Below, in pieces: positions 1-20,913 of a DNA stretch of 20,913 nucleotides; position 1 is the stretch's first letter; each line of letters opens with the position of its first letter. Under the pieces are notes generated by a model that saw nothing but the letters and a program-made list of their open reading frames with translations, did not search any database and was not told the DNA's origin. Position numbers and translations under genes: made by a program. The stretch is from Promethearchaeota archaeon (GTDB taxonomy: Archaea > Asgardarchaeota > Lokiarchaeia > Sigyniarchaeales > SOKP01). The DNA lies in NCBI GenBank assembly GCA_016930515.1, contig JAFGGO010000054.1, positions 1-20,913 on the forward strand. The letters run 5' to 3'.

Positions 1-421
1 CCCGATGGAACCAGAAATTCTAAAGATCGGACGAAAGGGTGAAGCAGGATGCGAGTTCATTCAAACGCAAGTCGTTTACGATCTCGATAGAACTATTGAA
101 TTCTTAACAGCGATCCAAAAATATAAAGTACCCGTGTTACTTGGCATCTTTCCCATGAAGAGCTACGCCATAGCTAAGGGATTTGACATGTTCGTGCCTG
201 GTGTTGATGTGCCAAAGGAAATCCTGGCGAAATGGAAGAGCGTAAAAACCGATATTACCGATAAGAAGCAACAACAAGAAGCTTACGACCAAATGAATTA
301 CAAATTTTTCAAGCCATTCATATCGGAACTTAAATCAAAAAAACTATTAGCTGGGATCCATTGCATGGCCGTTCATTATCCAAGAATCTTTCCAAAACTA
401 ATGGAGGTTATAAAAAGTTAG
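1..421 (+). CDS. metF: Methylenetetrahydrofolate reductase (MetF/MTHFR), C-terminal part; gene probably starts upstream of the window
   Basis: K-x2-AG-CEFIQTQVVYD, PVLLGIFP, VPGVDVP and GIHCM match the MTHFR TIM-barrel C-terminal motifs (K..AGAdFiiTQ..fD; gihl). The frame is open to the window edge, so the ATG at 5 is probably internal. Confidence 0.85.
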   Translation, partial: PMEPEILKIGRKGEAGCEFIQTQVVYDLDRTIEFLTAIQKYKVPVLLGIFPMKSYAIAKGFDMFVPGVDVPKEILAKWKSVKTDITDKKQQQEAYDQMNYKFFKPFISELKSKKLLAGIHCMAVHYPRIFPKLMEVIKS

Positions 422-511
422 CACATTAATAATCTACCTGAAGATATTAATTCAAAAGTCGTTTTTTTATCCTTTTTTCTATAACAAAAATTTTTCAAAA
501 GGTGGAGAGTT

Positions 512-1570
512 ATGAAACTCATACTATCAAAAAAGCAGTCTATATTTCTTAAATTAATCTTAATTTCAATATTGTTAATCATCTCTATCTTTTTGCTCCT
601 GTACCTTCAACTCGTTTTTAATCTAAATATTATCTTTTCTCATTTTTTTTACTTTCCAATAATAATTACATGCATTTGGTGGAAATATAAGGGCATGATT
701 CTGTCCTGTTTATTGTGCTTATTGCTCGTTTTTGTTCCTATTGGAGTTAGCATTAATTTCTTTTATTCTGTATTGATCGAAAATGCTCTAAGAAGTATTG
801 CAATGCTATCAATAGGTTTTGTCGTTTCGTTTCTAAGCAACCGCCTTTCAAGAGAGGAAGAGGTTCACAGGGCTTACGACGAGTTGTTTTTTTTTCGAGC
901 ATTATTAATTCACGATATGAACAATATCCTTCAAGGAATACGTTCTGCATCCGAATTGTATTTTCTATATAAGGATGACTCGAAGATAGAAGGAAATATC
1001 GACGAGTTGTTAGAAATAATCTTCAACCAATGTAATAAAGGATTTGAATTGATTTCTAATGTCAGAAAATTATCTGATTTGGAAATTCAAAAGCAAAAAT
1101 TAGAAACGGTAGAAGTGAAAACATGCATTCAAGACGCAATCAAATTCGTAAAAAATAATTATATTTCAAGAAATTTAGAAATCTCCGTTGAGCCAAGCAA
1201 TCGAGAGTTCCAAGTGAGAGCAAACGAGTTACTTTTTGATGTATTTACGAATATTCTGACTAATGCCGTGAAATACAACGATAATCCGATCGTAAAGGTA
1301 CTCGTAAAAATTCATAGGGTGTTGAGGAAAGATTCGTGGTTTGTTCGATTAGAATTTATCGATAATGGTATAGGAATTAGTGATAACATTAAGAAAATCA
1401 TTTTTATGAACGGAAAAAGTGAAGCAAAGCGTAGTAGAGGCATGGGATTCGGAATGTCTTTAGTAAAGAAGATAATAAGGTCATACAATGGGAAGATATG
1501 GATTGAAGACAATGTCGAAGGAGATTATTCAAAAGGCACAAATGTTAACTTGTTAATTCCCGAAAGTTGA
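512..1570 (+). CDS. Membrane-bound sensor histidine kinase (about 4 N-terminal TM helices, HisKA, HATPase_c)
   Basis: Hydrophobic N-terminal ~110 aa; H-box HDMNNILQGI, N-box NILTNAVKY, G1 DNGIGI, G2 GMGFGMSLVKKII. No response regulator in the window. Confidence 0.92.
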   Translation: MKLILSKKQSIFLKLILISILLIISIFLLLYLQLVFNLNIIFSHFFYFPIIITCIWWKYKGMILSCLLCLLLVFVPIGVSINFFYSVLIENALRSIAMLSIGFVVSFLSNRLSREEEVHRAYDELFFFRALLIHDMNNILQGIRSASELYFLYKDDSKIEGNIDELLEIIFNQCNKGFELISNVRKLSDLEIQKQKLETVEVKTCIQDAIKFVKNNYISRNLEISVEPSNREFQVRANELLFDVFTNILTNAVKYNDNPIVKVLVKIHRVLRKDSWFVRLEFIDNGIGISDNIKKIIFMNGKSEAKRSRGMGFGMSLVKKIIRSYNGKIWIEDNVEGDYSKGTNVNLLIPES

Positions 1571-1650
1571 GAATTAATGACCTATTTTAATACAACACAA
1601 TTAACATTGCTTGTTGTTAAATATCGTTATGATAAAAAAAGGAGAAAAAT

Positions 1651-1905
1651 TTAATTTAATTTCTTTTTTTCATTTGCAAGGTCTATTTTTAGAGAGTCTA
1701 TCCAGGTTTCCAAGTAATCAGCTTTAAAAGAGTCTTTATCCTTAATCTTATCAAGCGCAACGGTTAATTCTTCAATGAACTCTTCTTGCTTGCGTATTTC
1801 TGCCCATAAATACCCATTACCCAGTTCAGAAAGAAACTCATCTTCCCTATTTTTGCCCCTTGCTTGAATGACTTCGTTCACGGTCATTTTTGTCATCATT
1901 TCCAT
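1651..1905 (-). CDS. Small helical-hairpin/coiled-coil protein, homologous to the insert of the 6286..6900 protein
   Basis: SD-like AGGTGA upstream. 19/48 ungapped identities (counted by hand) with the internal helical segment of the 6286..6900 protein. Confidence 0.8.
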   Translation of the reverse strand: MEMMTKMTVNEVIQARGKNREDEFLSELGNGYLWAEIRKQEEFIEELTVALDKIKDKDSFKADYLETWIDSLKIDLANEKKKLN

Positions 1906-2000
1906 TTTAGAATCACCTTGTTTTTAATTTATTTTATTTTATTTTATCCTAATTAAATAATCGAAACTGTAGGATTTAAATAGTTTGATAAGAAGAATGT

Positions 2001-2015
2001 TTGTCAATTTGACAA
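2001..2015. promoter_or_regulatory. Perfect 7-1-7 palindrome TTGTCAA-T-TTGACAA, possible operator for the 84-aa gene
   Basis: Seen directly; ~100 nt upstream of the 1905 start, just upstream of a minus-strand TTTAAA element near 1975-1980. Confidence 0.35.
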
Positions 2016-2146
2016 TTTTTTTTTTCTTCTTCAATTATAAGTAAAAATTTGTTGTTTATTATGATAAGAATTTTAATCATTGAACAAATTACATTATATC
2101 ATTATACTATTAAATAAAATTAGAGAAAAATAAAAAAAGGAAGAAA

Positions 2147-4432
2147 TTATCCATATATCGTTTCTAAAGGTTCTTTAAGCTTTTCTTGATAAGATTTTTT
2201 AGCTCTATCGGCAGAACCGATAATTTTATTGATTGCTTGGTTAAAATCAGCCATTGTTATTGCTACTTTCGAAAAAGTTCTTTCGTTCGCATCATTGATA
2301 GATTGCTCCAATATACCACGACGCACGGTCAATAATGTAGCCTCTTCGCATACGCCTTTAATGTCTGCTCCAGTATATCCATTTAGCATTTCAGCCAAGG
2401 ATTCAATATCTACATCTTCAGCTAAAGGCCTTCCTTTTAAATGGATCTTAAATATTTTCGTTCGAGATAATTTATTAGGAAGAGGAACTTCAATGTGTCT
2501 ACCGAATCGTCCCGATCTTAAAAGAGCTGGATCCAACAAATCAGGCCTATTTGTTGCAGCAAGTAAGATCACGCTCGTTAATTCCTCCAAACCGTCCATT
2601 TCTGTTAATAATTGAGCAACTACTTGCTCTACAACCCTTGAATTAGAAGTCTCCGATCTCCTCGAAGCTATCGAATCGATTTCGTCAAAAAAGATGATGC
2701 AAGGTGCGGCAGAACGGGCTTTCTTAAAAGTTTCTCTTACAGCTTTGGCACTTTCACCCACCCATTTCGATAAAAATTCGGGCCCTTTAACCGAAATGAA
2801 ATTTATTTCTCCTTCGTGAGCAAGCGCCTTAGCAAGAAGGGTCTTTCCAGTTCCGGGTAAACCATATAAAAGAATGCCACTCGGAGGTTGTGACTTCATG
2901 TAATTATAGAAGCGAGGGTATTTTAGTGGCCATTCTATTGTTTCCCTTAATTGTTGTTTTGCGTCTTCTAAACCACCAATATCTTCCCAAGTCTCCGTTG
3001 GTTTAATTATAAGAACTTCTCTTAGTGCGGATGGCTCTATACCGTTTAAAGCATCTAAAAAATGGCTAGATTTAATTTCCAGGTTATTCAAAACACTTTC
3101 TGGAATTGGTTCTTCGAGATCGATATTCGGTAAAATTTCTCTAATTGCCAGCATTGCGGCCTCTTTGCAGAGTGCTTTAATGTCAGCGCCTACGAAACCA
3201 TGAGTTTTTTCAGCAATGAGTTTTAAGTCTAAGTCGTTTGCTAAAGGCATTCCACGAGTGTGTATCAATAAGATTTCATATCTTCCATCAGCAGTAGGAG
3301 CCCCAATTTCTATTTCGCGATCGAAACGACCTGGTCTTCTCAAGGCGATATCAATGTTATTTATCTTATTTGTTGCTCCAATAATAATAATTTCACCACG
3401 CCCCTCCAGACCATCCATTAACGATAACAACTGAGCTACTACTCGAGATTCAACTTGTCCCTTATTTTCATCTCTTTGTGGCGCTATTGAGTCAAGTTCA
3501 TCAAGGAAAATAATTGTTGGAGACTTTTGCTTAGCCTCCTCGAATACTTTACGCAAATTTTCTTCGGATTGTCCAAAAAACTTACTCATGATTTCTGGAC
3601 CACTGATGGATACGAAATTAGCGTCAGTTTCGAAAGCAACGGCTCTTGCTAAAAGTGTCTTTCCTGTTCCAGGAGGTCCGTGAAGTAAAACGCCTTTTGG
3701 AGGATCTATTCCTATCTTTTTAAATAATTCTGGGTGCCTTATTGGCAATTCAATTATTTCCCTGACCTTTTGAATGATGTCTTCGAGACCGCCAATATCT
3801 TCGTAGGTAACGCGTTGGCGCAATTTTTCCATTTCTTCTTCTAGTTCGCTAATGGCCTCGTATTGTACCCTCTTGACTCTTGAAGGTTCTTGCTTGATCA
3901 ATTCTTTTATCTTTTTTTCCGTCAGCTTGATTTTAGTGCCCAAGTGAATTTTTACTGCCTCAACCTTAGGTTCGTAATCGAGTACAACAAGATCAATTCT
4001 ACGCCCCATGGCGTAAAAACTCAAGCTATCCCCCTTTGTAATGACTCTATTTTCCAACCGATGGGCTAATTGTTGTATGTCTCGTATAAAATAAGATTCG
4101 TTTAATCCCGTAAATGTTAAGCTGTCGGCAGGACGAGCTTGGATTTTTCGTATTTCGACATAGTCGTCTATCGAAACATCAATATTTCTCCTGAGCGATG
4201 GATCGATTCTTATGACATTACTCCCTTGGTCTTCAGATTTTCCTGACATTAATACAGCGGCGGTTTTTTTGTTGTACAAAGGTTGGCTTATTTCAATGAC
4301 ATCTCCAAGTTTTAAATCTAATTGTCTCATTAAATCTGGATCTACTCGAATAATACCACGACCAGCGTCCTGCTTGAAAGCGTCTTTAACTCTAACTTTT
4401 TTATTTGAAGATTCCTTGGAAAAAACTGCCAT
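2147..4432 (-). CDS. cdc48: Cdc48/p97/VAT-family AAA+ ATPase
   Basis: N-domain ([11 protein letters not shown]...IRID...RRN). D1: Walker A GPPGTGKT, Walker B IIFLDE, pore [13 protein letters not shown]2: [19 protein letters not shown]-terminal HbYX motif IYG. Start moved from 4447 to ATG 4432 because a GGAGGT SD lies at 4440-4445. Confidence 0.97.
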
Positions 4433-4469
4433 ATAATTAACCTCCATTTCAAGTATTTAAAATTAATAG

Positions 4470-4505
4470 AAAAAAAAAAGTCGAGATTATCGACTAAAAA
4501 AAAAA
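4470..4505 (-). terminator. Hairpin flanked by U-tracts between the mtd-like gene and cdc48
   Basis: AGTCGA-gatta-TCGACT (4479-4495) with ~10-nt A runs on both sides, which read as U runs on the minus-strand transcript. Confidence 0.55.
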
Positions 4506-4508
4506 GAA

Positions 4509-5507
4509 TTATTTATTTAATAATTTTTTGGCAACACTTAAAGCGTAATTATAGTCAAATATCTTTAAACCATTTGTGTTTGCTGCTTCTTTTAAGATTT
4601 CAGCTTCTGAATTTGATTTGAGCCTGCCAAGCGCCAAGGCACCTATTCCAAAAATATTTGGATAGATTTCTTCATTGTAGTGTTTTGGTTTGATCCCATC
4701 AATACCATAGGGAGGAACCAAGTTGATATCAACGACTATTTTTTTACCTTCTAACTTCATCATCGCCTTTTCAGACAATATCTCAACACCTGCAGCAGCC
4801 AAAGACCAAAGTATATCTACATCTTTAGATAATTCCACTCTATCTTCCATACTTGGAGCAAAAACACCTCTAATTTTTGTAGCCTCATTTCCTGCTTCTG
4901 CGGTAAGTTCTTCTGCCAAATTATTAACAAATTCTTCGTTAGATTTTTCCCATGTTTCAATTAAAAACACATTGCACCCTATTTTTGCGCCTAAAATCGC
5001 TGCTATTCTCGCTACAGGACCTGCACCGAAAATTACTACCTTTTTTCCTTTTAAATCTTTCATTCCATGTAGTTTATCTGCAACATCTATCGTCATTGCA
5101 ACTACAGCCGATGCTGTCGTGTGAGAACCCCTCGGATCAATGATTACTGGACATTCAAAAGGAGGTACCAAGGATTTTACGACTTCTTTCGCAATCTTTT
5201 CTCCTTCTTTCACATCCGATCCTCCTATGAAAAAGGTTGTTGGTGCCCTGGGTTTTCGCGAGAAAGTAGCGTCTTGAACGAGCTTGGCAACTTGATCGGC
5301 GGTCATCTTACTAATGGGTATGACGATATCGAAACCTGCATCGTATGCCATATTGATGTCAAATGGGGAAGCGTTGTCGTCAGTATCGAAAAAGTAACAA
5401 ATCTTATCCGATAAATCCTTTTTCTTTATCACAATTGGCGTGAGCTCAATAATGGATTTTCGTCCTAAAATAGAGCGTACATCTTTTTCTATATCCTGAT
5501 CTTGCAT
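4509..5507 (-). CDS. mtdB: NAD(P)-dependent methylene-tetrahydromethanopterin dehydrogenase, MtdB/MtdA-like
   Basis: SPFDINMAYDAGFD, VQDATFSR, FIGG, VPPF...DPRGSHTTASAVVA match the MtdA/MtdB N-terminal domain. Rossmann VVIFGAGPVA; DINLVPPYGIDGI; GIGALALG. Strong AAGGAGG SD supports the ~33-aa N-terminal extension. Confidence 0.88.
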   Translation of the reverse strand: MQDQDIEKDVRSILGRKSIIELTPIVIKKKDLSDKICYFFDTDDNASPFDINMAYDAGFDIVIPISKMTADQVAKLVQDATFSRKPRAPTTFFIGGSDVKEGEKIAKEVVKSLVPPFECPVIIDPRGSHTTASAVVAMTIDVADKLHGMKDLKGKKVVIFGAGPVARIAAILGAKIGCNVFLIETWEKSNEEFVNNLAEELTAEAGNEATKIRGVFAPSMEDRVELSKDVDILWSLAAAGVEILSEKAMMKLEGKKIVVDINLVPPYGIDGIKPKHYNEEIYPNIFGIGALALGRLKSNSEAEILKEAANTNGLKIFDYNYALSVAKKLLNK

Positions 5508-5525
5508 AGTTTTATTCCTCCTTTT

Positions 5526-6263
5526 TTAAGAATTCTTTTCCTTTACGGTTATTTCCACATCTTTTTCTAATTCTTCGATTTCTTCGGTTTTTATCGTGCG
5601 CTTAATTTTTATCTTTTCGATATCGATACCCAAGTCGCTGCATAATTTTTCCATTCCATTGAAATGTCTTAAATCGCAAATGAATATTCCCTTTAACTTC
5701 GTCCCATCGACATCTTTAGCCATGTTTATGATATTCATCATCATCCACGCTTCTCTCACATTATATCGCACTTCATCTTCTTGGGCGGCATAGTCTCTTT
5801 CCAAGTATTCCTTCCAAATGACTAATTTTTGGAACCATTCATCTTCTTCGGGAATTTTTCCTTGTTTTGCGATTTCTTCCCTAATGCGTTTCTCTAACCT
5901 GACGACCGCCTTTCTATGTTCATCTAAAGCTGCAGACAAGTAATCTCGTGCGTTATCATCAATATCCACGCGAGAGAATGGTAATCCTTTAAGCTTGAAA
6001 AGTTCTTCCAATGGGTCGACTTGGTTTTGGGATTCGTCCCAATTCGTAGGTTTCTCTTCTGCACCAAAATGGGGCTTGTATTTTTCAACAAGATTATCAA
6101 TCACATCGAGGTATTCCTTGGAAATCAAATGCAAGTTCCAAACCAGGTCTTCTTTTATCTTCTTAGGAGCTTCAAACCACCAATCAACGGGAAACTCGCT
6201 TTCGACCATAATCAACTTTAAGTGCTTCTTCTTTAAAGGCTTTAATTCTAATACTTTTGGCAT
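5526..6263 (-). CDS. Hypothetical protein, probable TraB/Tiki/EreA/ChaN-like alpha/beta fold with helical-hairpin insert
   Basis: HLISKEYLDVIDNLVEKYKPHFGAEE, GLPFSRVD, REAWMMMNI and FICDLRHFNGM parallel the TraB motifs H.S....V...I....PD.V.VE, GIPv..iD, RD.yM..nL and vvG.gH..Gi. AAGGAGG SD upstream. Confidence 0.6.
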   Translation of the reverse strand: MPKVLELKPLKKKHLKLIMVESEFPVDWWFEAPKKIKEDLVWNLHLISKEYLDVIDNLVEKYKPHFGAEEKPTNWDESQNQVDPLEELFKLKGLPFSRVDIDDNARDYLSAALDEHRKAVVRLEKRIREEIAKQGKIPEEDEWFQKLVIWKEYLERDYAAQEDEVRYNVREAWMMMNIINMAKDVDGTKLKGIFICDLRHFNGMEKLCSDLGIDIEKIKIKRTIKTEEIEELEKDVEITVKEKNS

Positions 6264-6285
6264 TTTTATTCATCCTCCTTTTATG

Positions 6286-6900
6286 TTAAAATTCAATATT
6301 TATTATATTGTGTTTTTTCGTATATTGAACAACCCTTACATTTAATTCTCTAAGTTGCTCTGTTACTTCTGCACATATATCTTCACATATATCCTCTTGA
6401 ACTAAATGTAGAAACGCGACCTCTTCCGAACTAATAGTTTTTACTGCGTCGAGCATTTTTTTCACTATCCATTGGGGTCGTAATTTCAGCGTGATGTAAT
6501 TCTCCTTATCTTGAATTTCATCCCTTAGTACATCAATCCAATTTTTAAGACTTTCTGCTTTTAACGATTCTTTATCGCTCATTGATTCGAATTCTTCATA
6601 CAATTCGTTTAACAACTGTTCTTTCTCCACGATCTCTTGATACAGATATCCCATTGCGTATTCTGGAATATCTACCTGAAAATACATTATGCTTAAATCG
6701 TTCAAGGCTTTAGCAAGCTCGGATTCCTTGAATTCTTTTAAATCGACATTGAAATCAATTGTAACAAAGTCAATCTTTTTCTTTTCCAAGAATTTCTTGA
6801 GTTTAGCGATATCAAAATAGTGAAAATCATCTTTATTTTTCTTGGCGACATATGCGCAAATATGTTTTTTATGTATTGGTTTTAATTCCAGTACTTCCAT
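6286..6900 (-). CDS. Paralog of the 5526..6263 protein, apparently lacking its His/Glu residues
   Basis: Same N-terminus (VLELKP..KKH), (F/Y)..VDI...A..YL helical insert and R..W. Start moved from 6933 to ATG 6900 because a GGAGGTG SD lies at 6909-6915. Confidence 0.7.
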   Translation of the reverse strand: MEVLELKPIHKKHICAYVAKKNKDDFHYFDIAKLKKFLEKKKIDFVTIDFNVDLKEFKESELAKALNDLSIMYFQVDIPEYAMGYLYQEIVEKEQLLNELYEEFESMSDKESLKAESLKNWIDVLRDEIQDKENYITLKLRPQWIVKKMLDAVKTISSEEVAFLHLVQEDICEDICAEVTEQLRELNVRVVQYTKKHNIINIEF

Positions 6901-7098
6901 TTTTAATACACCTCCAAACTCGATTCCATTCAAGAATCTTATTCCTAAGTTACAAACGCTTTACTCGAAATTTAAAAAATTTGATAAGAAAATTTTTAAT
7001 CATTATGACAAAGAAATTTATCAAAATCCTTAATATAGTAATTTTATTTTTTACGAATATGGTCTTAAACACCAATAGATGCATAGAACAGCCTTTCA

Positions 7099-7151
7099 TA
7101 TATAAATCTCTATCGCGAACATTGTTCGATAGTATGGAATATATTTATATA
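7099..7151. promoter_or_regulatory. Back-to-back archaeal TATA boxes with a central palindrome (divergent promoter/operator)
   Basis: TTTATATA on the minus strand (7099-7106) and on the plus strand (7144-7151). CGAACA-T-TGTTCG at 7116-7128 is extended by CTAT/ATAG to 7110-7132. Confidence 0.5.
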
Positions 7152-7264
7152 ATATTCATAATTTATCAATATTAGTGAATAAAAATCATTGATGGTTAAT
7201 AAAAGTATTTTAAATTTTGTTAATTTAGTTTCATACAATAAAAATTAAATAAATAATTCGAATA

Positions 7265-9811
7265 ATGGATATCTATTCCGTATTGTCTCACGAATTCCGG
7301 AGAAAAATTTTATTGCTTCTTGAAAAAGAAGGATATGTCTTATATACCGATTTAATGGATAAATTGGGATTGGATCAAACAGGTCAATTGAACTTCCACT
7401 TGAGGAAACTTGGTTCTCTGATTAATAAAAACAAGAAATATTATTTTCTCACGGAAGATGGAAAGCGCATCTTAAAAATCTTGAATATCAATAAGCGAAT
7501 ATTATCAGGCGAAGAAGTGGATTATCTCAATTCCAAGGGAAGCGAAATTAATCGCGTTGGGGTGATTATTTGTAATTGTAATACAGAAATTTCTAATATG
7601 ATTGATATTATCTCTTTAGAAAAACACGTTTCTAAGTTAAGAAATGTTGTATCGGTTAAGATATTCGAAAATCTTTGTCAAGAAAAAAACTTAGAAAGAA
7701 TATCGAACTGGGTAAGAGAAAATTTTCTTAATAAGGTAGTTATAGCCGCCTGTTCTCCTAAAACACACCAACATATTTTTGAGCGAATTTTTAATGGAAT
7801 AATAGATCACACCAACATTGAAATTGCCAATATACGGGAACAATGCTGTTGGGTACATCACACGTCAATTGAACATAAGGGAGATCCTTTCATCGTATTG
7901 CAAAAAGCACAATTATTAATTGAAGCAGCAATTGAAAGAATATTGCTTCAAAAGGAAATAAAGATCAAACGAGTGGAAATCGAAAAGTCTTGTGCGATAT
8001 TAGGCGGGGGAATTGCAGGAATGACTGTTGCGCTAGATTTAGCAAGAGCAGGCATCAAGGTTTATCTAATTGAAAAAAGTCCTACCTTGGGGGGAATGGT
8101 TGCTAGGTGGCATAGAGTTCACGGAATAGGAGACTGTTCGATTTGTTTCATCTCCGAACTGGTAGGGGAAATTGTAAAAGAAAAAAACATTCAAATTCTT
8201 ACTAACACGGAAATAGAGGGTGTATCTGGAGAAGTAGGAAATTTTACATTAAATTTAATCAAGAAACCTCGATTTGTTGACGAAAAGAAATGTACGGGAT
8301 GTAAACAATGCATTGATGTGTGCGGAGTAAGAAAGCCAAACCAATACGAGTTCAATTTGACCAAGAGAAAGGTCATTTACTTCCCATTCCAAAATTGCTA
8401 TCCATATGTTCCGCTTATTGAGGAAGAAGACCTTAACGATTGTTTGAATTGTAGAATTTGTGAGCGAGCATGCATGAATAAGGCTATAAATCTTAACGAA
8501 AAACCAGAAAAATTACAGATTAAAGTTGGCGCAAAAGTAGTAGCTGTTGGAGCTGATATCTTTAAAGATTTAAAGGATTATAATTACGATCCCAATAGAG
8601 ATATTATTTCTTCTGCAGAATTCGAGCGAATGCTATCTTCGGACGGAATTACGGAAGGAAAAATCCTTAAGTTATCCGATTTAAAACCACCCGATACCAT
8701 TTCAATCATCCAAAACATAGGATCTACCCGAAACCATCAAGAACTTATAAATAATATCGTTCAAAAATATATTGGGTGTATTAAAGTAAAAAATCCTAAA
8801 TGTATTGTAAATATTTTTAGTAAAACTAGGCCACAAAACGAAGACATATCCCTATTTAAATCAACAGATCCAAGATTTCATTATGTTGAAGATATAAAAA
8901 TTAACAGAAAAAAGGATCAAAATATTATTATATCGAATTCTATCGAATATCAGAGTGATTTGATAATTTTAAATGTCGATTTGATTCCAAACAAGGACTT
9001 AAGGCTCTTGAGAAAAACCATGGATTTTACTTTAAACGATTCGGGGTTTATGAGCGAAGATACCTTAGCTTCGGGAATTTATGGTGCTGGTACCATTCTT
9101 GGACCGCTTAATTACTATGAAACGGTAAATTCAGCACATAAAGTTGCACTCAATATTATTTCTCTTTTTTCAAACGATTACATACTTGCGGAATTCACCG
9201 GAATTGAAATTAATGAGAATGCGTGTGGTTTATGCTCTCTTTGCGTAAAGGCATGTCCTTATAACGCCCTTTCGATAGAAAATGAAAAACTCTCAATTGA
9301 TAAATTTAAATGTAAAGGATGTGGGACTTGCGTGAGCGTATGTCCTACTAACGCAATTGACATGAACATCGATACTACGGACAAAATCCTAAAATCGATC
9401 GAAATTTTATCTAAATTCAATAAAAAACCAAAAATTTTAGCCTTTTGTTGTCGATCCTGCGGTTACGCAGCTGCGGACGATGCAGGCTTGAAAAAATTAT
9501 ACTATCATCCAAATGTATTCGTAGTTCGAGTTCCTTGTACTGGTCGAGTCGACGCAAATTTCATATTAAAAGCTTTAGAATGTGGATTTGATGGTGTTTT
9601 GATAGTTGGATGTAGAAAAGATGCTTGTAGATATATAGACGGTACTCAAAAAGTTCAAAATAAAATTCATATCCTGAAAAAAGTCTTAGGTCCGAGGTTG
9701 GGTCGTAAGATAATACTTAAAAATTTAAACGCCGTAGAGGGAAATAAATTTTCAGAGATATGCAATAAATTTTATAATATACTAAAAGTGGAAAGCGAAT
9801 ATGAAGCTTAA
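7265..9811 (+). CDS. Fusion: ArsR-like winged HTH + HdrA-like flavoprotein (degenerate TrxR-domain Fe-S site) + ferredoxin domains + MvhD
   Basis: aa1-~75 LSHEFRRKILLLL...LNFHLRKL...YFLTEDGKR (wHTH). HdrA N-domain RVGVIICNC, AACSPKTH, NIREQCCWVH; FAD motif GGGIAG. Ferredoxin motifs CTGCKQCIDVC, CLNCRICERAC, CGLCSLCVKACP, CKGCGTCVSVCP. MvhD motifs FCCRSCGYAAAD, RVPCTGRV, GCRKDACRY. Confidence 0.9.
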   Translation: MDIYSVLSHEFRRKILLLLEKEGYVLYTDLMDKLGLDQTGQLNFHLRKLGSLINKNKKYYFLTEDGKRILKILNINKRILSGEEVDYLNSKGSEINRVGVIICNCNTEISNMIDIISLEKHVSKLRNVVSVKIFENLCQEKNLERISNWVRENFLNKVVIAACSPKTHQHIFERIFNGIIDHTNIEIANIREQCCWVHHTSIEHKGDPFIVLQKAQLLIEAAIERILLQKEIKIKRVEIEKSCAILGGGIAGMTVALDLARAGIKVYLIEKSPTLGGMVARWHRVHGIGDCSICFISELVGEIVKEKNIQILTNTEIEGVSGEVGNFTLNLIKKPRFVDEKKCTGCKQCIDVCGVRKPNQYEFNLTKRKVIYFPFQNCYPYVPLIEEEDLNDCLNCRICERACMNKAINLNEKPEKLQIKVGAKVVAVGADIFKDLKDYNYDPNRDIISSAEFERMLSSDGITEGKILKLSDLKPPDTISIIQNIGSTRNHQELINNIVQKYIGCIKVKNPKCIVNIFSKTRPQNEDISLFKSTDPRFHYVEDIKINRKKDQNIIISNSIEYQSDLIILNVDLIPNKDLRLLRKTMDFTLNDSGFMSEDTLASGIYGAGTILGPLNYYETVNSAHKVALNIISLFSNDYILAEFTGIEINENACGLCSLCVKACPYNALSIENEKLSIDKFKCKGCGTCVSVCPTNAIDMNIDTTDKILKSIEILSKFNKKPKILAFCCRSCGYAAADDAGLKKLYYHPNVFVVRVPCTGRVDANFILKALECGFDGVLIVGCRKDACRYIDGTQKVQNKIHILKKVLGPRLGRKIILKNLNAVEGNKFSEICNKFYNILKVESEYEA

Positions 9812-10562
9812 GTTTCTCATTACCTCACTAACATCTTGTAGTGGTTGCGTATCATCTTTGATTTCGCTCGATTTTTTCTCACAATTTTTGGAAAAGACGG
9901 AATTATGCTATTTCCCTTTTCTGGAAGATAATCAATTGATTGACGATCAAGATTACGATATCGCTTTAATTGAGGGATGCGTTTCAACAGATTCACAGAT
10001 TGAGTTCTTGAAGAAAATCAGAAAAAACTCAAAAAAGATAATTGCACTGGGTACATGTGCGGCATTTGGAGGAATTTTGAGTTTATCAAAGGAGCGATTT
10101 GCTATTCCTTTACAAGACGTGGTAGAGATAAATGGAATCATCCCTGGATGTCCACCACCTACTAAATTATTTGGAAATTGCTTGATTAAACTTCTCGAAC
10201 GAAAAGAAATAGAGCTCCCTAAAAAAAATTTGTGTGATGGTTGTCCAAATAAAACGGATTTTATTCTGAGTAAGGAAACCATAATTAACAAAATAATACC
10301 CGATAATAAAGACTTATTCGAGGAGGGAGAAAATTGTTTCTTGAAAAAAGGCGTATTATGTCTCGGTCCAATCACGAGACAAGGGTGTGATTACGAATGT
10401 ATAAAGGCAGGAATGCCATGTGAAGGGTGTATGGGTCCCGTTTCTAAAGATATCACATCCAATATCATTAATTTCCTGAGTCTTGCTAATGTTTCCAAGG
10501 ATTTAAAAAAGTACAAGGGATTGTATTATCGATTTTCTAAACCAAAAATTTGGAGATCTTGA
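9801..10562 (+). CDS. mvhG: [NiFe]-hydrogenase small subunit, group 3 (MvhG-like)
   Basis: SCSGC, EG, GTCAAFGG, PGCPP, CDGC, CFLKKGVLCLGPITRQGCDYEC, PCEGCMGP. Overlaps the upstream fusion gene by 11 nt. Confidence 0.9.
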   Translation: MKLKFLITSLTSCSGCVSSLISLDFFSQFLEKTELCYFPFLEDNQLIDDQDYDIALIEGCVSTDSQIEFLKKIRKNSKKIIALGTCAAFGGILSLSKERFAIPLQDVVEINGIIPGCPPPTKLFGNCLIKLLERKEIELPKKNLCDGCPNKTDFILSKETIINKIIPDNKDLFEEGENCFLKKGVLCLGPITRQGCDYECIKAGMPCEGCMGPVSKDITSNIINFLSLANVSKDLKKYKGLYYRFSKPKIWRS

Positions 10563-10563
10563 C

Positions 10564-11865
10564 ATGATTAAAACTGTAGAGTTATGCACCAGAATTGAAG
10601 GACACGGAGAAATAAGCGTTTATACAAGGGACGATCAATTGCTCCAAGCAGAATTCAAGCTTCCAATTTATAGGGGATTCGAGACCATGTTAAAAGGAAA
10701 GAAAATATTAGATGTGCCTCGTATCGTCTCTAGAATATGTGGGCTTTGTCACGCATCTCAAACTATCGTGAGTTGTAAGGTCATAGAAAACATGTACAAT
10801 ATCAAACCTACTCAACAAGCAATAGTACTTCGACGAATTTTAATGACTGCTGAAATGCTTAAATCCCACACAACCCATTTTTTCTTCCATTCCTTTCCCG
10901 ATTTATTGAAATTGTTCAAAATATCTAATAAAATATTAGATTTAAATCAATTAATCGCTTACGATCGCATTCTTACTAAGAATATATTTGAACTCATCAA
11001 AATTGGAGATGATATAAACAAGATGCTCGGAAGTAGGTCGGTGCATCTCGTTAATGTACTCCCCGGAGGGATTATATTTAAACCAAGCACTCATTTTTCA
11101 AGAAATTTTCAAACTCTTCTTTCGAAAGGAATCGGCGCTCTCAAGGAAATTCTCGAATTTTTTATCAAGCAATTTTCGAACCTAGACCCCCCTGCTTCTT
11201 TTTCGATCCCAAAAGTTAAGAATTTAGCTTTAAATAATAAAAAAATCTATGATAGATATGAAGGTATCATGACAATAAAAGAGAGTCGCACAAAATACGA
11301 GGATTTTCCAATCGAGAACTTCCTCGAACATTTTGAAAGGGATGTTGGTTTGAGGGGGATAAATACCCTTAGTGAATCGAAAACAGCAATTTTAGTAGGT
11401 CCTATTGCCCGTAGAAATATAGTGGAAAACTACGGCGTTCAGGAATGTAATAGTTACCTTGACCTTTTTGGAAAGGAATGGAAGAAAAACCTTTTATTTT
11501 CGAATTACTTGCGTTTAATTGAGATGTATTCTGAAATGAAAGCAATCAACCAGTATCTTGAAACAACAAGATTGGAATCGAACTTACCCTTACCTGATTT
11601 TCGTTCCATCAAGAATTTCGAAGGTATCTCTGCCGTGGAAGCACCTAGAGGTAGTCTATTACATTATTATAAGATCAACGAAAGAAATGTCGTTGAGGAC
11701 GCTAAATTCTTCATTGCAACGGAGTTTAACCTTCCCATCATCAATAAAATGATCACCAAGTACGCTCGCAGCATATACGAGACGAAAGACATTTCAGAAG
11801 TGAAAAAGGAAATCCAACCAATGATAAGAGCTTTTGACCCTTGCATCTCGTGTGCCACCCATTAA
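10564..11865 (+). CDS. mvhA: [NiFe]-hydrogenase large subunit, group 3c-like (MvhA-like), with no C-terminal extension
   Basis: TRIEGH, RGFE, L1 RICGLCHASQ, EAPRGSLLHYY, L2 DPCISCATH followed directly by stop. Starts 1 nt after mvhG. Confidence 0.9.
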   Translation: MIKTVELCTRIEGHGEISVYTRDDQLLQAEFKLPIYRGFETMLKGKKILDVPRIVSRICGLCHASQTIVSCKVIENMYNIKPTQQAIVLRRILMTAEMLKSHTTHFFFHSFPDLLKLFKISNKILDLNQLIAYDRILTKNIFELIKIGDDINKMLGSRSVHLVNVLPGGIIFKPSTHFSRNFQTLLSKGIGALKEILEFFIKQFSNLDPPASFSIPKVKNLALNNKKIYDRYEGIMTIKESRTKYEDFPIENFLEHFERDVGLRGINTLSESKTAILVGPIARRNIVENYGVQECNSYLDLFGKEWKKNLLFSNYLRLIEMYSEMKAINQYLETTRLESNLPLPDFRSIKNFEGISAVEAPRGSLLHYYKINERNVVEDAKFFIATEFNLPIINKMITKYARSIYETKDISEVKKEIQPMIRAFDPCISCATH

Positions 11866-11887
11866 AAACAGTTTGGAATGCAAATAC

Positions 11888-12916
11888 ATGAGCGGAAAAG
11901 ATTCAGAAAGCAGGAAATACGATTTTAAGTACGAGCAAATCGAACCAGAACAGCTATGCGAAGTGTTCTTGTTTTATTTCGACGAATCCTTAGGTCAAAT
12001 CTTGCTTTTAAAAAGTCCTGAGGAAAGACACACGGACGAGGAGACAATGCGCATACTTAAAGTTCATTCGATCTGGTTTCTGGACATAAGCGATAAAACT
12101 TCGCTTGATCGCGTCGATTTAGAATATGGCATGAAGATGTATTTCGCAAAGAAGTTTTTAGTTCCCTCCTACCGAGAGAAAAGAAGAGCAGGATCAAAAG
12201 AATCTAAAAACGAAACGATCGTGCTCATTCTCGCCTTACCCATAGAAATGGACATTTTTGGTGCGGCATTGGTAAAGAGCACGACAGAAAAGATGATCAA
12301 GCACTTCAAACACCATTTCACACGCTTGATCGAAGCGAATATTGCGAGTTTAGACTTGATAAAAACGCCTAAAACAAGAGAATTGTTCGAGGAGGGGCAA
12401 CGAATAAAAAAGCGAATGAGCGCACTCATAAAAAACTCATGTTCTCAATATTTTAAATCAGTAATTCAAAAGACGGATACCTCCACTTTAAAGATCCAAA
12501 AAGCCATTTCGTACCTTTCCCTGCGTGGTGTCCCAATTGAACACATAACTAAAAAAGGGGATAAAGTAAGCTTTTCAAACATGAAATTGTTTGAAACTGA
12601 GCTAAAATCCTCTACAAATTCCGTTCAAAAAAGTGCTTTTAGCATTATGGATAAGTCTATCGTTGAAGAAACGCAGGAATTAGAAATCATAACGAAAAAT
12701 AATTCTCAAAACCACTACCATAACATCCATGTGAAGATCACTTCTTTAACGGAATTTTTTGAGCAACCAATACTTTTTAATACCATCGAGGATTGGTTAC
12801 CTGAAGAAGAATTGGTATTCAGCGTCCCTAAATCGATTGGAAATCAAGATATGATTTTTTGTTTATTGGATCAGAATCGAAAGGTCTTATTTCAGCAAAG
12901 GATCAAACCCAATTAA
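11888..12916 (+). CDS. Hypothetical protein with probable N-terminal longin/uDENN-like domain and C-terminal beta-rich domain
   Basis: VFLFYFDESLGQILLLKSP fits the longin/uDENN beta-hairpin pattern (h-h-FD...G.....P); later F.VPS...RRAG....TIVLILAL. Start taken as ATG 11888, since the TTG at 11834 overlaps mvhA. Confidence 0.5.
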   Translation: MSGKDSESRKYDFKYEQIEPEQLCEVFLFYFDESLGQILLLKSPEERHTDEETMRILKVHSIWFLDISDKTSLDRVDLEYGMKMYFAKKFLVPSYREKRRAGSKESKNETIVLILALPIEMDIFGAALVKSTTEKMIKHFKHHFTRLIEANIASLDLIKTPKTRELFEEGQRIKKRMSALIKNSCSQYFKSVIQKTDTSTLKIQKAISYLSLRGVPIEHITKKGDKVSFSNMKLFETELKSSTNSVQKSAFSIMDKSIVEETQELEIITKNNSQNHYHNIHVKITSLTEFFEQPILFNTIEDWLPEEELVFSVPKSIGNQDMIFCLLDQNRKVLFQQRIKPN

Positions 12917-12970
12917 AATTTTTCTTTAGAAATAGAAAATATGAAAAAAAAAGATGAGAGATGTATTGTT

Positions 12971-13462
12971 TTAGCGTTTAAATACATATATTCCGATTAA
13001 TATCGGGATGAAAAAGCTTATAAGGATCATGATATTTCCATATCCTACCGAAACGTAAAAATCTCCGTATTCAACGGCATAATATAAGGTCGGTGCCAAC
13101 ATGCAAAATAAATATCCAGCAACCATTAAAGCTCCTCCAATAATGCATAAATAAGCGATTGCTTTAGAATCCTTTGAAATGAATATGATTGTCGCTACTA
13201 TAAGCACGACAGTTCCAGCAAGAACGATTATAACTGGAAGCGTTCTGTATAGGATGTCTGTTTCGTCAAAGAGTTGAATTTCACCATCATAAATTGATAA
13301 TCCCCACGAAAAATAGATATCATTGTAATCATAACTACTTCCAATTCGCATCATTACCGAAGGCACGAAACAAAATATTATTCCCATGGCGCATACGATA
13401 GCGAGTAGCAACAGTAAGAAAACTTTTTCCCTCTTTACTTCTGACATTTTTTGTCTGTTCAC
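12971..13462 (-). CDS. Hypothetical 4-TM membrane protein
   Basis: Four hydrophobic stretches in 163 aa. Start is GTG 13462 or ATG 13447. Confidence 0.7.
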   Translation of the reverse strand: MNRQKMSEVKREKVFLLLLLAIVCAMGIIFCFVPSVMMRIGSSYDYNDIYFSWGLSIYDGEIQLFDETDILYRTLPVIIVLAGTVVLIVATIIFISKDSKAIAYLCIIGGALMVAGYLFCMLAPTLYYAVEYGDFYVSVGYGNIMILISFFIPILIGIYVFKR

Positions 13463-13686
13463 CTTTTTATTTTAAAATATTTTTGTCTCTTATCAATCAT
13501 GGAATGTATTTAAGTTTTACGATTTGTCTTTATTTTGAAAAAATTGGCTCTTGGAACTCATTTTTATTAGATTGAAACCAAAAGATAACAAGATATTTTA
13601 ACCGTTTTTCCTTCATAATTTATCTACATTCTTTCATTAATGTTAATAGTTAATAAGTAATTTCGTATAATAGGAAAGCGGTCAAA

Positions 13687-13842
13687 ATGGATTATAAGTT
13701 GTTTAAAGAGCCTGCAAGTACATTTAATAGGGAAGAATTGATTGAAGAATGGTTAAAGGAAAATCCTAGCGTGCAAATCGTTTATGTGGAAGTATCTAAG
13801 GACGGAGATTTCGTTAACATGACAGTGTTATACGAAAAATAG
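13687..13842 (+). CDS. 51-aa small protein, Cse60/DUF2758-like pattern (not in ORF track)
   Basis: Hand translation: MDYKLFKEPASTFNREELIEEWLKENPSVQIVYVEVSKDGDFVNMTVLYEK*. It fills the intergenic gap and converges on the TauE gene. Confidence 0.65.
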   Translation: MDYKLFKEPASTFNREELIEEWLKENPSVQIVYVEVSKDGDFVNMTVLYEK

Positions 13843-13858
13843 TAAATATAATTGGATT

Positions 13859-14614
13859 TCAAGAAAATATTATCTTGTAGGTTTTCAATAACACGAATAT
13901 TCCTAAAAACACGATAAAAACTCCAGTTAAAGTCTTGAAATTTCTTTCGTCTTTCATTTTTGTTACAGAAAATGCTCCGATTATCGAAGCGGGAATCGCT
14001 CCAATCGTCAATAACAAGCACAATAACAAGAAAGTTTCCGTTATTGGTTTGAAAGCAAAATAGGTAATCAAACCAGCGATGCATATAGGAAATTCGCAGG
14101 CTAAAGCGGTAGCTATTGCATTTTTAGTGTCTCTTCCTGAAACTACTTGCCCTGCTGTTAACAATGGTCCGAAACCACCACCCGAAATTCCCTTGTTGAA
14201 TGAACTTATAGCTCCGATAATTCCGATTTTCTTCCAAGAAAACTTGTACCGAAAATTTGTTAGCATTAAAGCTCCTACGATCGTGACTAAAAAGCCTATG
14301 TATGTGTTCAAGAGGATCTTGTCGATGCTTATCGCAATGAATACGGCACAAACAGTTGCAGAAATACCTAAAATGGATATGAGAGATAGAATTTTCCAAT
14401 TAGTCTTGGTCTCTTCTGAAAAATTTGCGTTTTTTAACTTGTGATGCATTGTTGCACCCGTTAATCCAGTCCAAATTTCTGAAAATAAAATAGCAGGTAC
14501 AACATCCAAGCTAATAAATCCAAGAACGAGGAGTAAAGGAGCTAATACGGTCCCATAGCCTCCACCTAAAGCAGTATCAACGAACTCAAACAAGAAAGCG
14601 AAAGTAATTACCAT
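13859..14614 (-). CDS. Sulfite exporter TauE/SafE family membrane protein
   Basis: DTALGGGYGTVLAPLLL, HHKLKN, GISGGGFGPL, K.AIAT; about 8 TM helices. The true start may be the ACG at 14635. Confidence 0.88.
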   Translation of the reverse strand: MVITFAFLFEFVDTALGGGYGTVLAPLLLVLGFISLDVVPAILFSEIWTGLTGATMHHKLKNANFSEETKTNWKILSLISILGISATVCAVFIAISIDKILLNTYIGFLVTIVGALMLTNFRYKFSWKKIGIIGAISSFNKGISGGGFGPLLTAGQVVSGRDTKNAIATALACEFPICIAGLITYFAFKPITETFLLLCLLLTIGAIPASIIGAFSVTKMKDERNFKTLTGVFIVFLGIFVLLKTYKIIFS

Positions 14615-14714
14615 TATAATGAGTTCTATTTGCGTTTTTAAACCACCTTATTTTTATATTCATATTAGAATTACTTTTACTAATATATAATTGCATGTCA
14701 TCATATTTAATTAT

Positions 14715-14780
14715 ATGTAATTATGAGCTTTTTTCAAAAAGTCTACAATCAAAATTGGTCCTTGAAAATCATAATTACAT
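14715..14780. repeat. Perfect 12-bp inverted repeat ATGTAATTATGA...TCATAATTACAT
   Basis: Arms at 14715-14726 and 14769-14780, between the gdhA stop and the TauE start. Confidence 0.5.
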
Positions 14781-14922
14781 TAAGATTTGAGAAAAATGTT
14801 AAAAAGTATAATTCAATTTATAAAAAGAAAAGATAGAGAAAGTATAAAATTAAATTTCTAACAAAATATCAAGAAAATCTGAATGAAAATATTTTAAAAA
14901 TAGAAAAATAAAGAGAAAATAA

Positions 14923-16200
14923 TTATATCCAACCTCTAAGTTTCATTGCGTTAACAACTCGTTGAATAGCAATTATGTACGCGCCCATCCGATTGTTCGT
15001 GTTATATTCCTTAGCCTTATTTACTGTATCTCGATAAGCTTTACTCATTATCTTGTCTAATGATTCAAATACTTCTTTTTCACTCCAGAAGTGAAGGTAA
15101 TATCCTTGAACCATTTCAAAATAGCTAACGGTAACTCCACCAGCGTTGCAAAGAAAATCAGGTATGATGGTAACACCATTTTTATATAAAATATCATCTG
15201 CGTCGGGCGTGGTTGGACCATTTGCTAGTTCAGCAACGATCTTTGCTTTGATGTTTTTCGCGTTTTTTTTTTTAATGACATTTTCCAAGGCAGCGGGAAT
15301 TAAAATATCACATTCCATTTCTAATAATTTTTCATTTGATATGGGTTCTGTGTTTTGTAACCCTACAACAGAGGAAGTCTCTTTTTTATAGGCTAAAGCA
15401 TCGTAGGGTTCGATCCCATTAGTATTATAAACAGCACCCTTGCTATCGGATATACCTATTATTTTGCATCCATATTCGTTGTGTAAAATGTTAGCAACAT
15501 GACTTCCGGCGTTTCCATAGCCTTGAATTACCACGGTTGATTTTTTCAAATCGATATCGTGATCTATGGCAGCTTCGCGAATGCAATACGTTCCACCTTT
15601 TGCTGTAGCAACGCTTCGACCCTCGCTACCGCCTAATTCGATAGGCTTTCCCGTTATGACGGAGGGTGCGTGCTCTCCTATGATCGTTTCGTATTCGTCC
15701 ATCATCCAAGCCATTATTTGAGGATTAGTGTACACATCAGGAGCAGGAACATCAATATTAGGTCCAACGTCTCCCGATAATTTTCTAATGTAGTTACGAG
15801 CAAGTTTTTGGAGTTCATTTTCACTTAACTCTTTTGGATTGCAAATAATACCACCTTTTGCTCCTCCTAATGGAATACTCACGCACGCACATTTCCAAGT
15901 CATCCAAGCACTTAGTGCCTTTACTAGCGATTCGCTTTCTTCAGGATGCCACCTGATTCCCCCTTTCATTGGTCCCCTCGCAGAATTATACTGACTCCTA
16001 AACCCTTTGAAAGTCTTTATCGATCCATCGTCCATTTTCATTGTTATTTTAATTTCGATAAATTTTTCTGGTTCTGCTAGTGATTGATAAACATCCTGTT
16101 CCAAGCCAATTAACTTGCAGGCGTTGTAAAGCTGTCTTTGAGCGATTTTAAAAGGATCGAGTTCTTCTTGTTGTGTATTTACTATTACTTCTTCAATCAT
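14923..16200 (-). CDS. gdhA: NAD(P)-dependent glutamate dehydrogenase
   Basis: GPMKGGIRWHP, MTWKC, GGAKGG, DVPAPDV, ITGKP...GGS.GR..AT, QGYGNAG, ELANGPTT, PDFLCNAGGVTVSYFE. Confidence 0.97.
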   Translation of the reverse strand: MIEEVIVNTQQEELDPFKIAQRQLYNACKLIGLEQDVYQSLAEPEKFIEIKITMKMDDGSIKTFKGFRSQYNSARGPMKGGIRWHPEESESLVKALSAWMTWKCACVSIPLGGAKGGIICNPKELSENELQKLARNYIRKLSGDVGPNIDVPAPDVYTNPQIMAWMMDEYETIIGEHAPSVITGKPIELGGSEGRSVATAKGGTYCIREAAIDHDIDLKKSTVVIQGYGNAGSHVANILHNEYGCKIIGISDSKGAVYNTNGIEPYDALAYKKETSSVVGLQNTEPISNEKLLEMECDILIPAALENVIKKKNAKNIKAKIVAELANGPTTPDADDILYKNGVTIIPDFLCNAGGVTVSYFEMVQGYYLHFWSEKEVFESLDKIMSKAYRDTVNKAKEYNTNNRMGAYIIAIQRVVNAMKLRGWI

Positions 16201-16284
16201 TTTAGTTCATTTTAATCGTAATTTCTTATTTATAAAAATGTTTGATAGAAGAAAAGGAATATAGTAAATATAACTTTACTTAAT

Positions 16285-16315
16285 TATACGCATATAGCTA
16301 AGCTATACGGGTATA
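16285..16315. promoter_or_regulatory. Imperfect 15-1-15 inverted repeat upstream of gdhA
   Basis: TATACGCATATAGCT-A-AGCTATACGGGTATA; 13 of 15 positions complementary. Confidence 0.4.
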
Positions 16316-16473
16316 CTTTTAAATTCATTTTTCTTAAACCTAATTAAATAAGAATAAAATTGTCGATTACTGGAAATAAATAAATAAAAACGAGATAAAT
16401 AGTATAAATATCGTTTTGAAAGTTCTAGAAAAGAACATAAAAAATTTTAATATCGAGTTGTGAAGTGAGATGT

Positions 16474-16647
16474 TTAATAATTTGATTGGTTGAAATCTGA
16501 ATAATTCCAGCAGTTTTGTTTTCTTTCGTTTTCAGATTTAAAGCTCTTCTCGTGAAAAATTGTTTTTCCATTGCAATCGTGTGAAATTTTTCTACCAAAT
16601 GAATATTCGTTACCACATTCGGGACATTTAAATTGTATTTCTAACAC
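16474..16647 (-). CDS. Small zinc-ribbon-like protein or decaying remnant (not in ORF track)
   Basis: Hand translation from GTG 16647: MLEIQFKCPECGNEYSFGRKISHDCNGKTIFHEKSFKSENERKQNCWNYSDFNQSNY*. AAGGAGGTG SD at 16645-16653. Confidence 0.5.
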   Translation of the reverse strand: MLEIQFKCPECGNEYSFGRKISHDCNGKTIFHEKSFKSENERKQNCWNYSDFNQSNY

Positions 16648-16681
16648 CTCCTTAATTGATTTAAATAAAAAAAAATTGAAA

Positions 16682-18328
16682 TTAATAGTTGCCTGAATAA
16701 ATTTCGTTTTTAATTTCTTCTATATCAAGATCTTCTTGAGGGGCAATTCCTAAATTCCACTTCGCACAGACCTTTTCAGCTCGCGTTGAAATTGTTGCGA
16801 TGTCCTTGCGTTCGAGCAAGTTAAGTTTAAATTTCCTAACACCAGCACATAGTTGTCTGATTCCTGTTCCTAATTTACTTGTGAAATAGGTATACACTCC
16901 AACGGCTGCCGTGGGAATATCCTTGTCTCCATGTTCTCTCTTTAGAGAGTCGTATTCGGCAAAAGCCTCTTCAATGGTCAAGGTATCTGGCTCTTTTTCC
17001 TTAGGAAATCCTAGAGTTTTTAACATGGCCGGAGTTGCGGAGTTTTCTTTGATAATTTCGCCCATATATTTGCCTTTCATTGCGGCTGTTATTGGAGCTC
17101 GGGCCATCGCCACGCAGGTTACGTAAGGAGCCCCCATTGCTAAAGCCTTGAAGACTTGTGTTTCGCTAGAGATACCACCTGCAATTGCGATTGTTGGGAT
17201 TTTAGTGCTTGGGGTTTTCTTCTTGATCATGTCAAGACAGCCTACAACTAAAGCTTCCAAATAGACGGTTGGAATGGAACCCTCATTCATCATGCTCACG
17301 GGACTCATACCCGTACCTCCTCCAGCACCGTCAAAGGTCATACCATCCACCTTACCTTCTACGCCTAATCGAATAATCCAGGCCGTCGAAGCTGGTCGAT
17401 AAGCACCCGTCTTGATAAAGACATTCTTTACACCCATACTTTTAATTTGGTCAATCTCCTCTAAAACATCTTCCGTCGAGGCAATTCCAACTCGACTATG
17501 TCGCTCAAAATCGGGAATCAAACCGGCTTTCCATTGATCAATCACGACGGGATCTGAAGGATCAGGTAGAACCAAGTACCCTCTACTTTGGAGTAATTGA
17601 GCCCTTTCCAATGTGCTGAGACGCACTTCACCTCCGATTGCCTTTGCACCCTGTCCGAATTTGATCTCTAAAGAGGAAACATCTAATTTAGAACTTACAT
17701 ATTCAAAAACACCTAATCGCGTGTCTTCAACATTTTTTTGAATGATGATATCCCCGTGCTTGCCATCCCAATATTCTCTAAAGGCTTCCACCCGATATTT
17801 CATATCAACTGTGTCTAATACTTTAGGATATGGTTTGTCATCCGTGAAAGTCGCGTTTGAGTCCATACCACAAACATTTTCACCTACGGTAATGCTACAA
17901 CCAGATAAAGCGCAACCCATTGCAAGACCATCCCAATTTCGTTTGGCAACATAAGTGCTTCCTAAACCCGCAACTACAAGCGGTACCTTCTGAGGGATGT
18001 TTCCCCATCTAGTGCTAATATCCACGTTCGGAAAGATGACTTTATCCATATTCTCCTCGATTCCTTTAGCACCACGAACCTCAAATTGAATTTGAAAATC
18101 ACGATAACCAATTCCGAAGTCTTTAGGAGTGCCAGCAGTGGAGTCTCCAAAAAATTCCCTGGAAGGATATAATACTTCCCTACCTCTAAGAGCAGATTTC
18201 GAGACTTCGCAAAATACCGGACAATCCGCAACGCATATGGGGCACAATCCCGATTCGCACGCGTCCTCTACTCTCGTTCGAGAACCAATCATACTATTTC
18301 GGTTCGTTACTATTCCAAATTTCGTCAT
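16682..18328 (-). CDS. FMN-binding glutamate synthase family protein (stand-alone GltB domain 2, archaeal type)
   Basis: N-terminal SGLCPICVADCPVFCE...RGRE..YP; GENVCGMD; EIKFGQGAKAIGGE; FERHSR; KTGAY; DGAGGGTGMSP; IAGG; KALAMGAP. Confidence 0.92.
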   Translation of the reverse strand: MTKFGIVTNRNSMIGSRTRVEDACESGLCPICVADCPVFCEVSKSALRGREVLYPSREFFGDSTAGTPKDFGIGYRDFQIQFEVRGAKGIEENMDKVIFPNVDISTRWGNIPQKVPLVVAGLGSTYVAKRNWDGLAMGCALSGCSITVGENVCGMDSNATFTDDKPYPKVLDTVDMKYRVEAFREYWDGKHGDIIIQKNVEDTRLGVFEYVSSKLDVSSLEIKFGQGAKAIGGEVRLSTLERAQLLQSRGYLVLPDPSDPVVIDQWKAGLIPDFERHSRVGIASTEDVLEEIDQIKSMGVKNVFIKTGAYRPASTAWIIRLGVEGKVDGMTFDGAGGGTGMSPVSMMNEGSIPTVYLEALVVGCLDMIKKKTPSTKIPTIAIAGGISSETQVFKALAMGAPYVTCVAMARAPITAAMKGKYMGEIIKENSATPAMLKTLGFPKEKEPDTLTIEEAFAEYDSLKREHGDKDIPTAAVGVYTYFTSKLGTGIRQLCAGVRKFKLNLLERKDIATISTRAEKVCAKWNLGIAPQEDLDIEEIKNEIYSGNY

Positions 18329-18693
18329 ATTTTCTCTACTATAATCGTTATTTTAAGTCAACTAATTGTTCATAATATTTCACAATTTGAATTCTCTTTT
18401 TCAGAAAGTATGAGATATATTGTGAACATGTTAAGTATAATAATATTACTTGTATAATATATATTTTGGGTTTTACATATATATTTAGTATATTTGATAT
18501 AACTAACACCTACTTAAATTTATGATGATTTTAACTTTCTCTCTTAAATTTTAACTCGATTTTCCCAAATAATGATCATCCTGTAAATATTACATCGTTT
18601 GGTTTAATATACTATTTATTAATGGAAATTATTAAATAATATGTTGGATTCTATCCAATTAGCATTTTTCCTCGAAGATAATTGTGGAACGCC

Positions 18694-19296
18694 ATGAAAT
18701 TAATAAAAAAATACACTACTCGGAGAGTGCTTAAAAAAGCCGCTAGAAACATTGAAAAAATTGCCTCGAAAACCATGTCTTTTAATTCAGAAGAAGATAT
18801 AAAAAAAGCGTGCGATAACGAAAGAATTTTTTGGTTTGAAAGACGCTTTGAGAATAGTTTTCTCGTCGATTGCTTGAGTTTCATAGGAACGCTTTTTATC
18901 GTGATTTTTTTTTTCAACCTTCCGATACTTCCTTATGTCGATGAATCTGTCAAAATAGTGTTAGCCCTCGTGATTTTCTTCGGAATTGGCTACTTGATTT
19001 TTGCTATTTCGCTCTTGTTTATAAAAAGGAACGAGTTTTTGGTACTCACTCCTGATTCAATATTTTGGAGGCGAGATTTGTCCCTGCGAGTGTTAACTTT
19101 AAGGGATGTTTCGAAAGTAGAGCTCAAGTGGACGGAGAACAAAAAAGACCATGTAATTCTCCTATGGGAGAAAGATAACTTTATAAGTTGGATCAAGCTT
19201 GGAAGGTTAACATCAAGAGATAAATTTTATGGAAAGATTCCAGAAATTATATACGACATCGTAAATATTTATTGGGAAAGTATTGAACGGGATTGA
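18694..19296 (+). CDS. Hypothetical membrane protein (2 TM helices followed by a possible bacterial PH-like beta domain)
   Basis: Two hydrophobic helices, then FLVLTPDSIFWRR...LRDVSKVELK. ATG 18694 preferred over TTG 18682. Confidence 0.65.
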   Translation: MKLIKKYTTRRVLKKAARNIEKIASKTMSFNSEEDIKKACDNERIFWFERRFENSFLVDCLSFIGTLFIVIFFFNLPILPYVDESVKIVLALVIFFGIGYLIFAISLLFIKRNEFLVLTPDSIFWRRDLSLRVLTLRDVSKVELKWTENKKDHVILLWEKDNFISWIKLGRLTSRDKFYGKIPEIIYDIVNIYWESIERD

Positions 19297-19416
19297 ATAA
19301 AACACTTAGAAAAGCTAAATACTTCCAATTAAAATTGATGCTCAAAATTAGAATTTATAAGGTTATTTGTTTAAAATTAAAGATGTTCTAATAATCATAA
19401 AAAAAAAGTTTGGAGA

Positions 19417-20463
19417 TTATGGTGTTATTTGATTGTCATAAAATACATTTCCCGATCCAGTTCCTGGGACAATTCCATCGAAATTATTAAGTAAATAATT
19501 TCCATATACAGTATTATAATCCGCATAATTCGATAAAGATATCCCCGCCCCCGAACTACCTGAGTCGATCATGCCGATGAAATTGTCTGAAACCGTACAA
19601 TTATCGCCTCCATCAAGTGCAATCCCTGCTAAATTACTACCGCCACCTATTGAATAGATTATAGAATTTCCCGTTATCACGGTCCAATCTGCGTAAAATA
19701 ACCTTATCCCTGAATAACCAACATATCGCACGATATTGTTAACAACCGTGGTTCCGAACGAGTTAGCCCCTAACATGATTCCCCTCGTGGTAGTGTTAAC
19801 GACATTTGAATCTATGGTGCTTGAATCTGTTCCTACGAAATAAAGGGCGTCATACGAATTAGTAACCGTATTTTGAATGAATCGACAGTTATCTGCACTG
19901 TAAGAATACGCTCCAGTGCGTAAGTAATTAAAAACACACCCTTCGATAATAACATTATTACTATAAAAATCAAGCCCATAGGCTTCGTTTATTGAGTCCC
20001 CTTCAAAATCAACATTCCTAACGAGTACGGGATTATTGTGAATTTCATTTATGGAGATCATGGGCGTACCATAATCGTTTATAGCGCTTCCATCAATGAT
20101 GAAGTCCTTTAGAATACAGGAAGAAACATTCGTGATGTTAATAGCAGTACCAACCCATGTAATCTCAATGGTGATGGAATCCACTCCTTGGATGATATAT
20201 TCTCCTCCGCCATTAATCTCTATTGTCTCACTTATGGATATATCTTCTGTAATCAAGATCGTCCCTTTACCAGAACCAATGCTAGCAAGAGCATTCTGAA
20301 CTTCGATGCTAGATGTGCAATTATAGATCTCCGAGCTTGTGTTTGGATTTCCCGTTGCACCAGGTTTTGGTGCAAAAAAGAAATCATAAGCAAATAGACC
20401 AACCCCAGTTAGGGCAATAATTAAAGCAATAATCCCTAAAGTCGTTCCTTTATTATCTGACAT
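19417..20463 (-). CDS. Membrane-anchored right-handed parallel beta-helix (NosD/CASH-like) surface protein
   Basis: N-terminal TM (LGIIALIIALTGVGLFAY). VQNALASIG..GTILI cap motif, then repeated GI.l....N.TV..N.i..N units. Confidence 0.88.
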   Translation of the reverse strand: MSDNKGTTLGIIALIIALTGVGLFAYDFFFAPKPGATGNPNTSSEIYNCTSSIEVQNALASIGSGKGTILITEDISISETIEINGGGEYIIQGVDSITIEITWVGTAINITNVSSCILKDFIIDGSAINDYGTPMISINEIHNNPVLVRNVDFEGDSINEAYGLDFYSNNVIIEGCVFNYLRTGAYSYSADNCRFIQNTVTNSYDALYFVGTDSSTIDSNVVNTTTRGIMLGANSFGTTVVNNIVRYVGYSGIRLFYADWTVITGNSIIYSIGGGSNLAGIALDGGDNCTVSDNFIGMIDSGSSGAGISLSNYADYNTVYGNYLLNNFDGIVPGTGSGNVFYDNQITP

Positions 20464-20612
20464 TTTTTTACATCTCGCTAAATTTTAATCGTTTTTATAA
20501 AGTTTGATACTTTCATGCTTTGGATCACATTATGATTACTTTTATTATATTATAAAATGGTTTGGAATGAAATTGAAGTAAAAAGGATCATTTCCATAAC
20601 TTAATATTATCA

Positions 20613-20646
20613 ACCCGTTCTTCGTGAAACGGGTCTTTCACGAAGA
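20613..20646. repeat. GC-richer island with an 11-bp perfect hairpin and an overlapping alternative hairpin
   Basis: TCTTCGTGAAA-cgggtc-TTTCACGAAGA (20619-20646) overlapping ACCCGTT...AACGGGT (20613-20634). Confidence 0.5.
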
Positions 20647-20913
20647 TATTACTAACAATCTCTTTATTTACATATCAAAATGAATATATCATTATTTTAA
20701 AAACTCAGAAAATGCAACGAAGTTATATCTTTTTTTAAAAATATCAAAGAGAACATTTTTTTGCTAAATTCATAGAAATTAATTTCTTTTTTCATTAGAT
20801 TATTGATTTTGTTTTATTAGAGAATATATAAATACAAAAAACTTTAACAAATTATTATATAATCAAAAAAATTTTTGTCTATCCAATTCATAAAACTCTA
20901 TTGAATTATTATC

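Follow-up and report, generated by a model that had tools for sequence, protein, structure and literature searches.

One question raised by this locus concerns why a [NiFe]-hydrogenase should carry, on one of its own polypeptides, a winged-helix domain of the ArsR/SmtB type. Does the complex sense H2, does it remain an enzyme that controls its own synthesis, or is the added domain a structural part that does not bind DNA? The locus lies in a stretch of 20,913 nucleotides from a Promethearchaeota archaeon, the whole of which is here called the window, and its features are collected in Table 1.

Table 1. Features of the hydrogenase locus, with positions counted from the first nucleotide of the window
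Feature	Position	Strand	Basis
Divergent operon: two paralogues of no known family (215/245 aa) and an MtdB-like dehydrogenase	4509..6900	-	Mpt_N match; synteny in 32-36/73 loci
Additional TTGATAA half-site, 24 nt upstream of the left arm of the palindrome	6981..6987	.	Paired forward sites
Candidate operator ATGACAA-AGAAAT-TTATCAA, 13/14 against TTGAYAA-N6-TTRTCAA	7005..7024	.	k-mer enrichment; scored sites
Fusion gene, 848 aa: winged helix, HdrA module and MvhD domain	7265..9811	+	ORF; Pfam/NCBIfam; PDB matches
ArsR/SmtB-type winged-helix domain, residues 1-80	7265..7504	+	DUF7347 match; fold match
Recognition helix, residues 39-52, motif TGQLNFHL[KR]KL; basic beta-hairpin wing, residues 53-62			
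Linker from winged helix to HdrA N-terminal domain, residues 81-96	7505..7552	+	AF2; conservation
HdrA module, residues 97-717: N-terminal cluster, FAD/thioredoxin-reductase-like, inserted and C-terminal 2x[4Fe-4S] ferredoxin domains	7553..9415	+	NF040770; invariant Cys
Degenerate thioredoxin-reductase-domain [4Fe-4S] site (HA4-assigned), four Cys of QCVGSR...CSxxCC absent	8705..8770	+	HMMER; MAFFT
MvhD/FlpD [2Fe-2S] domain, residues 721-841	9425..9787	+	PF02662; 5odc_D; invariant Cys
MvhG-like [NiFe]-hydrogenase small subunit, 253 aa	9801..10562	+	PF01058; VhuG and 5odc_E matches
MvhA-like [NiFe]-hydrogenase large subunit, 433 aa	10564..11865	+	PF00374; 5odc_F match
ORF of 343 aa, possibly the operon's fourth gene	11885..12916	+	No Pfam/NCBIfam match; kept downstream in 16/73 loci

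The fusion gene and its winged-helix domain

The three hydrogenase genes are closely packed, with an 11-nt overlap between the fusion gene and the small-subunit gene followed by a 1-nt gap before the large-subunit gene. The first-pass annotation of this DNA had described such coupling to complete small and large [NiFe] subunits, together with the in-frame fusion of an ArsR-like winged helix to HdrA-MvhD and the lack of hdrB, hdrC and a maturation protease gene in the window, and all of these observations stand. The ORF coordinates and the matches to 5odc_E and 5odc_F bear out the first, HMM searches with the fusion protein recover DUF7347, HdrA and MvhD parts, and Pfam scans of the window (ORFs of at least 100 aa outside the operon and two shorter ones) returned neither hdrB/hdrC (CCG) nor a HycI-type protease. 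The public gene call on JAFGGO010000054.1 starts six codons later, giving 842 aa. The fusion operon and the divergent operon have their intergenic region in common, and the window also encodes a HATPase_c protein, 5.7 kb from the operon.

Could the fusion be an artefact of assembly or gene calling, or the helix-turn-helix a chance resemblance? The same frame runs without interruption in 142 protein clusters, which come from independent assemblies, and at 72 species-level loci, drawn from many studies and including complete chromosomes. Given this recurrence neither chance nor a single-assembly artefact is a tenable explanation; the idea, which also conflicts with a confident domain model matching ArsR folds, is refuted and retains practically no probability. 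The architecture is accompanied by its synteny, the three-gene module being present in over 70 species-level Asgard genomes, plus deep clades at 34-58% identity. In 69 of 73 loci the fusion gene is followed by the small-subunit gene.

The N-terminal domain is indeed a winged helix of the ArsR type, and its fusion is real and ancient. Pfam assigns residues 2-71 to DUF7347 (E 5e-11), and the AF2 model of the N-terminal 92 aa (pLDDT 89.5), in which the flanking N- and C-terminal helices of ArsR/SmtB proteins are present, finds its best Foldseek matches in CadC, NolR, HlyU, AntR and SmtB (TM 0.66-0.71, rmsd 1.7-2.0 Å, probability 1.0). A profile of the domain retrieves the ArsR-like protein 1y0u of A. 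fulgidus, and the deep-clade members also match HTH_20 and HTH_5. Residues T39, G40, N43, H45, L46, Y60, L62 and G66 are invariant in 19-25 sequences, down to 28% domain identity, and the polar residues of the recognition helix and the basic wing do not change between the main clade and members whose domain identity is 28-37%.

What is the domain for? One proposal is that it serves as a structural or protein-docking domain without DNA binding, the palindrome considered below being read by a separate regulator. Consistent with this, linker and winged helix show very high conservation (63-92% identity), a level typical of interfaces but unusual in regulators, and a DUF7347-type winged helix is also fused to an NrdD enzyme in the same genome, so that it may be a general add-on. 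The linker itself has a pLDDT below 50 at residues 84-93 of the full-length model (mean pLDDT 82), yet G82, G92, S93 and R97 are conserved. On the other hand, the domain resembles DNA-binding ArsR proteins in its polar recognition helix, its basic wing and its net charge, about +6 by sequence count, and the remaining DUF7347 proteins of the genome have different recognition helices. Sequence-specific DNA binding is the proposed function, and it may depend on redox state.

The redox module and the hydrogenase subunits

Beyond the linker the protein has the conserved core of HdrA, namely the FAD core, the N-terminal cluster domain and two 2x[4Fe-4S] ferredoxin domains. The HdrA2 model NF040770 covers residues 97-841 at 561 bits, below its cut-off of 1100; Pfam finds an FAD/NAD Rossmann fold from about residue 243 and then Fer4 domains; and HdrA sequences from the PDB (8rvu_a, 5odc_A) align with residues 94-714. 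Cys 103/105/138/163, 291/294, 343-353, 393-403, 654-664 and 683-693 are invariant, as is the GxGxxG at 247-252. In the MvhD part, PF02662 (FlpD/MvhD) covers residues 724-840 (E 7.7e-33), 5odc_D matches residues 721-841, and C729, C732, C758, C783 and C788 are invariant.

Within this otherwise intact module a single site has been lost. HMMER alignment to 8rvu_a, and a MAFFT alignment that includes HdrA2-type relatives and the canonical HdrA of this genome, reveal that all four Cys of the QCVGSR...CSxxCC motif are gone in the main clade; the motif is kept in those relatives, in the canonical HdrA and in the deep winged-helix members. By elimination the motif was assigned to HA4, the HdrA cluster that hands electrons to HdrBC (PMC12350162, PMC13580544). 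Because these ligands are lost, the main clade would be unable to feed HdrBC in the canonical way. Apart from the HA4-assigned site every cofactor ligand of the fusion protein is invariant.

The small subunit has MvhG (5odc_E) as its top match and contains 12 Cys in cluster-like spacing, in line with the three Fe-S clusters of the MvhG type, with a VhuG score of 128.6 bits that falls below the cut-off of 450. For the large subunit the best PDB match is MvhA (5odc_F, E 1e-48), the other top matches also belonging to group 3 (the [NiFe] large subunit 7t2r_D and sulfhydrogenase), and the VhuA score of 139.8 bits is below the cut-off of 800. Its motifs RICGLC and DPCISCATH provide the RxCGxC and DPCxxCxxH Ni-Fe ligands of a group 3c large subunit. 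The protein terminates at the His of DPCISCATH, as it does in 63 of 64 homologous loci, and so lacks the C-terminal extension, where canonical MvhA continues for 25 aa beyond the aligned His. Of the three proteins it shows the lowest conservation, about 47% compared with about 67% for the fusion protein.

These features bear on a second reading, already proposed in the first-pass annotation, in which the complex is a dedicated one-component H2 sensor: its electron wire would no longer be metabolic, and the redox state of flavin and Fe-S clusters would gate DNA binding by the winged helix. Several observations favour it. The large subunit ends as in the regulatory (group 2b) hydrogenases, which have no C-terminal extension, and is the most variable of the three proteins. 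With the HA4-assigned ligands the high-potential exit to HdrBC is gone from the main clade (PMC12350162). No hdrB adjoins the fusion operon in the window or within 6 kb on either side in 72 related loci, where one distant HdrC-like match was found, and a separate contig of the genome, C150, holds a canonical hdrABC, as the annotation had thought worth checking, along with a stand-alone mvhD and another [NiFe]-hydrogenase. There is, finally, a conserved operator-like palindrome.

Other observations point away from a sensor. HdrA strictly keeps five [4Fe-4S] sites, its FAD site and its two ferredoxin-like exit domains, which is far beyond what a sensor would need, and a gene for an FrhB-like oxidoreductase lies immediately upstream on the same strand, co-operonic, in 22 species. 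The absence of a C-terminal extension is typical of Ech/CooH-type enzymes too and is thus not exclusive to sensors. The deep winged-helix members still possess the cluster ligands, and their large subunit has a short extension, from which it follows that the DNA-binding domain predates the sensor-like losses.

The palindrome and its possible readers

The 20-bp palindrome was derived by k-mer enrichment over 65 upstream regions. It is rare, the whole 4.0-Mb genome having 17 sites that reach at least 13/14. Even so, 54 of 66 loci possess one no further than 1.6 kb upstream of the fusion gene, and the 4.6-kb coding region contains none. In loci with the divergent layout it is found at -200 to -400 relative to the fusion gene, most of them also keeping the 24-nt spacing of paired forward sites; where the FrhB-like gene comes first it is found at -1300 to -1520, just upstream of that gene. 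Deep clades, with identities of 39-58%, have the core GAYAA-N6-TTRTC in a promoter-proximal position (-57 to -63 in 5/6 loci, -144 in 3/5, -337 in 2/2 and -98 in 1), against a background of 0.035 per kb, and two further deep fusion-bearing clades have no such palindrome within 3 kb upstream. One genus has a perfect site some 80-100 nt upstream of the fusion gene in all three fusion-bearing genomes and in none of three that lack the fusion. Homologues of the 215-aa protein of the divergent operon, each with palindromes nearby, occur in four of five fusion-bearing genomes and none of five without it.

Perfect palindromes are also found in some genomes of the same family in which no fusion was detected (one has three), at a rough mean of about 0.55 per genome against about 0.3 for a reversed-pattern control, and another factor may therefore read the site. 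This speaks for a docking role of the winged helix, with a separate regulator at the promoter. Yet the palindrome stays with the operon under both promoter layouts and as far out as clades of 39% identity, and synteny over 73 loci reveals no other regulator gene conserved beside the operon; a structural or docking domain without DNA binding is judged unlikely.

For a sensor, metabolic genes would be the expected targets, but the palindrome marks chiefly the fusion operon itself and the neighbouring operon, and contig C150, with its canonical hdrABC and second hydrogenase, has no site at 13/14 or better. A self-regulating enzyme fits this distribution better than a dedicated sensor does. The proposed repurposing is partly supported, by the loss of the HA4-assigned site and of the extension, the absence of an adjacent hdrB and the palindrome, whereas conversion into a pure sensor sits poorly with the strong selection on the other cofactor ligands, the co-operonic FrhB-like gene and a palindrome on the complex's own operon. 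A dedicated sensor whose wire has left metabolism is judged unlikely. The idea of a true one-component sensor, with the [NiFe] site, Fe-S wire and flavin covalently coupled to the winged helix and H2 partial pressure directly setting promoter occupancy in Asgard archaea, is also unlikely; were it correct, archaea would have their first H2 sensor, and for the first time a hydrogenase would itself act as a transcription factor.

The best reading, whose chances are put at about even, is that of a self-regulating "trigger-enzyme" hydrogenase. The locus would encode a derived group-3c-like [NiFe]-hydrogenase, composed of MvhA-like and MvhG-like subunits and an HdrA-MvhD fusion with an N-terminal winged helix. 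The HdrA dimer, as seen in solved complexes, would present two winged helices to TTGAYAA-N6-TTRTCAA, the putative targets being the promoter region of its own operon and the neighbouring divergent operon. Binding may be set by the state of the enzyme, that is by FAD/Fe-S redox and hence H2 or ferredoxin availability, or by partner engagement, so that the enzyme would tune its own synthesis in the manner of trigger enzymes such as PutA. The complex would remain a working H2-metabolising enzyme, yet not a canonical Mvh-Hdr, coupling H2 probably to ferredoxin and in many species to the FrhB-like module.

In sequence terms, self-regulation is suggested by the conserved recognition helix, the rare palindrome in both promoter layouts, the kept cofactor ligands, the 22 loci with a co-operonic FrhB-like gene and the palindrome-free contig C150, and also by the closest modules without a winged helix, which keep cluster ligands and extension and show no palindrome in the fetched loci. 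Against it weigh the low-confidence modelled linker that joins winged helix to HdrA, the palindromes in genomes where no fusion was detected, the two deep fusion clades without one in the 3 kb upstream, and the loss of the HA4-assigned cluster, which would remove the canonical reaction.

Comparison with known systems

As the first-pass annotation had supposed, no published description was found of an archaeal hydrogenase-transcription factor of such design. A close relative is MvhADG-HdrABC, the electron-bifurcating hydrogenase/heterodisulfide reductase of methanogens (5odc, 9sw2). Its MvhA, MvhG, HdrA and MvhD are the best sequence matches of the three proteins, and its cofactor-binding Cys patterns recur here for [NiFe], for the clusters of MvhG, for the [2Fe-2S] of MvhD, and for FAD and five HdrA clusters. 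The present complex differs in its winged helix, in MvhD being fused to HdrA, in having no hdrBC in the operon, in having lost the HA4-assigned ligands and the C-terminal extension, and in NCBIfam scores far below the cut-offs. Both the genomic tie to HdrABC and the endopeptidase-removed large-subunit extension of group 3c are missing. HdrA2-type proteins (NF040770) and the related locus L137 share the HdrA-MvhD fusion, and L137 the three-gene order also. These proteins, however, begin at the position of residue ~97 and have no winged helix, and they keep QCVGSR...CSxxCC with a large subunit bearing a 24-aa extension; L137-type modules have no palindrome in the fetched loci, which stop short of the first gene's promoter.

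The group 2b systems HoxBC/HupUV with HoxJ/HupT resemble the present complex in their extension-free large subunit and in the proposed coupling of H2 to transcription. They rely on a separate histidine kinase with its response regulator and have no HdrA/flavin module, whereas here the best matches are to group 3c MvhA, the DNA-binding domain sits on the complex itself, and no kinase gene is conserved in the operon (synteny, 73 loci). In BamF, an MvhD-like adaptor of class II benzoyl-CoA reductase, itself a related bifurcating complex, a winged-helix motif forms the interface to BamI (bioRxiv 10.64898/2026.04.10.717634), which by analogy may count against self-regulation; that motif occupies another position in the protein, and no DNA role has been proposed for it.

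The ArsR/SmtB proteins (CadC 1u2w, NolR 4omz, HlyU 4k2e, SqrR 6o8o, archaeal 1y0u) share the fold with its flanking helices and an xHL-type motif. These repressors are usually dimers on palindromic operators. They are free-standing, of about 100 aa, and detect metals or persulfide by Cys/His sites of their own, whereas the present domain forms the N-terminus of a redox protein of 848 aa, and no metal-sensing site was identified. Finally, there are trigger enzymes with fused DNA-binding domains, the bacterial examples being PutA (a flavoenzyme with a ribbon-helix-helix), BirA and NadR, in which an active enzyme represses its own operon through an N-terminal DNA-binding domain according to the state of its cofactor or substrate. 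Their families are unrelated and none is a hydrogenase or an HdrA, yet by analogy it is these enzymes that come closest in function to the complex encoded here.

A winged helix joined to HdrA and MvhD

The operon consists of three open reading frames laid out exactly as the first-pass annotation had claimed, and the features discussed here are collected in the table. Within the 848-aa protein, Pfam DUF7347 covers residues 2-71, the NCBIfam model HdrA2, which describes an HdrA-MvhD fusion, covers residues 97-841 and the Pfam FlpD/MvhD match covers residues 724-840, with PDB matches to HdrA (8rvu_a and 5odc_A, residues 94-714) and to MvhD (5odc_D, residues 721-841). The best match of the 253-aa protein is MvhG (5odc_E) and that of the 433-aa protein is MvhA (5odc_F, E 1e-48). 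A Pfam scan of the other window ORFs of at least 100 aa, plus two shorter ones, returned neither a CCG domain nor a HycI-type protease, in line with the view that the window holds no hdrB, hdrC or maturation protease gene. As the start of the fusion (window 7265-7285), the ATG at 7265 is favoured by the homologue alignment, in which MDIYS... is conserved; the public gene call, of 842 aa, starts 6 codons downstream of it. The 343-aa ORF beyond the large subunit is kept in place in 16/73 loci and may be a fourth member of the operon in part of the family.

Features of the window, of other contigs of the same genome (C-numbers) and of fetched related loci (L-numbers)
Feature	Position	Strand	Remarks
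Winged helix-HdrA-MvhD fusion gene	7265-9811	+	848 aa
Small subunit gene (MvhG-like)	9801-10562	+	253 aa; 11-nt overlap with fusion gene
Large subunit gene (MvhA-like, [NiFe])	10564-11865	+	433 aa; 1-nt gap after small subunit gene
343-aa ORF	11885-12916	+	starts ~20 nt past large-subunit stop; without family match (Pfam, NCBIfam)
Palindrome	7005-7024		13/14 match
Extra half-site	6981-6987		
Two adjacent paralogues	5526-6933	-	both starting ...VLELKP..KKH; no Pfam/NCBIfam family
MTHFR-like fragment	2-421	+	
HATPase_c protein	512-1570	+	histidine-kinase-type ATPase
Perfect palindrome	C122:10330-10349		the genome's only one; between GAPDH gene and polyferredoxin gene
Palindrome	C27:62342-62361		13/14; between divergent genes for HdrC-like ferredoxin and thioredoxin
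Second [NiFe] hydrogenase	C150:1-1652		contig end; 461-aa small subunit, large subunit cut after ~90 aa
MvhD/FlpD matches	C122:2404-2772; C46:5445-5813; C75:3048-3413		two in-frame TGA each
DUF7347 + ATP-cone + anaerobic ribonucleotide reductase (NrdD) protein	C139 ~34610-36370 (L022:1462-3225)		winged helix N-terminal
Two tandem HdrA-MvhD/small/large modules	L137		metagenome contig; without winged helix; cluster Cys kept; 24-aa large-subunit extension

What kind of domain stands at the N-terminus? It had been described as an ArsR-like winged helix-turn-helix, and it is indeed a winged helix of the ArsR type. The model of residues 1-92 (pLDDT 89.5, with an alignment of 19 relatives as input) has three helices, a recognition helix, a beta-hairpin wing and a long helix, in that order, and its top Foldseek matches in the PDB are all ArsR/SmtB repressors (CadC, NolR, HlyU, AntR, SmtB and ArsR; TM 0.66-0.71, rmsd 1.7-2.0 Å, 25-29% identity), with MarR and HxlR relatives ranking after them. 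The sequence profile of the domain leads to the Archaeoglobus ArsR-like protein 1y0u, and deeper family members have additional Pfam matches to HTH_20 and HTH_5/ArsR. The full-length model (mean pLDDT 82) is confident for the winged helix and drops below 50 at the joint to HdrA (residues 84-93). When the winged helix was modelled by itself as a homodimer, the prediction scored 0.25, below the threshold, which speaks neither for nor against a dimer. Other DUF7347 proteins of the genome have recognition helices unlike that of the fusion, and the helix of the NrdD-fused winged helix likewise differs from it; this second enzyme fusion suggests a habit of the lineage of joining this DNA-binding domain to enzymes.

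An assembly artefact is ruled out, as the fusion is conserved across assemblies. A cluster search with residues 1-96 as query, limited to proteins of similar total length, found the same architecture in 142 clusters, all of ~848 aa and each with DUF7347, HdrA and FlpD, whose N-terminal domains are 63-92% identical and whose MAG labels span Lokiarchaeota/Promethearchaeota, Hod-, Hermod-, Thor-, Hel- and Odinarchaeota. The gene order is shared too: among species-representative genomes (72 loci obtained) the small subunit comes next in 69/73 and the large in 67/73, with equally tight spacing. An exhaustive HMMER search added three distant proteins (P0125, P0126 and P0128) at 34-40% identity, the winged helix still first and the gene order unchanged, and the nearest relatives beyond these are HdrA2-type proteins of ~790 aa whose first residue corresponds to residue 97. 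A survey of 400 genomes of the phylum located the full N-terminus (residues 1-199) in the majority of genomes of the window's family, in further families belonging to its order and class and, at 39-58% identity, in four families farther away; it was not found in single-contig genomes (4.4 and 6.0 Mb), which have only HdrA without the domain. Judged by sequence comparison, the fusion is real, old and widespread.

Departures from the canonical Mvh-Hdr complex

No hdrB gene lies within 6 kb in any locus, and the one HdrC-like gene, in a single locus, is distant. Canonical HdrA has four Cys (QCVGSR...CSxxCC) in the thioredoxin-reductase domain that bind a [4Fe-4S] cluster, whereas all four are gone from the window protein and from the whole main Asgard clade. 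These residues are kept in the HdrA2-type relatives, in the genome's own canonical HdrA and in P0125, P0126 and P0128. According to recent structures the high-potential electron is passed from FAD through cluster HA4 to HdrBC; HA3 belongs to the mobile arm or C-terminus, and HA5/HA6 lie towards ferredoxin (PMC12350162, PMC13580544). Since HA3 and HA5/HA6 are thus placed elsewhere, the lost cluster would be HA4, an assignment by elimination and not from coordinates. Invariant, by comparison with the lost residues, are the N-terminal cluster Cys, the GxGxxG motif, the DCSxC pair, both 2x[4Fe-4S] domains and the MvhD Cys, and conservation falls from the fusion protein (~67%) through the small subunit (~59%) to the large subunit (~47%).

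The large subunit stops at the His of DPCxxCxxH in 63/64 loci, while MvhA (5odc_F) has 25 residues beyond that His, so that the main-clade subunit is without the extension. Locus L110, a deep winged-helix member, has a large subunit with 7 residues at this place. The tandem modules of L137 are likely the ancestral form. Because the deep winged-helix members keep the cluster Cys, and L110 still has its 7 residues, it is likely that the winged helix was gained first and that the cluster and extension were then lost in the main Asgard clade. Gas-channel residues were dropped as marks of a sensor, as canonical MvhA likewise has a bulky residue between its two N-terminal Cys.

A separate canonical set exists in the genome: contig C150 holds hdrA (667 aa), hdrB and hdrC, with a free mvhD beside formylmethanofuran/formate-dehydrogenase-like genes, and contig C30 carries a HycI-like protease gene. 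The end sequence of C150 is repeated at C74:1-147, which leaves the second hydrogenase unresolved in the assembly. The in-frame TGA codons of the three MvhD/FlpD matches may encode selenocysteine; in the related locus L043 the HdrA gene is seemingly split likewise, into ORFs of 101 aa and 472 aa. The loss of the HdrBC branch, the absent extension on the large subunit and the presence of a canonical set elsewhere all speak for a module given over to sensing H2. That reading is nevertheless unlikely, given the genes that the palindrome marks and how much redox machinery the module retains.

The palindrome and the genes it marks

The most enriched words in 65 upstream regions are TTGAYAA/TTRTCAA (33-42 sequences vs 5-16 in shuffles), and these combine into the palindrome TTGAYAA-N6-TTRTCAA, scored over its 14 defined positions, with an extra half-site that often starts 24 nt upstream of the left arm. 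The palindrome is rare, with 17 sites of at least 13/14 in the 4.0-Mb genome, where Markov shuffles predict ~7; a single one is perfect and 8/17 are intergenic. The related loci (818 kb in total) contain 107 sites, which are sharply placed: with a divergent operon next to the fusion gene they lie at -200 to -400, and where a same-strand FrhB-like gene precedes it they lie at -1300 to -1520, directly upstream of the FrhB-like gene. Further sites precede homologues of the 215-aa neighbour gene, and the 4.6-kb operon coding region has none. A site lies within 1.6 kb upstream in 54/66 loci, vs ~0.5 loci expected from the genome-wide rate, although these are related genomes and not independent observations.

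The association reaches into the deep clades, where the core GAYAA-N6-TTRTC, with a background of 0.035 per kb, is found near the fusion gene at -57 to -63 in 5/6 loci of one family and, in other groups, at -144 in 3/5 loci, at -337 in 2/2 and at -98 in one; two fusion-bearing deep clades are without the site. One genus has a perfect site ~80-100 nt upstream of the gene in 3/3 fusion-bearing genomes and in 0/3 that lack the fusion. Among relatives that lack the winged helix, three loci have no site in the DNA searched, which ended short of the hydrogenase-linked locus's promoter. A phylum-wide count of perfect palindromes shows enrichment in the window's family (81/134 genomes) against a reversed-pattern control. 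Weak support comes from the blurred contrast of ~1.1 perfect sites per genome with the fusion vs ~0.55 without, a rough hand count in which incomplete genomes may hide fusions; perfect sites also occur in some family genomes where the fusion went undetected. A possible case of helix-operator co-variation, the variant TAGACAA-N6-TTGTCTA (twice in L110), was set aside as a single case more than 5 kb from the gene.

Which genes are marked? In 22 loci the gene directly upstream of the fusion gene, and on its strand, encodes the FrhB-like flavin/Fe-S oxidoreductase. The window has the other layout, with a divergent operon of the two paralogues and an MtdB-like dehydrogenase, followed by Cdc48. Homologues of the 215-aa paralogue occur in 4/5 fusion-bearing genomes and in 0/5 fusion-lacking ones, and palindromes lie close to the gene in every homologue locus examined, even at 4-11 kb from the hydrogenase operon (clearly upstream in three; in two, upstream if the gene is on the locus minus strand). 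MTHFR-like and MtdB-like genes and the HATPase_c protein give the neighbourhood a C1-metabolism flavour. Contig C150, with the other hydrogenase and hdr genes, has no site of at least 13/14, and the C122 and C27 sites are possible marks of further targets.

Two other stretches of the window deserve mention. The intergenic stretch at 1906-2146, between cdc48 and an 84-aa gene, carries a repeat of the element seen in the promoter at 6975-7024 (TGATAAGAA..TTTTAATCATT..ACAAA) and has several TTGAYAA/TTGTCAA half-sites at differing spacings; in related loci, full palindromes occupy the corresponding position (-5100 to -5300). The other operator candidate of the first-pass annotation, at 7110-7132, is a palindrome that contains GC and is flanked by two TATA-like boxes. 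Its exact motif is present in 1/65 upstream regions and it is hence not the conserved site. A similar ATCGAA...TTCGAT element is shared by only three close relatives and not by the family as a whole; the palindrome may be an additional site specific to this lineage.

Since the palindrome has remained linked to the operon despite promoter rearrangements and deep divergence, the operon itself probably encodes the regulator, in which case the winged helix would make the complex control both its own and the neighbouring operon. The invariant recognition helix would read the invariant palindrome. A winged helix may also be a structural element, as in BamF of class II benzoyl-CoA reductase (bioRxiv 10.64898/2026.04.10.717634), and with this precedent a structural role deserves consideration here, though we think it improbable. 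A self-regulating enzyme, that is a trigger enzyme like PutA, is the reading that we prefer, and from sequence evidence we give it about an even chance. It is likelier than a pure sensor because (i) the genes that carry the mark are, in essence, those of the operon and of its neighbour, and (ii) the redox machinery is almost fully kept, often with an FrhB-like partner.

Significance and comparison with known systems

Current models of Asgard physiology, and of the syntrophy from which eukaryotes arose, give H2 exchange a central place. To our knowledge no H2 or redox sensor is known from Asgard archaea, and archaeal H2 sensing in general is unresolved. The module, which most members of the window's family and several further Asgard classes possess, is a concrete candidate for an H2/redox sensor, with a defined protein domain, a 20-bp site and a marked gene set. 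Even the conservative reading makes it a new type of group-3 hydrogenase, one that has lost the HdrBC branch and is matured without a C-terminal extension, and metabolic reconstructions in which these genes are taken for canonical MvhADG-HdrABC would have to be revised.

Public annotation names the fusion protein 'hydrogenase iron-sulfur subunit' or 'FAD-dependent oxidoreductase'. The literature discusses HdrA-MvhD fusions and Asgard group-3c hydrogenases; a winged helix or other DNA-binding domain on HdrA was not found described in a full-text search. The trigger-enzyme principle would here be extended to hydrogenases and to flavin-based bifurcation modules. The parts are of known kinds on both sides, group-3 hydrogenase/HdrA modules and enzyme-fused regulators, and there is a substantial chance that their combination belongs to a category of its own, that of a hydrogenase which is itself a transcription factor.

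Follow-up and report, generated by a model that had tools for sequence, protein, structure and literature searches.

A Gln-type [NiFe] hydrogenase of Asgard archaea encoded with a winged-helix HdrA-MvhD fusion: a candidate H2-responsive regulator

The operon and its hydrogenase large subunit

The window, by which is meant the whole stretch of 20,913 nucleotides that was analyzed, carries a hydrogenase operon made up of the following genes and motifs.

7265..9811, + strand: wHTH-HdrA-MvhD fusion, 848 aa, with DUF7347 at aa 2-71, the HdrA2 model at aa 97-841 and FlpD at aa 724-840
9801..10562, + strand: MvhG-like small subunit, 253 aa (PF01058, VhuG-like)
10564..11865, + strand: [NiFe] hydrogenase large subunit, 433 aa (PF00374, 96.6 bits against a cut-off of 25.8)
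10732..10761, + strand: L1 motif RICGLCHASQ, aa 57-66, with Gln66 (10759-10761) at the usual His position
10888..10890, + strand: His109, aligned with the Phe of HoxC HFYLF and the Leu of HoxG and MvhA
11836-11862, + strand: DPCISCATH, D425-H433, followed by the stop codon (11863-11865); tail of 0 residues, without a C-terminal maturation peptide
11888..12916, + strand: orf4, 342 aa, without a Pfam family; in many loci a conserved gene following the large-subunit gene

The genes are tightly packed, with the fusion gene overlapping the start of the small-subunit gene by 11 nt and the small-subunit stop codon lying 1 nt ahead of the large-subunit start. Translation of 10564-11865 (+) gave an uninterrupted reading frame of 433 aa, the best solved relative of which was MvhA (5odc_F, E 1.2e-48). 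The small subunit contained 12 invariant cysteines (three FeS clusters), and the fusion protein matched HdrA (8rvu_a) at E 2e-106 and, in its MvhD part, matched MvhD at about 3e-23. The genes hdrB and hdrC were not found in the operon. Among sequencing runs, 7265-11865 was matched by what is probably the source metagenome and by no RNA run.

The original prediction had read the L1 motif as RICGLCHASQ and had the protein ending at DPCISCATH, and both readings were borne out: R57, C59, C62 and Q66 are encoded within 10732-10761, and the stop codon directly follows H433. The large subunit is encoded at its mature length. When 30 members of the clade described below were aligned (45-62% identity), 71 columns were invariant and every metal ligand was among them. 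The four Ni/Fe cysteines (C59, C62, C427 and C430) were conserved throughout, as were E12 of TRIEGHG, R362 of EAPRG (EAPRGSLLH) and H433. Judged by this alignment, the residues required for NiFe(CN)2CO binding and H2 splitting are all intact.

To our knowledge, [NiFe] hydrogenases are described as keeping the L1 His throughout, the bacterial H2 sensors being the exception. The earlier statement that the sensor HoxC carries Gln and lacks the extension was verified in Cupriavidus necator pHG1, where HoxC (L091:17976-19433) reads PRVCGICSVSQ and ends DPCMVCTVH-stop. The window protein resembles HoxBC/HupUV (group 2b) in having Gln at the same L1 position (HoxC Q67), in having no extension, and in placing a non-Leu residue opposite the Phe of HoxC HFYLF. 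This last position, 109, is Gln in most of the clade (consensus HFFFQSLPDL), and we take it to be the gas-channel gate (HoxC F110). A further likeness is that, as with the sensor in C. necator, the protein coexists with canonical hydrogenases in one genome; its own genome carries further hydrogenases with the canonical RICGICPIPH motif together with a HycI-type protease. HypD was also found there, and neither a group-4 hydrogenase (PF00346) nor an [FeFe] hydrogenase (PF02906) was found in this genome, which is 94% complete.

Phylogenetic position and spread of the two features

In the large-subunit tree, the Asgard clade was monophyletic with 100% support and sat on a long stem. The window protein was nested inside group 3 with 99-100% support rather than branching within group 2, and HoxC paired with HoxG as the outgroup; the resemblance to group 2b is thus not one of descent. 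The Asgard clade formed a separate branch beside the 3c+3d clade, with support of 83 in one tree and no resolution in another. On this sequence-based placement, the clade branches deeply and separately within group 3, outside the methanogen Mvh clade.

Assignment to group 3c gave a mixed picture. The expected association with MvhD and HdrA is present, as the HdrA-MvhD fusion lies directly upstream in overlapping genes. The protein does not branch with Mvh/Vhu, and it does not reach the family cut-off: among the NCBIfam models, VhuA scored 139.8 bits against a cut-off of 800 and tied with ShyA at 140.2. In place of the L1 His and the cleavable extension of 24-25 aa found in methanogens, it has Gln66 and 0 aa. 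The description of an Mvh-lineage enzyme therefore stands as regards group 3 and the Mvh-type partners (MvhG-like, MvhD and HdrA), and fails for the large subunit, which lies outside the methanogen Mvh clade.

The spread of the two features was examined among the best 120 homologues of the large subunit, all of them Asgard without exception. Gln was present in 117 of the 118 homologues with a readable L1, and all 119 with a readable C-terminus stopped at the His. Neither feature is special to the 10564-11865 locus, and since both are near-fixed among these homologues they are not there by chance. Non-clade group-3 large subunits taken from genomes had His in every case (74/74), with tails of 13-39 aa bar one truncated by a contig end. 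Among 150 cluster representatives, Gln outside the clade was seen only in one 175-aa fragment of uncertain placement. That fragment aside, Gln is a fixed trait of an inner subclade of the Asgard lineage. No description of the Gln trait or the tail-less trait in Asgard enzymes was found in open-access full texts.

The missing tail behaved differently. Nineteen non-clade cluster representatives also stop at His (seven were scanned, five being best described as 3b-like and two as VhuA-like), and the nearest neighbours of the clade have tails of 0-6 aa. For these reasons the missing tail is not distinctive and is no hallmark of a sensor. The earlier premise that most group 3 enzymes are extended was upheld for the 3c/3d branch only and does not apply to 3b-like enzymes, where tails are mostly 0-10 aa. 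Those sulfhydrogenase-type enzymes share the short tail with the window protein and differ from it in their L1 His (Tyr in one subclade), in forming a separate clade (99% support) and in their other partner subunits. An absent tail is common among metabolic enzymes, and tail-less large subunits in other groups mature normally (PMC7294309).

Asgard group-3 enzymes without an HTH partner keep the His (L101, L102, L103, C74 and C150), with tails of 20-25 aa in L101, L102 and L103, where the C-terminus is visible; C74 and C150 inform on the His only. Gln combined with a missing tail is accordingly not common among HTH-less Asgard group-3 enzymes, which keep the His and, where visible, the tail. 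Several genomes of the same family that are 97-100% complete lack the large-subunit gene, which is therefore accessory, and no clade member was found in the single-contig genomes of the same order. The high [NiFe] abundance in cultured Lokiarchaeia (PMC11216029) was considered as an argument against a sensor and was rejected, as those same-order genomes, which may belong to the cultures, lack the clade and the argument does not transfer.

The winged-helix HdrA fusion and the promoter palindrome

Three further features bear on the role of the fusion protein.

7006..7023, no strand assigned: palindrome TGACAAAGAAATTTATCA (TGAYAA-N6-TTRTCA), candidate operator in the divergent promoter region
7265..7489, + strand: ArsR-like wHTH, aa 1-75, recognition helix TGQLNFHLRKL, from profile, conservation and predicted model
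8714..8752, + strand: HdrA segment aa 484-496, in which all four Cys of the thioredoxin-reductase-domain [4Fe-4S] cluster (HA4) are replaced

The N-terminal domain matched DUF7347 at E 1.4e-12 and HTH_20 at E 7e-4, the latter below Pfam's cut-off, and its sequence alone found nothing better than E >= 0.25 among solved structures. The predicted model (pLDDT 85) showed the order alpha1-alpha2-alpha3-alphaR-beta-hairpin-alpha5, and the top Foldseek matches were CadC, NolR-DNA, HlyU, SqrR and YodB (TM 0.55-0.69, E 1e-3 to 2e-2). As modelled, the domain matches ArsR- and MarR-type DNA-binding regulators. It is strongly conserved among relatives, recognition helix included, and the predicted structure fits an ArsR/SmtB-type winged-helix fold with a conserved recognition helix.

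The triad of wHTH-HdrA-MvhD, small subunit and large subunit was present in 15 of the 17 loci with visible upstream DNA and spans at least five families of the phylum. No description of the HTH-HdrA fusion was found in open-access full texts. The fusion is also paired with His-type large subunits bearing 8-aa tails (L093, L096 and L097), and two Gln-type loci (L098 and L099) have no HTH-HdrA upstream. The proposed co-occurrence of Gln and the missing tail with an HTH-fused HdrA thus holds for most loci, but the pattern is nested and not exclusive. The wHTH-HdrA-MvhD fusion is older than the Gln change, and the distribution suggests an order of events in which the fusion was followed by HA4 loss, then Gln, then complete loss of the tail.

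The HA4 cysteines are gone in 14 of 16 HTH-HdrAs. We take the lost cluster to be HA4 from the numbering C386/399/403/404, the aligned positions being 387/399/403/404. At the remaining 28 Cys positions in common with canonical HdrA, the HTH-HdrAs show no variation, and the FAD motifs, the cluster at the N-terminus, the two ferredoxin domains and the MvhD cluster are retained. In the known complex, HA4 passes the high-potential electron to the heterodisulfide (PMC12350162), and the HdrA N-terminal domain is mobile and controls access to the FAD (PMC13518236). The electron path from HdrA to HdrBC expected of group 3c is thus missing here, with the HA4 cysteines replaced and no hdrB or hdrC in the operon. 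Because the loss of HA4 leaves no known high-potential exit, classical bifurcation with HdrBC is excluded. As a separate observation, two complete ferredoxin domains and 28 invariant cysteines suggest real electron throughput to a partner, which speaks against a sensor.

The best sequence matches for all parts were to MvhAGD-HdrABC (5ODC, 8RVU, 9SW2), with which the Asgard system shares the order of cofactor-binding motifs, the three-cluster small subunit and an MvhD that links hydrogenase to HdrA. It differs in its separate, deep-branching large subunit with Gln for the L1 His and no 24-25 aa tail, and in an HdrA that is fused to MvhD, carries an N-terminal wHTH, and lacks HA4 as well as hdrB/hdrC in the operon. 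The best NCBIfam model for the fusion was that of HdrA2 from Methanosarcina acetivorans (NF040770), which has the same HdrA-MvhD fusion order, although the score of 561 bits is far under the model cut-off of 1100. HdrA2 partners HdrB2C2 and has no wHTH, whereas the Asgard fusion has lost the cluster towards HdrBC.

An inverted repeat in the operon's own promoter, at 7006..7023, is a candidate target of the wHTH. Exact matches to TGAYAA-N6-TTRTCA were found in 12 of 15 related loci, with 14 of 15 of these matches falling in the promoter region of the operon; genomes G154 and G147 supplied two further matches. There were no matches in 1.1 Mb of control loci and three in the 4-Mb own genome, one at this promoter and the other two forming a tandem pair upstream of an HdrA paralogue (C122:10539). 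Each relative's genome gave 1-9 background matches, against 0-4 for a reversed control pattern. From the palindrome it is 214-276 nt to the hdrA start, 98-123 nt to the divergent parA and 186-208 nt to the HdrA paralogue. The latter two distances are the more constant, so another factor could bind the palindrome and other genes could be its targets. No copy was found ahead of the canonical hydrogenase genes or the hyp genes, in contrast to the bacterial sensor's regulon. Another candidate operator, CGAACATTGTTCG (7116-7128), was present only in this window and missing even in the closest relative, and was rejected as a conserved site.

The operon and related loci contain no kinase. A histidine kinase is encoded at 512-1570 of the window, 5.7 kb off and with another operon between, and it did not appear in the 7-kb surroundings displayed for four related loci. 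An FrhB gene lies directly upstream in the same orientation in several loci, L086 and L087 among them, an arrangement that fits a metabolic F420- or ferredoxin-linked enzyme and speaks against a sensor; in L087, HdrD-like and GltD-like genes lie downstream.

A possible route from H2 to transcription

The original prediction held that the enzyme had converged on sensor features, and that these independently supported a signalling role. Convergence stands for the Gln, which occupies the HoxC Q67 position in an unrelated lineage, and not for the missing tail, which is common elsewhere. The Gln of the one studied sensor 'seems not to be involved in H2 sensing' (PMC5665086), so Gln and the missing tail are weak evidence for signalling, and they are not independent. 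A signalling role is plausible instead from the predicted wHTH, the conserved candidate operator and the loss of HA4.

It could be that the NiFe site oxidises H2 and that the HdrA flavin receives the electrons by way of the small subunit and the [2Fe-2S] cluster of MvhD. Lacking an onward path to a heterodisulfide reductase, the complex would report how much H2 (or ferredoxin) is available through the redox state of its flavin and of its mobile HdrA N-terminal domain, and this state would set the binding of the ArsR-like wHTH to TGAYAA-N6-TTRTCA. Control by the wHTH would then extend to its own operon, to the divergent parA-parB-mtd genes and to the canonical HdrA paralogue. Gln66, with Gln/His at the gas-gate position, may tune the active site as in group-2b sensors, and the missing tail would merely reflect a lineage in which the tail was already shortened. 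The complex would serve either solely as an H2/redox sensor or, like PutA, as an enzyme with an added regulatory role, and we put the probability of this explanation as a whole at about 0.5. The narrower claim, of a one-component H2 sensor that takes its input from the Gln-type hydrogenase and acts via MvhD, HdrA without HA4 and the wHTH, falls a little short of even odds.

In PutA a DNA-binding domain is fused to a flavoenzyme, and the redox state of the FAD switches the protein between repressor and enzyme. The likeness is one of architecture and proposed logic only, namely an N-terminal DNA-binding domain on a flavoprotein encoded behind its own candidate operator. PutA combines a ribbon-helix-helix with proline dehydrogenase, here it is a wHTH with HdrA, and the redox-DNA link is only proposed. 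Compared with group 2b, where the output is the HoxJ/HupT kinase, the output here would be a fused DNA-binding flavoprotein, and the candidate regulon would consist of hdrA, mtd and the own operon, not of other hydrogenases.

The strongest competitor, a tentative one that we rank somewhat lower still, is an ordinary metabolic cytosolic hydrogenase that moves electrons between H2 on one side and ferredoxin, F420 (through FrhB) or both on the other; it might, for instance, release reductant from fermentation as H2 or supply the Wood-Ljungdahl pathway. In that case Gln66 and the absent tail would be lineage tuning and streamlined maturation, and the wHTH would autoregulate at most, or be a structural add-on. 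Conservation of the catalytic residues and of all electron-transfer cysteines but those of HA4 is consistent with such an enzyme, as are FrhB directly upstream in L086 and L087, the HdrD-like and GltD-like neighbours in L087, the tail-less state common to 3b-like enzymes, and the reading of group-3c-type enzymes in Asgard cultures as metabolic and abundant (PMC11216029). It has to contend, however, with the loss of HA4, which removes the known high-potential exit and with it HdrBC bifurcation, with an accessory gene missing from near-complete genomes of the family, and with the presence of other canonical-motif hydrogenases in the genome; it also leaves unexplained the strict conservation of an ArsR-like recognition helix with a matching rare palindrome.

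Two other readings carry less weight. It is unlikely that Gln66, Leu61 and Gln/His109 reshape the gas channel and second coordination sphere for tolerance of O2 or inhibitors, with no regulation, so that the enzyme withstands O2 or sulfide, by analogy with what has been proposed for the bacterial sensor and its narrow channel. The substituted positions do correspond to I62, Q67 and the HFYLF Phe of HoxC, presumably the positions discussed for the O2 insensitivity of that sensor, and this resemblance alone carries the idea, the window encoding only oxygen-unrelated anaerobic functions. The hosts, however, are sediment anaerobes with Wood-Ljungdahl and Hdr genes, the known route to tolerance does not use a polar Gln within a hydrophobic gas channel, and the small subunit, with 12 standard cysteines, displayed no O2-protective features. 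A decaying relic that no longer binds the NiFe cofactor is highly improbable: three in-frame TAA codons in one relative (G163, L104) would fit it, whereas the invariant metal ligands, an operon structure conserved across families, HypD in the genome and the normal maturation of other tail-less subunits argue against it.

Under current labels these proteins are generic, or F420- or NAD-reducing hydrogenases, and annotation would take the operon for MvhADG-HdrABC. At least one defining property contradicts this, as the path to HdrBC is missing. Another lineage, unrelated to the bacterial sensors and with Gln in L1, offers a natural test of the role of that residue, and the coupling of this lineage to a putative DNA-binding flavoprotein and a conserved candidate operator makes it a testable candidate for an archaeal H2-responsive switch. 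Exchange of H2 is central to current models of Asgard physiology and of the syntrophy behind eukaryotes. If the one-component sensor reading is true, Asgard archaea would read the H2 partial pressure directly into the transcription of one-carbon and Hdr genes, and a hydrogenase would have become an H2 sensor for a second time, independently of the bacterial sensors and with the Gln that they have at the active site.

The large subunit and the spread of its unusual features

The product of the large-subunit frame was placed by Pfam in the [NiFe] hydrogenase large-subunit family (96.6 bits; cut-off 25.8), and MvhA of the methanogen Mvh-Hdr complex (5odc_F) was its best solved relative (E 1.2e-48). 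Translation of the window bore out the original prediction that the N-terminal cysteine motif L1 reads RICGLCHASQ and that the protein stops right after DPCISCATH. MvhA has RICGICQVAH at the L1 position and 25 residues past the terminal His, whereas the window protein has Gln and no such tail. The sensory hydrogenase HoxC, also said to have Gln at the L1 His position and to lack the extension, does so in Cupriavidus necator, where this H2 sensor (pHG1, L091:17976-19433) reads PRVCGICSVSQ and ends in DPCMVCTVH-stop; window Gln66 aligned with HoxC Gln67 in a joint alignment.

Features of the large subunit
10564-11865, forward: open frame of 433 codons
10732-10761, forward: L1 motif, residues 57-66
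11836-11862, forward: C-terminal motif, with the stop codon (11863-11865) directly after
10585-10587, forward: Cys8, replacing Pro-Val ahead of TRIEGHG; only in the Gln subclade, near the active site
10774-10776, forward: Cys71, a conserved Cys within SCK; clade-specific, near the active site
10888-10890, forward: His109, Gln/His in the clade at the gas-gate Leu position; clade-specific, near the active site

A protein search over 5.8 billion proteins returned 2011 relatives, and the best 120 (45-62% identical) were examined. Every named source among the 120 was an Asgard metagenome genome, under the labels Loki-, Thor-, Odin-, Hod- and Hermodarchaeota. Gln occupied L1 in 117 of the 118 with a readable motif, and the terminal His was the last residue in all 119 with a readable end. 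Gln with an absent tail is thus a trait of this Asgard clade and not an oddity of the window. Among 80 loci fetched from contigs, one genome per species, the six clade members all had Gln and no tail; the other 74, which were methanogen Mvh/Vhc enzymes, Bathyarchaeia and many bacterial group-3 enzymes, all had His, with tails of 13-39 residues except for one cut by a contig end.

The two features are unequal in information, Gln being the rare one. A profile search was run over 1.84 billion cluster representatives, and among the best 150 clusters Gln was found in ten: nine clade members or clade fragments, and a 175-aa fragment whose placement is uncertain. Six representatives forming one 3b-like subclade (P0179, P0183, P0237, P0241, P0267 and P0268) carried Tyr, in RICGICPVAY, so that the L1 His is not universal even outside sensors; the remaining ones had His. 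A tail of 0 residues was also seen in 19 non-clade representatives of these 150 clusters. Seven of the 19 were scanned; the best-scoring model, never reaching its cut-off, was a sulfhydrogenase (3b) one for five and VhuA for two. Tails were mostly 4-10 residues in other 3b-like representatives and 0-6 residues in the closest neighbours of the Asgard clade in a 166-row tree. Groups 2b, 2d, 4c, 4e and 4g have no tail by nature, and the usual Hyp machinery matures them (PMC7294309). Being shared so widely, tail absence is little informative.

Near the clade base the terminal His itself was missing from L096 and L097 (DPCISCSSV), P0149 and P0159 (DPCISCLGA), and P0222 and P0228 (DPC.SCLA.). The orthologous large subunit L104 (G163:C51:14847-16031) contained three in-frame TAA codons; the gene is a pseudogene, or its lineage has recoded the stop.

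Phylogeny and linkage to the wHTH-HdrA fusion

Trees were built with IQ-TREE (72 large subunits, LG+C20 PMSF, short search) and FastTree (166 large subunits). In both, the Asgard sequences formed one clade with 100% support on a long stem within group 3. It stood beside a clade of methanogen Mvh/Vhu (3c) and HoxH (3d) with support of 83 in IQ-TREE, a relation that FastTree leaves unresolved. The NCBIfam models VhuA and ShyA tied at 140 bits for the window protein, both far under cut-off. The enzyme is thus Mvh-like by its partners and a deep subgroup of its own by descent; the earlier term "Mvh-lineage enzyme" fits the partners but not the large subunit, a separate deep group-3 branch in the two trees. 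Nor does the protein fall within group 2, as HoxC (2b) paired with HoxG (1d) outside group 3. The proposed convergence on the sensor-type Gln is genuine. The Gln-bearing rows formed a single inner clade (99% support).

L1 residue and tail length in the Asgard clade (L, loci from other genomes; P, cluster representatives; f, family)
L093 (f21), basal: His; tail 8 aa
L096, L097 (f28), basal: His; tail 8 aa, terminal His replaced
L100: Gln; tail 11 aa
L094, L095, L098: Gln; tail 5-6 aa
L099, L105 and core clade: Gln; tail 0 aa
P0103, P0121: His (secondary); tail 0 aa

The order wHTH(DUF7347)-HdrA-MvhD fusion, small subunit, large subunit was found in 15 of the 17 related loci with upstream DNA. 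Both loci lacking the fusion were Gln-type: in L098 MvhD is encoded separately, and in L099 no HdrA was seen within 4.8 kb. His and tails of 20-25 residues were found in the Asgard group-3 enzymes L101, L102 and L103, which do not have the fusion. The association of Gln and tail loss with an HTH-fused HdrA is therefore real but nested, because the basal His-type enzymes L093, L096 and L097 have the fusion as a partner too. Read from these sequences, the fusion appears to have come first, Gln later and complete tail loss last.

Across 400 genomes of the phylum, with membership set at E below about 1e-90 or, for fragments, at least 45% identity, about 92 of the 135 genomes in the window's own family, roughly two thirds, had a clade member, as did genomes of a few further families. 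Several own-family genomes of 97-100% completeness had none, nor did the single-contig genomes of the same order. The window's own genome (94% complete) encodes HypD, a HycI-type endopeptidase (35.8 bits), about 11 HdrA paralogues and two canonical hydrogenase fragments, and no group-4 or [FeFe] hydrogenase was found in it. Those fragments lie where contigs C74 (1-270) and C150 (1-270, reverse strand) end inside large-subunit genes; their first 90 residues are nearly identical, with RICGICPIPH at L1, and ahead of each lies a gene for a small-subunit-like protein of ~460 aa. Neither large-subunit gene is assembled any further, probably because the copies collapse.

Redox partners, the winged helix and a shared palindrome

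The small subunit has 12 invariant Cys, a number consistent with three clusters. In the fusion protein, the 28 Cys positions in common with canonical HdrA were invariant across 16 orthologues, spanning the N-terminal cluster, the DCSxC pair, both ferredoxin domains and MvhD. The Cys at canonical HdrA positions 387, 399, 403 and 404, which we take to be the HA4 ligands from 5ODC numbering, have given way to other residues in the window protein and are gone from 13 further orthologues; the basal L096 and L097 alone kept the four. No hdrB or hdrC is present in the operon. The high-potential electron leaves FAD for the heterodisulfide by way of HA4 (PMC12350162). Given the loss of the HA4 Cys and an operon without hdrB and hdrC, the complex is predicted to be unable to act as a classical Mvh-Hdr bifurcating enzyme.

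Features around the operon
4509-6900, reverse: divergent operon parA-parB-mtd, two paralogous unknown proteins and an Mtd-like methylene-H4MPT dehydrogenase
7006-7023: palindrome TGAYAA-N6-TTRTCA, candidate operator, from a shared-site search upstream of the operon
11888-12916, forward: downstream gene, 342 aa, no Pfam family; adjoins the large subunit in several lineages (41-53% identity)

Relatives of the 342-aa gene lie at L001:6548-7507, L006:9341-10321 and L088:8378-9340, with a remnant in L085 and an own-genome paralogue (34% identical) at C125:7838-8809. At the left window edge are a histidine kinase (HisKA and HATPase_c; 512-1570, forward) and the end of an MTHFR-like gene (2-421, forward); no link was seen between either and the hydrogenase operon.

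Two features, the winged helix and the palindrome, point to an output through DNA binding. The N-terminal 75 residues of the fusion had a mean column identity of 72% across 15 orthologues, with HxxRRKILxLL and the helix TGQLNFHLKKL conserved. The wHTH model (pLDDT 85) showed the ArsR-type order of helices and wing, and its best structural matches were CadC, YodB, DNA-bound NolR, HlyU and SqrR (TM 0.55-0.69, with E only 1e-3 to 2e-2).

The palindrome is conserved across Asgard families, with an exact match in 12 of 15 related loci, and two more genomes carry it at the expected place. Sites include L001:1625, L004:4487, L085:3465, L088:3426, L100:2352, L104:2267, L093:2552, L086:2196 and 2364, L003:3216 and 3383, and L087:1365. 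Of the 15 matches, 14 fall in the (FrhB-)HTH-hdrA operon's promoter region. Loci with a parA-parB-mtd operon have the palindrome 98-123 nt upstream of that operon, and loci with an HdrA paralogue as the neighbour have it 186-208 nt upstream of the paralogue. Synteny between the parA-parB-mtd and HTH-hdrA operons extends to eight other loci of three families (L085, L001, L004, L006, L104, L093, L094 and L095). There were 0 matches in 1.1 Mb of control loci, and none upstream of canonical hydrogenases, hyp genes or the HycI-type protease. Relatives' genomes held 1-9 matches each, versus 0-4 for a reversed control pattern. At that density, far fewer than 1% of loci should have a match within 500 nt of any one chosen gene.

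In the own genome (4 Mb) the pattern occurs three times, where shuffles give 1-3: one match in the window and a tandem pair (C122:10331-10370) ~190 nt upstream of the HdrA paralogue C122:10539-12212. This paralogue is canonical, keeps the HA4 Cys and has three in-frame TGA at positions that are Cys in other HdrAs; it is probably a selenoprotein. A second DUF7347-like wHTH, apparently standalone (C7:11413-11616; 35% identical to the fused domain), could bind the palindrome instead. The GC-containing palindrome CGAACATTGTTCG (7116-7128), earlier proposed as an operator, was unique to the window and conserved in no related locus.

Sensor or metabolic hydrogenase

The claim that Gln and the missing tail independently support signalling proved weak, because tail absence is common in metabolic enzymes and the L1 Gln of the one studied bacterial sensor "seems not to be involved in H2 sensing" (PMC5665086). 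The main rival, an ordinary metabolic hydrogenase linked to ferredoxin or F420, with both features as quirks of the lineage, is possible at clearly under even odds. The reading preferred here, at a probability of about 0.5, is that the large subunit would be a competent H2-activating site passing electrons via MvhD to the HdrA flavin. Having lost its exit to HdrBC, HdrA would then govern the attached wHTH through its redox or conformational state, making the complex a sensor or a PutA-like enzyme-regulator. The HdrA N-terminal domain, on which the wHTH sits in the fusion, is a mobile gating element in methanogen complexes (PMC13518236). The convergence on Gln, together with the features of the partner, makes this clade a good experimental target.
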